From contig JADFXX010000011.1 of NCBI GenBank assembly GCA_015233335.1, forward strand, positions 165 through 64,164: 64,000 bases of DNA, given 5' to 3'. The position numbers and the translations under genes were made by a program. Below, piece by piece: positions 1 to 64,000 of this stretch. Within the stretch, counting starts at the first letter, position 1. Each line of letters starts with the position of its first letter. This stretch comes from Candidatus Omnitrophota bacterium (GTDB lineage: Bacteria > Omnitrophota > Gorgyraeia > Zapsychrales > Fredricksoniimonadaceae). Below the pieces are notes generated by a model, which searched no databases, was not told the origin of the DNA, and saw only the letters and a program-made list of their open reading frames with translations.

Positions 1-37
1 GTTTAGTTAATAACAATCGTAGTGATTATTGATTTTC

Positions 38-160
38 TTAATACTGCATTTGATGCATGCTGCAACAACTACCACCACCTTTTCCCATCATATGAGCAAA
101 GGCAAACCCCGAGACAAATAAAACAACAACTGCTGTAATTATAAAAATACTTTTTACCAT
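38..160 (-). CDS. small secreted Met/His/Cys-rich peptide, 40-aa precursor (predicted mature 18-mer HMMGKGGGSCCSMHQMQY)
   Basis: Shorter in-frame start of track ORF 38..289. The ATG at 160-158 is preceded by AAGGAG with a 6-nt spacer. MVKSIFIITAVVVLFVSGFAFA looks like a Sec signal peptide with an AFA|H site. The tail is rich in soft-metal ligands (Met, His, CC). Last gene of the unit served by the ECF-type promoter at 410..435. Confidence 0.5.
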   Translation of the reverse strand: MVKSIFIITAVVVLFVSGFAFAHMMGKGGGSCCSMHQMQY

Positions 161-176
161 ATAAAACTCCTTTTTG

Positions 177-347
177 TCACCTGTTGACATAGTGACGTAC
201 AACTTTCCCGGTAGGAATAACACTCTGGACAGGCTGCCCCGAATAACCATTATTATGAGTCCAAGAATTTGGTTGAATAGCAAAAGCATTACCGATCAGA
301 CCTACAGTTGCAACGAATGTTAAGACTGACATTGTTTTGTTTTTCAT
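177..347 (-). CDS. small secreted peptide, 56 aa (MKNKTMSVLTFVATVGLIGNAFAIQPNSWTHNNGYSGQPVQSVIPTGKVVRHYVNR)
   Basis: Hand-translated from the minus strand and below the 60-aa track cutoff. ATG at 347-345 is preceded by AAGGA; stop TGA at 179-177. The N-terminus is signal-peptide-like with an AFA|I site. It starts 63 nt downstream of the CGTC element of the promoter at 410..435. Confidence 0.45.
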   Translation of the reverse strand: MKNKTMSVLTFVATVGLIGNAFAIQPNSWTHNNGYSGQPVQSVIPTGKVVRHYVNR

Positions 348-409
348 AAAATCCTTGCTTTGTTTATTGCCCCCCCCATTGGAACCAAATCTGAACCCTC
401 ATAAACAAA

Positions 410-435
410 GACGCTGCCGGCACCAAAAGGTTACG
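410..435 (-). promoter_or_regulatory. ECF-sigma-type promoter P-d (minus strand: CGTAACcttttggtgccggcagCGTCtt)
   Basis: GTAAC (-35-like) and CGTC (-10-like) separated by exactly 16 nt. One of four copies with identical geometry in 0.4-9.1 kb. Located between the stop of 450..1265 and the small ORF at 347. Confidence 0.6.
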
Positions 436-449
436 ATATTTTTTAGAAT

Positions 450-1265
450 TTATTTAAAGGGAAGGGACTTAGGAAGCATGCACGGGCAACCCATGTTACA
501 AACACTATGTGCCTTATGAAGCTGTTGGTCACGCTCATTGCATGTACAAATAGCTTCATCAAGTTTAGATTTCTGGGATTCAGGGACCTTCGCTCTGAGA
601 TCTTGAAGAACATTCTTTTGATAAGCATTTAGAAATTCAAGCTTGGTAAGATAAATCTTCTGTTCGCTAACAGGTAATTTAGCTATGGCATCCAACGATG
701 CTCCTGCTTCATTGAGCATAGCTTTAAGTGTCTGAATATCAATATGGCCATCTTTATTAAACTGATCAACCAGCTCTTTTGAGCGTCTCTCGGAAAATAC
801 TATTTTTAATTCCATCTGACCTTCAGGATTAACGGTCATAAAATATTTGACCTTTTCAGTAAGGAGCTTTACCAGATACAATGGATCCCCCGGAACGCTG
901 CTAGCGGAAACATTGATCGTCCCCCAAGAAATAAAAAAAATAGCCAAAACCACGGCAAACCCCCGCGCCCAAAAGACTGAAGGAAAAAAGAATAAACGAC
1001 TAAGCCTTGCCGAAAACGTGTTCTCCTTCTGCCTTTGTATCTCTTCTCCTACCTTGATCAGACAAGACATGACCTTATGCTCTGAAACCTCTACTGGAGG
1101 GGTATCATTCATCATCTTTGCCACAGACAGAAGTTCTTTTAACTCCTTGGCATGATTAGGATACTGACGAATAACATCTTCCAGAGACATACCCCCGAGC
1201 ATCTTCTCACAGCACTCATCGAATATGTCTTCTATCGGTCTATTATTCTTGTCCATACTAAACAC
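450..1265 (-). CDS. single-pass membrane protein, DUF5667-like; candidate anti-sigma factor
   Basis: 271 aa. About 95-aa cytoplasmic N-terminus, one TM (FAVVLAIFFISWG), then a helical extracytoplasmic domain with a Cys/His-rich tail (CTCNERDQQLHKAHSVCNMGCPC). Lies in the ECF regulon. The family call is from memory of the DUF5667 architecture. Confidence 0.4.
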   Translation of the reverse strand: MFSMDKNNRPIEDIFDECCEKMLGGMSLEDVIRQYPNHAKELKELLSVAKMMNDTPPVEVSEHKVMSCLIKVGEEIQRQKENTFSARLSRLFFFPSVFWARGFAVVLAIFFISWGTINVSASSVPGDPLYLVKLLTEKVKYFMTVNPEGQMELKIVFSERRSKELVDQFNKDGHIDIQTLKAMLNEAGASLDAIAKLPVSEQKIYLTKLEFLNAYQKNVLQDLRAKVPESQKSKLDEAICTCNERDQQLHKAHSVCNMGCPCMLPKSLPFK

Positions 1266-1306
1266 CCTTTTTCAGGCACAACAAAATTTGATCCTTCATA
1301 CATAAA

Positions 1307-1332
1307 GACGACTAACCTTGCTAAAAGTTACG
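1307..1332 (-). promoter_or_regulatory. ECF-sigma-type promoter P-c (minus strand: CGTAACttttagcaaggttagtCGTCtt)
   Basis: Same CGTAAC-N16-CGTC geometry. Lies between the RND pump stop (1337) and the start of 450..1265. Confidence 0.6.
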
Positions 1333-1336
1333 CATA

Positions 1337-4300
1337 CTAATGTTCTTTTAATTCCGGGTAAGGCCGCTTACTTACATCTACTGTACTCTTTCTTATGTCA
1401 CCATCAAAATCTTCAGCCGTTTTCCAAATATAGTATATAGCTGGATATACCAAGAGCTCCATAACAAAACTACTAAAAATACCCCCGATCATAGGTGCTG
1501 CAATCCGTTTCATTACATCTGCCCCGGCTCCAATTGAGAACATAATAGGAACTAGACCCATGAACATAGCGCTGACTGTCATGAGCTTGGGCCGGATACG
1601 TTTAACAGCTCCATGGACAATGGCCTCTTCAAGGTCTGAACGCGTTTTCATCTGTCCTTGACGAATGGCCTGATAATACGCAAGATCCAAGAAGAGCATC
1701 ATAAAAACACCGGTTTCTGCATCAAGCCCCATGAGAGCTATCATCCCTACCCACACAGCAATAGACATGTTATAGCCCAGCAGAAAAAGAAACCACACTG
1801 CCCCAACCAAAGAGAAAGGCACTGCCAACATAACAATCCCCGCCTTGACATGGGAACGGGTATTCATATACAGCAGCATAAATATCAGAAAAAGAGTAAT
1901 AGGAATTACTGTTTTTAACCGCTCTCTGACACGAAGCATATTTTCATATTGCCCGCTCCAAATTAGCGTATATCCGGGTGTGGATTTAAGCTCCTTTTCA
2001 ACCGCACGTTTAGCATCTTCCACAAAGCTGCCCACATCACGGCCAGCAACATCCACATAAACATAACCAGAAAGCATACCATTCTCATTACGGATCATGG
2101 CAGGGCCTTGGACCAATTCCAACTTTGCAAGCTCTCCCAAAGGTACTTGAGCCCCCTGTGGTGTAGCGACAAGGACACGTTTGAGACTTGGTATATCATT
2201 TCGTAACTCACGCAAATAACGGACATTGACTGAATAGCGTTCACGCCCTTCTATGGTCGTCGTCACGGGTTCACCACCTATTGCTGACATTATAACGTCC
2301 TCTACATCGCCAACTGTCAGACCGTAACGAGCCAACGCATCAGAATCAATATCAAAATCAAGAAAATATCCTCCTGTCACACGTTCCGCATAAACACTGC
2401 GTGAACCAGCAACTCCCTTAACAATTTTCTCGATATCCACTCCTATACGTTCAATCTCCTTGTAATCCGCACCCAATATCTTGATTCCAACTGGCGTCCT
2501 CACCCCCGTAGAAAGCATGTCAATACGCGCTTTAATCGGCATGGTCCAGGCATTGGACACACCTGGAAATTTCACCTTCTCGTCAAGTTCATTGATAATA
2601 TCTTGCCATGTGATCCTATCATTCCAAATGGGACGCAATAGCCCTTGTAAAAATTCAGGCATCCATAATGAATACCAGCGATGAACATGACGCCACTGGT
2701 TTTCCGGTTTAAGGACAATCGTTGTTTCCATCATGGAAAATGGCGCCGGATCAGTCGCTGTTTCAGCGCGTCCTGATTTTCCAAACACACGTTCCACTTC
2801 GGGAACAGTCCGGATAACCTTATCCATCTGTTGAAGAAGCTTTTCCGCTTCAGTGACAGAGATTCCCGGCAAGGTCGTGGGCATATATAGAACCGTACCC
2901 TCATTTAATGGAGGCATAAATTCCGACCCCAGTTTAAAATAAATGGGGATCATAGAAAGGAATAGAAGCCCCGCACAAATCAAAGTCTGAATACGGTATT
3001 TAAGGACAAATCTACAGGCTGGTTCGTATATTCTAAACAGGACTTTGCTGATCGGATGCTTCTCTTCGGGGTAATATTTACCCACCGTCAACATATTAAA
3101 CAGGTTTGATATAAACTTGGGACGGAAATTAACCTTATTCACGCGTACCAGAAGCACAAACATAGCCGGAACAAGCGTAATAGCCAAGATGGCAGCAATA
3201 GCCATTGAAAAATTCTTACTGAAAGCCAACGGCCTAAAAAGCCTACCCTCCTGATCTACTAAAGTAAAAACAGGCAAAAACGCCACCGCAATCACAAGGA
3301 GGGAAAAAAAGACTGATGGGCCGACTTCTTTCAGGGACGTTAATAGCACATCATGGTAATCTTCACGACGCCCGTTAGAATCCCATAACTGGATCTTCTT
3401 ATAAGCATTTTCCACCATCACGATAGCTCCATCCACAAGAACACCAATGGAGATGGCGATACCAGCTAGCGACATAATATTGGAAGTCAGCTTCAAAGCT
3501 AACATTGGTATAAATGACAAAAGCACCGCCACAGGAATGGTTGCAATCGGCACACTCGCTGACGGGAAATGCCACAGAAAGAAAATGATCACCAAGCTCA
3601 CGATGATCATTTCTTCGATGAGCTGATGTTTGAGTGTATCAATGGCTCGTAGGATTAGGTCAGAACGGTCATACGTCGTGACTATATCGACACCAGGGGG
3701 AAGCGACGCTTTTACATCTTTCATTTTCTGCTTAACTCTATCAATAACCTGAAGGGCATTCTCCCCCGTACGCATGATGACAATGCCGCCTACAGTATCC
3801 CCTTGGCCATCCAAATCTGCCACGCCTCGACGAATTTCTGGGCCAATGGTGACTTTGGCTAAATTACGCACCAAAACGGGCCTTCCTTGAGTATCCGCCC
3901 CCACCACAATATTTTCTACAGCCTTGGTTGACTTAATATAGCCTCGACCACGAACCATGAACTCGGTGCCCGCGAATTCGACCAAACGTCCACCCACGTC
4001 GTTATTGCTCCTGCGGACAGCATCAATGACCTTATTGATGGGTATATTGTAGGCTTGCAAGGCCACCGGATCGACGTTGACTTGATACTGCTTTTGAAAT
4101 CCACCAACGGTTGCCACTTCTGAAACGCCCGGCACAGACTGTAACCAATAGCGTAAATACCAATCTTGGAACGATCGAAGCTGCCCCAGATCATTTTTAC
4201 CGCTCCGATCCACGAGTGCATATTGATAGACCCAGCCGACAGAAGTTGCGTCCGGTCCTAATTCTGTGCGTACACCTTCAGGCAATCTTGAAATGACCTT

Positions 4301-4642
4301 ATTAAGATATTCGAGCGTACGGCTGCGCGCCCAGTAAAGGTCTGTCCCATCTTTAAAGATGATGTAAACATACGAATATCCAAAATCTGAGAAACCCCGG
4401 ACAGCTTTGACGTTCGGGGCGCCTAACATGGCTGTTACGATCGGATAGGTTACCTGGTCTTCAATAATGTCCGGTGAGCGGTCCCATCTGGAATAAATAA
4501 TAACCTGTGTGTCCGATAGGTCAGGAATAGCATCAAGCGGAATATTGCGCACAGCCATGACAGCTCCGATAATAGCCACTGCCGTCAGAATTAAGATAAG
4601 AAATTTATTCTTTGCTGAGAACTCAATAACCCTTTCAATCAT
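1337..4642 (-). CDS. heavy-metal efflux RND transporter permease, CusA/CzcA family
   Basis: 1101 aa with 12-TM RND architecture. N-terminus MIERVIEFSAKNKFLIL and TM4 motif SIGVLVDGAIVMVEN (HME-RND D-x3-EN type). Translationally coupled to the adaptor gene by a 4-nt overlap. Confidence 0.9.
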   Translation of the reverse strand: MIERVIEFSAKNKFLILILTAVAIIGAVMAVRNIPLDAIPDLSDTQVIIYSRWDRSPDIIEDQVTYPIVTAMLGAPNVKAVRGFSDFGYSYVYIIFKDGTDLYWARSRTLEYLNKVISRLPEGVRTELGPDATSVGWVYQYALVDRSGKNDLGQLRSFQDWYLRYWLQSVPGVSEVATVGGFQKQYQVNVDPVALQAYNIPINKVIDAVRRSNNDVGGRLVEFAGTEFMVRGRGYIKSTKAVENIVVGADTQGRPVLVRNLAKVTIGPEIRRGVADLDGQGDTVGGIVIMRTGENALQVIDRVKQKMKDVKASLPPGVDIVTTYDRSDLILRAIDTLKHQLIEEMIIVSLVIIFFLWHFPSASVPIATIPVAVLLSFIPMLALKLTSNIMSLAGIAISIGVLVDGAIVMVENAYKKIQLWDSNGRREDYHDVLLTSLKEVGPSVFFSLLVIAVAFLPVFTLVDQEGRLFRPLAFSKNFSMAIAAILAITLVPAMFVLLVRVNKVNFRPKFISNLFNMLTVGKYYPEEKHPISKVLFRIYEPACRFVLKYRIQTLICAGLLFLSMIPIYFKLGSEFMPPLNEGTVLYMPTTLPGISVTEAEKLLQQMDKVIRTVPEVERVFGKSGRAETATDPAPFSMMETTIVLKPENQWRHVHRWYSLWMPEFLQGLLRPIWNDRITWQDIINELDEKVKFPGVSNAWTMPIKARIDMLSTGVRTPVGIKILGADYKEIERIGVDIEKIVKGVAGSRSVYAERVTGGYFLDFDIDSDALARYGLTVGDVEDVIMSAIGGEPVTTTIEGRERYSVNVRYLRELRNDIPSLKRVLVATPQGAQVPLGELAKLELVQGPAMIRNENGMLSGYVYVDVAGRDVGSFVEDAKRAVEKELKSTPGYTLIWSGQYENMLRVRERLKTVIPITLFLIFMLLYMNTRSHVKAGIVMLAVPFSLVGAVWFLFLLGYNMSIAVWVGMIALMGLDAETGVFMMLFLDLAYYQAIRQGQMKTRSDLEEAIVHGAVKRIRPKLMTVSAMFMGLVPIMFSIGAGADVMKRIAAPMIGGIFSSFVMELLVYPAIYYIWKTAEDFDGDIRKSTVDVSKRPYPELKEH

Positions 4643-5811
4643 TTACCTGCTCCCTCAAGACGGCTTTCAGCATCAATCAAGAAATTACCACTGACAACAA
4701 CCTTGTCCCCTTCTTGAAGACCGCTCAGGACTTCATAATAACCCCTAGCTTTCGCACCTAACCTCACCTCTTTGACCTCAAAAACATCATCGTGAACGAC
4801 ATGGACGATTTGACGAGTCCCCGAATCTAACACCGCATCTTCCGGTACTGCCAGCTTTTCTCCTAAATCAACATCTATTGTTGCTGAGCCAAATATCTCA
4901 CCACGAAGGATCTTCTCCTTATCATCGACTTTCACCCTGACCCGTATAGTCCGCGATTGTGAATCCAAAACAGGAGCTATACCAGATACTTCTCCATGGA
5001 ACACTTTCCCAGGGAAAGACGGAGATTCAAAAGACACCTTTTGTCCCGGGCGTACCGCAGAAGCCTCATCAGCATAAATAGCCGCATAAATCCATGCTGT
5101 TGGAGATTTGCCCGGATAATACAAACTGTCATCCGCTTGACCGGCCTTGCCTAATTCATCAACTTCAGAATCAGTCATTCCCTGAAGATAGAGTTTTCGA
5201 CGACTTGCCTCCAAAAGAGACTTGGATTGCTCCTTCAAAGATGATTCAGAAATATTTTCAGCAGCCGTTGATGACTTTAACGCTTCAATATACCCAGTCT
5301 GAGCTACATATAAATCAGGGTCAAACGCTACTCTGCCTGATGCGCGAATTTCAAGAATAAGGTCACGCTTCTGAACAATCCCAATCTTCACTCCAATAAG
5401 TTGCTGCTGATTCGGATTCACTTGAACCCCAGACACTTCACTCGCCGTTGAATTCTCCTTTTCATAAACAGGTATATAATCCATCCCCATTGAATCTTTC
5501 ATAAAAGAAGGCGATGTTACTGAAGGGTCCATTGGATTTCTATAATAGAGAATCTTTTTCTCTTTCTTGGGCTGAGAACCCGTCGCAGGCGTCTCTGTAG
5601 CCTTATCTTCGTTCTTAACAAGATTCATCCCACATATGGGACACTCCCCTGGTTTATCTGAAACATAATCCGGGTGCATAGGACAATGATATTTAGCCTT
5701 CTTTACTTGAGAGCTCTGTGACGACTGAGAGGTGCAGTGATAAATATAAAATATGCCCGCTGCCACAGCAATAATTGATAACAAAATTATTATCCAAATG
5801 TTCTTTTTCAT
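4639..5811 (-). CDS. efflux RND periplasmic adaptor (CusB-like) with N-terminal heavy-metal-binding domain
   Basis: 390 aa with a signal anchor. YHCPMHPDYVSDKPGECPICGMNL is a CxxH...CxxC metal-binding module, followed by a barrel-sandwich/beta-barrel MFP region. Confidence 0.85.
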   Translation of the reverse strand: MKKNIWIIILLSIIAVAAGIFYIYHCTSQSSQSSQVKKAKYHCPMHPDYVSDKPGECPICGMNLVKNEDKATETPATGSQPKKEKKILYYRNPMDPSVTSPSFMKDSMGMDYIPVYEKENSTASEVSGVQVNPNQQQLIGVKIGIVQKRDLILEIRASGRVAFDPDLYVAQTGYIEALKSSTAAENISESSLKEQSKSLLEASRRKLYLQGMTDSEVDELGKAGQADDSLYYPGKSPTAWIYAAIYADEASAVRPGQKVSFESPSFPGKVFHGEVSGIAPVLDSQSRTIRVRVKVDDKEKILRGEIFGSATIDVDLGEKLAVPEDAVLDSGTRQIVHVVHDDVFEVKEVRLGAKARGYYEVLSGLQEGDKVVVSGNFLIDAESRLEGAGK

Positions 5812-7064
5812 TTCATCTCTCCCTCGGAATCCATATCGCCCCCAACCACACGTTCCAAATCAGCCTTTGAAACCGCCAATGTGGCTAATGCGTCTGCGTA
5901 TTCCATTTGATAATCACGATACGCCCTAAATGCCCCAATATATTCGCTAAATTCACCTGTACCTGACTCATAAGCGACACGCGCTGTTGTTACCGCAGAC
6001 TTGATACGCGGTAAAATGCCATCTTCATAAAGCCGTACAATATCACCGGAAGCTTTGACTTTTGCCAAGGCGCTTCGTCCTTCAAAAAGGACGGTATTTT
6101 CTTCAGCTTGGTAATCAGCTTGTGCAGCCTTAAACCCTGCGCGAGCTTCTGCAATTTCCGGGCCCTGTTTCCCCCAAAACCACAGTGGTATGGTCAAGCC
6201 GACCGCTCCCATCCATTGTCCCCTGCTAAAATTACCACCCTGATCTTCATGCTTGTACTCCAATCTAATATCAGGCAATAGTTCCTGTTTACTTAAAGAA
6301 TATTCTGTTTTGGCCTTATCCAACATATTTCTAAAAGACTTTAACTCCGGACGATCCTGTCTTATCCTATCAATTATATTCTCTTCAGTAGCATCTTCGT
6401 CTGTTGGCTCCATGTGCATATCAATGTCTGACAAATCCTTAGGTGTCATGTTAAGAATAGATGCTAGTAAACCTTGGGCGATGATGCGGTCTTGTTCAAA
6501 CTGTTTCTGCGCTACCATAGCTTTATCCTGTTCAGCCCCAGCACGCAAAGCATCAACTTGTGAGCCACGACCTGATGAATACCGGGTCTCTGCAGCTTTT
6601 GACATCTGACTGGCCAGAGCAAGACTGCCCTTAGTCAAGGCCAATTTGCGATTAGCCACAAACATTGATGTATAAGCTTCTTTAACCTCTTTAATAACAC
6701 GTTGCTGTGTTTCTCTATATTCCTGCTGAAAAGAATCCATCTCTTGCTTGGCAGCTTTCCTTTTTAAGAAAAGCTTGGTCGGAAAAGGAATCTCCTGCGT
6801 AACTGAAAGGGTTTTCATCGGCTTCCCGTTAGAAGAAGGAGTTAACTTATCGTACCCATACTCAAGCATTGGATCAGGAAGATTACGAAAAAAAGCAACC
6901 CGGGCACGGGCAGCTTCATAGCGGGCATGAGCGGCTAAAATTTGCGGATTCTGAGACAACGCCTGCTGTATCAATTCATGGAGCCCCATATGTTTACCCT
7001 CTTGGGCAAACATAATTGTCGGAACAATAAACAGCATAAATACTAGTGGAATTTTCAAACGCAT
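5808..7064 (-). CDS. TolC-family outer membrane efflux protein (CusC-like)
   Basis: 418 aa with a signal peptide and two repeated helical/beta OMF halves. First gene of the tripartite RND operon. Confidence 0.8.
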   Translation of the reverse strand: MRLKIPLVFMLFIVPTIMFAQEGKHMGLHELIQQALSQNPQILAAHARYEAARARVAFFRNLPDPMLEYGYDKLTPSSNGKPMKTLSVTQEIPFPTKLFLKRKAAKQEMDSFQQEYRETQQRVIKEVKEAYTSMFVANRKLALTKGSLALASQMSKAAETRYSSGRGSQVDALRAGAEQDKAMVAQKQFEQDRIIAQGLLASILNMTPKDLSDIDMHMEPTDEDATEENIIDRIRQDRPELKSFRNMLDKAKTEYSLSKQELLPDIRLEYKHEDQGGNFSRGQWMGAVGLTIPLWFWGKQGPEIAEARAGFKAAQADYQAEENTVLFEGRSALAKVKASGDIVRLYEDGILPRIKSAVTTARVAYESGTGEFSEYIGAFRAYRDYQMEYADALATLAVSKADLERVVGGDMDSEGEMK

Positions 7065-7099
7065 TCCTTCGCTCCTTACAAGATCCCCTTATTCTTAAT

Positions 7100-7125
7100 G
7101 ACGCTCAATAACGTGAAAAGTTACG
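7100..7125 (-). promoter_or_regulatory. ECF-sigma-type promoter P-b (minus strand: CGTAACttttcacgttattgagCGTCat)
   Basis: Same geometry. Sits 8 nt after the sigma-factor stop and 36 nt before the TolC-like start. Confidence 0.6.
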
Positions 7126-7132
7126 ATGTTTT

Positions 7133-7684
7133 TTAAGACCCAAAATCCTTCTTCAGATGTTCTTTTAACCCAGCTACCGCACGAAACTGCAACACTTTCA
7201 CAGCCCCAACAGATTTATTCATAATTTGGGCTGTTTCCTCCAAAGAATGCCCGCTTAAAAATCTTAATGAGATTGCTTCCGCCTGCTCTTCTGTCAAAAC
7301 TTCAAGCATATTTTTTATCTCTTCCTCCGAAAACCCTTTTCTACGATCTTCTGTTGATACCGCGATACTGTCATCCTCCAGTTCATCGAGGGAAGAAGAC
7401 TTCTGACGATCCATTTTCCGGTAATAATCAATAAGCAAGTTACGTGCGATCTTAAACAACCACGCTGGGAAATTACCCGTCTGATTCTTAATGGAACCTA
7501 CCATACGGACAAACACCTCGCTGGTTAAATCCTCTGCATCCTCCTTGTTACGTGCCCGATAAGACAGGAATCGTAACACAGACGGATAGTAATGTTTAAC
7601 CAACTGGCAAATGGAACCCTCGTCCATTTGACGGGCCTGTTCTAAAATATCATCCAAGTCATCTGGATTCTTAAATTCGTCCAT
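7133..7684 (-). CDS. ECF (group IV) RNA polymerase sigma-70 factor
   Basis: 183 aa. Region 2 (LVKHYYPSVLRFLSYRARNKEDAEDLTSEVFVRM) and region 4 HTH (ISLRFLSGHSLEETAQIMNKSVGAVKVLQFRA). Confidence 0.9.
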   Translation of the reverse strand: MDEFKNPDDLDDILEQARQMDEGSICQLVKHYYPSVLRFLSYRARNKEDAEDLTSEVFVRMVGSIKNQTGNFPAWLFKIARNLLIDYYRKMDRQKSSSLDELEDDSIAVSTEDRRKGFSEEEIKNMLEVLTEEQAEAISLRFLSGHSLEETAQIMNKSVGAVKVLQFRAVAGLKEHLKKDFGS

Positions 7685-7700
7685 TACTCAGGAAACCTTT

Positions 7701-8138
7701 CTATTGGCTGACCCCAACCCCATATTCGTAGACCATCTTCCCGCCTTGGTGGGCGGTCAGACCTAGTAAAACAGAAACAGTAGTAAGTAAAATCAAAAAT
7801 ATAATCTGAAAATTTCGAATACCTTTGTAGCGCATAAACCATAGGAAAGGCAGGGCTATCCAAGATAAGCCGGCTGACCAAAAGGCAAACAGTTTATGAG
7901 CATTTAAAACCGGATGATGCAAATGCAACCGATCTACTTCTAACAGTCCTAAAAAGATTACAAGGGGCATAGATAAAACTGCCAATATAAACATAAGCCA
8001 CGCACCTTTACACCAGGAATCTTTCTTAAATAATACTCCTAGCATTTGCATTCCCATAGCGCTGATTATCAACGCTATGGGGAAATGCACAAGCTTTGGA
8101 TGTAATGGATATAAGAATCCTACTAAAGAATTGTCCAT
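7701..8138 (-). CDS. DUF2231-like polytopic membrane protein
   Basis: 145 aa with 4 TM helices. LHPKLVHFPIALII matches the HFPIAL signature I associate with DUF2231. Confidence 0.5.
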   Translation of the reverse strand: MDNSLVGFLYPLHPKLVHFPIALIISAMGMQMLGVLFKKDSWCKGAWLMFILAVLSMPLVIFLGLLEVDRLHLHHPVLNAHKLFAFWSAGLSWIALPFLWFMRYKGIRNFQIIFLILLTTVSVLLGLTAHQGGKMVYEYGVGVSQ

Positions 8139-8150
8139 GCCCCCTCCTGG

Positions 8151-8483
8151 TTATTTATTACCGCTAACCTCTTGATCGGCAATGGCACTGTACTTTTCAG
8201 GATTCTTTTCGAAATCTTTAACACACATGGGACAGCAAAGGTTGTAAATCTTTCCCTTATACATAATCTTAACTGGCCCTCCCATTGGCCCTTTCTCACC
8301 GGGTCCCGGGACCTTCTCACCACTTACAGGACAAGTTTTATTCCCCACCTCTACTGCATTAGCAGTCTGCGTTGTTGAAGTTATTACTTGAACATCTTTT
8401 GTATTCTGGCCTTCTTGGGCTAAAACAAAGCCGCCTGATAAAGCTAAAACAGCTAGTGCTAAGATTAACGATTTGATATTCAT
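8151..8483 (-). CDS. secreted YHS-domain protein (putative periplasmic metal binding)
   Basis: 110 aa with a signal peptide. CPVSGEKV...YKGKIYNLCCPMCVKDFEKNPEKY matches the YHS/TRASH-type pattern. Confidence 0.7.
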   Translation of the reverse strand: MNIKSLILALAVLALSGGFVLAQEGQNTKDVQVITSTTQTANAVEVGNKTCPVSGEKVPGPGEKGPMGGPVKIMYKGKIYNLCCPMCVKDFEKNPEKYSAIADQEVSGNK

Positions 8484-8577
8484 AGAATTTTCTCCAATTT
8501 CATAAAAGTTTTAAGCTAATAAATATGAATCTTATAATAACAAGACACACGAAGGGCATCAAGGATGAACAAAAAGA

Positions 8578-8961
8578 TTAAATACGAAGAGAATGTTGCT
8601 GGATATAAAGAGGGACTTCGGATAATATGCCCAACGGAGGGCCCAAATAGGCAAAATTAATAGAAGTTTTCAGCGCAAATACAGGCTCTTCAAATTTTAT
8701 TTCAGAAAAACCATTGTGGACAAACGAAAGATTTAATCGAAACGTCGTTATATTGGCAAATAATGTATGAATACAGTTACAGAAATGACTGTGATGATCC
8801 GCCTTAGAATCATCATGTTTTGCAGATTGAGCATCCCCATCGTCATCAGGGCAATGCTCTACACCAACGCTGGCCGCTTCCACTTTTTGAACACAAGAAC
8901 AAAAAAATGGAACGATAAGTAATGGCAAAACAATACTGAAGGCAACTATCTTACTTATCAT
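8578..8961 (-). CDS. hypothetical exported His/Asp/Cys-rich protein
   Basis: 127 aa with an N-terminal hydrophobic segment, then HCPDDDGDAQSAKHDDSKADHHSHFCNCIH. First gene after the promoter at 9068..9093. Confidence 0.4.
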   Translation of the reverse strand: MISKIVAFSIVLPLLIVPFFCSCVQKVEAASVGVEHCPDDDGDAQSAKHDDSKADHHSHFCNCIHTLFANITTFRLNLSFVHNGFSEIKFEEPVFALKTSINFAYLGPPLGILSEVPLYIQQHSLRI

Positions 8962-9067
8962 ATATTAAATTTTCCCACCATGAACCATTGAAGTCAATAA
9001 TTATGATTTCATCGGCCTTATCAAATTTTTTATACACCGGTATCCAAAATCTATTTTCTTATTTAAA

Positions 9068-9093
9068 GACGACTTAATTTGCTGAAAGTTACG
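9068..9093 (-). promoter_or_regulatory. ECF-sigma-type promoter P-a (minus strand: CGTAACtttcagcaaattaagtCGTCtt)
   Basis: Same CGTAAC-N16-CGTC geometry. Upstream of the 8961->7133 unit that ends with the ECF sigma gene, which is the expected arrangement for autoregulation. Confidence 0.6.
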
Positions 9094-9590
9094 ATGTTTT
9101 TAACACCCAAAAATGCCTATTTGATGCCCTAACCTTGCTTAGATAAATTTATATGAACCCAACGCCTAATCCCAAACCAAGTAAAATCAACATAACCCCA
9201 AGATACAAGCAGGAAGTTCTACAAATCACCTCCAAGAAATAACCTTCTCTCTTCCCTAAACTAGCCAATATTTACCATTTCCTAGTTTAGAGCCTTTTCT
9301 TATTATCAATCTGCGTCGATTACATCTGTTATGATTTAAACTACCGAAGGAAAACTAGGAGAGGATTTGACCTTATTCTTCGACAATCTTGATCCTTTAT
9401 TATATCTATTTATCGACGGAGATAAAGCAATCGAAACCAAGAATAGTGACGAGAAAATATGCGCCGTAACCATTTGAAAAGTTATGAGATAGAAACACCC
9501 AACGAGTATTCCTCGTCGGGCGTTTTATGCAACTCACTGCGCTGCAATGATTTACGAAAACTGTGGTCGCTGGCGGGAGAAGGTCAGAAC

Positions 9591-10598
9591 CTATTTGACA
9601 CTTAACCGATACCTGACTGCCCGCGCTGCGCCTGTTCTTACAACAAAACCTGAGCTAACAAGAGGTAAAATAAGCTGATTAACTCGAGCCCTATTAATAT
9701 TCATTGCCTTACAAATTTGAGCTGCACCTAAAACACCATGCCTACCGATCAGGACAATTAATTCCTCCTGTTTAGGCGTAAGGGTGGTCTGAGTAAGCTT
9801 TAAAGAGCCTTCTTTAATGCGACTCTGGACAATGTCAGCAGAGCTCCTCAACCCTTCAGCGACATATTCTACCCAATGAGTATAGTCACCGTCCATATCA
9901 CGCGTTTGCTGGATCATATTGTAATAACGCGCTCTATCTTGGGCAAGGAAATCATCAAGACCTAAAGTCACCAAAGGATCTATCTCTCTTTCCCACAAGA
10001 GCCATTGTGCCATAGCTCTGGCAACTCTCCCATTACCATCAACAAAAGGATGAATTGTCAGAAATTCATGGTGAAATATCGCGCTGCGAACTATCGGATG
10101 CTGATCATTGTCCTTCAGCCACGAAAAGAGATCTTTCATTCGTCCATTCACTTTGGCTGGTGCTGGAGGAGTAAATATCACTCTTTTACGCGCATCAACA
10201 ACATAATTCTGGACGATTCGATACTTCCCTGATCTTGCCGTGGAAAGCAACCCTTTGATCATCAGCGCATGTACTTCCAATAAGTCTTTTTCGGTGGCAA
10301 TCTTATTTTTATTTTTAAGTATCGAACGCATAGCCGCAATACAATTAGACACCTCAATCTTCTGATTTTTCTCAACAAGAACATCCTGACCTTCCGACAC
10401 TGCTCTAACCTGTGCTAAAGACAACAGATTTCCCTCGATCCATGTCGAAGAATGTACGCTCCTTGCAAATGCATCCTTCTCAAGAGGGATCTTTAAAACT
10501 TCCTGAAGACGCGCCCCGTTGATGAGGGCCGTTACGGAAGCAATGCCTTCAAATAATTTAATTAAATGTGAAGTTATACGAAGCTCTGGCTTAAACAT
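9591..10598 (-). CDS. Fic family protein (AMPylase-type) with C-terminal winged-helix domain
   Basis: 335 aa with the canonical Fic motif HPFVDGNGRVARAM. The C-terminal ~70 aa are wHTH-like. Confidence 0.85.
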   Translation of the reverse strand: MFKPELRITSHLIKLFEGIASVTALINGARLQEVLKIPLEKDAFARSVHSSTWIEGNLLSLAQVRAVSEGQDVLVEKNQKIEVSNCIAAMRSILKNKNKIATEKDLLEVHALMIKGLLSTARSGKYRIVQNYVVDARKRVIFTPPAPAKVNGRMKDLFSWLKDNDQHPIVRSAIFHHEFLTIHPFVDGNGRVARAMAQWLLWEREIDPLVTLGLDDFLAQDRARYYNMIQQTRDMDGDYTHWVEYVAEGLRSSADIVQSRIKEGSLKLTQTTLTPKQEELIVLIGRHGVLGAAQICKAMNINRARVNQLILPLVSSGFVVRTGAARAVRYRLSVK

Positions 10599-10696
10599 AA
10601 ACCAAGCATATCATATCGTATAGATATTGTATAGGGAATTGTCTAGGATGGAAGAATAAAACAACAGGGATGACAACCTTATAAAAGGTTATAAAA

Positions 10697-10773
10697 TGGG
10701 GTGAGTGACGGGATTTGAACCCGCGACCTCAAGAGCCACATTCTTGCGCTCTGCCAACTGAGCTACACCCACC
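10697..10773 (-). tRNA. tRNA-His (GUG)
   Basis: Cloverleaf folded by hand. Anticodon arm CAAGA/ATGTGGC/TCTTG gives GTG. G-1 is encoded and pairs with C73. 3' CCA is encoded. 77 nt. Confidence 0.9.
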
Positions 10774-10830
10774 ATAAAAGGGAGGTATTACAATAACAAA
10801 AAATCTTTACAAAAACTATAAAAAAAACAA

Positions 10831-10905
10831 CGTCCCTGGCAGGAATCGAACCTGCGACCCACAGCTTAGAAGGCTGTTGCTCTAATCCAACTGAGCTACA
10901 GGGAC
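10831..10905 (-). tRNA. tRNA-Arg (UCU)
   Basis: Cloverleaf folded by hand. Acceptor GTCCCTG/CAGGGAC. Anticodon arm ACAGC/CTTCTAA/GCTGT gives TCT. CCA is not encoded. 75 nt. Confidence 0.9.
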
Positions 10906-10975
10906 ACAATAAATATTCCCCATTAAAAGGCAAGTACAAGTTTATATCAGATTTCTCGACAGCTGTCCAGTTTCT

Positions 10976-11491
10976 CTATGGACTTGTGGTGTCCGGTTTT
11001 GCAAATAATGTTTCTATCTTTTCACGTATCTTGGGAGTCAAATAAATACTGCTTCCCCATACGGAAAACCAAATGATCTTATAACCATCTCCCTCAGGGG
11101 CAAGGGTCAGATCAAAGTTCATATCCGCATGCTCAAATTTAACATCAAATATATATCGTTTAATTTTATCACCGGAAACATTTAAGGGAATAAAACTACT
11201 TTCTCCCTGTCTTTTATGAAACGGCATAAGAGCGGTTTCATCGGACTCGATCCTTCCCCATTCCTCTCTGATGCTATTCATAAACTCATCGAATTGGTCA
11301 AAAGAAACTGACTGAGAGAGCCCCTTAGCAAAAAGATGGTAAGCTCCCTGATGATCGGACCTTTGAAGATCATCAAAGAAAGTCTGCGCCGTGCGGTCTA
11401 TATCTATCGGGGCACCATTCTTTAAGGTTGCACATCCTGTAAAAAAACTGAATATCCCTGCTGCAATCAAAATTAGTTTAATTTTGTTCAT
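10976..11491 (-). CDS. hypothetical lipoprotein
   Basis: 171 aa with lipobox LILIAAGIFSFFTGC. No recognised domain. Confidence 0.4.
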   Translation of the reverse strand: MNKIKLILIAAGIFSFFTGCATLKNGAPIDIDRTAQTFFDDLQRSDHQGAYHLFAKGLSQSVSFDQFDEFMNSIREEWGRIESDETALMPFHKRQGESSFIPLNVSGDKIKRYIFDVKFEHADMNFDLTLAPEGDGYKIIWFSVWGSSIYLTPKIREKIETLFAKPDTTSP

Positions 11492-11502
11492 AATTTCTCC
11501 TG

Positions 11503-13035
11503 TTATGAAGCATTATTTTTAACAACCCTGAACATGCTCATTGGCAGTTCAAAACGATCGATAATGCCCTGATCAACGCTCCCGCGACGAGCAAAGATCA
11601 CGGTATAATCATCCGCGAATACCGGCGCCCATTGAGTGTCACTGATACGGTCGATCAGAAAAGCCTGCCCCCATGGAGTTATATCATGACGATAAAAATA
11701 AATCACGTTAAAGCCGTATTTATTCTGGGCACCTTTCCAAACCGCGGGATCTTCCTGCATCGGGATATACACTTTACGGAAAAAATCATACGGAAAAGCT
11801 TCCTGACGATTATCTACAAAAACTTTTTCTTTAAGGGCAAGATGATAGATTAAATATCCGCCGATATCATAGTTGCTGAAAACCGGGCCCTTTAAACCGC
11901 TCTGCTTAAAGAATTCTGCCGAAACGTTGACACCCGGCATAAGGCCGATCTGAGGTCGCCACGGCATAAAAACCACACAGGAAATGATCCCCGCAATAGT
12001 CGTTATTGCGCAAATAAAACTGATCACAGATTTCTTTATATACGGCGCCCAAAAATAAGAAGCCAAAGGGATAAAAAGAAACCCGAACGGCATAATTAAA
12101 CGTACCGCCTTAAAAGAAGCGATCGTTGTAAAGGCACCTAACACTGCCCAAGGCATAGCCTTAAAACGCCTTTGCCATAACGCAATAATTATCCCCGCCA
12201 TCATAAAAAATGCCACCAGCAAATAATACTTATAAACAATATTATTCGGAAACCTTTTAATCATAAATAGGACTGTCTGATTCTCGGCAAGATCGTAGCC
12301 AAATTTCTTAAAACCATTAAGAGGAGTCAGCATTCCTTCAAATCCGGATGGGTTGATCAAATTGATAAAAAGAACCACCCACAACAGTAGCCCTAAAATG
12401 GCCTTACACTGTTTGTCTTCCTTTTTCAGTCCTGCTTGCCATAAAAAGATTCCGACAAGGAGAGGCCCCATAAAGAAGAAAATATGAATATTGACCCACA
12501 AAACCTGAACAAGGGGAATAATCCAAAAAAGAACACGACTGCCCGCTCTACGCTCTAAAAAGCACTGCAATAGCCAAAAATCCAGTGCCAAAAAAAATAC
12601 GCTAAAACCCTCAGGACGAATTTCGGGACGACAAATCAAGAATAAAAAGCTGGCCGTAGACAAAAAAAGCGAAAAATAAAAACCTGAAAATCGCCGGGCA
12701 GAATCGAAAGCTAATAAAAATGCGCCAACTAAAAGTAAGATATAAAATACCGAAAGCCCCACAAAGCCGCTGATCCGATGGGCCATATAGGCAATGACGC
12801 CGAACAACCAGTGATGATTAATAAAGGGATATTCCGGATAGGTAAAAGAATAGAAATTCTTATAGAGAACGTCCTGATAACCGTTTAAGATCAACTCTCC
12901 ATTTTTAATATGCCGGCCGATATCAACAGCTGTCAAATTGATAGGCACAGACAGGTGTACGGCCAAAAGCACCAGGCAGGCTGATAAAAGAAGAATTTTA
13001 AAAGCACGGTTACACAGCGTGATGAGCATGTTCAA
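11503..13035 (-). CDS. polytopic membrane protein of unknown function (GT-C-like topology)
   Basis: 510 aa with about 12 TM helices followed by a soluble C-terminal domain of about 130 aa. No motif I can name. Confidence 0.35.
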   Translation of the reverse strand: MNMLITLCNRAFKILLLSACLVLLAVHLSVPINLTAVDIGRHIKNGELILNGYQDVLYKNFYSFTYPEYPFINHHWLFGVIAYMAHRISGFVGLSVFYILLLVGAFLLAFDSARRFSGFYFSLFLSTASFLFLICRPEIRPEGFSVFFLALDFWLLQCFLERRAGSRVLFWIIPLVQVLWVNIHIFFFMGPLLVGIFLWQAGLKKEDKQCKAILGLLLWVVLFINLINPSGFEGMLTPLNGFKKFGYDLAENQTVLFMIKRFPNNIVYKYYLLVAFFMMAGIIIALWQRRFKAMPWAVLGAFTTIASFKAVRLIMPFGFLFIPLASYFWAPYIKKSVISFICAITTIAGIISCVVFMPWRPQIGLMPGVNVSAEFFKQSGLKGPVFSNYDIGGYLIYHLALKEKVFVDNRQEAFPYDFFRKVYIPMQEDPAVWKGAQNKYGFNVIYFYRHDITPWGQAFLIDRISDTQWAPVFADDYTVIFARRGSVDQGIIDRFELPMSMFRVVKNNAS

Positions 13036-15277
13036 GTATTTGTGTGATACGACTGATCTGACTTTGGCTCAATACTTCCCGGGCTAACTGCTCACATTCG
13101 AGAATAGAAAGTTGTCCCAAACTTTCATGGATACGCGGCAGATAGCGCGCATCCATGCTGAGAGTCCGAATCCCCAAGCCCAGCAGGAGTCCTAGGTATT
13201 TGGGATCATGAGCCATGTCCCCGCAAATCGAAACATCCCTCCCGTAACGAAGCCCTGCGTCCACGACTTTTTTCAAAGCCCGCAGCACCGCCGGATGGTG
13301 AGGCAAATACATTTGGGCGACACTATCATTGGTGCGGTCAACACCCAGCATATACTGGGTTAAATCATTGGTGCCGATGGAAAAAAAATCAACCTCCCGG
13401 GCCATGTCATCGATGATTTCCACAACGGAAGGAAGTTCCACCATAATCCCCAGATGAGGATTATCGATAAACTTCTTCCCTTCAATTTTTAACTGGGCCA
13501 TACACTCCTGGACGATCTTTTTGGCATCTAAGAATTCATCTAAAGAAGAAATCATCGGAAAAAGGATCCCCACCCGCCTGCCCTCCCCTGCGCGCAGGAT
13601 GGCCCGCAGCTGAGCTATAAAAACATCGGTGTGTTTTAGAGAAAACCGGATGGAACGCAGCCCCAAAAAGGGATTTTCTTCCCGCCCATAACCGGAATAA
13701 GTAAGGACCTTGTCTCCGCCGATATCCAATGTCCTAATGGTAATATCTTTGCCGGGCATGCCCTCAACCAGACGTTGATAAATCAGATACTGTTCCTCTT
13801 CGGATGGAAAATTACTGCGGATCATGAAAGGAAATTCCGTACGGTACAAGCCTATGCCCTCGGCTTTAAATTCGTTGGCGGCCTTCAGGTCCCCTAAAAG
13901 GTTGATATTGGCCATCAATTTGACTGCAATCCCGTCCTTTGTACGGGGGTGGTCTTGGATCATTCTTTTTAAGCTGCCGATGTTACGGTTTAATTCCTCA
14001 CGTTGCAAGATTTTTGTCTTAATGGAAGCATCCGGGTTAATGTGGATATGTCCCATGAAAGCGTCTAAGAGAACTTCGGTCGTGGGCTCCAAAGATAACA
14101 GTGCCAATTCATTGGTGATCACCAAAGGAATATTTAAAGAGCGGACCAAAATGGCCACATGAGATGTGACCCCGCCGCTTAACAGGATAATCCCTTTGAC
14201 CTTCTGTGAAAAAAGTTTTAATACATCCGAGGGAAAGAGTTCGCGGGCAATAGCGATCTTATCCTGATAATCGTAATCTGAAGCGCTTAGACCGGTCAAA
14301 TTCTCCAGGAGCCGTCGGCCCACGTCTTTAACATCATAAATTTTCTCCCGCAGGTAGGCGTCTTCGATCATGCTGAATTTTGTAACATACCCCTGCACCA
14401 CCTGGATCACGGCTTGAGGTGGATTAAGGCCGTCTCGGATCAAAGAAAAAACCGAACCTATAAAACCTTTATCCTTAAGCATCAGAATTTGGGCCGTAAA
14501 GATAAGAGCCGTCACATCCTTAAATACCGACTCGATCCTGGCCTGCAAACCCTCCAGTTGCTGCTCAGTTTTTTCCAGGGCCGTGTGGAGGTCCTTCTCG
14601 CTGTATTGACTCCCGTCAACCATCTCAAACTGTTTCATGTCCGTCAGGGACTCATTCACCACCACGGTTCTCGCACAGGCCACCCCTTCCGCACCGCAAC
14701 GACCTATAATAAATTTTAAATCTGCCGGCAAGGTGGCGGAAACGATCGCTCTTTGATCATCGAGCGTTATTAAAAGCCGTGCCGTTTCAATAGTCGCCGC
14801 TAACTGTGCGGTGATAGCACGAAAGACCTGAACGTCTTCAGAAGAAAAATAATCTTTCTTCTGGCTTTGGATGACCATAACGCCGATCTCAATACTGCCG
14901 CGCAAAATCGGAACCGCCAGAAACGATTCGTATTTTTCTTCGCCAATGCCCGGGAAGAAACGAAAATTAGGGTTCCCCTTGGCCTGTCCTTCGCAGATGG
15001 GACGTTTTTCTTTTAAAGCCAGGCCGGTCAATCCTTCCCCGATCTTCATTCGGACCTGATTGACAGAAACAGAGTTAAGACCCTTGGTGGCTTTAAGTAC
15101 AAGTTCCTTCTCGTCGGCATAGTACAGATAAATGGAACAGACCTCGCATTCCATATGACGGGTCACCATGGCAGTGATTTTTTGCAGAAACTCTTCCATG
15201 GAAGGGGCATCATGAAAAAGGCCGGCAATCTCCCCTACATCACAAATAAGCCTGGTATGGTCGCGTTTGTTAAACAT
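13010..15277 (-). CDS. ptsP: phosphoenolpyruvate-protein phosphotransferase with N-terminal GAF domain (EI-Ntr)
   Basis: GAF domain plus PEP-utilising enzyme domains (LLSGGVTSHVAILVRS phospho-His region; GLYRTEF; FFSIGTNDLTQY). I prefer the ATG at 15277, which is preceded by GAGGGTGG, over the track start at 15307 that overlaps the upstream gene. Confidence 0.9.
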   Translation of the reverse strand: MFNKRDHTRLICDVGEIAGLFHDAPSMEEFLQKITAMVTRHMECEVCSIYLYYADEKELVLKATKGLNSVSVNQVRMKIGEGLTGLALKEKRPICEGQAKGNPNFRFFPGIGEEKYESFLAVPILRGSIEIGVMVIQSQKKDYFSSEDVQVFRAITAQLAATIETARLLITLDDQRAIVSATLPADLKFIIGRCGAEGVACARTVVVNESLTDMKQFEMVDGSQYSEKDLHTALEKTEQQLEGLQARIESVFKDVTALIFTAQILMLKDKGFIGSVFSLIRDGLNPPQAVIQVVQGYVTKFSMIEDAYLREKIYDVKDVGRRLLENLTGLSASDYDYQDKIAIARELFPSDVLKLFSQKVKGIILLSGGVTSHVAILVRSLNIPLVITNELALLSLEPTTEVLLDAFMGHIHINPDASIKTKILQREELNRNIGSLKRMIQDHPRTKDGIAVKLMANINLLGDLKAANEFKAEGIGLYRTEFPFMIRSNFPSEEEQYLIYQRLVEGMPGKDITIRTLDIGGDKVLTYSGYGREENPFLGLRSIRFSLKHTDVFIAQLRAILRAGEGRRVGILFPMISSLDEFLDAKKIVQECMAQLKIEGKKFIDNPHLGIMVELPSVVEIIDDMAREVDFFSIGTNDLTQYMLGVDRTNDSVAQMYLPHHPAVLRALKKVVDAGLRYGRDVSICGDMAHDPKYLGLLLGLGIRTLSMDARYLPRIHESLGQLSILECEQLAREVLSQSQISRITQILEHAHHAV

Positions 15278-15291
15278 ATATTGCCACCCTC

Positions 15292-16218
15292 TTAATAGAC
15301 CCGACAAGCCCCTTCTTGCACAGAAACCTGAGCGTTCTCAAGCAATATCGAGGCATACAAACATTTATTAGCCTTATCATCAACAACACCTGAAGCTTTC
15401 ATAACTAATTGACCATCGCGGCCAACAGATAATGTATCGATACCATCGACATCAAAGCCAAGCCGTGCCGAAGCCCTTTTAATGGAATCTATAACCTGCT
15501 CCTGGCTGGACACATGCTCCATCGGCTTTATTTTAGCCGTTAAAGGGAGTCCCTCATTAAAAGAATCCTCAAGCATCACGCGGGCCCAGTCTAAAGAATA
15601 ATAATAAACGATATTTAAATGTTTTGCTCCCCTGCTCTCTGGCGGCCAATAACTGGTATCCACGAAATATGTTCCAACAACGAAAATATGTTTACTAAAA
15701 TAGTCATCTGTCATGTCGTTGGTCTTTTGAAAAGCCTGTTTCCATAGAGGAAGATTCTTAAGTGTTTCGATGGGATAATAAGTTGGGACTTCGTACCCAT
15801 TAAAAGGAACAACAAAGTAGATACTACCAAACCTCTCCTTGCGTAAAACCTTATCAAAAAACTGATACGGCACCTCATGGGTCATATGTTCTTGTTCTGT
15901 CAGGCCGCCCTGAAGGGGGGAATAAAAAACAGACTGATCCTGCGGCACTATCATTTTGGCGCCCTGCCCCTGCAAACAGACCCCTTTGATAGACAGGGGA
16001 TATTTTGCGGCATCTTGATCATCCGTGCATTTTAAACTGCGCAAATAATCATTTTTAGACATTAGAGCTTCAAAAGTAGTATTGATCTGTGTTTTGACAT
16101 GCATTTCCCAGGGCCTGAAACCGTCAGAATAATTAAAATTATACTGTGAAGTTACGCCCACCCGGTTGAATCCGAATACCAGCCAGCAGATCGTCAGACA
16201 TACGATTATATTTTTCAA
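15292..16218 (-). CDS. hypothetical secreted protein
   Basis: 308-aa ORF with an N-terminal hydrophobic signal-like segment. No recognised domain. Confidence 0.35.
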   Translation of the reverse strand: MKNIIVCLTICWLVFGFNRVGVTSQYNFNYSDGFRPWEMHVKTQINTTFEALMSKNDYLRSLKCTDDQDAAKYPLSIKGVCLQGQGAKMIVPQDQSVFYSPLQGGLTEQEHMTHEVPYQFFDKVLRKERFGSIYFVVPFNGYEVPTYYPIETLKNLPLWKQAFQKTNDMTDDYFSKHIFVVGTYFVDTSYWPPESRGAKHLNIVYYYSLDWARVMLEDSFNEGLPLTAKIKPMEHVSSQEQVIDSIKRASARLGFDVDGIDTLSVGRDGQLVMKASGVVDDKANKCLYASILLENAQVSVQEGACRVY

Positions 16219-16236
16219 GGAGCTCCTTGTTCGATA

Positions 16237-16313
16237 TGGTCGGGGAGGAGGGGCTTGAACCCTCGACCTCTTGCTCCCAAAGCAAGCGCGCTAGCCAACT
16301 GCGCTACTCCCCG
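16237..16313 (-). tRNA. tRNA-Pro (UGG)
   Basis: Cloverleaf folded by hand. C1-G72 acceptor CGGGGAG/CTCCCCG. Anticodon arm CTTGC/TTTGGGA/GCAAG gives TGG. CCA is encoded. 77 nt. Confidence 0.9.
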
Positions 16314-16463
16314 CGAAATGTGACTAACATTTAAGCGAGCATCTAAAAGAATTCACCTAGGATTATATAAGGGCGCTATTTTATCAGCCCAATGGCATAA
16401 GGTCAACAAGCATAAACTTATACCACCCTTCCCCATTTCTATATACTCTAAAAATTCTTTGAG

Positions 16464-17372
16464 TTACTCCTGCCCCAAAGATTTAACAAGCCTTTGAACT
16501 GCACATTCCTTGGCTTTGGCCTCAACTTCAACAGTAATATTCAGCCCTCGCCAACATTTAGGAAAATCTTTGATGTCGATATAATCATGATGCTTATTGG
16601 TATGCGGCCCCTCCCATCCTTTTTGGGGGCTGGAAATATGAAAAAGCGGCTCTCGATCCCATGTAGTTAATGCCATTCGTGTAGATTGTTCTTCACTCAA
16701 TTCATCCGGATTGCATCGATGATGATGGACATCATAAACAAAAGGGACCCCTTCTTTTTTGCATAAAAGGAACAAATCCTGAGGGGTATATGTTTTATCA
16801 TCATTTTCAAACGTTAATCGGCTTCGCACATCTTTAGATAAACGCATTAAGTTTCGAGCAACCTGATCTAAAGCCTTCTTTTTATTCCCATAGGCTCCTC
16901 CCCCATGGATATTGATTACATCAGCCCCTATCCATTCGCAGACTTGTGCATGATAATTTAAATCTGCGATCGATCGCTGAGTCACTTCATCGTTGGGTGA
17001 GCTTAAAAGGATAAATTGGTCCGGATGAAAAGTCATTCTTAAATTGTTTTCCAAAAGCAATGACTTACATTTCTTAAAAGCTTTGATGATGTCTTTCCCA
17101 TCAGGCAGTTTTTCAACATCATATCCAATTTGAGGATGTGTTTTTAAAGGAAGGATCTGGCTGTTGACACGAAAAGAACCAATATTATTTTGGGTGCAGT
17201 AAATAAGGGCTTTTTGAAGGGACTCTGCATTCTTTAAACACAAATTTGAGATCTTACGCCGGGCAACATTCTTTTCAAGCTTCAACAAAGCTGTTGCTGT
17301 CGTTGTATAAAATTTAATCGGCTGCGTTTCAAATTTACAACATAGTCCAAATCTAATCAACCGCCACCCCAA
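16464..17372 (-). CDS. uvsE: UV damage endonuclease UvdE/UvsE
   Basis: 302 aa. TIM-barrel UvdE pattern (RFGLCCKF..., MTFHPDQF, NIHGGGAYG, LTFENDD, VYDVHHH). Confidence 0.8.
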   Translation of the reverse strand: MGWRLIRFGLCCKFETQPIKFYTTTATALLKLEKNVARRKISNLCLKNAESLQKALIYCTQNNIGSFRVNSQILPLKTHPQIGYDVEKLPDGKDIIKAFKKCKSLLLENNLRMTFHPDQFILLSSPNDEVTQRSIADLNYHAQVCEWIGADVINIHGGGAYGNKKKALDQVARNLMRLSKDVRSRLTFENDDKTYTPQDLFLLCKKEGVPFVYDVHHHRCNPDELSEEQSTRMALTTWDREPLFHISSPQKGWEGPHTNKHHDYIDIKDFPKCWRGLNITVEVEAKAKECAVQRLVKSLGQE

Positions 17373-18006
17373 TCACGAATAAAACTGAGTACTCTTGCTT
17401 TTGGCAACCCTTAATTGTGGGCATTGGGACTCCTGGGGCAACAGGAAAAACTGTTCTTTGCGCCATGGCGGGCGTACATGAATTATCACTGCCAGCCGGT
17501 GTATACCGTGCTGCATGGCAAGGTAGATGTGTCACATCATAGAGCTTCGCGCCATTGTCTAACTCCCAGCGTTCTATACCATCTTTATCCATGGGATAAA
17601 CAGTCAATACGCTCGTCACCTCACGCCCACCTGTAACTACATATTTACCGGGAGGCAGCGGGAAGTCCGGCTTCTCCATAATCGAGCCATGTTCCTCCAA
17701 CCACCAGTCGTTGTTATCGAATTTCCATTGAGCTGGAGCAATTCCGCCTGAAGACTTTAACTTTTCATAATCTCCCAACATACATCCTCGCGGCCCCGGA
17801 TCTTGATGCCAGAGCCCCCACAATTGAGCCCCGTTCCCTGAGTTTGCATTTGGATCACCCAACGCCACGATATACTCCATCGAAATGTGCTTGAAACTGG
17901 TCTGGGCGTCTGCTGACTGCGCGAAGGCAGCCATCATGACGACCAATCCAATCATCAGTAATGCCTGCCTTGAGCTACTGTGCTTTATCATAAATTCCCT
18001 TATCAA
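17353..18006 (-). CDS. hypothetical secreted protein
   Basis: 217 aa with a signal peptide ending AQSADA|Q. No recognised domain. The start is uncertain because it overlaps the lipocalin gene's 3' end. Confidence 0.35.
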   Translation of the reverse strand: MIREFMIKHSSSRQALLMIGLVVMMAAFAQSADAQTSFKHISMEYIVALGDPNANSGNGAQLWGLWHQDPGPRGCMLGDYEKLKSSGGIAPAQWKFDNNDWWLEEHGSIMEKPDFPLPPGKYVVTGGREVTSVLTVYPMDKDGIERWELDNGAKLYDVTHLPCHAARYTPAGSDNSCTPAMAQRTVFPVAPGVPMPTIKGCQKQEYSVLFVIGVAVD

Positions 18007-18529
18007 TCCAACGTTGAGGCACCTTGCGAACCTTAGTTATGTCGTACCCTTGATCTGCCAGCATCTTAAGCAAATGCTGATAATCAGTTTCCGGAATTTG
18101 AGGCGTGCGTGCCTGGATCCAAAAATAATCACGTTTATTACGGCTAATGATAGTTTGGCCATAATCAGGACTAAGGTAGGTAATAAGGTATTCGGCTTTA
18201 AAGGGCCAAATAAATTGCATACCCCATGTTGAATTATTGATTTTATCTACAACAAATCCCCGAGGATTGTATCGTTTCTTGGGCCCATCAAAACCACCCT
18301 GATTAAATGTAAAAACTGTATCAATGCTACCGTCTGAAAGCTGACGGTATTCCTCAACTCCATTATAAGCTTTTGTTTCAATAAAAGTGGGAATACAGGC
18401 GATGACATACCAAGGCCCCATATAACGTTTGAGATCTACCTGGTCAACTGTTTTCAAGGGGAAGCGTGCAGTAGCGCATCCAGTCATTAACAACGCAACC
18501 ATGAGCGTCATCAAATTTTTAATCCTCAT
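17975..18529 (-). CDS. blc: bacterial lipocalin (Blc-like outer-membrane lipoprotein)
   Basis: 184 aa. Lipobox LLMTGC and lipocalin signature YMGPWYVIA. Confidence 0.75.
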   Translation of the reverse strand: MRIKNLMTLMVALLMTGCATARFPLKTVDQVDLKRYMGPWYVIACIPTFIETKAYNGVEEYRQLSDGSIDTVFTFNQGGFDGPKKRYNPRGFVVDKINNSTWGMQFIWPFKAEYLITYLSPDYGQTIISRNKRDYFWIQARTPQIPETDYQHLLKMLADQGYDITKVRKVPQRWIDKGIYDKAQ

Positions 18530-19194
18530 GTTAATCCTTTTCTGTTAACTAAATGATGGTTTAAACCAAGCACCTGCTCTTTTAAACGACTATCAAAAGG
18601 TTTCTTGCCGATCCATACTGAAAAAAGCGCTTTAGAAAATTTACTCCCCTTAATAATACCCACCAATTTCCCATTATGGGCAAATTCAGTACCTACTGAT
18701 GGGATGTATGTCAAAGAAAACCTGTCCCCCGCTTTCAAGTCCACAAAATATTTACCCATTTGTCGAATTTCATCTTTCAGGGATCCTAAATCAGCGGGGC
18801 TCACGTTATTTTTCATTATATCGATGGTAAAATTATTGAGTTTTTCTCCGGGAATGCTAACGAAATATTGAACTTCTATCCTCTTCGGATAATTTCCTAA
18901 TAAATCAGAATCATCCCCTTGACCTTTATAAAACCCGGCAGCAAAGGCCTTAAAGAATAGCAGACTTTTAATACCCGTACCTTGAAGGGACATATTGATC
19001 CCTTGATCCAGATAATTTTCATTAAAACAAACTCCGGAAATTTGCGCAGCAGAAACGTTAGAAGAAATAAACAGTAAAAATAAAAGAAAGGCTAATCTGC
19101 GGATTTGTAATAACGATTGGGTGGTGGTATTTGTCATTGCGGCCTCCTGGTTACTTGTTCCTATTACTAGGATACCAGAAAAGTAGCAATGCAC
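18526..19194 (-). CDS. chalcone-isomerase-like (fatty-acid-binding fold) secreted protein
   Basis: 222 aa with an internal signal peptide, so the likely true start is M19 at 19140. GIKSLLFFKAFAAGFY and ALFSVWIGKKP are typical of the CHI-like family found in these lipid clusters. Confidence 0.5.
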   Translation of the reverse strand: MHCYFSGILVIGTSNQEAAMTNTTTQSLLQIRRLAFLLFLLFISSNVSAAQISGVCFNENYLDQGINMSLQGTGIKSLLFFKAFAAGFYKGQGDDSDLLGNYPKRIEVQYFVSIPGEKLNNFTIDIMKNNVSPADLGSLKDEIRQMGKYFVDLKAGDRFSLTYIPSVGTEFAHNGKLVGIIKGSKFSKALFSVWIGKKPFDSRLKEQVLGLNHHLVNRKGLT

Positions 19195-19228
19195 AACGCC
19201 ACCTTAAAACCTACAAATCATGTATATA

Positions 19229-20110
19229 TTAATACATGGCAGAATTCAATACTTTTTGCATAACCGACCGGATGTCTGGATACTTAAAAACATATCCTGA
19301 TGATTGCAAACGTGCCGGCCTGACTTGCGCCCCTTCAAGCAAAAGCTGTTGCCCCATTTCCCCGAATAAAAGCTTAACTCCCCAGGCAGGCAGCGGAAGA
19401 AATGCCGGGCGTTTAATGATCTCACTTAAAATAGAGGTAAATTCACGGTTTGATAGGACTTCGGGTGCCACCACATTGACCGGTCCTGACAAAGACCCTG
19501 TTTGAATGATATGATCGACGATCAGCGGGATCTCATCCAAAGCTATCCAGCTTATCATTTGTTCCCCGTTGCCTAAAATCCCTCCCAATCCAAGATTAAA
19601 AATAGGCAGCATTCTGGCGAGTGCCCCGCCATTCTTACCCAATACAACAGCGGTGCGCATATTTACAACTCGAATTCCGGCATGAAATGCCGAAAGCGTC
19701 GCATCTTCCCATTGGCGGCAAACCTCCGGTAGGAACCCTTCGCCCACAGGACTATCTTCATCTAAAACGATGCCGGCCGGATGGTTCCCATAATATCCGA
19801 TAGCCGAAGCACAGATATAAAGACGGGGTTTTTGTTTTAATGACACCAACGCCTTCGATAAGAGACAGGTTGTTTCCACACGGCTCGATTGGATCAACAT
19901 CTTATAATCTTTGGTCCACCGCTCACTTATATTGACACCGGCCAAATGAATGACAATATCCTGTGCCTCAAGTTTTGCTTGAAGCATGTGAAGAGACCAC
20001 GGCGGCAAATGCCCCAAGGGAATGACTTTATGCCCCTGCCCACAAAAATGGTCTGTCAAAGCGCGACCTATCAATCCGGTCGAACCGGAAATAGTAATAT
20101 TCAACGGCAC
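19229..20110 (-). CDS. TIGR01777-type SDR/epimerase-family oxidoreductase (C-terminal DUF1731)
   Basis: 293 aa with Rossmann motif ISGSTGLIGRAL. Length and C-terminal region fit the family. Confidence 0.7.
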   Translation of the reverse strand: MPLNITISGSTGLIGRALTDHFCGQGHKVIPLGHLPPWSLHMLQAKLEAQDIVIHLAGVNISERWTKDYKMLIQSSRVETTCLLSKALVSLKQKPRLYICASAIGYYGNHPAGIVLDEDSPVGEGFLPEVCRQWEDATLSAFHAGIRVVNMRTAVVLGKNGGALARMLPIFNLGLGGILGNGEQMISWIALDEIPLIVDHIIQTGSLSGPVNVVAPEVLSNREFTSILSEIIKRPAFLPLPAWGVKLLFGEMGQQLLLEGAQVRPARLQSSGYVFKYPDIRSVMQKVLNSAMY

Positions 20111-20122
20111 CTGTTAACCCCT

Positions 20123-21328
20123 CTATGATAGAGTCAAATTATTCGGCCTTGAAAAAACAGCCTGAGCGACACTGATATTGCGAGTACTGAAGGCGGCTTG
20201 GCAATAAGACAAATAATAATTCCACTTGCGAATAAATTCTTCGTTGAATCCAAGAGGCCGGATCGAATCCAGATTGTTATTAAAATTATCACGCCAGATC
20301 GATAGCGTCCTGACATAATGCGGCGTTATATCTTCGAAATGATACAAATTCAAATCACCTGTCCTGTTGATCGCCCTTTGAATGACCGCCATTGAAGGTA
20401 AAAGACTGCCCGGGAATATATGCTTTTGGATCCAATCAATATTCTTTCGAAAAGACTCATAACGGTTATCCGGAGAAAGTATCATTTGTAAGCCCAAAAG
20501 CCCGTCTTTCTTAAGCAGGCGATGACATTGGCTAAAGTATGTCGCATAATAATCATGCCCAACTGCCTCCAACATCTCGATGGAAACGATTTTATCGAAC
20601 TTGCCCTTAAGCTTACGATAATCTTTCAACTCAATGGTAATCTTATCACTAAGCCCTTCAAGGGCAATGCGGCGCGAAGCATAGTCAAACTGCTGCTGTG
20701 AAATCGTCGTGGTCACAACCCTGCAACCAAAATTCTTAGCGGCATAAATAGCAAATCCACCCCATCCGCTGCCGATCTCTAATACATGATCTGTCTTTTT
20801 AAGACGAAGCTTTCGGCATAATTCTTCATATTTTTGATATTGCGCATCCTCCAGCGATTGTCCCATATTTTTAAAATAGGCTGAAGAATAAGTCAGCGAT
20901 GGGTCCAGGAACAATTGATAAAATTCATTGCCTAGATCATAATGGGCTCCAATGTTTTTCTTACTGCCCATAAGGGAATTCTTCCTGCAAAACGAAATCA
21001 TATTATTAAAAATCTTCAAGAAATTCACCGGAGAACGCTTAGGCTTGTCTGCCATCAATGTCGGATGGTCCTCAACATTGATGATCATCCATTCAATCAC
21101 CTTTGCAATATCATCTGTCTCCCAGTCCCCATCCACATAAGATTCCCCAAAACCCACATCGCCAAACAGCACACATTTCTTAAAGAAATCATTATTGATG
21201 ATCTTAATACTCGCGTGCACGCCTCCGTGCCCATGCCCGTAGGATAGGATTTGCCCATCAGGCAAAACCATCACCAACCTCCCCAAATGCATGGGACAAA
21301 AAACATGGTCGATGATCCTTTGACACAT
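20123..21328 (-). CDS. cyclopropane-fatty-acyl-phospholipid synthase family SAM methyltransferase
   Basis: SAM motif VLEIGSGWGGFAIYAA. I prefer the start at M35 (21328), which removes the 89-nt overlap with the DUF1365 gene. Confidence 0.8.
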   Translation of the reverse strand: MCQRIIDHVFCPMHLGRLVMVLPDGQILSYGHGHGGVHASIKIINNDFFKKCVLFGDVGFGESYVDGDWETDDIAKVIEWMIINVEDHPTLMADKPKRSPVNFLKIFNNMISFCRKNSLMGSKKNIGAHYDLGNEFYQLFLDPSLTYSSAYFKNMGQSLEDAQYQKYEELCRKLRLKKTDHVLEIGSGWGGFAIYAAKNFGCRVVTTTISQQQFDYASRRIALEGLSDKITIELKDYRKLKGKFDKIVSIEMLEAVGHDYYATYFSQCHRLLKKDGLLGLQMILSPDNRYESFRKNIDWIQKHIFPGSLLPSMAVIQRAINRTGDLNLYHFEDITPHYVRTLSIWRDNFNNNLDSIRPLGFNEEFIRKWNYYLSYCQAAFSTRNISVAQAVFSRPNNLTLS

Positions 21329-21341
21329 ATTTAAATGTGTC

Positions 21342-22154
21342 TTAAGCGAATTTTCTTTCAGGCATTTTACGGCCTTTGCTCCAAACACGATAAACTCCTT
21401 TTTGCAAATCGGAATTGCTTGTTTTTTCATGATACGGCACTTTTTTCAACCACAGTAATAACGCGTGCCAATGGATCAGAAAGATCACTTTTAAGGTAAT
21501 TAACGGGTATTTTATCGTACACCACAATAAATTGCCATTTGTTATTTTGCGTGCCTGCCCCGACATGACTGTGAAAAGAAATTTCCCTTGCGTGTCAGAA
21601 TCATCTATTTTTATGTCCAAATTTTCGTTTGGGACTTTCAATCTAAAATCCATAGGAACATCCAGCGCAATAAAAGGAGAAATGTAATAATACTTCTTCT
21701 GCTGACTGACGAATTGACCATTATCAAGCGCTTCCCGGCCGATAAAAAAAGGTTTAATTTCACCGAAAGTATTACCAATTTCCACAACCACACACCTTGG
21801 GGCACCTTGCCTATCAAAACAAAAATAAAATGAGACCGGATTAAAAATATAGCCAAACGTTCTCAAATTAGTCAGGAGCATGATCCTGCCCCCTTCTAAA
21901 TCGACACCTTGGCCGCTTAAGTACGTTAAGACCTTTTCTTTTATTGTCTTGCCGTTAATTTCAAAATGATCTTCATCACGAAAGTTATATACGTTCGCCC
22001 GGTTGCGGCTTAACAAATAATTCGTCTTTACCAGGGCGTCAATCTCATCAAGGTCTAAATAGAACATAAATATCTTATTCCTAAATTGATTCCGTTTGGG
22101 ACGTATACGGCAATGCGTAATATTGATCTCAAAGAGGCATGAATTTAATTCCAT
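21342..22154 (-). CDS. DUF1365 family protein
   Basis: 270 aa. HCRIRPKRNQFRNKIFMFYLDLDEI matches the DUF1365 N-terminal signature. The position between the FAD oxidoreductase and the CFA-synthase-like gene is canonical. Confidence 0.7.
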   Translation of the reverse strand: MELNSCLFEINITHCRIRPKRNQFRNKIFMFYLDLDEIDALVKTNYLLSRNRANVYNFRDEDHFEINGKTIKEKVLTYLSGQGVDLEGGRIMLLTNLRTFGYIFNPVSFYFCFDRQGAPRCVVVEIGNTFGEIKPFFIGREALDNGQFVSQQKKYYYISPFIALDVPMDFRLKVPNENLDIKIDDSDTQGKFLFTVMSGQARKITNGNLLWCTIKYPLITLKVIFLIHWHALLLWLKKVPYHEKTSNSDLQKGVYRVWSKGRKMPERKFA

Positions 22155-23398
22155 ATGGGCTCTCCGGTTATAACGCGGGCCACATCTATTCCTGAAGTTA
22201 AAGCGTCCTCATGAAAACCATATTTAAAATAAGCCCCACAAAAATAAATAACGCCATCTTTATTTAATTCATGCAGCTTTTTCTGTGCTTGGATTGCATC
22301 CACATTATAAATAGGGTGTGTGTATTCTGTCCTCCAAATGATCTTTGAGGGGTCAACATCCTTGACATCATTGATCGAAATAAAATAATTCTTCTGCTTT
22401 GAAACATGCTGTAAATTGTTCATCCAGTAGATCGTAGCTGTTTCTTTATCGGTGATCCTGTAATTCCATGAAGACCATGCTAATTTCGTTCTGGGCATAA
22501 TGGATTCATCTGTATGTAAGGCTGCCACATTCTTATGATATCGGAACTTGCTTAATAGACCGCTCTCCTGCTGTGTGGGTTGTGCCAACATCCTTAAAGA
22601 TTCATCGGCATGGCTGGCTAATATCACCTTATCATATTCCCTTTTTTCTCCTCTGCTATCTATGACCATTGCACGAGCGTTATGTCTTCTTACTTCTTTG
22701 ACAGGATTATTTAATAAAATCTTGTCTTTAAAATGCATTAAAATCTTTTCTCTATAGCGTTGGCTACCATCGACAACAGTACGCCATTGGTAATGACCCC
22801 TTAACCCCAGAAATCCATGGTTCTTAAAAAACCTGACCAAGGTGACCGCCGGAAACCTAAGCATCAGGTCCTGTGGCGTTGACCAAACCGCAGAACTGAT
22901 GGGAACTAAAAATTTATGTAAAAAGTCGTCGCTATAGCCTTTTTCTTTCACATAATCAACCAACGAGTAGGATAAATACTTATCGTTATCCAGCACTTCC
23001 AAAGCCTCGTTATTAAAACGATTCATTTCCAAAAGCATTTTCCAGTGTGAAACACTGACCAGATTCTTTCTTTGGGCAAATAATCCGTTAAGTCCGGTGC
23101 CGCAATACTCCAAGGCGCTTAACAGATGCTGAACGCTAAAGGACATATCAGTAGGTTTTGTTTTTACATCCAACTCCTTAAAAAGCCGCGTCAAGTTTGG
23201 GTAGGTTATTTCGTTATAAACCATAAATCCGCTATCGATATAAATGTCACCCCCCGGCTCTTTGACCGTCAGAGTGTTTGTATGCCCTCCCGAGTAATCA
23301 TTCTTTTCATAAAAGGTAATATCATGCTTATCTTTTAAGAAATACGCCGCTCCCATACCGGCAATTCCTGTCCCTACAACCGCGATCGATGGCATCAA
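22145..23398 (-). CDS. NAD(P)/FAD-dependent oxidoreductase (amine-oxidase-like)
   Basis: 417 aa with dinucleotide motif IAVVGTGIAGMGAAYFL. Confidence 0.8.
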   Translation of the reverse strand: MMPSIAVVGTGIAGMGAAYFLKDKHDITFYEKNDYSGGHTNTLTVKEPGGDIYIDSGFMVYNEITYPNLTRLFKELDVKTKPTDMSFSVQHLLSALEYCGTGLNGLFAQRKNLVSVSHWKMLLEMNRFNNEALEVLDNDKYLSYSLVDYVKEKGYSDDFLHKFLVPISSAVWSTPQDLMLRFPAVTLVRFFKNHGFLGLRGHYQWRTVVDGSQRYREKILMHFKDKILLNNPVKEVRRHNARAMVIDSRGEKREYDKVILASHADESLRMLAQPTQQESGLLSKFRYHKNVAALHTDESIMPRTKLAWSSWNYRITDKETATIYWMNNLQHVSKQKNYFISINDVKDVDPSKIIWRTEYTHPIYNVDAIQAQKKLHELNKDGVIYFCGAYFKYGFHEDALTSGIDVARVITGEPIWN

Positions 23399-24444
23399 GC
23401 CGCCTCCTTCTTAAATCGATAATGGCTGACAATCCATTCTGTCCCGTTCTTATACCCCCATAATTCCGCGCAAGACATAAAAAAGACCCTCCAATAAACC
23501 CACCATTTTATATACTGGTCCTCCCCGTAGGTCGCCTTAAGGATGGGGATGACCTTTTCTTTGTTCCTATCCATATTTTTGAGCCATTCTTCCGATGTCT
23601 TTTGATAATGAACTCCGCTAACCTGCCATTGATCTTCAATCTTAAAATGGTCTTGAAAATGTAATAAAAGATCATGTGACGGCATAATCCCGCCAGTAAA
23701 AAAATATTTAGCGATCCAATCTGCTTCGTCTTTCTCCTGGTAAAGATATGCGAATTCACGATGAGTAAAAATATGGACGAAAAGCTTCCCATCACTTTTA
23801 AGGAATCCTGCCACCTTTTCAAGGAGCTTTTGATAATTACGCATATGCTCAAACATTTCGACGGTTACGACCCGGTCAAATTTCTGGTCAATCATAAAGT
23901 CATTCATATCCGCCGTTATGATGCTGACATTATTGAGCCCTCTTTTTTTTGCTTCATTTAAGATGTATTCTCTTTGTGTGGCTGAATTGGAAACCCCCAC
24001 GATCTTGGCAAGAGGAAACTTACTTGCCATAAACAGCGTTAATGATCCCCACCCACATCCCAATTCAAGGACGGCCATTCCCTCTGACAACTGGGCCCTC
24101 TCAACCGTCAAAGCCAGCATATCCTCTTCAGAAGTATCAAAATCCTTGACCCCTTCTTTCCAAAAACCGCTGCTGTATTTCATATGCTTGCCCATCACCA
24201 GCTTAAAAAATTCTGTAGGCACCTCATAATGCTGTTGATTGGCCTCTTTGGTGTTAACCGCAATCGGGGAAGACTTAAGAAACTCTACGAGTTGTATTTT
24301 GCGTTTTGGCCCAAGCCGGGCCAGGAGCTTTTTTTCTTCATTTAACTTATCCTGCAACAAACCTCTAATGCCGATACGAATAATGGGATCAGGGATTAAA
24401 TTACGTTCCAACAAGCCTTGAGATATTTTTAGCATGGCTCTCAT
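23395..24444 (-). CDS. second CFA-synthase-like SAM methyltransferase
   Basis: 349 aa. SAM motif VLELGCGWGSLTLFMA and a CFA-synthase-type C-terminal region. Confidence 0.75.
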   Translation of the reverse strand: MRAMLKISQGLLERNLIPDPIIRIGIRGLLQDKLNEEKKLLARLGPKRKIQLVEFLKSSPIAVNTKEANQQHYEVPTEFFKLVMGKHMKYSSGFWKEGVKDFDTSEEDMLALTVERAQLSEGMAVLELGCGWGSLTLFMASKFPLAKIVGVSNSATQREYILNEAKKRGLNNVSIITADMNDFMIDQKFDRVVTVEMFEHMRNYQKLLEKVAGFLKSDGKLFVHIFTHREFAYLYQEKDEADWIAKYFFTGGIMPSHDLLLHFQDHFKIEDQWQVSGVHYQKTSEEWLKNMDRNKEKVIPILKATYGEDQYIKWWVYWRVFFMSCAELWGYKNGTEWIVSHYRFKKEAA

Positions 24445-25244
24445 AATGTTTCGATCCTCTTCTTAAACATTGGAAAAAAGACGCTAGTTGTCGCTTGATA
24501 CTTTCTATACTCATCACCCCTGCTCAATAAGGACTGCTCTTCCGCCAAGGGCACGCCGCTAACATACATCAGAAGAAAATACATCACTAGAGGGCTCACA
24601 AAAGCGACCCAGCCCAAAGGGCTCCCTAGCGCATAAATAAAAATCCCTGTCCAAAGAAGCCATTCAAAAAAATAATTCGGATGGCGCGAATAATACCACA
24701 ATCCAGTATCGCACGTTTTGCCCTTATTGTTAGGATTCCTTTTAAAAGCACGTAACTGCTCATCAGATACGGCCTCTCCGATCAAGGCAAAGGCAAAAAC
24801 AACGGCACCTGCGACCTCACAAGCAGATACCCCAGAAAAAGGATTAAGGCTCACGATCATAAAAGGAAGCCCAATGATCATTTGCAATAATGCCTGAAAC
24901 TCAAAAATAAACAAAAACTTGAACCAGGCCATTTTTCCAAAGCTTTGCCTGATTTTCTTATAACGTCTATCCTCCTGTTTTTCTAATGCCATCCTTTTAA
25001 TTAAATACCAGGCGATCCGTATTCCCCACAGTGAAATCATCAAAAGATAGATGCTATTCCTTAGATTAAATCCCTTGCCTTGCAATAAATATACAACAGA
25101 TAACAAAATAAAACCCAATCCCCAAGTCACATCCACAACAGCTGCGTTCTTTAAAATTAAATGGATCCCCCATGAGACAAGAAATAAAGCCCCAACACTT
25201 AAAGCTCCTACTAAAAATATGTGTACCCCGCTTGAAGTGAACAT
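24441..25244 (-). CDS. DUF1295 membrane protein (steroid-5-alpha-reductase/ICMT-like fold)
   Basis: 267 aa, polytopic. YSRHPNYFFEWLLW motif. Confidence 0.65.
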   Translation of the reverse strand: MFTSSGVHIFLVGALSVGALFLVSWGIHLILKNAAVVDVTWGLGFILLSVVYLLQGKGFNLRNSIYLLMISLWGIRIAWYLIKRMALEKQEDRRYKKIRQSFGKMAWFKFLFIFEFQALLQMIIGLPFMIVSLNPFSGVSACEVAGAVVFAFALIGEAVSDEQLRAFKRNPNNKGKTCDTGLWYYSRHPNYFFEWLLWTGIFIYALGSPLGWVAFVSPLVMYFLLMYVSGVPLAEEQSLLSRGDEYRKYQATTSVFFPMFKKRIETL

Positions 25245-25591
25245 TATGCCTTTCGTACTAATACATTCTCGAAGCCATCTTTATCTTTAAGGCCCATCAG
25301 TTGAATAAAAACATAAAAAGCAGTCGCAATGCTTCCTAAACAAATAAAAGCAATGATCCAAAGAACAGAGGCAAGAAGGTTCCTTTCCCTATAAACGACC
25401 CAAGATGAAATGATGAAAATATTAAAGTAAAAATCAACGAGGGTTGTCGTAAACCATGGCTCATGGAGGACCCCTGTGGGCAGATGAAACATATCACTTT
25501 TCATCGAGGTCACAATAACCAAATAAACCATGAAGACAGATATCGAGGCAAAAATTACTTTTAGTGAATTTATTGTTTGAACATGATTCAT
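25244..25591 (-). CDS. small 4-TM membrane protein (DUF1475-like?)
   Basis: I prefer the ATG at 25591, preceded by AAGGAGAAG (115 aa). The family guess is weak. Confidence 0.35.
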   Translation of the reverse strand: MNHVQTINSLKVIFASISVFMVYLVIVTSMKSDMFHLPTGVLHEPWFTTTLVDFYFNIFIISSWVVYRERNLLASVLWIIAFICLGSIATAFYVFIQLMGLKDKDGFENVLVRKA

Positions 25592-25713
25592 TGGACTTCT
25601 CCTTTCTTTCCTAATAGTAGCGTACCAAAAGCGCAAAATAATATCAACGCCTCTTAATAGCTGACATATCATGTATTAATATATACATGGCCTGAAGGCA
25701 TGTGAATTTATTC

Positions 25714-26538
25714 TTAAAGGCTTTGAAGATAAGTTGTTAGATTAATATCTTTGTTCAAAATATCTAACTTTTTACGGATTTTATTGCGATGGGTTTCAAC
25801 GGTTTTAAAAGAAATATTAAGCATCGAACATATTTCTTTACTAGGCATACCATTTTTAATAAGGTTAGCTATTTCAATCTCACGCGGGGAAAGCTTGAAC
25901 TTCTTTTCAGAAACATTTCTGCCAAATGAAGATGTTAAATTTTCTAGATTTTGTTCAAGGATATCGATATATTTCTTATCCAGCGCTGTTCCTTTCCTTC
26001 GTATTTTCTTTAAAGCGGGCAACAAAACTTCCTCGACATTCAATAAAACATTTTCTCTGATCTTCTTCTTCTCAATCTCTATCTGCTCAATAATTTCTTT
26101 TAACGCCGCATTTTTTTGTTCAATGGCCTGCTGGGCCTCTTTTCTGTTTGTTATATCATGCTGAATAGCGACATAGCATTCAACCGCACCGGAATCATCT
26201 TTCACGGGCTCAATATGCCATTCATTCCAAAATTCTGAACCGTCTTTACGATAATTAATGGCTTGGCCAAAAAAGACCTTACCGTCGGTCAAAGTGCTCT
26301 TTAAGTTCCTTAAAACGGATCTATCGGTTTTAGGCCCTTGAAGAATCCCGGGTGTTTTCCCTATAACCTCTTGAGAGCTGTAGCCGGTCATTTTAGTAAA
26401 CGCCGGATTAACATAAATAATTTTGGGACCGGGAGGGTCTAAATCTTTAGTCGTAATGACAATTGAATCTTCTGAAAAATGGACGACAGAAGCTAATAAT
26501 TTTTCGCTGACTTTATATTTATCAAAATATACGGACAT
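25714..26538 (-). CDS. PAS-domain / LuxR-type HTH transcriptional regulator
   Basis: 274 aa. N-terminal PAS (FTKMTGYSSQEVIGKTPGILQG), a coiled-coil linker, and a C-terminal LuxR HTH (LSPREIEIANLIKNGMPSKEICSMLNISFKTVETHRNKI). Confidence 0.8.
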   Translation of the reverse strand: MSVYFDKYKVSEKLLASVVHFSEDSIVITTKDLDPPGPKIIYVNPAFTKMTGYSSQEVIGKTPGILQGPKTDRSVLRNLKSTLTDGKVFFGQAINYRKDGSEFWNEWHIEPVKDDSGAVECYVAIQHDITNRKEAQQAIEQKNAALKEIIEQIEIEKKKIRENVLLNVEEVLLPALKKIRRKGTALDKKYIDILEQNLENLTSSFGRNVSEKKFKLSPREIEIANLIKNGMPSKEICSMLNISFKTVETHRNKIRKKLDILNKDINLTTYLQSL

Positions 26539-26669
26539 GCTGGAATCCTTTACGAATTTTTATTTTACATGAAATAGGTGCCCCAGTCAAACTACTCGCT
26601 TTCCTGGCGTCCTGAGGGATAAAATCCTAAGATTGAAATCAAAAATAACCAGTGTATAATAAAAAAATT

Positions 26670-29600
26670 ATGAAATATAAAAAGTTCCTTATTCTCCTAG
26701 GCAGTCTGCTCTTTTTTCTGGCGGCCCTGACTTTTTATCTTAACCGCGTCATATTCCCTCAATGGGTTAAAAAAATTGCTGCCGAACAGATTGAAAAAGC
26801 CCTCAAACGTAAAGTTGAGATCGACACCATCCACTTTAACTGGGTCAGGGGCATTATTATTGATAGGATCAAAATTTATGAAAAAGACTCCGCTCAAGCC
26901 GTATTTGCCCAGGCCCAACAGGTGTCCTTCGGGTTTATCTTAATCCCCAGCTTCAAACATTATAAGATCACCATCCCTTTTATCCATGTGCTTTCCCCAT
27001 CGGTACATCTGATCCGCAATACCGTTGACTCCTGGAACTTTAGCGATATGTTGCCTCCACCCCCCTCAACGGCGCAAGGAAGCCCCCCAAAACCTTCTGA
27101 TTTTGAAATCGCCTGGGGAGGGATTACGATCTCCGACGGTAAATTCTTGTTGGATGACGTTTCTGTCGATCGCCCTTGGAGCGAATTATTTGATAATATC
27201 AACCTCAAGCTTTCGCTTTCCTATAAGGGGATTGACTATAACTTTACCGCGGATATCCCGGCAAAAAAAGGTTTCGTAGGGGCCACTGTCTATTATCAGC
27301 CCATCACCAAGAACACCCGCGCTCAAATTCATCTTAAAAATATCGATACCGCCTCTTATCTGTCTTTAGTCAAAATCCCCGATATTCAGCTAAAAAGCGG
27401 AATCATTAAGAAAATCGATTTGGACATCGATTATTCCCAAGACAAAACATCCGCTCAAGGCGAAGTGATCATGAGCGATCTGGATATGACCAGCCATGAT
27501 CAGGCCTTTAAAGGGAACATTGAAATACGTGATTTGAATGCTCAATATAAAAATGGCAATATAAAGGCACGCGGCCAGATGAGTTTGGGCCAAATACAGA
27601 CAAAAGTCCCGGGACTTTCGGCCGGCGGCAATGTGCAAACCCGTGTCAATACCTTTGAATTGACTCCTGAGGGAATGGTATTCGATGGGTCTTTCCACGC
27701 ACAATCCGTCTTTTTAAATTTAACAGACCGTTTCGCCCGCGTCGATAATTTAGGACTGGATAATATTAAACTAAGAAAAGATAAGGACGGCCTCCAAACG
27801 GTCGGCAGCATTAGCGCCCTTGGGCTGATTGTGGCTTATTCTCACCAGACATTTAAAAGCGATATCACCTTAAAACCGCTGACTGTGCACATGAAAGATG
27901 AGAACAACGTCACGCTCGAAGGAGACCTTCTGGCTCAAAATTTCTCTACAAACTTAGGTGATAAGGCTTTCAACAGCCAACGGATCCATCTTGAAGACCT
28001 CAAGCTTCTGTTAACCGACCAAAAAAACATATCCATGTCCACCCGGATGTCCCTTAATAACATGGAGCTCTCCCTAGGAAGCGGCCTGACGGTCTCAGGG
28101 TCACTTAAGGCTGACAAATTATTGTTAAAATTAGCTGACGGCATTCTGGACATATCCACCGCCCTTATTGCTTCCCAGGGGCACCTCGTACTAGACGGTC
28201 ATAAGACCATTGATGCCAACCCGCAGCTGGAGTTAAGCCTGCAGGTCCCCTTAAATGCTGTTGATCAGATGACCTATAAAGGCTCCATCACTTTTTCGGA
28301 TGCCAGTATCCGGGGATTCCCTCTGGTCGAATCCATAGATAATGCCGAATTAGATGCGGATTTTAAGACCGATACAGCAACCATCAACGCGCTAGGAGCC
28401 AATATTCTTGACACCAATGTCCGGATCAACGGCACCGTCAAAAATTTCAAAAATCCCCTGCTTGATATCAACGTAGAAGCTGAAGAATTGAATTTATCTA
28501 AAATAAAAAATCTGGCCCCTAAAATTGTCGATCAATACGGCCTGACTTTCGACGGAACAAGCAGTGTCAAAGTCAAGTTTGAAGGATTAGCGCTAAAACC
28601 TCTTTCCGGTAATATTCGTGCGACAGCTTCTGTCAAAAACGTAAGCGTCGCCAGCAGTAAATATCATCAGAAGATCAAGAATGTGACCGGTATTATTGAA
28701 GCCACCCCCGATTCCCTTGTATGGCGCGATTTTACCGCCACTTATCTGGGGAAACCCTACTCTTTAACCGGGAGCTTAGATAACTTTAACAACCCCAAGA
28801 TTTTTACCATACTTAACGGCGAAGATATTCAACTTAAAGGAGACATTATAAAAGCCGGGAATTTGATCACGATCAATGGCTTGACCGGTAAATATTTAAA
28901 CGCCGCGTTTGATACCAAAGGGACCATCACTCTTAGGGAGCAAGACCCACCTCAAATCGATATCAAATCCCGAGTGTCTGTACGTCTGGAAGATCTTATA
29001 AACGTACTGCCGCCTGCCCAAAAGAAAAACATTCAACCCCTATCCCCCTCAGGGACGATTGCCCTCACTGCCGATCTTAAGGGGACTGGCCTGGATTGGA
29101 AAAACTATACCCTGACAGCCAATATAACAAGCCCCGTGATCAGTCTCCTGAACTATAAGCTTAATGATATCAGCATCAACATCAGTCAGGATGAAGGTAA
29201 AATCAAGAATTTAACGCTGGATGGAAAGTTGTATGAAGGAACGGTGCATGCCCTGGCTTCTGCAGATTTAACCGCCTCCGGCATGCCGTATGATCTGGCC
29301 TTTAATATCGATAATACTGATTTGCACGAGTTAAAAATAGATTCTCCCCTGAAAATGGAAGAGATCAACGGAAAGTTTTATTTTACCAGTATTGTTAACG
29401 GGACAATAGCTGACTTTAAAAACACTGTTCATGGCAAAGGTTCTTTGGCGATCCGGGAAGGGTTTTTAGCGGAATTTAATTTATTCAAAGGACTGCTCGG
29501 CATCCTCAACGAAGCGATGCGCTTAGGACAGGTGATGATCACCGATGTGGAAAGTAATTTTACGATCGAAAATCAAAAGATCAGCACGGATAATTTAAGG

Positions 29601-29831
29601 CTTAAAGGCCCGACCATCGTACTTCTAGGCAAAGGCTGGGTCAATTTCGACCAGTACTGCGATCTGAACATGACGGTGGATTTAAGTTCCGGCGTCGTCC
29701 CCCCCATTGCTCAGGACGTCTTGCAGACCTTAAATATTCATATTTACGATAAGATCGCGAACCCCAAGTTTAAAAAGAAAATTTCCGTCCCTCAGGTCCT
29801 CAATACCTTGCTTAAGAATTTCCTGCAGTAA
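26670..29831 (+). CDS. AsmA-like / DUF748-type large envelope protein
   Basis: About 1050 aa with an N-terminal signal anchor and a long beta-rich repetitive body. The track start 26652 is GTG; the ATG at 26670 (MKYKKFLILLG) is preferred. Confidence 0.55.
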   Translation: MKYKKFLILLGSLLFFLAALTFYLNRVIFPQWVKKIAAEQIEKALKRKVEIDTIHFNWVRGIIIDRIKIYEKDSAQAVFAQAQQVSFGFILIPSFKHYKITIPFIHVLSPSVHLIRNTVDSWNFSDMLPPPPSTAQGSPPKPSDFEIAWGGITISDGKFLLDDVSVDRPWSELFDNINLKLSLSYKGIDYNFTADIPAKKGFVGATVYYQPITKNTRAQIHLKNIDTASYLSLVKIPDIQLKSGIIKKIDLDIDYSQDKTSAQGEVIMSDLDMTSHDQAFKGNIEIRDLNAQYKNGNIKARGQMSLGQIQTKVPGLSAGGNVQTRVNTFELTPEGMVFDGSFHAQSVFLNLTDRFARVDNLGLDNIKLRKDKDGLQTVGSISALGLIVAYSHQTFKSDITLKPLTVHMKDENNVTLEGDLLAQNFSTNLGDKAFNSQRIHLEDLKLLLTDQKNISMSTRMSLNNMELSLGSGLTVSGSLKADKLLLKLADGILDISTALIASQGHLVLDGHKTIDANPQLELSLQVPLNAVDQMTYKGSITFSDASIRGFPLVESIDNAELDADFKTDTATINALGANILDTNVRINGTVKNFKNPLLDINVEAEELNLSKIKNLAPKIVDQYGLTFDGTSSVKVKFEGLALKPLSGNIRATASVKNVSVASSKYHQKIKNVTGIIEATPDSLVWRDFTATYLGKPYSLTGSLDNFNNPKIFTILNGEDIQLKGDIIKAGNLITINGLTGKYLNAAFDTKGTITLREQDPPQIDIKSRVSVRLEDLINVLPPAQKKNIQPLSPSGTIALTADLKGTGLDWKNYTLTANITSPVISLLNYKLNDISINISQDEGKIKNLTLDGKLYEGTVHALASADLTASGMPYDLAFNIDNTDLHELKIDSPLKMEEINGKFYFTSIVNGTIADFKNTVHGKGSLAIREGFLAEFNLFKGLLGILNEAMRLGQVMITDVESNFTIENQKISTDNLRLKGPTIVLLGKGWVNFDQYCDLNMTVDLSSGVVPPIAQDVLQTLNIHIYDKIANPKFKKKISVPQVLNTLLKNFLQ

Positions 29832-30420
29832 CCTGACTGAGAAGTAAGCGAAATTTCTTCAATGCCCTGGCACGATGAGAAATCTTGGCCTTAAGGGAAG
29901 CTGGCAACTCGCCAAAGGTTTTATTGTAACGTTTGATCAAAAAAAGCGGGTCAAAACCAAAGCCGTTTTTGCCTATATTTTTGGTCGTAACATAACCGCT
30001 GCAAGTACCCTGAACAAGCCCCAGCTCCTCTCCCCGGGCATTAACTAAAGCAATCACACAACGGTAACGGGCCTGTCGCTTGGAAAAAGGCACGCCTTTG
30101 AGCAATGCAAATAATTTATTATTCCGGGCCAGCTCGCTGGCCCCCTCCCCGGCAAAACGGGCGGAATAAATGCCCGGGCCATTACCTAAAGCTTTGACCT
30201 CAATCCCTGAATCATCTGCCATGGCCATATGACCCGTTGCAATAGCAGTTTCCCGGGCTTTCTTTACGGCATTAAAACGGTATGTTTTCCCGTCTTCAAC
30301 AATATCGGGGACATGAGGATAATCTAAAAGGGAGGTAACACGAAATGGAAGGTCCGCCAGTAATTCCTTGATCTCCGCAACCTTGCCCTTGTTGCGGGAA
30401 GCGACGATCAATTCTTTCAT
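29812..30420 (-). CDS. rdgB: XTP/dITP diphosphatase (RdgB/HAM1)
   Basis: 202 aa. [11 protein letters not shown] and GFGFDPLF motifs. Confidence 0.9.
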
Positions 30421-31142
30421 GATTTGACCTTAAAATAAGGCAAATTCTTTTTTTGGATACCCAAAAGTTCTTGAATGCCTTTTCTGGCTAATTTAAGCAA
30501 TGCCTGCATTTGTAGATCGGTAAATGTGCTCCCCTCGCCGGTGCCCTGCACCTCCACAAATGCGCCTTGTCCCACCATCACAATATTCATATCCACCTGG
30601 GCCTTGGAGTCCTCGGCATAATTTAAATCGAGGACAGGCGTATCCTGAAAAATACCGACGCTGATAGCCGCAACAAAATCTTTGATCGGCAAAGCCTTAA
30701 TCATCTGATGTTGGCGCATCCAGTGTATCGCATCAGTCAAAGCAATAAAGCCGCCGGTAATAGAGGCGGTCCTGGTCCCGCCGTCGCCCTGCACAACATC
30801 ACAGTCAATACGGACCGTGCGCTCACCTAATTGATCCATATCAACGACCGAGCGCAAACTGCGTCCCACCAGCCGCTGGATTTCCTCGGTACGGCCGGAG
30901 GTCTTCTCACGCCTTATGCGGCTGGTACAAGAGCGCGGCAGCATGCCGTATTCCGCGGTCACCCAACCCTTGCCCGAACCTTTCAAGAACGGCGGGACCC
31001 CTTCTTCCACGGAAGCCGTACAGATGACCTTGGTCTCGCCAAATTCGATCAGGCAGGACCCTTCGGCATTTTTCATATAATTCCGAGTAACCTTGATTTT
31101 ACGTAATTGATCCGGTTTGCGTCCGTCAGGTCTTTTCATCAT
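30417..31142 (-). CDS. rph: ribonuclease PH
   Basis: 241 aa. [11 protein letters not shown]...[19 protein letters not shown]. Confidence 0.95.
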
Positions 31143-31540
31143 TTTGTCCTATGCGGATATTCCGCGCTAACAGTTGTCCCAATGCCTCCGCGCGGATTCA
31201 TGATGACTTCAACACGCATCCAGCGGGGATGACAGGCTTTAACCAAGTCATCCAGCAGTTTATTGACTAAGTGTTCGTGAAAAATTCCTACATTGCGATA
31301 AGCCACCAAATATAATTTCAAAGATTTAAGCTCAAGACAAACCTGGGCGGGTTTATACGCGACCTTGATCAAAGCAAAATCCGGCAGGGCTGTTTTCGGA
31401 CAAATACAAGTAAATTCCGGAATGCTCAAATCCACAACATAATCACGATCGGAATATTGATTTTTCCAAACTTCAATATCCGGCATCTGAAGCGTACGTA
31501 TGTTCTTTTGGCGACCTTCGTAGGAGCTGGTTTTTTTCAT
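31139..31540 (-). CDS. queF: NADPH-dependent 7-cyano-7-deazaguanine (preQ0) reductase, type I
   Basis: 133 aa with motif [15 protein letters not shown]. Confidence 0.9.
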
Positions 31541-31541
31541 T

Positions 31542-32231
31542 TTATCTTAACTTCATAAATTTGTGCACTTGAGGCAGTATTCTAACGTCTTTAAGGATTT
31601 TTGCACATGATTTTTGATGCCCCACGCATTTCTCGATGATCCCGTGGGGCATGTCTGAATAATTAGGCTGTATAATAAACAAAATTTCAGGATCAACGGC
31701 GGCCACAAGCCCGGCCGCCTGAAGCACATCTTCCCGCGAGGTTTCTAGTGTAACAACGGCTTTAATAAAAACATCCTTGTGCCGTGCAATTTTTAAGAAC
31801 TCTTTATGTTTGGACCAATACGCTTTTTGTCTAGTCGATGAAGGCAATTTGATATCCATGGCAATGAAGTCAATATCTTGAATGATCGCTTCTAAAGCCT
31901 TCGGCTTCGTGCCATTGGTATCCAAATAAATTTTCTTGTTCCCTTCATGTAAAGCATGACAAAAGCACTTCAGAAATTCTTCCTGCAGTAAGGGTTCCCC
32001 GCCGGTAATACTGACAGAATGACAGTTTTCCCACAAAAGATCAACTTGGTTTAACAGATCGTCGACGCTAAATTTCCTATACTTACGCGTTCTATCGCCG
32101 ATAGCACCCGGAGTATCACAGAAGGCGCAATGCATATTACACTCAAAAAACCGGACAAAAACCTGCGGGACACCAACATACTTACCCTCACCTTGGATGG
32201 AACGGAATATTTCCGAAATTTTAGCGTTCAT
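31542..32231 (-). CDS. queE: 7-carboxy-7-deazaguanine synthase (radical SAM)
   Basis: 229 aa. EIFRSIQGEGKYVG and CNMHCAFC. Confidence 0.9.
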   Translation of the reverse strand: MNAKISEIFRSIQGEGKYVGVPQVFVRFFECNMHCAFCDTPGAIGDRTRKYRKFSVDDLLNQVDLLWENCHSVSITGGEPLLQEEFLKCFCHALHEGNKKIYLDTNGTKPKALEAIIQDIDFIAMDIKLPSSTRQKAYWSKHKEFLKIARHKDVFIKAVVTLETSREDVLQAAGLVAAVDPEILFIIQPNYSDMPHGIIEKCVGHQKSCAKILKDVRILPQVHKFMKLR

Positions 32232-32328
32232 ATTAAACCGAATTCCCTGCGGGTCCTGGCTCGGCCTTGATGTTAAGGTGCTCCTAATTGAACTGCGTAC
32301 GTTACAGCCATAGAGGATGGGGGTTTCC

Positions 32329-33000
32329 CTAACAATATGCTTTTAAAGCACTGTCTACAATCTTTGCTTGCGCGAAACCTTGGGCGCGCAGGCGGCAGCT
32401 GTCACAAGTCCCGCAAGGGGCGGCCCCTGCGTTATAACAGGACCAGGTCAGCTCCAAAGGCACTTCTAATTTGACCGCTAATTTGACGATCTGGGCTTTG
32501 CTTAAATGAATTAAAGGGGTACACACTTTAATATTCTTGCCCTCAAGCGAACTCTTAAGCCCGCGCTTGAGCATGGCCTGAAACGCACGGATAAATTCCG
32601 GACGGCAGTCGGGATAACCGGAATAATCCACGGCATTAGCGCCTATAAAAATACTCCTGGCGCCGATAGCCTCGGCATAAGAGGCGGCAAAACTCAGAAA
32701 AATGATATTGCGTGCGGGCACATAGGTCACAGGGACACCCCGTGCGTCAAGCGCCCTGTTTTGAGGAACTGCCATTTTGAAATCTAAAAGCGCTGAGCCT
32801 TTCCAAGGCAGGCTGATTTTGACACATACGCTTTGACATCCACGGCTCTGTGCAATAGCCTTGGCCTGAATGATTTCCTTTTTGTGCCGCTGGCCGTAAT
32901 CAAAAATCAGGCAATGGCAATCGTGGCCCCGAAAAGCCGCATGATAAAGGGTTGTCGAGGAATCAAGACCTCCGGAGAGTAAGATGACGGCTTTACTCAT
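32329..33000 (-). CDS. queC: 7-cyano-7-deazaguanine synthase
   Basis: 223 aa. PP-loop VILLSGGLDSST and C-terminal CxxC..C zinc site. Confidence 0.95.
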   Translation of the reverse strand: MSKAVILLSGGLDSSTTLYHAAFRGHDCHCLIFDYGQRHKKEIIQAKAIAQSRGCQSVCVKISLPWKGSALLDFKMAVPQNRALDARGVPVTYVPARNIIFLSFAASYAEAIGARSIFIGANAVDYSGYPDCRPEFIRAFQAMLKRGLKSSLEGKNIKVCTPLIHLSKAQIVKLAVKLEVPLELTWSCYNAGAAPCGTCDSCRLRAQGFAQAKIVDSALKAYC

Positions 33001-33355
33001 AGTAAATCACACTCGCAGTATCGGATTCCCATACCTCAACATGCTTAAGACGCAAAGGAGCACAGGCGCCCTTTAGTGCCCGATAAATATGACGGGCCAG
33101 ATTCTCCGTTGATGGGTTAACATCCTTGAAGACCGGCAAGTCGTTGAGGACCACATGGTCCAACGGAGATAATATGTCCTGAAGCTTGGCCTTAAGGACC
33201 TTAAAATCCTCCACCAACCCTACCGCATTGATTCCTTCCTGACAGACCACCATCTGGACTTTCCAAGTATGACCATGCATGAATTTGCATGGTCCATCGT
33301 AACCGTGCAATTGGTGGGCGGAGGCGATATGCCCCTGCACTGTTAGCTCAAACAT
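32993..33355 (-). CDS. queD: 6-carboxy-5,6,7,8-tetrahydropterin synthase
   Basis: About 120 aa. ASAHQLHGYDGPCKFMHGHTWKV. The start at M7 (33355) is preferred. Confidence 0.9.
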   Translation of the reverse strand: MFELTVQGHIASAHQLHGYDGPCKFMHGHTWKVQMVVCQEGINAVGLVEDFKVLKAKLQDILSPLDHVVLNDLPVFKDVNPSTENLARHIYRALKGACAPLRLKHVEVWESDTASVIYYE

Positions 33356-34163
33356 AGATATGCCTCCGGACATGTTTAATGCCTCCGCCTAAAAACCGCG
33401 AGGCTAACTGACTGAACTGTTTTGGCTCGTCGCTGACAATAAATAAATGCTGCCCCGGCCTTAAAGAGGTGCGCAACATCCGGAACTTCAAAAGCAGTTC
33501 TTTGACCTGAATGGCCACCTCAGAAGCCGAGTCCACCAACTGGACCCGTGGCCCCATAACATCGTGCAATACATTTTTGAGCAGAGGATAATGTGTGCAT
33601 CCCAAGATCAAAGTGTCAATGTTATGCTTTTTCATATTGCTTAAATATTGCCTGGCGATCTGGGTGGTGATGGCGTTGTCAAACCATCCTTCTTCAACCA
33701 GAGGCACAAATAAGGGGCAGGCGGAGCTTATCACATCAATATCCCGGTCCAATTGCCTGATCTTGAGAACATACTTACCGCTTTTAACCGTCGATGAAGT
33801 GGCTATAATACCAACTTTCTTGTTACGGGTCAGCCGCACGGCCTTTCGAGCACCCGGATCGATCACCCCCAAGATAGGCAAATCAAATTCTTTTTTTAAA
33901 GTTTCAAGGGCCAAAGAGGAGGCCGTATTGCAGGCCACGACCACCATTTTAACTTTATGCTTCAACAAAATCCGCACGATCTCACGGGAATAACGAATAA
34001 TGGTCGGCCGGGATTTAGTCCCATAAGGCACCCTAGCCGTGTCGCCAAAATACACCACTTGCTCATTAGGCAGAAGCTTATGAATCTCCTTAACAACGGT
34101 CAAACCGCCAAGGCCTGAATCAAATACACCTATCGGATGATGGGAAGGATCAATCATTGGCAT
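33348..34163 (-). CDS. murI: glutamate racemase
   Basis: 271 aa. IGVFDSGLGGLTV, ACNTAS, GCTHYP. Confidence 0.95.
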   Translation of the reverse strand: MPMIDPSHHPIGVFDSGLGGLTVVKEIHKLLPNEQVVYFGDTARVPYGTKSRPTIIRYSREIVRILLKHKVKMVVVACNTASSLALETLKKEFDLPILGVIDPGARKAVRLTRNKKVGIIATSSTVKSGKYVLKIRQLDRDIDVISSACPLFVPLVEEGWFDNAITTQIARQYLSNMKKHNIDTLILGCTHYPLLKNVLHDVMGPRVQLVDSASEVAIQVKELLLKFRMLRTSLRPGQHLFIVSDEPKQFSQLASRFLGGGIKHVRRHIYV

Positions 34164-35178
34164 AGTCGAGCACCCCGCGGGCGATGATCTCTGCTATTTT
34201 CTGGCGGTATTCGGGCAAACTCAATTTACTGCGGTCCTGATGATTGGACAAAAACCCGGTTTCGACCAAAACGGCCGGTATCAAGGTATTGCGCACAACA
34301 AAAAAATGGCACAGGCGGATACCATCCCCGCGCACGCTGATCCGTCCCTCCTGCCGGGCTTCCCTGACGATCATTTTGGCAAACCTCTGTGATTGCGAGG
34401 TCTTAAGGACCTCCATCATGTCGGCAACAATGGCCTGCAAGGTCGTGCCGGCTTGGGAGTTCATCCGTTGGGTGAATACCCGCTCATTGTTCTTCCTCTG
34501 AAGTTCATTCAAATATTTTTTCTCCATATTCCCGATATAATAAACGAGCAACCCGTTGACGGCCTTATCCTGATTAGAATTAACGTGAATGCTGACAAAC
34601 AAATCCGCGCCGCAACGCGCGGCCACCTCCGTACGACCGGCTAAAGATATAAACTCATCGGTGTCCCGGGTCAGGATAACCTTGATTCCTGTCCCATCCA
34701 AAAGCCCCCTGATGCGTTTGGCAATATCTAATACCAAATCTTTTTCATTCATTCCAAAACCAATGGTCCCGTGGTCTTTCCCTCCGTGTCCGGCATCGAT
34801 CACGATCGTATGCACGCGCGAAGCCACCTCCACCGGCGGCAATCCGCTTATAGTCACCCCAAAGGGAGCTATCACCTTGGCCTCAAAATCTTCAGGCACA
34901 TAAATGGTGCTATGTTCCCGGCGTAAAGGTGAACTTAAAATGATCTTCTCTTTGCCTAATAGCACTGTCTGGCTTCCGACTAGCGCTTTGGCCTTGTTCC
35001 CTTTGTATTCCAACATGACCACCTGGGTCACCCCGTCCCACTGCCAGCTGACGTGATAACGGTCACAGACATCCTGTAATGCAATACCTACGACAGGTGC
35101 CGGTTTGATAACAGGACGCCCCCCGCAACCGTGCAGGGTCAAAATTAATAAAAAGCAAATCAGGATTCTTAAGCTCAT
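34150..35178 (-). CDS. N-acetylmuramoyl-L-alanine amidase (Amidase_3) with N-terminal targeting domain
   Basis: 342 aa lipoprotein-like (LTLHGC). IVIDAGHGGKDHG, SIHVNS. Confidence 0.85.
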   Translation of the reverse strand: MSLRILICFLLILTLHGCGGRPVIKPAPVVGIALQDVCDRYHVSWQWDGVTQVVMLEYKGNKAKALVGSQTVLLGKEKIILSSPLRREHSTIYVPEDFEAKVIAPFGVTISGLPPVEVASRVHTIVIDAGHGGKDHGTIGFGMNEKDLVLDIAKRIRGLLDGTGIKVILTRDTDEFISLAGRTEVAARCGADLFVSIHVNSNQDKAVNGLLVYYIGNMEKKYLNELQRKNNERVFTQRMNSQAGTTLQAIVADMMEVLKTSQSQRFAKMIVREARQEGRISVRGDGIRLCHFFVVRNTLIPAVLVETGFLSNHQDRSKLSLPEYRQKIAEIIARGVLDYAND

Positions 35179-35921
35179 GATGGGCCGTCTGTTTGTGAGG
35201 GCTCACCGGCATTGGTGTGCACCGTAAGGAAAATAATATTTTCTGTTTTTTGCATCAAGCGCCCCTGACTACGGAATACCAGGCCGACCAAAGGGATGTC
35301 CCCCAGTAAAGGGATATCTCCCAATAAGGGGAATTTGCGGGTTCTGGTAATTTCTTCTTCTTTCATCAGTCCGCCGATGACGATCGTAGCGTTATTCACA
35401 AACGTTATGTCCGTCTGTGACTTAAGGAGCTGGGGGACCGGGACCTTGCGCCCGTCATGATACTCCATCGTCAGCAAGGCCACGTGAGGTTCAAGGCGTA
35501 CAGAAAGCTCTCCTGATTTTAAACGCGAAAACAAAACATTCAGTTGGATATTTTGCTTAGCCAAGCTGACACTCGCGAGTGTCCCAAAAACAGCTTTAAA
35601 CGGCGGCTGGGGAAACTGGCTCATCCGTCCGACGGTATCTAAGGCATCGAGTAACACCGCATAATCCTCCCCTGACACCGTGCCGAAACTCAAACGATAT
35701 TTTTTGTCCTCCCCAAGCGGGTCCTCTTCTTTTTTAAGAAGAGCCGTATGAAAATCGGAAACAATGGCCCCCCAATCAACACCGCTGCGGTGTTCATCGT
35801 TTAAGATGATCTGTACGGAGTTGACCTCGATCGTGATCTCCGCGGGCACGCTGTTTTGTGCGTATACAGCCCCGCACCAAAAAGAAAACAACAGATATAT
35901 AAGTGTTAATCTCAAATACAT
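35175..35921 (-). CDS. short secretin-domain-like outer-membrane protein
   Basis: 248 aa with a signal peptide. The C-terminal block VIGGLMKEEEITRTRKFPLLGDIPLLGDIPLVGLVFRS...NIIFLTVH matches the conserved secretin C-domain motif. It lacks the N0/N1 domains of full-length secretins. Confidence 0.5.
   Translation of the reverse strand: MYLRLTLIYLLFSFWCGAVYAQNSVPAEITIEVNSVQIILNDEHRSGVDWGAIVSDFHTALLKKEEDPLGEDKKYRLSFGTVSGEDYAVLLDALDTVGRMSQFPQPPFKAVFGTLASVSLAKQNIQLNVLFSRLKSGELSVRLEPHVALLTMEYHDGRKVPVPQLLKSQTDITFVNNATIVIGGLMKEEEITRTRKFPLLGDIPLLGDIPLVGLVFRSQGRLMQKTENIIFLTVHTNAGEPSQTDGPS
35291..35326 (-). repeat. 18-nt tandem duplication inside the secretin motif (encodes LLGDIP LLGDIP)
   Basis: aagggatgtcccccagta / aagggatatctcccaata are adjacent and match at 14 of 18 positions. 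Confidence 0.7.
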
Positions 35922-35925
35922 ACAT

Positions 35926-36861
35926 TCATTTATAGTAAGAATTTACGAATTTAGCAATAAAAAAACCTTCCATCCGTTCATCGGGCATAATTCGCGCTGC
36001 CAGCTTCAGCTGACTGTCATAGGTACGTCCTTGCCATTGCTCTAAACAAGGATAGGTGTTAAGGCCCGGAACATGTGCCTGTGTGAGCTTGAATTGTCCT
36101 TCTGTCTTACGTAAAAACCAATCAACCACCTCTTCATTCTCTTCAGGGGCATAGGTGCAGGTTGAATAAACCAAAACCCCTCCCGGCCCCAAAAGCCTGC
36201 TGGCATTAAGTATAAGCCCTTTTTGCTTATGGGACATTTCCTTGATTTTACGTAAGCTCCAAAACCCAAAACTTTTAGCCTCCCCTAAGATAAACCGCCC
36301 TTCACAACTGCACGGGACGTCCACTAAGATACGATCAAACCTGCCCTCGCGCATCTGTAAGCGACGGCCGTCTACAGAAATAAGCTTGAGCTGGGCACCC
36401 AAAAGCTCAACGACTGATTTCAATTTAAAGAATCTGTTACGAATAGGTTCATTGGCCACCAAAGTTCCTGTATTTTGCATGTGCATGGCTATTTGGGTGC
36501 TTTTACTTCCGGGCGCGGCGCACAGGTCCAATACGCGCTGTCCGGGAAGCGGGTCTAGGGCCATGACCGCCAGCATGCTCTCAAGCCCTTGAGCATAAAA
36601 AATCCCCTCACGAACAAGATTTGAATCTAAAAGTTCCCGGGCCCGGTTCTTTGGGACAATAACGGCATAAGGGCACCAGCTGACCATTTGAAAATCCGCT
36701 AAGATGCCTAACAGCGAACTCAGAGCCTCTTTCACAGTAGTCTTCAATGTGTTAATCCGAAAGGACTGATACAGCTTGGGCTCAAAAATCCCTGCTGGCA
36801 TGGAAGGCAGAATTTCGTTGATCCTTGACTCAAATTCCCTAGGTAAGCAATTTCCGGACAT
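35926..36861 (-). CDS. RsmB/RsmF/NOP2-family RNA (cytosine-C5) methyltransferase
   Basis: 311 aa. DLCAAPGSKSTQ SAM motif, catalytic DVPCSCEG and TCT motifs. Confidence 0.8.
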   Translation of the reverse strand: MSGNCLPREFESRINEILPSMPAGIFEPKLYQSFRINTLKTTVKEALSSLLGILADFQMVSWCPYAVIVPKNRARELLDSNLVREGIFYAQGLESMLAVMALDPLPGQRVLDLCAAPGSKSTQIAMHMQNTGTLVANEPIRNRFFKLKSVVELLGAQLKLISVDGRRLQMREGRFDRILVDVPCSCEGRFILGEAKSFGFWSLRKIKEMSHKQKGLILNASRLLGPGGVLVYSTCTYAPEENEEVVDWFLRKTEGQFKLTQAHVPGLNTYPCLEQWQGRTYDSQLKLAARIMPDERMEGFFIAKFVNSYYK

Positions 36862-36934
36862 AAATAAAATAGCACTAACGCTTGCTTGCAGAATAGTGCT
36901 TTATCAGATATACTTTCATATAGATACTAAAAAA

Positions 36935-37951
36935 ATGACTAGACGCGGCCAATCCATTGTTGAATTTACTTTGATCGCTATCCTCGTTATTTTAGGGATA
37001 GTCTTCATGGGCCCCTATGTTCTTCGTTCGATAAACGCTTATTTTAAACTATGGGATACCAGTGTCCAGGATTCTTTTGAAGAGAAGCTTCAACAGGCCC
37101 CTGTAAGCGATGTCCCGGATATCCTTGCCAACTGTACCTATGTCAGCACCAATGAAGGATGCGGGATCAGTGTCGCTGGCGCAACTTGCGGAGCAGGTTA
37201 TAGCGCTTGGACCTTGGTCGATAACCCGCAAGGATGCAGCGGTGCCCCGTCTTCTACCTGTAAGGCTGATTGCGGCTGTTGTGACCCGGAGCCTCAAGGC
37301 TGCGGGTCATTTCCCTTGCCGACGGATGCCAGCGGTAATCCAATTGCTCCTCCGGATAATATACCTCCGCCGGCGACTAGCAACTGCTATTACGGCCAGC
37401 ACCTTTTAGCCTCTGTATGCGCTCCAGGTATGAGCTGCCCCAATATTGCGGCCCCCTTATGCATCAATGATTCCGCCTGTCCTATGCCCACATGTACAGG
37501 GACTTTCCCCTCTGCCGGATTTCAACCTTGCCCAGCGACAGAAACCGGACTGACGGCAGACACCAGTTTTTCCTACGTCTCCGATAATAACTGTGCCAGT
37601 GCAACAAAAAAATGTCAATATGTCTGTGCCGCCGGATACTTCCCGAACGAAAATTGTTCCTACATATACACTGTTGCCTCCATCACCGGGTCTTCGTGTC
37701 CCAGTGACCCAAATTGTAGTTGTAGTTGCGCGCCGGGCGGTCCTCCCTGGACTTGTACCAATAACTGCAGTTTCCCGGCCTGCACCTCTGCTAGTGTCCA
37801 TGAAATTATTATACCCCCCTCATGTTCCATAGCTGCCACCGGGGGGGTCGATTGCACCAATCAGGGAACAGGATGCGGTGATCCATACCCTGATGCAATC
37901 CCCAGCGATTCCTGTTTACTCGAGCTTACCTATTCCATTACCAACCCGTAA
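36935..37951 (+). CDS. TadE/pseudopilin-like N-terminus fused to a novel cysteine-rich domain (338 aa, 31 Cys)
   Basis: The ATG at 36935 avoids the overlap with the divergent gene that the TTG track start 36776 creates. MTRRGQSIVEFTLIAILVILGIVFMG has a basic stretch, Gly5, Glu at +5 and a hydrophobic helix, which is the class III signal. The rest is Cys/Pro/Ser/Thr/Gly-rich with no recognisable domain. Confidence 0.6.
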   Translation: MTRRGQSIVEFTLIAILVILGIVFMGPYVLRSINAYFKLWDTSVQDSFEEKLQQAPVSDVPDILANCTYVSTNEGCGISVAGATCGAGYSAWTLVDNPQGCSGAPSSTCKADCGCCDPEPQGCGSFPLPTDASGNPIAPPDNIPPPATSNCYYGQHLLASVCAPGMSCPNIAAPLCINDSACPMPTCTGTFPSAGFQPCPATETGLTADTSFSYVSDNNCASATKKCQYVCAAGYFPNENCSYIYTVASITGSSCPSDPNCSCSCAPGGPPWTCTNNCSFPACTSASVHEIIIPPSCSIAATGGVDCTNQGTGCGDPYPDAIPSDSCLLELTYSITNP

Positions 37952-38662
37952 ATATTCGGAAAACAAAAGCACCCGCCACCCTTCGCGGATTTCCAATGCT
38001 TTGATGCAATCAAAAAACCTTGTAAGCTCACGCCGCAATGCCGGCGTGGCAAAATCGACATGATGCATCAATACGCCCGATAACGGCCGTCGATAGATCC
38101 TTCGGGCTAGAGTTTCGAGTATATCCCGGGCCGAATGAACACTTCTCTGGGATTGATCATACCGGCTAAACGGAACTTGGGCCGGCATCTCTATAAAGCG
38201 CTTTTCCTTTTGAAAACTGCGGCGACCTGCTGAGAATATCTGAAACCCCTCTTCATGAAGCACTCGAAATGTGCGTTCATCATACCCGTGATATGGCGGA
38301 ACAAAGGCGGGAGTAAAAAGCTTCCCGAAAGCCTGGCGCATCTTTTTTTGACCTAGCCGGATATCCTCCCGCTGGGCCTTCAAGGAGCGGGATATCCCGA
38401 ATTCATATTTTTTACCGGCAACAGCAGAATGGTTTGCGTGTACCCATCCGTGCTGGACAATATCCAGCAACTTCGGTGTTCTTTCTTTAGCGCGGCACAA
38501 AAACCGGACAAGCCCGGGCTCCATTTTGCCCGGGATCACAGCATAAACAACCGGAATGCTGCGCTTTGAAGCCTGTTGAAAAAAGAACCGGAATGGACGA
38601 TCCATCGTCCAAACATCGTCGTTGCGAATAAAAATATATGGCCAACCCATGTTCATGACCAC
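37916..38662 (-). CDS. CE4/NodB-like (DUF2334-type) polysaccharide deacetylase family protein
   Basis: 248 aa. IRNDDV (the DD of motif 1), HGWVH (HxxxH) and VPPYH (RxPY-like). Confidence 0.5.
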   Translation of the reverse strand: MVMNMGWPYIFIRNDDVWTMDRPFRFFFQQASKRSIPVVYAVIPGKMEPGLVRFLCRAKERTPKLLDIVQHGWVHANHSAVAGKKYEFGISRSLKAQREDIRLGQKKMRQAFGKLFTPAFVPPYHGYDERTFRVLHEEGFQIFSAGRRSFQKEKRFIEMPAQVPFSRYDQSQRSVHSARDILETLARRIYRRPLSGVLMHHVDFATPALRRELTRFFDCIKALEIREGWRVLLFSEYLRVGNGIGKLE

Positions 38663-39643
38663 CTAACGGCGAATACGTTCCCGAGCTGCATCCTGGGATC
38701 GCTGAATATTCTCATCATAAAAAGGACAGGCCTGACAAGCCTTATACATCTTTTGGACATGACCGTATTTGCCCAAAAGACGGATATCCATCATACGCTT
38801 AGATGACCAAAGTTTCTTAAGGGTTACTTTATCAAAAACACCCAGCGGCATGCGATGAATAAGACAACAGATGCTAATAAACCCCTCTGAATTAACTATC
38901 ACATAAAACCACCCGTTCAAACACGCAGGGGGCGTCCTTTTTCCTTCAGATTTTAAGCCCGCCTGGGGTGTATCGGGCAATGCGATCCCACGGCTATGAT
39001 CATGCACATCCATTCTTTTAAAATAGACTGAATTGACTCCCAGTTGAGATGCCAATTTTTGCATCTTTTGTTTTTGTCTAATATTAACGGTATTGACAAT
39101 ATACACAATCTCGATGCAAAACCCCTTTTTGCCTGCATCCCGCAGAGAAACAAGCCGCTTGATATTCTTGACCACACGGGCAAAAAGATCTTTCCCATGC
39201 AGCTTACGATACTGTTGCCGGTCGACTGCGCTTAGATTAACAACCACATGGTCCCCTTGGATCACATCTGAACAGAAATCCAACGGAAAAGTTGCGTTCG
39301 TGAATAATTTAACTTTTAAGGGCTGCTGTTTTAAATGCCGCATCATGTCCCGGAACAACGGGTGTAACGTCGGCTCTCCCGCACCTGTGATATGGATCTG
39401 GTCCACATGTAATTCAACACAATCCCGGACAATCCCAAGGAATCTTTTCCATGGAAAAAAACGGGCTTTGTCAAAATGGGCCGGATTTCCGGGTCCATGG
39501 GTCCAGCAATAACGACAACTGAGATTGCATGCGTTGTTAATATCCAAAGCAACTACTTCGGGGCCTATGCAAACCCGTCTTTCACTCGCCCCGGCGAGGC
39601 GTTTTAAATACCGTTGTTTAAGCTCTCCCTGGTCAATGATCAT
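38663..39643 (-). CDS. radical SAM / SPASM-type enzyme (paralog A)
   Basis: 326 aa. CNLSCRYC cluster and GAGEPTL. C-terminal ACLNGWFYVIVNSEGFISICC...CQAC auxiliary-cluster pattern. Confidence 0.8.
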   Translation of the reverse strand: MIIDQGELKQRYLKRLAGASERRVCIGPEVVALDINNACNLSCRYCWTHGPGNPAHFDKARFFPWKRFLGIVRDCVELHVDQIHITGAGEPTLHPLFRDMMRHLKQQPLKVKLFTNATFPLDFCSDVIQGDHVVVNLSAVDRQQYRKLHGKDLFARVVKNIKRLVSLRDAGKKGFCIEIVYIVNTVNIRQKQKMQKLASQLGVNSVYFKRMDVHDHSRGIALPDTPQAGLKSEGKRTPPACLNGWFYVIVNSEGFISICCLIHRMPLGVFDKVTLKKLWSSKRMMDIRLLGKYGHVQKMYKACQACPFYDENIQRSQDAARERIRR

Positions 39644-40617
39644 AAAAGACTTGCCTTTACGGCTTTCGCCAGTTTAACATTCTCGTCATAAAAAGGGCAG
39701 GCCCCACAGACCTTATACATCTTTTGAATATGGCCGTATTTTCCTAAAAGCCGCATGTTCATCATACGCTTTGACAACCAAAGTTTCTTCAGGGACCATT
39801 GATCAAAATCCCCAAGATATTTGGAGTGAATGCGGTAACAAGGGCTGACATCACCATCTGCCTTGACGATCATATAAAACCAGCCGTTCAAACAGGCAGA
39901 GGGGGTTCTTGGGGCGTTGGGCTGTACGCCTAATTGTGGCCCCTTAGACAAAGCAATTCCCTTGTTGTAGGCATGCACATCCATTTTAGTAAAATGGACC
40001 ATACCCACGCCGAGACGGGCGGCCAAATTCCGCATTTTTTGTTTTTGTTTGATATTAAAAGCATTCATAACAACATTAATTTCAATTAAAAATCCGGGCT
40101 TGCCGGCATCACGCAAGGCAACAAGCTGTTGGATATTCCTGATGACACGGCTAAAGAGGTCTTTCCCATGTAACCTGCGATACTGTTGTCGGTCGACCGC
40201 ACTAAGATTGATCACCACATGGTCCCCTTTGATCACATCTGAACAATACTCCAACGGGAAAGTCGCATTCGTAAATAATTTTACCTTGAGCGGCCGCTGT
40301 TCTAGATGCCGCATCATGTCCCGAAACAACGGGTGAATCGTCGGCTCTCCTTTTCCCAAAATATGGATCTGATCAACACTCAAATCAACACAATCACGGA
40401 CTGTCTTTAAAAACTTCTCCCACGGGAAAAAACAGGCTTTGTGAAAATGGGCCGGATTTCCGGGTGCATGATGGCCCTCACAATACTGACATCTGAGATT
40501 ACATGAGTTACTGATATCCAAAACAACCGTCTGAGGGCCGATATAAGCCCTCCCGTCCCGCACACCCTTCATCCGCTTTAAATACCGCCGTTTGAGTTCA
40601 TTAGCATCAATGATCAT
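39640..40617 (-). CDS. radical SAM / SPASM-type enzyme (paralog B)
   Basis: 325 aa, colinear with paralog A (roughly two-thirds identical by eye). CNLRCQYC. The tail is ACLNGWFYMIVKADGDVSPCY...CGAC. Confidence 0.8.
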   Translation of the reverse strand: MIIDANELKRRYLKRMKGVRDGRAYIGPQTVVLDISNSCNLRCQYCEGHHAPGNPAHFHKACFFPWEKFLKTVRDCVDLSVDQIHILGKGEPTIHPLFRDMMRHLEQRPLKVKLFTNATFPLEYCSDVIKGDHVVINLSAVDRQQYRRLHGKDLFSRVIRNIQQLVALRDAGKPGFLIEINVVMNAFNIKQKQKMRNLAARLGVGMVHFTKMDVHAYNKGIALSKGPQLGVQPNAPRTPSACLNGWFYMIVKADGDVSPCYRIHSKYLGDFDQWSLKKLWLSKRMMNMRLLGKYGHIQKMYKVCGACPFYDENVKLAKAVKASLL

Positions 40618-41578
40618 AAAACGCCCCCCATCCTTTTCTGGATGAAAACAGCCAGGTATTAGTCTCTTTCATCCTCTGATACTGGGAGCATTGCGTACAG
40701 GGGATATCCTTTCTCTCTTTTTTTCTGCCCAACAACATGGTTCTGGCATAATTCATTCTTTCGTTATTTAAAATCCCGATCAAATCTCCCTGAAATACGT
40801 TGCCGTAATCACCCCAATAGTTTGCACAACATCCCAGCACTCTGCCGTCACTATTGATCTGGGGCTGGATCCATAATTGAGAACATTTCCTTTGGCCTCT
40901 TCCATCAGCTGTTATGCCTCCCCTCGCCGAGAACAGCCTGGCCATTTTTCTGACACGTTCAGTATTTTTCACCCCAGAAAATCCCCCTCCGGAAGGTTTT
41001 AAATAAAATTCCATCCCCAGCGAACGCGCCATTTTCCAGGCTTTTGGGATTTCATGTTCATTATGTTTAAAGACAAGAAATTGCCAGAGCAGTTTGGGCA
41101 GAACCGAACGGTATTTGACCTTAAATTCATTGATTTTTCTGATATTGGCAATAACGGTCTTAAAATCACCTGCCCTCCTGTAGATCTTATATGTTTCGGG
41201 ACTCCCTCCGTCGATCGAAAAAGAAATTACCCCAAATTGATACTTCACCACCCCCTCCAGCATTTCTTCTTTGACGGTATTAGAATTTACCCCTGTAGCC
41301 GCATTTAACACCACTCTCTTTTTAGCGGCATATTCCGCGATCTTCATCAGATGGGGATTTAAGAAAATCTCCCCCCAGTTGCTTAACTCAATGGCGCGAA
41401 TCCAGGGATTCGCATCCACGATTTTCTTGAAATCCTCAAATTTGAGAAATTGTGCCCCCAGATTCTTGGCAATCAGACCAAGGGTATTGGGGCAGGACGG
41501 ACATTTCAATTGACAAACGGTTGACGCATCCAAACGTATTTTAGACGGGACGATCTTCATAGCAGGGCCTCCCGTCAC
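40607..41578 (-). CDS. radical SAM / SPASM-type enzyme
   Basis: 323 aa. CQLKCPSC. Tail CSQLWIQPQINSDGRVLGCC...CTQC. Confidence 0.75.
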   Translation of the reverse strand: MTGGPAMKIVPSKIRLDASTVCQLKCPSCPNTLGLIAKNLGAQFLKFEDFKKIVDANPWIRAIELSNWGEIFLNPHLMKIAEYAAKKRVVLNAATGVNSNTVKEEMLEGVVKYQFGVISFSIDGGSPETYKIYRRAGDFKTVIANIRKINEFKVKYRSVLPKLLWQFLVFKHNEHEIPKAWKMARSLGMEFYLKPSGGGFSGVKNTERVRKMARLFSARGGITADGRGQRKCSQLWIQPQINSDGRVLGCCANYWGDYGNVFQGDLIGILNNERMNYARTMLLGRKKERKDIPCTQCSQYQRMKETNTWLFSSRKGWGAFYDH

Positions 41579-42467
41579 CCGGAAAATGGATCACTTGATA
41601 ATCCAACTTAAGGTTCCCTTCGTTGCAGTCCTTACAGCTGGTATTGCGGCTCTTATTTGTCAGGCAATTCGTGACAAACCTTGAATAAGCGCCTGTCTTG
41701 AGGATTTCCTCAAGGGTCGTCTCGAAGATATTGCCCAATTGATATTTCTTGATATCCTGCCCGACGATATAACAGCAAGGGATCACGGTGCCGTCCGAAT
41801 TAATGACCAACTCTTCGCGGGGCTTGAAACAAACCTTCTTGGGCCTTGTGCCGGCATACCGGTTATAATCATTATTCTTAGGCAACAGGTAACTCCATTT
41901 TGATTTCTTAATCAACACCGTTTTTAACCTTAATGTATCGACCCCCCATTTCTCCGCCCAAGTCTTTATAGAAGCGATTTCCTGCTCATTATGCCTCATG
42001 ATGATAAATTGAATCTCTATCTTAAGACAGCTTCGGGCCTTGTTGCGGATGGTGACAAGCCGTTCGATATTTTGAACGACCCTTTTGAAGTTTCCTCCTA
42101 TCCTAAACTCCCTATAGGCGCTCTGGGAAGCTCCGTCTAAAGATATGCTGATGCAATCTAACCCGGAATCAACCAACGCCATTGCTTTCTGCCGCGTCAG
42201 CAACATTCCGTTGGTCGCCACCTTAATATACTTAATGCCCGCATTCTTGGCATATCGGATCATCCCGCAGATCGATCGGCTAAGCAGGGGTTCCCCATAA
42301 TTATAAAGACTAAGATGGCTGATATGGTCAATATTACGATCGATCAGTTTAATAAAGTCCTTCAAAGATATGTCATTTTTGGCCCGTCCGTCCTGATGGG
42401 AAAAACAGGTCGAACATTTTAAATTGCACCTGTTTGTGATCTCTACCATAAGCCGGACCTTACGCAT
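41541..42467 (-). CDS. radical SAM / SPASM-type enzyme
   Basis: 308 aa. CNLKCSTC and YGEPLL. Tail CFKPREELVINSDGTVIPCC...CKDC. Confidence 0.8.
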   Translation of the reverse strand: MRKVRLMVEITNRCNLKCSTCFSHQDGRAKNDISLKDFIKLIDRNIDHISHLSLYNYGEPLLSRSICGMIRYAKNAGIKYIKVATNGMLLTRQKAMALVDSGLDCISISLDGASQSAYREFRIGGNFKRVVQNIERLVTIRNKARSCLKIEIQFIIMRHNEQEIASIKTWAEKWGVDTLRLKTVLIKKSKWSYLLPKNNDYNRYAGTRPKKVCFKPREELVINSDGTVIPCCYIVGQDIKKYQLGNIFETTLEEILKTGAYSRFVTNCLTNKSRNTSCKDCNEGNLKLDYQVIHFPGDGRPCYEDRPV

Positions 42468-44597
42468 TCAATTATTCTCCGTGCAGTATTCGTTATACCC
42501 CTGTTTGCATGTCCGACACGGCCCTGTTCCTTCTGTCGCGCTATGGATGAAGTTATAAAACCCGTCGGAAACAACAACATCACACAAATCCTGGCTGATC
42601 ACGTTACCCCAAGGGTTTTTGTTATCATCCTGAAAACAGCAGAAAGCGATGTCCCCGTTGGGATTGATGCGTAGTTGACTTTTAGGGATCATACACTTGC
42701 TATTTTGGGATAAAAACATTTGTCTCATACGGCTGTGATATTCCTGACTTTTGGACAAAAGATTGGAAAGCACATACCGGGCACTTTTGTCTTTAAATTC
42801 ATTATAAAAAGGCGTTACCCTGACCTTGGTCCCTGATTTAATACATTCCTTAAAAATTAATATCAGTTCATCAAAATAAAAAGACTTAAGCTGCTTAGCC
42901 GAGAAGGTGAACTTATGCGCTTTGGCCTTATGCATGCTGGCATCCACCAGATTAAATGATATAGAATCAATATGCCCGGCGAGCAAGGGCACAATTTGAT
43001 GCAAACTTTTATAATTATCCGGTCTGATCGTCACGTTGATATGCGGCTTGATTTGGCCTGCTGAAAGCGTCCTTATGGTTACCATCGTCTCTTGGAATGC
43101 TCCTGTCCTCCCTCTAATGCGATCATGAACAGCGGCATCAGAGGAATCCAGGGAAATATCCGCCATATCAATGTGCCCCATGAGCTCTTTTAATAGTACT
43201 GGTCGAATACACCCATTCGTTGATAAAGACACACGAAATCCGTTATCTTTAATATATTTTAAAATATTCTTTATATGAGGCAGAAGTGTCGGCTCCCCTC
43301 CGGTCACATTAATGATCTTAACCCCGGCGATCCTGGAGCGCAGAATCAATCTTCGAAAAACAGCCTCCGGCAACACACCGGATTGCCTTTTCCAACTGCA
43401 CATATCACAATTCAAATTGCATTTTGAATTGATCCTGATCTTTAAATATTTCATCCCGCAGGCCACATCTAACAGACGGGCAGTGACCTGGGCGCCTTGC
43501 ATGGGGGCCGGATAAACAGCTTTAGGGCGCCCCATACAACTTAAAATCTTTTCGACCAATTCTTCGTCAGAAAGCGGCTCCTTCAGGAGTTCGACATATT
43601 CCTTGAACCATTGCGCTCTTTTCATTTGTTCCCCATCAGACAACCTGGGAAAAATCATGGTCCGAGTGCCGGTGAGCAGGGCATTATTGATCGAATTATA
43701 CCCCCCCATCGAGATGGAAAGATCTGCCGCCGCCACATACTGCAAATAATCGGCATCAAACCGAACGATCACAATATCTTGACAGCCTTTAACTCTTTTC
43801 TTCAAAATATGGTATTGAGCCACACTCATATTAGGGCCTGTTGAAATCAGGAAGGAGTTAGGGATACCTCGATCCAGCAGCTTTTTGATACTAATTAACC
43901 GCTCAACAGTTTTTTCTCCGTCAATACCTCCCCCGACGCTTATCACGATCCATTTCCGGCCCACCACATGAAATCTCCTCCGTATGGCGGGTGTCTTGCT
44001 TAAATCCTTGCGCAGGTTCATGGCAACTCTGCCCGTCAAAAAAAGTTTATTCTTCAATTCTTCCGGCTGCTTGAAACTTGTAAGGAACCCCATTTCTTTA
44101 TCGGAATGGACCAAAATGCCGTCGAACAAATCCAAATGCCGCAAAAGGCTGTCAACATCGACCTTTTGGTCAATAATTTCCCTGACGGATGAATAAATTC
44201 TGCAGCCGTCAGCGCGAAGAAGACCTATGAAAGAGCGGATCTCGCCCGCTAAAGAGGCCCTTCCAAACGGAAAATGTTCAAATACGGCGACATCCGGTTT
44301 AAATTTCTCCCGGACTTTATTTAAAATGACCCCTCTCTTTTTAAATCTGTCAGCAACCCCCTCATCAGACTTTAATCCGCCAAACAACCCGTGTTCCGCT
44401 TCGAAAAATGGAAGATTGATGACCCATGCATATTTCTCAATGCCTAATTCCGGCTGCCTCTTTCCGCTATTAATCACCACTATTTCGCAATGATTCAACT
44501 CTTTAAGTGCCTTGCAGATGGCCGCGATCCTGGTGCCATGCCCAAGCCCGCCAAAATGATGATAATAAAAAAGCACCCTGCCCCGCTCTTTAAGCAT
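42468..44597 (-). CDS. fusion protein: GT-B glycosyltransferase (MurG/GT28-like) + radical SAM/SPASM domain
   Basis: N-terminal half FYYHHFGGLGHGTRIAAICKAL...FEHFPFGR...MGGYNSI. C-terminal half CNLNCDMC, TGGEPTL, and tail CMIPKSQLRINPNGDIAFCC...CRTC. Start M17 (44597) is preferred because it removes the overlap with the upstream stop. Confidence 0.7.
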   Translation of the reverse strand: MLKERGRVLFYYHHFGGLGHGTRIAAICKALKELNHCEIVVINSGKRQPELGIEKYAWVINLPFFEAEHGLFGGLKSDEGVADRFKKRGVILNKVREKFKPDVAVFEHFPFGRASLAGEIRSFIGLLRADGCRIYSSVREIIDQKVDVDSLLRHLDLFDGILVHSDKEMGFLTSFKQPEELKNKLFLTGRVAMNLRKDLSKTPAIRRRFHVVGRKWIVISVGGGIDGEKTVERLISIKKLLDRGIPNSFLISTGPNMSVAQYHILKKRVKGCQDIVIVRFDADYLQYVAAADLSISMGGYNSINNALLTGTRTMIFPRLSDGEQMKRAQWFKEYVELLKEPLSDEELVEKILSCMGRPKAVYPAPMQGAQVTARLLDVACGMKYLKIRINSKCNLNCDMCSWKRQSGVLPEAVFRRLILRSRIAGVKIINVTGGEPTLLPHIKNILKYIKDNGFRVSLSTNGCIRPVLLKELMGHIDMADISLDSSDAAVHDRIRGRTGAFQETMVTIRTLSAGQIKPHINVTIRPDNYKSLHQIVPLLAGHIDSISFNLVDASMHKAKAHKFTFSAKQLKSFYFDELILIFKECIKSGTKVRVTPFYNEFKDKSARYVLSNLLSKSQEYHSRMRQMFLSQNSKCMIPKSQLRINPNGDIAFCCFQDDNKNPWGNVISQDLCDVVVSDGFYNFIHSATEGTGPCRTCKQGYNEYCTENN

Positions 44598-45696
44598 TCT
44601 TGATTCCTCGCAGGACAGCGCAAACACGTTTGAGCTGACCGTCACTCAGACCAAAAAAAGAAGGCAATAAAAGCACTTGACCGGCGATCGTTTCAGACAC
44701 TGGCAATTTTTGTCTATGGCCATAAAAACGATCAAAGGGCTTTGACAAATGAAGCGGGACATATCCCGGCTTTGTCTCAATTCCTTGCTTCAATAAGCGG
44801 TCCCTTAACGCGTCCCTATTTTTAGCTAAAATAAAATAATCCCGGTACACAGGCCGGCTATCCTTCATTGGAACGGCTTTCTTTATTGTGCCGCTGACGA
44901 TGAAAGTGTCATACCGGCTTGCGATTTCCCTCTTTTGATCATTGACCATATCTAAAATTGCAAGTTTCTTCTGGATAATGGCGGCCTGAATAGCATCCAT
45001 GGTGCAGGGGGTCCTTCTTCCTTCAAGTGCGGTTTGGGTCGGACTTTCAGGAGTCAAAAATTGCTCTATTTTTCTGCAAAGGTCCTTATCATTTAATGCA
45101 ATAAAGCCGGCGTCTCCGATGCCGCCCAAATTCTTGGAGGTATGCAGACTAAAACACCCGATACCAAAAGACCCTGCTTTTTTCCCGTGGATAAGCGCAC
45201 CGTGGGCCTGACTGGCATCTTCTACTAGAGCTATCTTATGTTTCATGCAAATCTTCTGAATTTTTTTAATATCACAGCATAAGCCGTGGATATGGACCGG
45301 GATCACGACCTTTGTTCTGGAAGTTATGAGAGATTCAATACAATCAGGATCAATCGTTAAATCATTAAATTTTATATCGGCAAAAACAGGCTTTGCCCCA
45401 AGGTTGGTGACCGCGAGGGCTGTCGCAACATAAGTGTAGGTCGGGATAATAACTTCATCCCCTGCTTTGACACCTAGAGCGCTCAATGATAGCTGTAGCG
45501 CCGTTGTTCCGGAATCAACCGCAACCCCAAATTTTGTCTGGAAATATTGCGCGAGCAGTTGTGTAACAGAGGCGACATACTGCTCATGCTCACCGGAATT
45601 CCTTAAACTTATGACCCGGCTGACCTCAAGAAGGATTTCTTTCTTTATCCCGCCGGGGATAAGCGAATAATCGATATAAGGAACACATGTGCCCAT
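44590..45696 (-). CDS. DegT/DnrJ/EryC1/StrS-family PLP aminotransferase
   Basis: About 368 aa from M17. DSGTTALQLSL, EDASQAHG, and the PLP-Lys context FSLHTSKNLG. Confidence 0.8.
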   Translation of the reverse strand: MGTCVPYIDYSLIPGGIKKEILLEVSRVISLRNSGEHEQYVASVTQLLAQYFQTKFGVAVDSGTTALQLSLSALGVKAGDEVIIPTYTYVATALAVTNLGAKPVFADIKFNDLTIDPDCIESLITSRTKVVIPVHIHGLCCDIKKIQKICMKHKIALVEDASQAHGALIHGKKAGSFGIGCFSLHTSKNLGGIGDAGFIALNDKDLCRKIEQFLTPESPTQTALEGRRTPCTMDAIQAAIIQKKLAILDMVNDQKREIASRYDTFIVSGTIKKAVPMKDSRPVYRDYFILAKNRDALRDRLLKQGIETKPGYVPLHLSKPFDRFYGHRQKLPVSETIAGQVLLLPSFFGLSDGQLKRVCAVLRGIKNA

Positions 45697-45719
45697 AGGA
45701 CCCTTTCGTTCGAATATGA

Positions 45720-46580
45720 TTAATGCCCCCGGGACATGATCCACCCCAAAAAAGGAGTATAGCTCAACAAGCAGCCCATAAACAATAGCGGGGCAAACGG
45801 AACACGATCGTTAGATTTAGAAAGATACCTTGTCCCTCTGTACAATATAAAAGAAAAAGCCGAATAGATGAGGACATGACTAAAATAAAACAGGATATTC
45901 TTCCATAAAAAAAATCCGGGCAAAAACTCGTATCGAAGGAACAACCCGGCAGCAAACACCGTTAAAATAAAAAGCTTATGATCGATCAACCTGCTTATCT
46001 TTAGGCCTAAAGAAATGTTGATGATATAAATAACTAAAAAAGAAAAAATGCCATATTGGGTCAACCGGAATGCGTGAAACAATGGAAAGACCATCCATGA
46101 GACACAGCTCGTCACGAACGTAACTCTAATAATACTTAGGATCGAATCCTTAAAGATAATCTCATGTACAAGTTTTGGTTGAGACACAAGGTCTTTGATC
46201 AATAGCACGCTAAGAATAATAAGTCCCAAAATAAATGCATTGGCAAAAAGCGCTATGCTCGGAAAATAAATTCTTGACTCATAGCCGGTGACCGGCATCA
46301 GGGAAGAAAATACGACAAAAAGCTTCGCATCCCCCGGACGCCACAGGTCACACTTGTAAAAAACCCCTGCGATGATGACTGCCGAAAGAATACTTGATAT
46401 CTGCAGCATCGAGAACGATTTTTCCGACAATCCGCGGGCAATCGTGAAAACCACAGTCACGACCACTATCACGATCAAATGGTTATTTCTGATCTTTTGA
46501 TGCCGCAAATCGGTAACGGTCGTAAAAATGCCCGTAATGATAATAAGCACGAATGAAAATAGGTTATGATCAAACCCCAT
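45720..46580 (-). CDS. A24-family prepilin-peptidase-like aspartyl protease (TadV/CpaA type, no methyltransferase domain)
   Basis: 286 aa, polytopic. First Asp motif TDLRHQKIRNN (compare DxxxxxIPN). Second Asp motif RPGDAKLFVV (compare GxGDxKL). C-terminal VPFAPLLFMG (compare IPFGPFL). Confidence 0.6.
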   Translation of the reverse strand: MGFDHNLFSFVLIIITGIFTTVTDLRHQKIRNNHLIVIVVVTVVFTIARGLSEKSFSMLQISSILSAVIIAGVFYKCDLWRPGDAKLFVVFSSLMPVTGYESRIYFPSIALFANAFILGLIILSVLLIKDLVSQPKLVHEIIFKDSILSIIRVTFVTSCVSWMVFPLFHAFRLTQYGIFSFLVIYIINISLGLKISRLIDHKLFILTVFAAGLFLRYEFLPGFFLWKNILFYFSHVLIYSAFSFILYRGTRYLSKSNDRVPFAPLLFMGCLLSYTPFLGWIMSRGH

Positions 46581-47442
46581 AGGTCAAGACAGAGTGCTCC
46601 CTGTTCACAAATCCCCTTTTAAAATCAAAGATCGAATCTTTCCCGTTGTTCCCCGTCCCCAGTACCAGCTTTGTAAACCCTATCGATTTAAACCTCAACA
46701 TCATGTCAGATACCATTAAATGCTTGGCATATCGTTCATAACCTTCATCAGACATGCCGCCATAGGTCATAAACACATGATCTAAATCCTGCAATAACAA
46801 CGACACCGCAAAAATTTGATCGGCTTGGCGTACAACTCCTATAATCAGATGGTCCCTTAAAGATTTGAACATCTGCTCAAAAAATGCATAGGCATGAGGT
46901 TGGACATCCATCTGTTCCTGACGGGCCTGATAATAATCATAAAAAATATTAAGATACTTCCTCCCGTCGTCAGAATACACAACCTTAAGCCCGCTCTCAT
47001 CCGCTTTGCGGATACACCGGCGATGTTGTTTACTGAGCGCGGCATCAAGCTCTTTTGAAGGCCGGGTCAAATCAATAAATACAAAAGGCTCTTCTTTGAT
47101 TAACGTCCCGACTTTAATAGTGCTCAAGAACGGATGGTTTCTCATCTGATAACTCCGAACCCCTTCTGTTTGAAAATATTCCGTCAACTGGGCCACGACA
47201 TCCGCACAAAATGCCTGATCCGGACAATTGGTCACAACCCCGCCATAATGCAATCCTCTTAGCGTATCGTCCGTGCGGCTAAAGACAAACGCGGCAGCCC
47301 CCAAAGAGTCCCGATACGCAAACAATTTCGGGTCGGAAAAATATAAATTAGAAAAATCCCAGGAGCAAAAAACAGTGCTAATCCCTGTTTCTGACATCCA
47401 GGAATCCCAGTTATTCTTTTCTTGAAGTATTTGATACCTCAT
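46570..47442 (-). CDS. FemAB/CelD-like GNAT-fold (aminoacyl/acyl) transferase
   Basis: 290 aa. Overall pattern (KQHRRCIRKADESGLKV; C-terminal FDFKRGF) resembles Acetyltransf_6/FemAB proteins. Assignment is from memory only. Confidence 0.4.
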   Translation of the reverse strand: MRYQILQEKNNWDSWMSETGISTVFCSWDFSNLYFSDPKLFAYRDSLGAAAFVFSRTDDTLRGLHYGGVVTNCPDQAFCADVVAQLTEYFQTEGVRSYQMRNHPFLSTIKVGTLIKEEPFVFIDLTRPSKELDAALSKQHRRCIRKADESGLKVVYSDDGRKYLNIFYDYYQARQEQMDVQPHAYAFFEQMFKSLRDHLIIGVVRQADQIFAVSLLLQDLDHVFMTYGGMSDEGYERYAKHLMVSDMMLRFKSIGFTKLVLGTGNNGKDSIFDFKRGFVNREHSVLTYGV

Positions 47443-48560
47443 TCACGGGATATTTCAAATGTGCGATGCCCCTTGAGCGCATCGTTAACTGATAAAAAAG
47501 TAACGGCATCAATTTCAATCATTGTTGCAATATCTTTTGGAGAAAATATTTTCCCTGTCCTTGTGTTGTAAGAAAAACACACCCTCCGGCAACAGCTTCC
47601 CGGGGTCGTTTGCCGACAGTCTGTTTTCACATCTTGACACAGTCTGTATTTTGAAAATGTCTCCATCTTTTTGATATCTACACCGGTGTCAATGTGCCCG
47701 ATAGAGAATTTTTCGACCAACTGGGGATGATTATAATGCATAACCACTTTGCATGCATACGCCCTGCCGTCCGGCATAAAAACAGGTTCGCTTCCAAGGC
47801 GGCAAGAAGCCAAATTGTCAAAAAATTCTCTGTGCAAGACCCTCTCAATATCTTTCTTGATCGGGTGAATCTGGATACCGCGGTTTCCGGTCTTGAGAAG
47901 TTCCAAATAAGACCGCGTTATCTTATTGATACTGTCCCTATAAGATTGGACCTGGGTCCTGCTCCAAGGCAGACCAAACACCGGTAAAATGTGTATGCTC
48001 CTAAACCCTCTTTTAAGAAGCTCCCCGATCCTCTTATCAAGATCTTGGGCCAAAGCCGGATGAACCGTGCACTTGATCGCCGGAGGGCCATAATATTCTT
48101 TATAAAGTTCAATGTTGCGAAGGATCTGATCAAATAAAGCTTTGTTCTTTATTCTGAACTTATTGTGCCTGAATTGGACGCCATCCAGGCTAAAAGACAA
48201 TTTTATCCCTTCTTCTTTCAAACACATCAACATTTCTTTGTTAAGCATAATACCGTTGGTCGGGATATCTTTGATCGAGATCTTTTTGCCCGGATTAATA
48301 CGGTGCAGAAAATCCTTGATCCCGACCAGCAAATCAGCGCTCAACAGGGGCTCGCCCCCTAAGAAATTGATGAATTTTTCCGGGCCGTTCTGGTTGACAA
48401 ACCAACGCATGATCTTCTCAAGCCGGCCTCGATCTATAAAAGAATTGTTCTTTCTAACATAACAATAATCACATGTTAGATTGCACTTCGTATTTAAATA
48501 AATGGTCACAGAATCCATAACAAGCCCTTTACGGGTGTCCGTATGATTCAAATAAACCAT
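47439..48560 (-). CDS. radical SAM / SPASM enzyme, anSME-like peptide/protein-modifying type
   Basis: 373 aa. CNLTCDYC and GGEPLL. C-terminal CRLGSEPVFMPDGRAYAC...C...CCRRVC. Confidence 0.75.
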   Translation of the reverse strand: MVYLNHTDTRKGLVMDSVTIYLNTKCNLTCDYCYVRKNNSFIDRGRLEKIMRWFVNQNGPEKFINFLGGEPLLSADLLVGIKDFLHRINPGKKISIKDIPTNGIMLNKEMLMCLKEEGIKLSFSLDGVQFRHNKFRIKNKALFDQILRNIELYKEYYGPPAIKCTVHPALAQDLDKRIGELLKRGFRSIHILPVFGLPWSRTQVQSYRDSINKITRSYLELLKTGNRGIQIHPIKKDIERVLHREFFDNLASCRLGSEPVFMPDGRAYACKVVMHYNHPQLVEKFSIGHIDTGVDIKKMETFSKYRLCQDVKTDCRQTTPGSCCRRVCFSYNTRTGKIFSPKDIATMIEIDAVTFLSVNDALKGHRTFEISRE

Positions 48561-48610
48561 CCCAAAGCTTTGACATAGATTATTTTCTCATTTTTTGCTA
48601 CATTAACAGC

Positions 48611-49513
48611 ATGAATAACAAAGCCTCTTCTCATCTTCAAAGGTTCACAGTACAATTCAACTTAGATATCGGCTGCAACGCCAATTGCTTGATGTGCGAT
48701 AAAAGAATCCGCTACAAAAAATCCAATAAAACCTACAGCAATCTTATAAAGCTCCTTTGCTTCCTTGATCCCCTAACGGTCCGCCGCATAAAACTGCAAG
48801 GCGGCGAGCCCCTTCTTGACCAAAAAGGTCTGCTTCTTTTTCTGAAAATCTGCCGTTTGAAGGGGTTTCATTGTTTTTTCCCGACCAACGGATCCCTGTT
48901 AACAAAAGACTTTTTTTGTGCCATGGTTCGCGCCGGCCTGTGTGAATTAACCGTTTCCCTTGATTCCTGGCGCGCCCAAGAACATGACGCTATCCGAGGC
49001 ATACAGGGCTTATTTGACCACATCATTCATATTTTAACCTATATTAGGAAACATTACCCCAGCTTTAAGCTTGAGCTGAATTTTCTTGCCTTGCCTCAAA
49101 ATATCCATTCTTTAGACAAAACGATATCTCTCGCAAAAACCTTAGGGATCAATACATTTAATATCCTCTACCCCGAAAACTTTGGGAAAAACTTTGGGCA
49201 AATTCAACTGACTGCATCGGCCCGCCAAAAAATAAAATCTATCCTATTGCGCCGTCAATCCTCAAGGATGCCCATCCATTGGAATGCCCGTAATATCAAA
49301 GATGACGCCGCCTGCCTCTGGCAGCCTGACAAGATCATTATATTTGAAAACGGTGATATCAATTTCTGCGAGCATTTTCCCTTCAAAAAGAAATATACAC
49401 TCGACCAACCTTTAAGGATGATATTAAAAAAACCGGAAATAAAGAACTTTTTCAATAGCGATCACCGGCACTGTCATTTGAGTCGCCCTTTAAGACCAAT
49501 TCTGTCTAATTGA
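48611..49513 (+). CDS. radical SAM enzyme
   Basis: 300 aa. CNANCLMC and QGGEPLL. Sparse C-terminal Cys (CLWQ...FCEH...HCH). The plus-strand gene is embedded in the minus-strand operon, and its 3' end overlaps the convergent gene by 40 nt. Confidence 0.7.
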   Translation: MNNKASSHLQRFTVQFNLDIGCNANCLMCDKRIRYKKSNKTYSNLIKLLCFLDPLTVRRIKLQGGEPLLDQKGLLLFLKICRLKGFHCFFPTNGSLLTKDFFCAMVRAGLCELTVSLDSWRAQEHDAIRGIQGLFDHIIHILTYIRKHYPSFKLELNFLALPQNIHSLDKTISLAKTLGINTFNILYPENFGKNFGQIQLTASARQKIKSILLRRQSSRMPIHWNARNIKDDAACLWQPDKIIIFENGDINFCEHFPFKKKYTLDQPLRMILKKPEIKNFFNSDHRHCHLSRPLRPILSN

Positions 49514-50601
49514 TGAAAACAGCTAATTATATTTTCTATGCTCTCTGTCTCCATATTGCCATGAACGGGCAAGAACACATAACTTTCGTAAATGCTGTCC
49601 ATGGTCTCAATAATCCTTTTGTCCAAAAAACATGAATCGATATAAGCATTCGGCTGACCTTTTTGCCTTTTATCGCTCATGTGATAATTGATCCCCCTCA
49701 ACAGTGACAATAATCTTTCTCTGGTTCTTCGGGAGCCTATCTTCAAAACAAAGGAAGAATAGTTTATTCTAAGGCTGTCCTTAATCGGGATGATATCGAC
49801 CCAAGGATATTTTAACAATGATCGCTGATACTTAAGCCAAATTTTCTTTCTGGATTCTATATTCCGGTTTAAATCATTAAAATTTGCGAGTCCAACCGCA
49901 GAACGCAATGCATCGAGCCTGGAATTAAAGCCTAAGGCCGTAATTGTTTTCGAATAATCACCTATGCCAACTAATTTCCCGACCCTTTGGGCAATGGACG
50001 GATCATTGGTCGCAATCATCCCTCCCTCGATGGTTGAGAGGATCTTCCCTCCTCCGAAAGAATAAACTCCCATGTCCCCGATACTCCCTAAGGATCTCCA
50101 CTCTCCCTTGATCTTTAGCATTGAACCAAAAGCTTGGCACGCATCTTCTATAATAAAAAGATCGTGCTTACGGGCTATCCCTGTCAATTTATTTAAGTCT
50201 TCGGCGTATCCGCTAAAATGGACCGGGATGACGGCTTTTGTTTTCCTTGTTATCTTTTTCTCTAAATCTTCAATATCAAAAAAACCATCCCTCTTTAACA
50301 GGGGAAAGACTGGTTTACAACGAGTTTTTAGAATAGCGGAAATCGTCGCGATATTTGTCAGAGGGTTGGTGATGACTTCACTGCCTTCCGTCAAGTTCAA
50401 GGCTAACAGTGCAATGTGCAGGGCATTCGTCCCGCTGTTGCAGGCATAGGCGTATTTCGTCCCAAGATATTCGCCGACTTTCTTTTCAAAAGTTATTCGC
50501 AGATTAACCTGTTGCCCTTTGATCAATCCGCTTAAAATATGGTTCACATAAGAAATGGCGTTCGGGCCTATCGTGGCACTATCAAGTTCGATCTTGTTCA
50601 T
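49474..50601 (-). CDS. DegT/DnrJ/EryC1/StrS-family PLP aminotransferase (second copy)
   Basis: 375 aa. NSGTNALHIALLAL, EDACQAFG, and the PLP-Lys context FGGGKILS. Confidence 0.8.
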   Translation of the reverse strand: MNKIELDSATIGPNAISYVNHILSGLIKGQQVNLRITFEKKVGEYLGTKYAYACNSGTNALHIALLALNLTEGSEVITNPLTNIATISAILKTRCKPVFPLLKRDGFFDIEDLEKKITRKTKAVIPVHFSGYAEDLNKLTGIARKHDLFIIEDACQAFGSMLKIKGEWRSLGSIGDMGVYSFGGGKILSTIEGGMIATNDPSIAQRVGKLVGIGDYSKTITALGFNSRLDALRSAVGLANFNDLNRNIESRKKIWLKYQRSLLKYPWVDIIPIKDSLRINYSSFVLKIGSRRTRERLLSLLRGINYHMSDKRQKGQPNAYIDSCFLDKRIIETMDSIYESYVFLPVHGNMETESIENIISCFHQLDRIGLKGRLK

Positions 50602-52102
50602 GTGCCTCCCTGCACAATTTTAAAAAACCCTCGGACCCTAAAACGGGCCTTTTTTTCATCAAATCAATCATAAGCCCTTTTCTTGATTCATTAAACAAAA
50701 AAGAAAGGCACCTGTCCGGTTCAAAATTAGGGATTCTCAACCGGCCTATAGCCTTAAAATAATAATTATATTGAGAAGTCGCCTTTCGATTAACCGGCAA
50801 AAAAGGAAGACTCCTGGAATACGGCGCCAGAGTGTAGGAAACCTTATTGATCCCATACCTGCCTGGATTCTTGTAGATGTCGGAACCGATCAAAAGCTGA
50901 AACTGGTTAATTAAAATGGAATCGATATTCTCGATGTTCTTTTTTATAAATAATAAATCTTTCTTCAAGTGCCCCAAGGTCTGGTCAAAAAGACCGCACA
51001 TAACAAAGATATGCGTCCATACTCCGGCCTTCTTACAATTCTTGAGCACGTCAGATATAGTGTGTAAATTTTTATTCTTTTTAAGATTAACGATGGACGG
51101 CACCGATACCGATTCAACCCCAAAACATAACGCCAGACAACCGGTCTTCCTTAATTTTAAAAGGTCATTTGGTTTCAGGTCGCTGTAATGCGCAAAAGCC
51201 ACATATCGGATCTTAAGCTTATTCTTTAATATTTGATCGCAAAATAACTTGAGATAACTATTGGAAAAGGTTATCGAATTATCATAAAAGAAAACTTTAC
51301 TGGTTTTATACTTCTTAGTCAGCGCCTTCAATTCAGACACAGCCTTAACAGGCTTCTGGACATTAAAATAATTATACTTGGGCAGCCCGCAGAAAAAACA
51401 ATCCCGCCCGCATCCCTGGCTTAACCGATACGGTAAAACCAAAGAAGAAAACCCAAAATGTTGGGAATTGTATTTCTTATACAGATCGAAAGGCAGCCCT
51501 GAGAAATCCGGCATAGGGATCAGGTTCTGAGAAATAATGTCGGAACATTGGGAAAGCAAAACCCTTTTGTTCAACCGGTAGGACAGGTTAGGAACAGCCT
51601 TTGGGTCTTTATTCTTCAACAGGTATTCCAGGCTAAGCTCTCCCGAATCAAAAACAATGTAATCTATAAAATCATATTTTTTCATGAGGGCGCATGAAAT
51701 TGTTTGAAAAAAAGCTCCCACCAGGACAACTGACTTGCCCATCTTTTTTAAGATCTGTCCAATGGTGAGCACGACCAAAAGCTCTTCGGAGTTCTCAACA
51801 TAAAAAGCAATAACCGGATTTTTCAGATTATTGATCAACCTTATGATTTTCCGGCTGTATTCTTCGATCATTTCATCAGGTTTCTTTAAAAGATGGGATA
51901 AAACATTCCTGTAACTGTAATAGGATAAATCAATGCCATTGTTTAAATTTAACCGGTTGAACATCCACACCTTGATCTCTAAATCATCAATAGTAATATC
52001 ACACTCCCTTGAGAGATAGCCTTTTAAAGACGCCACTTGATAAGGCATGACCCCATTTTTCCAATAGTTGTCTGTTGAGGGAGGTTTTAAAAGAGTAATC
52101 AT
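50582..52102 (-). CDS. radical SAM enzyme with long N-terminal domain (class B / cobalamin-binding-domain-like)
   Basis: 506 aa. CGRDCFFC lies about 230 aa from the N-terminus. The B12 domain is inferred from architecture, not from a recognised motif. Confidence 0.6.
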   Translation of the reverse strand: MITLLKPPSTDNYWKNGVMPYQVASLKGYLSRECDITIDDLEIKVWMFNRLNLNNGIDLSYYSYRNVLSHLLKKPDEMIEEYSRKIIRLINNLKNPVIAFYVENSEELLVVLTIGQILKKMGKSVVLVGAFFQTISCALMKKYDFIDYIVFDSGELSLEYLLKNKDPKAVPNLSYRLNKRVLLSQCSDIISQNLIPMPDFSGLPFDLYKKYNSQHFGFSSLVLPYRLSQGCGRDCFFCGLPKYNYFNVQKPVKAVSELKALTKKYKTSKVFFYDNSITFSNSYLKLFCDQILKNKLKIRYVAFAHYSDLKPNDLLKLRKTGCLALCFGVESVSVPSIVNLKKNKNLHTISDVLKNCKKAGVWTHIFVMCGLFDQTLGHLKKDLLFIKKNIENIDSILINQFQLLIGSDIYKNPGRYGINKVSYTLAPYSRSLPFLPVNRKATSQYNYYFKAIGRLRIPNFEPDRCLSFLFNESRKGLMIDLMKKRPVLGSEGFLKLCREAHEQDRT

Positions 52103-53424
52103 AAGGCTCTTGGACCTGACATAAAATCAATAATATCTTCCTGCCCCATATTCAATTGCCTTAAAATGCCTTTATAATGCCCTTCGTGTCTGTGAGGCTT
52201 CAAACTGCCTTTAAACGATTCGAATACAGCCAGAGAAAAATATCCTAATTCGCCCCAAATGCATTCCTGTGCAGAATCAACAAACGGGGCTAATTCTTGA
52301 ATAAACCCTATTGTCTCATCGACATCACTTTCAAGTTCGCCCTTAAGTCCTGAAATCAATGTTATATAATTGTTGATTCCTATTAAATGCGCATAGGCAA
52401 GTGTATCTTTGATCGACTTCTTGGTAATTCCCTTATTGATTTTCTTCAACATTCTTTCAGAACCCGATTCGACCCCCCAACGGATCTGGACACAACCGGC
52501 GGCTTTGAGACAGTCCAGCAATGGTTGCTGCATATTCGGTATGGCAAGGGCACTCCATTTGATCTTCCTGTGCTGTTTTTTTAAAATTTCACAGAACCGC
52601 ATCAGACGGTCAGGATCCGGATTAACAGCGGCATCCATCAGATGAAACCGATCGGTACCGTATTTGCCGGACAACATCATCAATGCATCAACCGCCTTAT
52701 TGGGATCTTTGAGATTGATCGTCCCCTTATAGATATAATAACAAAACCAACAGCTGTTAATACATCCCCGGCTTAACTCGTAAGGCAATACCAGGCGTGT
52801 ATTTGATTTGTAACTTGCTAAATCAAACAAGGAAAAGTCCGGAGGAGGCAGACGATCGAGAGGCACATGGCTTTTAATCCCTGCTGCCGGATGACCTTGG
52901 ATGTAATCAGAAACAAAAAACTCATTGCCCCCCTTGGGAAATGCATCAATAAACTTAAAAAGCCGCATGATCTTATCAATGTGGTCTTCCGGACAGTTGC
53001 CAAAAAGAATCAGTTTGATGGAAGGGTGTTCTTTTTTAATGCGCAGGGAAAAACACAATGCCGACATAAGATACGCCAGTGTGAACTGTTCTAACACGGC
53101 GACCGAAACCACCACATATCCTATCCCGTCAAAATTTGTTGTGGACAATACCCGGTCAACATTTTCGTTAATTTCAACGTCTTCCCTTAGAAAATGTTTC
53201 ATACATCTTTTAAAATCATTGAAAATGCTTAAATTTATGCCCCTTTCCTGGTAGAAAGAATGCTCCTTTATGACATATTTCCTGAAATCAGCCAGAACAA
53301 CATTATGTTTAGCTTCGAGCTTAAGAACTGCGGCCAGATTGGCAATGTCCAACGGCGGAGACTTGACCATTCCCGGGCCCTTGAGAGCCGGCGGCAAGAG
53401 AATCATAATGTTCGTCTTGTGCAT
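52099..53424 (-). CDS. radical SAM enzyme with long N-terminal domain (class B / cobalamin-binding-domain-like)
   Basis: 441 aa. CINSCWFC lies about 218 aa from the N-terminus. The context LPYELSRGC parallels LPYRLSQGC in the neighbouring gene. Confidence 0.6.
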   Translation of the reverse strand: MHKTNIMILLPPALKGPGMVKSPPLDIANLAAVLKLEAKHNVVLADFRKYVIKEHSFYQERGINLSIFNDFKRCMKHFLREDVEINENVDRVLSTTNFDGIGYVVVSVAVLEQFTLAYLMSALCFSLRIKKEHPSIKLILFGNCPEDHIDKIMRLFKFIDAFPKGGNEFFVSDYIQGHPAAGIKSHVPLDRLPPPDFSLFDLASYKSNTRLVLPYELSRGCINSCWFCYYIYKGTINLKDPNKAVDALMMLSGKYGTDRFHLMDAAVNPDPDRLMRFCEILKKQHRKIKWSALAIPNMQQPLLDCLKAAGCVQIRWGVESGSERMLKKINKGITKKSIKDTLAYAHLIGINNYITLISGLKGELESDVDETIGFIQELAPFVDSAQECIWGELGYFSLAVFESFKGSLKPHRHEGHYKGILRQLNMGQEDIIDFMSGPRAL

Positions 53425-53428
53425 TTTC

Positions 53429-54583
53429 CTAAATCCCGGGCATGGAACATGGGGCGCCCTTGTTTTTAAGCATTTTTTCTATCACATCATTCCGGATATG
53501 GTCCCCGTCGTAAAAATCCCTGTCCCCCAAATGACAAACAGAGGGATCGTAAGAGCCGAATATTTCTAAATTAAACCTTTGGGCCAGGCTTTGGTAATAA
53601 TGTTCAACGTCTGTGATTCTTAAAACTTCCGGCCTATTCTCCTGGCCAATGAAACTTTTATAAACCTGAGGGTGTATCGGAAGCATACACAGCGTGACCT
53701 GAATATGCTGATTTATTAAATATTGAATAAAATTCTCTAAAATAGACTCTAATTCCTTGTCCATTTTCCTTTGGTTAAATTCCTGCATAAAAGTCCCGTC
53801 CTGCAGCTCCATGATGGTCTTTCTTCTGCTTTTTTCTATGTCCCATGAGAGCAGCTTCATAGTCCACAAACGTCTTCCGTCTTTAAACAATAACTGCCCG
53901 ATGCGGCCCTCTTTATGGTCAGGGTCAATTTGTTGAGGAGAACTTCTTAAGAGTTTCTCGATGGATTTCTGGAAATAACTGAAAGAAAAAACATTGAACC
54001 ACGCGCCGGATATCAAGGGCTGTTTGATCCTGGTTGACCGGATCTTCAGACGGCCGAGCATCCCAAAGGTGTCTTCTTTGATGGAAAGCCACCTTTCAGA
54101 AACAAAAGGAACGGCTATCAGTTGCGGATCAAGCAAAATGATCACTCTTTTAGGGAATAAATTCTTCTTTGCATACCCGTTAAAAATACCCAAATAATCA
54201 GCCAATAGGACATGGATGACTGAATTATTAACAACCTTTTTACCCGGGAATATATTCTCGCCGAACCACATAGAATGGCTTGATCCGAGGATGACGATAT
54301 CTGCACGCGATGTCATCTTTTGTATAAAATGCTTTTGTAGCAACCGGTCATCCATGTCTATCCGGACATTTTCAATATTTCTTCCCTCAATTAACGATTG
54401 GGCATTCTGCTCTTCAAGGCCTTCGTATTGATGAATGACCCCCTTGTATAAACCTGCGGGATCAACGCATATATTAACGGCTCCCACCAACAACAGCACA
54501 GGAGCAAATGCCAGGATCATTAAAAAAATCCTCCGGCCTTCTTTGATCTCAAAATTGGAAATAAATAAACGGGTTTCGCCCAT
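53429..54583 (-). CDS. DltD-like membrane-anchored SGNH-fold protein
   Basis: 384 aa (or 363 aa from M22 at 54520) with an N-terminal TM. VILGSSHSMWF resembles the Ser block of DltD. C-terminal YDGDHI is a DxxH block. Sits immediately downstream of the MBOAT gene, as dltD follows dltB. Confidence 0.5.
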   Translation of the reverse strand: MGETRLFISNFEIKEGRRIFLMILAFAPVLLLVGAVNICVDPAGLYKGVIHQYEGLEEQNAQSLIEGRNIENVRIDMDDRLLQKHFIQKMTSRADIVILGSSHSMWFGENIFPGKKVVNNSVIHVLLADYLGIFNGYAKKNLFPKRVIILLDPQLIAVPFVSERWLSIKEDTFGMLGRLKIRSTRIKQPLISGAWFNVFSFSYFQKSIEKLLRSSPQQIDPDHKEGRIGQLLFKDGRRLWTMKLLSWDIEKSRRKTIMELQDGTFMQEFNQRKMDKELESILENFIQYLINQHIQVTLCMLPIHPQVYKSFIGQENRPEVLRITDVEHYYQSLAQRFNLEIFGSYDPSVCHLGDRDFYDGDHIRNDVIEKMLKNKGAPCSMPGI

Positions 54584-56006
54584 AATGCCCCCAAAAAACC
54601 ATTGCTAAAACAAGCCCATAATAATACATCCACCTGCACCAAACCGGATCTTTAGCGAACACAAACTTTTCACCGGCATTTTGCTGCAATAAATCCATGA
54701 TGAAAAGAACAACCAAAAGCTCGCTGGTGTGTGTCCACCATGCGCGATCAAACCCCAAAGACACAAAACAGTTTTTTAGATAGCCCTCATTCCATCCGCA
54801 AGTCAATCGAGAAAAAATATAAACCGCATCGCCAACGCTCTTTGAGATAAAAAATATCCCGGCCAAAGAAAACAAAAGATAAGTAGCTGCCGTTTGCCAT
54901 ATTTTTAAAAAAAGGCCGTTTTCCTTAAGGCCCAAGATCCCGTGAATTCCCTTTCTTACCTTATAGGTCAGGGTAGAAAAAATGAGATAACATCCGTTGA
55001 TGGCCCCCCAGATGACATACGTCCAAGCCGCTCCATGCCAGAGGCCCGATAACAAAAATGCAATAAGTACATTCACCGCCCGGTTATTTCGCAAAATCCG
55101 GCTTTGACATAACGGAATATAAATATAATCTCTAATCCAGCTATAGAGAGTGATATTCCACCGCCACCACCATTCATCCATGGACCTTGAAAAAAAAGGA
55201 AAATTGAAATTATTTGTAATCCGATAACCCATCGCTTTCGCTGACCCCACGGCAATATCGGAATACCCGGAAAAATCACAATAAAACAGAACAGGACACA
55301 AAAGCGATGCCACCACAAACTCCGGCCCCTGATAGCCGTGGACATCTGAACAGACTTGGTTGACCAAAACAGCCAGACGGTCGGCAATAACCACCTTTTT
55401 AAACATGCCCCATGCCATCTGTTTCAATGCGTCCGCGATCCTTTGATAATCAACATTATGTTTCTCGCGAAACTGCGGGATCAGATTGTACGGCCTTTCT
55501 ATCGGACCGGCGACAAGTTGGGGATAAAACATCACATAAAGGGCATAAATCCCAAAATGATGTTCCGCTTTCTGCCTGCCCCGATAAACTTCAATGACAT
55601 AGGAAAGACTTTGGAAGGTGTGAAAGGAAAGCCCGATGGGTAAAATAAAATTGATGATCTTCGCGGGGTAATGCAGGTCGAAAAAGTCCCCTAACGCGGT
55701 CAGATTCAAACTAAAAAAATTAAAATATTTAAAAAAGAACAAAACCGAACATGTGGCCAAAATGCTGACGATTAAATATTTCTTGGCATGGGCACCTTTC
55801 AGGCGCGCATCTTCGATCAATATCCCCATCGAATAATCAATAGTGATCAAAAGGAACAAAATGAGCAGATACTGCGGGATAAACCACATATAAAAAATGC
55901 AGCTTGCCACCAGAAGCAAAGCCCAGCGCAACGAATGAGGATAAAGGAAATATAGAACCGTGACTACGGGAAAGAAAACTAAAAAAGGCGCAGAATTAAA
56001 AAGCAT
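54549..56006 (-). CDS. MBOAT-family membrane O-acyltransferase (AlgI/DltB-like)
   Basis: 485 aa. N-terminus MLFNSAPFLVFFPVV and conserved His block LLSGLWHGAAWTYVIWG. Confidence 0.85.
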   Translation of the reverse strand: MLFNSAPFLVFFPVVTVLYFLYPHSLRWALLLVASCIFYMWFIPQYLLILFLLITIDYSMGILIEDARLKGAHAKKYLIVSILATCSVLFFFKYFNFFSLNLTALGDFFDLHYPAKIINFILPIGLSFHTFQSLSYVIEVYRGRQKAEHHFGIYALYVMFYPQLVAGPIERPYNLIPQFREKHNVDYQRIADALKQMAWGMFKKVVIADRLAVLVNQVCSDVHGYQGPEFVVASLLCPVLFYCDFSGYSDIAVGSAKAMGYRITNNFNFPFFSRSMDEWWWRWNITLYSWIRDYIYIPLCQSRILRNNRAVNVLIAFLLSGLWHGAAWTYVIWGAINGCYLIFSTLTYKVRKGIHGILGLKENGLFLKIWQTAATYLLFSLAGIFFISKSVGDAVYIFSRLTCGWNEGYLKNCFVSLGFDRAWWTHTSELLVVLFIMDLLQQNAGEKFVFAKDPVWCRWMYYYGLVLAMVFWGHYGRNPFIYFQF

Positions 56007-56028
56007 TTAAGTCCCCACTGATTTTTGA

Positions 56029-56157
56029 TCACATCTGATAAACAACTCCGCCCTCCTGGGGACTGTTGATAATAATTATGAAAAACACTGTCGCTATCAG
56101 CAAAATGACGACATTGATCGCTATAAACCGCCAGTATTTCTTTAAAAAATTGATCAC
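56029..56157 (-). CDS. possible 42-aa single-TM peptide ((V/M)INFLKKYWRFIAINVVILLIATVFFIIIINSPQEGGVVYQM)
   Basis: Hand-translated. GTG start preceded by GGGAGG. Fills the gap between the SGNH and MBOAT genes. No homology support. Confidence 0.3.
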   Translation of the reverse strand: MINFLKKYWRFIAINVVILLIATVFFIIIINSPQEGGVVYQM

Positions 56158-56172
56158 CTTCACCTCCCGATT

Positions 56173-57156
56173 TTAATATAAATCTTTTTTGATGAAATCA
56201 AGCGTATGTTCAGCGATTAGTTGATGCGCTATCTTGTTCGGATGAGCATCATCCAGCGATACCCACAGGGCGGTCGGATCATGCCATTTTGAAAAAAACG
56301 GCGTCACGTCTAAAACATCTATCCCGTTATCCCTGAAGAATCCTTGGATCATTCGGTATCCCTTCTTAAAAGGGTAATTGGCCAAATTATGCAGATCGGG
56401 CATCATGACAACCTGTAAAAGAATATGATTCTTCCGGCAAACATCTTTTAATTCTAAAATAGCTTCTTTCGCGCGTACTAATCCGGGGGCTCCTTCTTTA
56501 TACTGCCCCGAATAATAGAATTTATAGCTTTTAGCGGCGTCTAGATGTTCTGCCAGAATATGCGAAAAAGACCAGCACAAAGTGATAAACTGAGAATGTC
56601 CTAAGAATCGCCATTTTGACTTATGGGGAGTCGGCATGACATCGCTGCCGACCCAAAATACGACAACTTTATCAGGATGATACTTCAGTCCTTTTGCGAT
56701 AAAAAGATGGGTTTCCTGATCGGTATTATAGTTGATCATCCCGGTATTAATGATTTGGGTAGGATAGATTTTACTCAAATTGCTCTCAAGAATATTATGA
56801 AAAGTATCTTCTTCTTTGACCCCCCAACCCAAAAGAAAAGAGCTCCCTAAAAAAATGATCCTTTTCTGATGAGTCCGGGCCACAGGATAATCTTTGCCCC
56901 TAAATCCGTCCGCATTCGTATGTATCCACACTCCCATCACTTTAATGGAAATATTAGGCTTATAAAAACGATAGCCCCCCTCTTCTACGATATTCATCGC
57001 ATACTTCGCCATCTCAACATCATAAACTAAATGATACCTAAGAAAGGCCCTCACACAAACCTCGACGATCAATAGGCTGATCAACAAAACAAGGATGATT
57101 TCGACAACCTTACTTAAAAAACTTATTTTCTTGGGCTTCGGCATATTGAGCAACAT
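56173..57156 (-). CDS. membrane-anchored SGNH/GDSL-family hydrolase/acyltransferase
   Basis: N-terminal TM, IIFLGSSFLLGWG Ser block, and C-terminal DDAHPN (DxxH). I prefer the start at M18 (57156) because the track start 57207 overlaps the small ORF 57161..57319. Confidence 0.6.
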   Translation of the reverse strand: MLLNMPKPKKISFLSKVVEIILVLLISLLIVEVCVRAFLRYHLVYDVEMAKYAMNIVEEGGYRFYKPNISIKVMGVWIHTNADGFRGKDYPVARTHQKRIIFLGSSFLLGWGVKEEDTFHNILESNLSKIYPTQIINTGMINYNTDQETHLFIAKGLKYHPDKVVVFWVGSDVMPTPHKSKWRFLGHSQFITLCWSFSHILAEHLDAAKSYKFYYSGQYKEGAPGLVRAKEAILELKDVCRKNHILLQVVMMPDLHNLANYPFKKGYRMIQGFFRDNGIDVLDVTPFFSKWHDPTALWVSLDDAHPNKIAHQLIAEHTLDFIKKDLY

Positions 57157-57160
57157 TTCA

Positions 57161-57319
57161 TTAGAAAAAAACGTAGATGAACGGAGATACATTTGAAATT
57201 TGTGCAAATAAAATAAGCGCCCCCAGCAATAAAAGGACGAGAATAATGGGTAAAAGCCAAAACCGTTTGCGGGCCCGAAGAAAATCCCAAAGTTCTTTTA
57301 AAATGGCCGTTTTGGACAT
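57161..57319 (-). CDS. 52-aa single-TM protein, DUF5989-like, with DltX-type C-terminal FIYxxF motif
   Basis: Hand-translated: MSKTAILKELWDFLRARKRFWLLPIILVLLLLGALILFAQISNVSPFIYVFF*. ATG at 57319 preceded by AGGAG with a 5-nt spacer; stop TAA at 57163-57161. Below the track length cutoff. Confidence 0.6.
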   Translation of the reverse strand: MSKTAILKELWDFLRARKRFWLLPIILVLLLLGALILFAQISNVSPFIYVFF

Positions 57320-57388
57320 CAGTGCTCCTGATTCTATGAAAATGTTAATCCTTGTCTCAATATTTATGTTATTATATTAGAAAATCGC

Positions 57389-58438
57389 TTGTTTTCATAT
57401 CACTACCTAATGCAACGTCCCTCTATCCCATTAGAAATCATCCTAGAGATCACCGGCAAATGCCAGCTCTTGTGCACTTACTGTACCCGTCCAAGGGCCG
57501 TTGACGTACCCTTAAAAGATATCAAGAAAACCCTCGATGAAGCCGCAAATTTGGGGATCAAGGTCATTCGCTTGACCGGAGGAGAGCCCCTGTTGCATCC
57601 GGATATTCAAGCGATCCTGACCTATGCAAAAACAAAAAACCTCGCAATTATCGTGAACACAGCCGCCGAAAACGTCAGCCCTGCCATGATGAAGGGAATT
57701 ATTACGAACGTCGATGCGGCTCTCATCTCTCTGCAGGGATACGATAAAAAATCGAACACGTCCTATACCCGCTCAAAGCTCTCATTTCTTGATAAAATCA
57801 AAAATATCTTCCTCTTAAAGGCCTATTTACCGACTTTATGGGTGGCGACTGTCATTACCCCCGTAATGTCAAAATCTTTTGAAAAGTTTCTACCGCTCAT
57901 CAAAAAAATTAACCCCGCGGCCTGGATCCTGCTGCGACCCATCAGTGCCTTACATAAAGACCAGAAAAAAATGGACGTCCCCTTCTACCGGGACCTCACC
58001 CTTCGCATCATGAAGGCCCGTTTGGAGCATATCAATGTCTTTATTGCCAACCCTATCCCCCTGTGCTTGACCGGAGACCTGCGGATAGGCCAGCAAGCCT
58101 GCCTCGGTGCCAAATTCGATAACGGTTATGGACGCATCGTGCGCAGTGCCGATGGATTTTTCAAACCAAGCTATTTTCTTGATACCAACTTAGGGACCAC
58201 CATCAAAACGGCCTGGAAGCACCCGTTTTTACAGGAACTGAACCGCACTGACTATTTACCCCGTTTGTGTCAACGCTGTCCCGTGCTTGATACCTGCCGC
58301 GGCGGATGTCGTTCCATGGCCCTGCGCGCCTACCAAACAGCATTAGGGCCGGACCCTCTTTTTCGTCCGGCGATCGCCCAAAAAGCCCTGTCAAAACCCC
58401 ATCTTATGAGTTCTGTTTCTTTCCCAACAATTCTTTAA
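57389..58438 (+). CDS. radical SAM / SPASM enzyme
   Basis: 349 aa (the TTG start is uncertain; an ATG lies at 57410). CQLLCTYC and TGGEPLL. C-terminal CQRCPVLDTCRGGCR. The plus-strand gene converges on the ACP gene with a 35-nt overlap. Confidence 0.75.
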   Translation: MFSYHYLMQRPSIPLEIILEITGKCQLLCTYCTRPRAVDVPLKDIKKTLDEAANLGIKVIRLTGGEPLLHPDIQAILTYAKTKNLAIIVNTAAENVSPAMMKGIITNVDAALISLQGYDKKSNTSYTRSKLSFLDKIKNIFLLKAYLPTLWVATVITPVMSKSFEKFLPLIKKINPAAWILLRPISALHKDQKKMDVPFYRDLTLRIMKARLEHINVFIANPIPLCLTGDLRIGQQACLGAKFDNGYGRIVRSADGFFKPSYFLDTNLGTTIKTAWKHPFLQELNRTDYLPRLCQRCPVLDTCRGGCRSMALRAYQTALGPDPLFRPAIAQKALSKPHLMSSVSFPTIL

Positions 58439-58658
58439 CCAATGCTATAGACTGGCCAACCGTGCGCATCTGCGTCAACTGATTTTCTTCGACCACTACT
58501 TTGTATTTCTTATTAAAAGCAGAAGCAATTTCAATAATTTTCAATGAATCCGCCCCTAAATCTTTGACAATACTCATCTCTGGCGTAACCTCATCAGGCT
58601 CAAAACCGGTCATTGACGCTATCATACTGATGATTTCCCGATCAATCTCGTACTCCAT
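58404..58658 (-). CDS. acyl carrier protein
   Basis: 84 aa with phosphopantetheine attachment motif LGADSLKIIE. Confidence 0.85.
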   Translation of the reverse strand: MEYEIDREIISMIASMTGFEPDEVTPEMSIVKDLGADSLKIIEIASAFNKKYKVVVEENQLTQMRTVGQSIALVKELLGKKQNS

Positions 58659-58678
58659 AAATACCCCCTGTTTCTGTC

Positions 58679-59896
58679 TTATTCATTTTCGTCGTATTTT
58701 TTTAAAACCAGACATGCGTTATTCCCCCCGAAGGCAAAGCCATTATTCAGGGCCACATGGATCCTTTGTTCCCTGGCTTTATTGGGGACACAATCAATAT
58801 CACATTCCGGGTCCGGCGTTTCAAAATTGATCGTGGGAGGAACTACGTCATTTTCAACAGCCAAACAACAGGCAATCGCTTCAATGGCCGAAGCGGCACC
58901 CATCGTATGCCCCAGCATGGATTTACAGGAATTAACAGGGATCCTTTGATCTTTAAAAATTTTATTAATCGCCCCGCATTCAGCTTTATCATTAAGAACT
59001 GATCCAGTCCCATGAGCGCAAATATAGCTCACCTCTTTTTTCTTGATTCCTGAAACATCCAAAGCATTTTTCATGCACTCAAAAATCCCGTCCATCAAAG
59101 GCTGGGTCATATGAAATGCATCGCAGCTGAATCCACACCCTAAAACCTCCGCATAAATATGGGCGCCTCTTGTTTTTGCGCCTTTAAGTGTCTCCAATAT
59201 CAAAATTCCTGCCCCTTCCCCGGGGATCATCCCTTTCCTGTTTTTATCAAAAGGCTGGCATTTTTCAGGAGCAATGGCATGGACTCGATCAAAACCTGTA
59301 AAAACTATCCTCGAAAACGCGTCCACCCCTCCGGCTACGACGAAATCACTTGCTCCCATTCTTAAAAGATCAAGCCCATAGCTGATCGCATAGTTCCCCG
59401 CAGCGCAGGCAGTTGTAAATACCCGGTTCCTTCCTTTAAATTGGAACTCTAATGCGATGTTAACCGGTATATTGTTAACAAATGACAGGCCCATGTTTTT
59501 TACATCCAGTCTCTCGATGCTTTTTCCCTGAGCCAGCTCATTGTTTAAATGCTCTATGGGTCGACTTTCTCCCATGGTTGTGCCCAGACATACAGAAACC
59601 ACTGACCTAGAAAAATCATGTCCCTCCAAACCTGCATCTTCAATAGCCAATCCAGCGGCGGACACTGCAAACTGAGAAGTCCGGCATAAGGACGGCAAAA
59701 CCCTTAGACCAATAAATTTGTTCGCATCAAAATCCTTAACCTCTCCCCCGTTATGGCTTTGATAATTGGAAGTATCAAAGCTCTCCACCTTTGAAATCCC
59801 TGATTGGCCTTTGAGTAGATTGTCCCAGAATTTCCCCTTACCGGTCCCAATACTGGAAATCACCCCTAAACCTGTAACAACGACACGTTTAATCAT
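58679..59896 (-). CDS. beta-ketoacyl-ACP synthase (FabF/KAS II-like), catalytically complete
   Basis: 405 aa. Cys (TTACAAGNYA), His (CAHGTGS) and His (LGHTMGAAS) are all present. Confidence 0.85.
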   Translation of the reverse strand: MIKRVVVTGLGVISSIGTGKGKFWDNLLKGQSGISKVESFDTSNYQSHNGGEVKDFDANKFIGLRVLPSLCRTSQFAVSAAGLAIEDAGLEGHDFSRSVVSVCLGTTMGESRPIEHLNNELAQGKSIERLDVKNMGLSFVNNIPVNIALEFQFKGRNRVFTTACAAGNYAISYGLDLLRMGASDFVVAGGVDAFSRIVFTGFDRVHAIAPEKCQPFDKNRKGMIPGEGAGILILETLKGAKTRGAHIYAEVLGCGFSCDAFHMTQPLMDGIFECMKNALDVSGIKKKEVSYICAHGTGSVLNDKAECGAINKIFKDQRIPVNSCKSMLGHTMGAASAIEAIACCLAVENDVVPPTINFETPDPECDIDCVPNKAREQRIHVALNNGFAFGGNNACLVLKKYDENE

Positions 59897-61127
59897 ATTG
59901 TTTTAATATAAACACCGTATTAGTCCCACTCGTGTCAAAACAATTCACCATGACATGATGAAGGCTTATGTTCTCTAAGGCTTGAAAAATAAACTTAAGA
60001 TCACAGTCCTTGTCCTTTGAGCAAAAGTTGATGATTGCCGGAATAAAGCCTCTTTCTAGTCCCCCCAAAGCGGCCGCCACATTCATGGGCCCGGATGAAC
60101 CCAATGTTTCTCCGATCATGGATTTTATTGCGCTAACAGCTTTCTTTTTCGAGTACGCGCCAAAGACTTGATTGATCGCCTTTGCTTCAAAAGCATCCGC
60201 GTCTTTTGTTGAATTGGCGCTGGCAAAGATGCAATCAATATCTTTTTCACCCAATCCGCTATTCTTGAGGGCTGATTCCATGGCCCTGACCATCCCTTCC
60301 GTCGGATCGCCGGATTGATGAAAACAGCCGGGTTCAAAATTGGATGCAACAGATGCTATTTCGGCATAAATCTTTGCTTTACGATTAAGCGCCGATTCTA
60401 ATGTCTCCAGTAAAACAACCGCTGCCCCTTCGGCTAAAACCATGCCGTCCCGGTCACGATCAAACGGCCTTGATACCGCAGGTTGTCCAGCCTCTAATCC
60501 GGATAAAGAACCTGATTTATAAAATTCCAGAAACATCCGAAACGACATTGCCTCAACAGCACCTGCCAGCACCTGATCGGCGCGATCAAAGCATAACATA
60601 TGAAAAGCATGATCTATGGCATCTGCACCTGCACAGGCCCCTGATGAAATTGTCGTATTAAACCCTTTAATGCCAAACCGGATTGCCGCCCGGCTGGCCG
60701 GTGAATTAATAACCGCATTTGGAAAACGTGAAGGATTAACGCATGCAGGCCCCTCGATAAGACAAGTCTTATCGAATTCGAAAAGACTGTCGAAATTGGC
60801 AAACGTTGTCCCTGCAGAAATACCCAAACGCTGTCGATTGCTTTTATCAATATCTATTCCGGAATCTTCAAGGGCAAATTTCATGGCGCAGGACAACAAG
60901 GTTGTAGCCCTGTCCAGATCAACCAAGCCGGCCCTGCCAAGAATTTCCTTCGGGCTAAACCCTGTAATTTCACCGCCGACTTTGATCTTAAACTCAGATG
61001 TATCAAAAACAGTGATGTCCTTGATCCCCGATCGGCCCTCTCTGAGCCCCTGCCAATAAATATCCTTACCTATCCCGATCCCGGATAGCACTCCTATACC
61101 CGTGATAACAATTCGCTTACTTTTCAT
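59889..61127 (-). CDS. ketosynthase-like partner subunit lacking both catalytic His (CLF-like)
   Basis: 412 aa with a thiolase fold. The Cys position is retained (SSGACAGADA). AHGTxT is replaced by ASANST, and GHxxGAAG by GETLGSSG. Confidence 0.7.
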   Translation of the reverse strand: MKSKRIVITGIGVLSGIGIGKDIYWQGLREGRSGIKDITVFDTSEFKIKVGGEITGFSPKEILGRAGLVDLDRATTLLSCAMKFALEDSGIDIDKSNRQRLGISAGTTFANFDSLFEFDKTCLIEGPACVNPSRFPNAVINSPASRAAIRFGIKGFNTTISSGACAGADAIDHAFHMLCFDRADQVLAGAVEAMSFRMFLEFYKSGSLSGLEAGQPAVSRPFDRDRDGMVLAEGAAVVLLETLESALNRKAKIYAEIASVASNFEPGCFHQSGDPTEGMVRAMESALKNSGLGEKDIDCIFASANSTKDADAFEAKAINQVFGAYSKKKAVSAIKSMIGETLGSSGPMNVAAALGGLERGFIPAIINFCSKDKDCDLKFIFQALENISLHHVMVNCFDTSGTNTVFILKQYD

Positions 61128-62337
61128 AAAGCCCGCTCAAAGCCTTGTCTAAAACTTCGCCTCCCCTAAACCACTCTTCGGGGATCTGTAAGGAAACTTT
61201 ACGGTGAGTGGCAACATCCCTGACCGCTGCCGCCAAAATGTCTGCGGTCAAATCTCTAATGGACAGGATCTTGGCCCCGATCGTTTCCTTTAACAGGGCA
61301 GCCCTGGCCGGCTGCTCATGAAACGACATCACCCCATACCCCTCAAAAGGGACAACCACTGCTTTCTTCCTGTGTTTTAGCAGCATCACTGAAGTATGAT
61401 ACGAAGCCACTGACACACAAACGTCGCTCTCCTTGATCAATTCCTCATAATGACCAACGGCCCTATGCAACGCTAAATTATCAACCTTCTTTTTAGAAAG
61501 AAGTGCTGAAAATAATTCCCACTCCTGCGGTGTAGTTGACGGCCCTGCGACTACTGTCATATAGTAATCTTTTCCTAAAAGATCGCTGGCACGAATGGCC
61601 TGAGCGATCAGTTTAGAAAAATAGGCTCCTCCGCCACGAACGACCGTAATCCGGCAAGCGCCTTTGGGGACAGGAGGTTTTAAAAGCCCTGTGGCGGCAT
61701 CATCAACAACAACCTCTTGCCGGGGTGAAAGGTATCCTGCGAATACAATCTTTCGTGCGTTTCTTTTAAAGAAATCTGAATATTTTTGTCTCTCCCGTAC
61801 GTGGGGCAAACGGTCAGCAATAAATTTTTTTTCTATGGGTGGCGAGAGAATAATAATCTTTTGATATAGTTTTAATATTTTCTGCCGCCACTCATGATCT
61901 TTTCCTGTTAATAAGGGATAGCCCGCCACTGACCATAATCGGGAGCCTTGTGCGGATGCTTTGATCAAAGGCAATATCAGTTCGTGACGGCACTCTTCGC
62001 GGCCAAGGGGAAAAAATTCTGTTATAAACAGATCCGGCCTTTCCCGGGCAATAATGTTCAGACACGCCTGAGATCGCCCAGAGGCGTCGGTCCCTGCTTG
62101 ACGGGGAAATCGCACAAAACTATGCCGGTTAGTCAATACCCCCGGCAATGCATACACCTTCCCCACTCGATTGATCTGGGCCTTGGGCTGGGGAATTCCT
62201 GCCTGAATAAAAAAAAGGTTCCCTTGCGGAAACCTTCTTTTTAAAACCTCACCAATCGCCATGACATGGGCCGTATGCCCAAAACATTCATAATGAGAAA
62301 AATAAATCCCCGTTTTAAACTGCATTTTACTTCGCAT
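61117..62337 (-). CDS. GT-B glycosyltransferase, paralog of the N-terminal half of 42468..44597
   Basis: From M48 or M52: KTGIYFSHYECFGHTAHVMAIGEVL...TEFFPLGR parallels FYYHHFGGLGHGTRIAAICKAL...FEHFPFGR. The longer track start 62478 overlaps the upstream gene by about 150 nt. Confidence 0.55.
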   Translation of the reverse strand: MRSKMQFKTGIYFSHYECFGHTAHVMAIGEVLKRRFPQGNLFFIQAGIPQPKAQINRVGKVYALPGVLTNRHSFVRFPRQAGTDASGRSQACLNIIARERPDLFITEFFPLGREECRHELILPLIKASAQGSRLWSVAGYPLLTGKDHEWRQKILKLYQKIIILSPPIEKKFIADRLPHVRERQKYSDFFKRNARKIVFAGYLSPRQEVVVDDAATGLLKPPVPKGACRITVVRGGGAYFSKLIAQAIRASDLLGKDYYMTVVAGPSTTPQEWELFSALLSKKKVDNLALHRAVGHYEELIKESDVCVSVASYHTSVMLLKHRKKAVVVPFEGYGVMSFHEQPARAALLKETIGAKILSIRDLTADILAAAVRDVATHRKVSLQIPEEWFRGGEVLDKALSGLYEK

Positions 62338-63157
62338 TGTCCGGCAACACCTCAGGGGATGCAGGCACCGGCTTTGGGGACACAGGCAACGGGGATGCCG
62401 CTTGGGGAGCGCTACATGCTTCACGCATCCCGCCATCAACGATATCTGAACAACTACCAACCCCATTGATAACTCCAAACCAAGTATAATAATCTTTTTC
62501 TTCCTGCTGGCGCGCCCTTACTCCCGCAAGAATACGGCACCCGGATAAAGCAGTGTACCATTTTTCGCTCCATTGAGGCCCATAGGCGCCGACATAATCC
62601 TTAATATGATGCTCACATCCATCCTCATATCCCTTTAAAGCCATAAGGAACGCTGTAGCTCCAACCAATATGTCTTGTGTAACATTCGGGTTCGAAAGAT
62701 GGTCGATAAAATCCTGCCTTGTGGCCGTATTAGGAGACTCTATGAGAGCGCAGAATGAAACCGATATCTCATCTTGCTGTGCTTTAGAATATTTACTGGC
62801 AACTCCTTCGAAACAATTAATCCCTTTTTTAGTTTTATCGGTTCCATTACATGCATCCTCCGCACAAAGCCAAGATTTAATATATTTTGCCCCTTTCAAA
62901 CACTGCCAGCCATTCCTACACATTGACAAATCACCCCCTGCAGCTTCATACATTTTAAGGTCGAGCCGGTCAACGAGAGCTTTCATTGGATCCGCCGGTA
63001 CTTTAGCCGCAGAAACGCTTAGACCGGTGACAGGAGTCATCAACTGCTGCACCTTAATTTCCTTCTTCTGCTGGGGCTCAGCCTTGCTGCTGTCAACACA
63101 GACAAGAAATAACATAATAAAAAGAACATTAAACACAACACAAGATCGAAGGCTCAT
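62327..63157 (-). CDS. hypothetical secreted protein (about 11 Cys, Pro-rich tail)
   Basis: 276 aa with a signal peptide ending SSKA|E. No recognised domain. Apparently the first long gene of the minus-strand operon. Confidence 0.4.
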   Translation of the reverse strand: MSLRSCVVFNVLFIMLFLVCVDSSKAEPQQKKEIKVQQLMTPVTGLSVSAAKVPADPMKALVDRLDLKMYEAAGGDLSMCRNGWQCLKGAKYIKSWLCAEDACNGTDKTKKGINCFEGVASKYSKAQQDEISVSFCALIESPNTATRQDFIDHLSNPNVTQDILVGATAFLMALKGYEDGCEHHIKDYVGAYGPQWSEKWYTALSGCRILAGVRARQQEEKDYYTWFGVINGVGSCSDIVDGGMREACSAPQAASPLPVSPKPVPASPEVLPDNAK

Positions 63158-63181
63158 AGTTTTATACCGATAAGAATAAAG

Positions 63182-63445
63182 TTAATAGGATGAATGTGTC
63201 GTTACATTGGTATGCTGGGCGCAGGCTCCCCCGGTGGCAGCAACCGTATTGCTGTGTGTAGTCGAGTCCCCGGATGAAATATCTGTCAGGGCCCCTGCAA
63301 TACCCAACGCGGCAACCGTTGACAGGCCAACCTTTAAAATGGTCTCCTTGCTGACAAAACCATCCTCGTCTTTCATCAGCTCACCGAGGGACTTAGTCAG
63401 CACACCCTTTCTCTTAACGGCCTTGCTTTTAATTTTCTTTTTCAT
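63182..63445 (-). CDS. 87-aa small protein with Lys-rich N-terminus, hydrophobic core and His/Ser/Thr-rich tail
   Basis: The ORF tail is DSTTHSNTVAATGGACAQHTNVTTHSSY, with three [TQ]-H-[ST]-[NS] units. Confidence 0.35.
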   Translation of the reverse strand: MKKKIKSKAVKRKGVLTKSLGELMKDEDGFVSKETILKVGLSTVAALGIAGALTDISSGDSTTHSNTVAATGGACAQHTNVTTHSSY

Positions 63446-63512
63446 CAGAAACCCCTCCTAGTGTCCAGCGTTGAAAAATTGCCTCGTACTGATCGTTGAT
63501 CTTTAAAGTCTA

Positions 63513-63935
63513 TTATTTCTTATGTCTAGATGCTGTCTTGGGCTTCGCGGCCCCCTGCTTGTCCTCTGCCTCAAGCTCCTTGATCAAATTCTCGATCTCT
63601 TTTTCTTCGGCCTCTTTGACAATGGACGGCGATGCTGAAAAAAGGGCCCGCTGCAGCAAGGTTTTCATGTTATCTGCGTTGGTCTTCAAACTGCTAAAAT
63701 AATGAGCATAATTAAGCAATTCATCACAAAATTCCAGCGCCAGCTTCTCTATGTCTTGATCTTTACTTTTAGGCTTAAGCCACGCCGCGACTAAATCCTT
63801 CTTCTCCTCTTCTAACCTGACATGCGCCCGGTCCATAAAAGCATAACCGGCAGAATGGACCGACTGTAATGGATATACTTTCAAATCAACCGCAACCTTG
63901 ATCCAGTCATTAGCTTTTTCAAATTGGGCTTTCAT
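63513..63935 (-). CDS. hypothetical protein (140 aa, acidic coiled C-terminus)
   Basis: ORF only. The N-terminal pattern VYPLQSVHSAGYAFMDRAHVRL faintly recalls HxsD-type accessory proteins. This is from memory and unverified. Confidence 0.3.
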   Translation of the reverse strand: MKAQFEKANDWIKVAVDLKVYPLQSVHSAGYAFMDRAHVRLEEEKKDLVAAWLKPKSKDQDIEKLALEFCDELLNYAHYFSSLKTNADNMKTLLQRALFSASPSIVKEAEEKEIENLIKELEAEDKQGAAKPKTASRHKK

Positions 63936-64000
63936 ATGAACCTCTAAAATTTCCTCTCAATAGATTTGAATCTTCCCCCTGTTACTTTCTAAATTATACA

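Follow-up and report, generated by a model that had tools for sequence, protein, structure and literature searches.

The window analyzed here is a 64-kb (64,000-nucleotide) stretch of Candidatus Omnitrophota DNA, and the minus strand of its first 9.1 kb carries a single metal-resistance locus built of CusCBA, ECF sigma factor, and DUF5667 genes (Table 1). Two short open reading frames, ORF1 and ORF2, lie at its end. The earlier note had described them as a pair of secreted peptides preceded by a promoter and good ribosome binding sites. Both indeed start with ATG behind a properly spaced Shine-Dalgarno (SD) sequence; the two differ in origin, as described below.

Table 1. Coordinates of genes and sequence features in the metal-resistance locus
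Feature	Position	Strand	Remarks
Motif copy before the 127-aa gene	9065..9093	-	operon contains the ECF sigma gene
127-aa Cys/His-rich secreted protein, candidate CutF-like	8578..8961	-	weak DUF2946 match
Secreted YHS-domain protein	8151..8483	-	
DUF2231 membrane protein	7701..8138	-	
ECF sigma factor gene	7133..7684	-	Sigma70_r2/r4/ECF; TIGR02937, 95 bits
Motif copy before cusC	7097..7125	-	
cusC	5808..7064	-	cusC-cusA block, 1337..7064
cusB	4639..5811	-	N-terminal HMBD
cusA	1337..4642	-	CusA-type RND pump
Motif copy before the DUF5667 gene	1304..1332	-	
DUF5667 membrane protein	450..1256	-	PF18915, E 3.7e-7; Cys-rich periplasmic C terminus
ECF-type promoter motif ahead of ORF1/ORF2	407..435	-	CGTAACCTTTT-N15-CGTCTTT
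SD of ORF1	356..352	-	AAGGA, 4 nt before ATG
ORF1, 56 aa	177..347 (347→177)	-	MKNKTMSVLTFVATVGLIGNAFA↓IQPNSW...RHYVNR; ATG, SD, signal peptide
83-aa frame	289→38	-	ATG inside ORF1, no SD
SD of ORF2	167..172	-	AAGGAG, 6 nt before ATG
ORF2, 40-aa pre-peptide	38..160 (160→38)	-	MVKSIFIITAVVVLFVSGFAFA↓HMMGKGGGSCCSMHQMQY; signal 160..95, tail 94..41, stop 40..38
Inverted repeat/hairpin just downstream of ORF2	12..30	-	AAUAAUC-ACUAC-GAUUGUU

The metal-resistance locus and its promoter motifs

E. coli CusA is the best solved relative of the pump encoded here (1009 bits, compared with 494 bits for ZneA). When residues are counted along the alignment to E. coli CusA, the locus protein keeps the Cu(I)/Ag(I) Met triad M573/M623/M672. 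The secreted YHS protein contains a vicinal Cys pair (NLCCPMC), so periplasmic thiolate sites are normal at this locus. No gene for a Met-rich protein or a P-type ATPase was found elsewhere in the 64-kb window.

The DUF5667 protein is the putative anti-sigma factor or sensor of the locus; in an alignment, 17 homologues share the pattern AIC-C…C-M…C-C. An exact-sequence look-up of this protein gave no match, and a genome scan with the single protein recovered no relative, unlike alignment-based genome scans, which did. Literature searches on DUF5667 as an anti-sigma factor, on Omnitrophica with copper small proteins, and on the sequence motifs returned nothing or irrelevant reports.

Within the 64 kb there are four copies of the pattern CGTAACY-N13-17-CGTC, against a mean of 0.06 in dinucleotide shuffles (0 of 100 shuffles reached four copies). 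Each of the four lies between genes on the minus strand, at a gene-block boundary of the metal locus, and none lies elsewhere in the window. At orthologous positions in related contigs we counted 20 non-redundant instances, 20/20 on the coding strand, and three of these contigs (L001, L002, and L003) have the copy ahead of ORF1/ORF2 at the equivalent position. ECF promoters are characterized by an AAC…CGTC architecture. Because of this architecture, the repeated and orthologous occurrence of the motif, and the adjacent ECF sigma gene, ECF control of ORF1 and ORF2, as had been claimed along with a promoter near 410..435, is a plausible and well-founded reading. A well-defined ECF-type promoter motif is thereby documented for an Omnitrophota copper regulon. 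A scan for sigma-70 promoters and terminators yielded nothing exceeding shuffles, and Rfam matches over positions 1..1500 were sub-threshold and of the kind expected by chance.

Origin of ORF1 and reading frame of ORF2

Neither a word-indexed search nor an exact-sequence look-up found homologues of ORF1; its identity came from the sequence of L001 alone. This metagenome contig, about 90% identical to the window (L002 is a second copy), encodes a 199-aa secreted protein at the ORF1 position. ORF1 shares 43 of 51 residues with that protein (84% identity over the first 50 residues). By BLASTN, window positions 1332..202 correspond to L001 196..1326 and positions 172..4 to L001 1835..1998, both at about 90% identity, and the 29 nt between the two blocks match L001 1806-1834 by eye. 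The window therefore appears without some 482 nt of L001, with the junction at about 201/202 in a GT microhomology. The resulting frame shift leads to RHYVNR and a stop, so that ORF1 consists of 50 original codons followed by six frameshifted ones.

The 199-aa protein of L001 is made of two copies of one domain. In L004 a 123-aa secreted protein, encoded after the DUF5667 orthologue, has this domain once (E 2e-18), and L026 encodes an orthologue of 206 aa that begins with the same signal peptide; hence the full-length form is the older one. By this comparison, ORF1 is the 5′ stump of a gene for a secreted two-domain protein of about 200 aa that has undergone a deletion of about 482 nt, and the deletion has incidentally brought ORF2 beside the promoter. 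An assembly artefact may instead account for the missing segment. The dN/dS ratio of the stump (0.16) cannot be separated from that of the anti-sigma gene (0.10) with so few sites; since the two are indistinguishable, the deletion is probably recent, and a reading of relaxed selection on the stump was dropped. The promoter, SD, and signal peptide remain, and the 33-residue fragment may still be made. The first ORF had been taken for a dedicated peptide with a mature part of 33 aa; the comparison with L001, L004, and L026 makes it an accident of deletion and not a conserved peptide, and the two small ORFs are not conserved as a pair in related genomes. The only family hint for the 199-aa protein was a weak match to the OB-fold family stress_OB_fold (E 0.006); Pfam and NCBIfam gave no other match.

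ORF2 has a different history. A word-indexed search returned a single relative (93% identity), called as 53 aa in JGI data. HMMER, run exhaustively over 1.84 billion representative sequences, added six more at 57-71% identity, five of 37-41 aa and one of 85 aa. These seven relatives (P0001 and P0019-P0024), aligned with ORF2 itself (n = 8), give the family pattern M-x-K-s-I-x-V-I-T-A-V-x-V-L-f-V-S-G-x-A-F-A↓[HKRN]-M-m-G-x-G-G-S-C-C-x-x-H-x-x-Q. Six independent DNA copies differ mostly at third codon positions (e.g., 7/7/21), with dN/dS values of 0.09-0.59 and length changes that are in-frame codon indels, and equivalent SD sequences (AAGGAG, GGAGG) precede each member. The family is rare: some 10 members among 15 billion sequences, each of them metagenomic and either labelled hypothetical or unnamed. 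No match to the peptide was found in Pfam (none at E ≤ 1) or NCBIfam, nor by tblastn against 72,556 plasmids. On this coding signature, ORF2 is a genuine, conserved micro-gene of a rare and previously unannotated family of predicted exported peptides, in agreement with the earlier note. Annotation systematically overlooks or miscalls micro-proteins of <50 residues, and to our knowledge very few of them have been tied to metal homeostasis.

The original track had instead called the 83-aa frame, which is indeed the longest open frame at this position, and the 53-aa version of the peptide in JGI data is likewise extended. That the 83-aa ORF is the real gene, or that ORF2 is a chance ORF, is nevertheless extremely improbable. 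The 83-aa start has no SD and its extension overlaps ORF1, while the SD and ATG at the 40-aa start are kept in all members and the coding signature begins there. The stop-to-stop frame at the peptide spans only 42-45 codons in L021, L023, and L024, where stops close the upstream extension, and in L001 the extension is entirely different and unrelated; together these rule out the 83-aa ORF, as the earlier note had argued. Its sequence gave no match in an exact look-up. The annotation of two ORFs is thus corrected, ORF2 having been annotated as the 83-aa ORF.

Predicted export signal and genomic setting of the peptide family

Codons 1-22 of ORF2 read as a signal peptide (MVK / IFIITAVVVLFV / SGFAFA↓H) in which a K/R n-region is followed by 12 hydrophobic residues and then by Ser-Gly (-6/-5) and Ala-x-Ala (-3/-1). 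By inspection and homology this agrees with the features of Sec/signal peptidase I substrates (K/R in the n-region, 7-15 hydrophobic residues in the core, and small side chains at -3/-1). Signals end alike in other secreted proteins of the locus (LALA↓Q, NAFA↓V). Ala-x-Ala is present in 7 of the 8 family members; P0023 has Phe at -1 (GFALF↓H). The HMM built from the eight peptides also matches residues 1-28 of Met-rich secreted proteins encoded next to the peptide in other contigs (39.6, 23.7, and 19.8 bits), the best case being MKKSIAVITGVIVLTVSGLAFA↓QMNDKGK versus M-KSI-VITAV-VLFVSGFAFA↓HMMG. The Met-rich domain of such a protein works only outside the cytoplasm. Since this domain must be periplasmic, the segment shared with the peptide should be a working secretion signal, which makes Ala-x-Ala in the peptide a likely signal-peptidase site. 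We infer that the ORF2 peptide is exported through a Sec-type signal, as had been predicted for it, and is likely cleaved after Ala-x-Ala. A lipoprotein was rejected, as the peptide has no lipobox Cys.

The part that would be released, HMMGKGGGSCCSMHQMQY, has 18 residues with three Met, two His, and a Cys-Cys pair, exactly the composition described before; the 15-19-residue tail of the family is too short to fold. Its conserved core is M-G-x-G-G-S-C-C-x-x-H, in which strictly invariant residues are limited to two Gly, one Cys, and the distal His (P0024 has one Cys only). The N-terminal His, to which attention had been drawn, is present in ORF2, but it is not a family feature: position +1 is variable (H/K/R/N). 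In P0020 the peptide is joined in frame to an HMBD, CPMHPEVKSNEPGKCPKCGM.

The contigs encoding relatives place the peptide gene in several settings. In L001 and L002, the order is ECF-type promoter, 199-aa protein, peptide, secreted YHS protein, and CDF transporter. In L021, genes for a multicopper oxidase, a YHS protein, and a DUF2231 protein are followed by MerR, peptide, Met-rich secreted protein, and an HMBD P1B ATPase. Five contigs (L023, L025, L026, L027, and L028) share the order MerR, 77-aa two-helix protein ending FMMMRKGGGCCGGH…, peptide, Met-rich protein (about 135-140 aa), and YHS+HMBD P1B ATPase. The peptide stands between a DUF5676 protein and a Met-rich protein in L024, and in L022 its frame enters an HMBD mini-gene having its own SD and ATG, which gives an 85-aa fusion. 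The Met-rich and 77-aa proteins had no match in Pfam or NCBIfam, and the 72,556 plasmids searched by tblastn contained no match to the Met-rich protein. Every setting seen links the peptide to genes of the Cu(I)/Ag(I) type: CusA with its Met triad, P1B ATPases, MerR, YHS proteins, and the HMBD fusion. In L003 and L005, two close relatives of the locus, the promoter and 5′ leader run directly into the YHS gene, with neither the 199-aa gene nor the peptide gene between them; the module is therefore accessory and the peptide dispensable.

A role as a sensor, one of the functions put forward in the earlier note, finds no support. The peptide is under predicted ECF control here and in MerR-controlled operons elsewhere, which have no ECF/anti-sigma pair, and this argues against a sensor role in the ECF system. 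The DUF5667 protein, with its conserved Cys-rich periplasmic tail, is the better sensor candidate.

Phe at -1 in P0023 and the nearly symmetric charge around the helix leave room for an uncleaved or even inverted (tail-in) topology. Two rival readings assume such topologies. According to the first, the peptide stays in the membrane as an uncleaved single-pass protein and assists or regulates a larger partner (the P1B ATPase, CusA, or the DUF5667 protein), its Cys/Met/His tail binding metal locally or making a contact that responds to redox state. Small subunits of this kind are known to pair AcrZ with AcrB, KdpF with KdpABC, and MgrB with PhoQ. The ORF2 peptide resembles AcrZ, MgrB, and KdpF in its 37-41 aa with one hydrophobic helix, in its apparent induction with a stress regulon (to judge from the promoter motif), and in the transporter or sensor in its neighbourhood, a membrane transporter always being encoded within a few genes; MgrB also has functional periplasmic cysteines, and the anti-sigma protein of the locus likewise has a Cys-rich periplasmic tail. 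Unlike those proteins, to which it has no sequence similarity, the peptide has a helix homologous to a cleavable signal: the core of only about 12 residues, followed by Ser-Gly and Ala-x-Ala, is common to a protein that must be cleaved. Its helix residues are not better conserved than the tail, and there is no constant partner: the neighbour is an RND pump in the window, a CDF transporter in L001/L002, and an ATPase in L021/L026, and the covered part of L024 has no such partner. We consider a membrane subunit unlikely on balance. A specific AcrZ-like partner of CusA was rejected, as the peptide also occurs without an adjacent RND pump.

In the second rival, the topology is reversed and the peptide is a membrane-anchored cytoplasmic protein whose Cys-Cys/His tail, held at the membrane, hands Cu(I) to the P1B ATPase in the manner of CopZ. 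Known periplasmic Cu(I) sites (CusF, CopC, CusB) use Met/His/Trp and not Cys, and sites with a Cys-Cys pair are more typically found in the cytoplasm, which counts against the periplasmic Cu(I) reading and in favour of a cytoplasmic tail. K/R follows the helix directly in several tails, and the related motif MMMRKGGGCC (MMMRKGGGCCGG) of the 77-aa membrane protein precedes a Lys-rich, probably cytoplasmic tail. Against this stand the N-terminal K/R, typical of an n-region, the homology of the N terminus to a bona fide secretion signal, the wide conservation of Ala-x-Ala, and P0020, where the HMBD is placed as in CusB, after a membrane anchor and in a position where it is periplasmic. A cytoplasmic tail is accordingly judged quite improbable. 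The peptide tail resembles the MMMRKGGGCC segment weakly (E 0.13). One speculative origin for the peptide would be a chimera of its neighbours, joining the signal of the Met-rich protein to the MMM-K/R-GGG-CC motif of the 77-aa protein.

Possible roles of the peptide

With moderate confidence, we propose that ORF2 encodes an exported and probably cleaved soft-metal-binding tail that buffers or relays Cu(I)/Ag(I) in the envelope. Metal binding is suggested by the composition of the tail, the conservation of Cys, His, and Met, the HMBD fusion, and the gene context. The Sec-type signal would take the 15-19-residue tail across the inner membrane, where it would be released by signal peptidase I or stay tethered. 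In the periplasm, the thioether of Met, the thiolate of Cys, and the imidazole of His could serve as ligands for soft metal ions (Cu(I)/Ag(I)); the tail would be an inexpensive buffer made under stress, or would hand metal on, beside the Met-rich periplasmic protein, YHS proteins, P1B ATPase, and CusCBA. Its gene would be transcribed from one of the four ECF-sigma-type promoters here and within MerR-headed operons elsewhere. The links to copper include the CusA Met triad, the HMBD of CusB, and the YHS and DUF2231 proteins of the locus, besides the gene order and HMBD fusion in relatives. Metal specificity is assigned through guilt by association, and the CDF transporter encoded near the peptide in L001 and L002 would fit Zn/Cd as well.

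Should the peptide bind Cu(I)/Ag(I), it would be evidence that bacteria can equip their envelope with unfolded peptide ligands made without enzymes; the CusCBA/CopA/MerR/ECF toolkit would gain a new part, and chemistry and biosensing a minimal natural Cu(I)-binding sequence.

Small envelope copper proteins are a known kind, to which the peptide is unrelated in sequence; it is several-fold smaller and contains Cys. It shares with CusF, CopC/PcoC, PcoE/SilE, and CopK a Sec signal, a place in copper or silver efflux loci, predicted induction with the pump, and a Met/His-rich composition. The mature part is 15-19 residues long in the peptide versus about 70-120 in those proteins, and none of them has the vicinal Cys pair. 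Profiles for CusF (PF11604), CopC, and PcoE/SilE in Pfam and NCBIfam did not match it.

A bolder version of the proposed role would make the family the smallest known class of ribosomally made, unmodified, Sec-exported copper ligands. The free tail of 15-19 residues, chimeric in origin, would then be a "mini-chalkophore" that, in the periplasm or after leaking outside, scavenges Cu(I)/Ag(I) stoichiometrically or relays it. We regard this version as tentative and rather doubtful. If true, it would be a gene-encoded chalkophore that dispenses with maturation enzymes and acts between the exit of the P1B ATPase and the Met-rich protein or CusCBA. The methanobactin precursor MbnA is likewise about 30-40 aa long, and its C-terminal core, rich in Cys, has been linked to copper binding, but it has a non-hydrophobic leader and needs MbnB/MbnC, whereas the leader of the peptide is a hydrophobic Sec signal. 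No maturation genes of the MbnB/MbnC type are present in the gene lists of the window, L001, L021, and L026, and a RiPP precursor was rejected on that ground.

The peptide could also act in cis, in the way of the exported leader ORFs CutF, CopL, and CruR: copper on the nascent and partly exported chain would alter ribosome progress as the small ORF ends, and with it translation of the next gene downstream. There is precedent: CutF-like (DUF2946-like) proteins have been filtered by a signal peptide, a Cys/His motif, and a length of <150 aa, and in R. capsulatus an intergenic stem-loop shields the downstream SD (PMC9973294). The peptide has a signal peptide (by inspection and homology), the motif S-C-C-x-x-H, and 37-41 aa. 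Like CutF, CopL, and CruR it lies directly upstream of copper-homeostasis genes across a short spacer, 42-75 nt before the gene for a secreted metal protein in all relatives. The hairpin downstream of ORF2 is partly conserved (…AACAATCACTATGGTTGTTATTAA…) before the next gene in L021 and L025; in the relatives it leaves the SD of that gene uncovered. CutF, CopL, and CruR, at about 100-150 aa, end in a Pro-rich stalling motif; the peptide, at about 40 aa, has no such or other stalling motif (zero prolines in 8/8 sequences) and no DUF2946 match (Pfam, E ≤ 1). At 37-41 codons the signal would barely have left the ribosomal tunnel when translation terminates, which makes co-translational sensing in the periplasm physically implausible; translation would end too early for the signal to reach the translocon. 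Single-sequence folds of eight spacers (the window stops 37 nt past ORF2) gave no common helix over the downstream SD, and the downstream gene varies by locus (Met-rich protein, YHS protein, or HMBD). The locus apparently has a separate CutF-like gene, that of the 127-aa protein. We consider a leader function very doubtful.

In the wider context of the locus, as distinct from the peptide, the closest parallel is CnrYXH of Cupriavidus, which also combines an ECF sigma factor, a membrane anti-sigma partner, an RND pump, and several sigma-dependent promoters within a single resistance locus. It differs in its anti-sigma component, for which the candidate here belongs to DUF5667 and has a Cys-rich tail, in place of CnrY/CnrX, and in its pump, which here is of the CusA type.

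A conserved Cys-rich membrane protein and two exported proteins

The DUF5667 protein of the metal locus belongs to a family of 17 homologues (60–100% identity) from Omnitrophota MAGs, aligned as A1. Its members share a conserved cytoplasmic N terminus (IEDIF-EC-EK), a single TM helix and, in the periplasm, a Cys-rich tail with the conserved pattern AIC-C-N…C-M…GCPC, and the gene always adjoins a cusCBA/ECF sigma pair. A literature search for DUF5667 as an anti-sigma factor found none; the family probably represents a new kind of anti-sigma factor that senses metal.

The 127-aa secreted protein carries CSC and HFCNC motifs, ends in …GPPLGILSEVPLYIQQHSLRI and matches DUF2946 weakly (E 0.04). Homologues with the C terminus …GPPG…PLY-Q-HSLRI are encoded upstream of an OEP gene (related contig L021) and of cusB (L026). 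The 127-aa protein appears to be an exported leader protein of the CutF/CopL/CusD type that the locus itself supplies (cf. PMC9973294).

On several related contigs a secreted protein of ~130–140 aa is encoded, always with a copper P1B ATPase gene downstream. It combines an (M/G)-rich N-terminal region, MMDGKGGMMGNGMMM…, with a conserved core, MVAT-DGGV-V…G-KLIKYD--LN-VK; searches of Pfam, NCBIfam and plasmids gave no match.

Features of the metal locus and its upstream flank in the window and on related metagenome contigs (L numbers)
Feature	Window (strand)	Related contigs	Remark
Inverted repeat	12..30 (-)	L021 ~7395..7420; L025 ~735..760	AA(T/C)AATC-N5/6-G(A/G)TTGTT
5' leader	371..405 (-)	L001 1125..1150; L005 ~925..950	…GGTTCAGATTTGGTTCCAATGGGGGG…; 3' of promoter
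DUF5667 protein	450..1256 (-)		Alignment A1
127-aa secreted protein	8578..8961 (-)		Promoter motif at 9065..9093
335-aa ORF	9591..10598 (-)		Fic/DOC-like by eye only
tRNA-His	10697..10772 (-)		
tRNA-Arg	10830..10906 (-)		
~130–140-aa Met-rich secreted protein		L021 7435..7824; L024 660..1064; L026 8186..8608; L018 6892..7281	
76–80-aa two-helix protein		L023 480..710; L025 288..524; L026 7732..7965; L015 3293..3535	
Peptide ORF in frame with HMBD mini-gene		L022 123..380	

Neighbors of the peptide gene

A two-helix protein of 76–80 aa, with MM-CC at its N terminus and FMMMRKGGGCCGGH…GCH at its C terminus, is encoded directly after merR and before the gene for the small exported Met/Cys/His peptide. 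Neither Pfam nor NCBIfam holds a family for it. On L022, a contig of 753 nt, the stop codon of the peptide ORF is lost and the ORF reads through in frame into a 35-aa HMBD (metal-binding domain) mini-gene, which retains its own AAGGAGG and ATG. The two alternatives are a natural gene fusion and a sequencing error.

Non-coding elements and the upstream flank

The 5' leader is kept despite a different first gene behind it, the 199-aa gene in L001 and a YHS gene in L003/L005. The inverted repeat lies in the spacer that separates the peptide gene from the gene after it, and is partly conserved in the window, L021 and L025. Two substitutions separate the window copy from that of L021, both pairing-compatible (U·G to C-G and U-A to U·G). 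No T-run follows the repeat, and the Shine-Dalgarno sequence lies outside it.

Possibly the copper locus was inserted as an island beside tRNA genes. Directly upstream of it lie the 335-aa ORF, tRNA-His and tRNA-Arg (together 9591..10906, minus strand).
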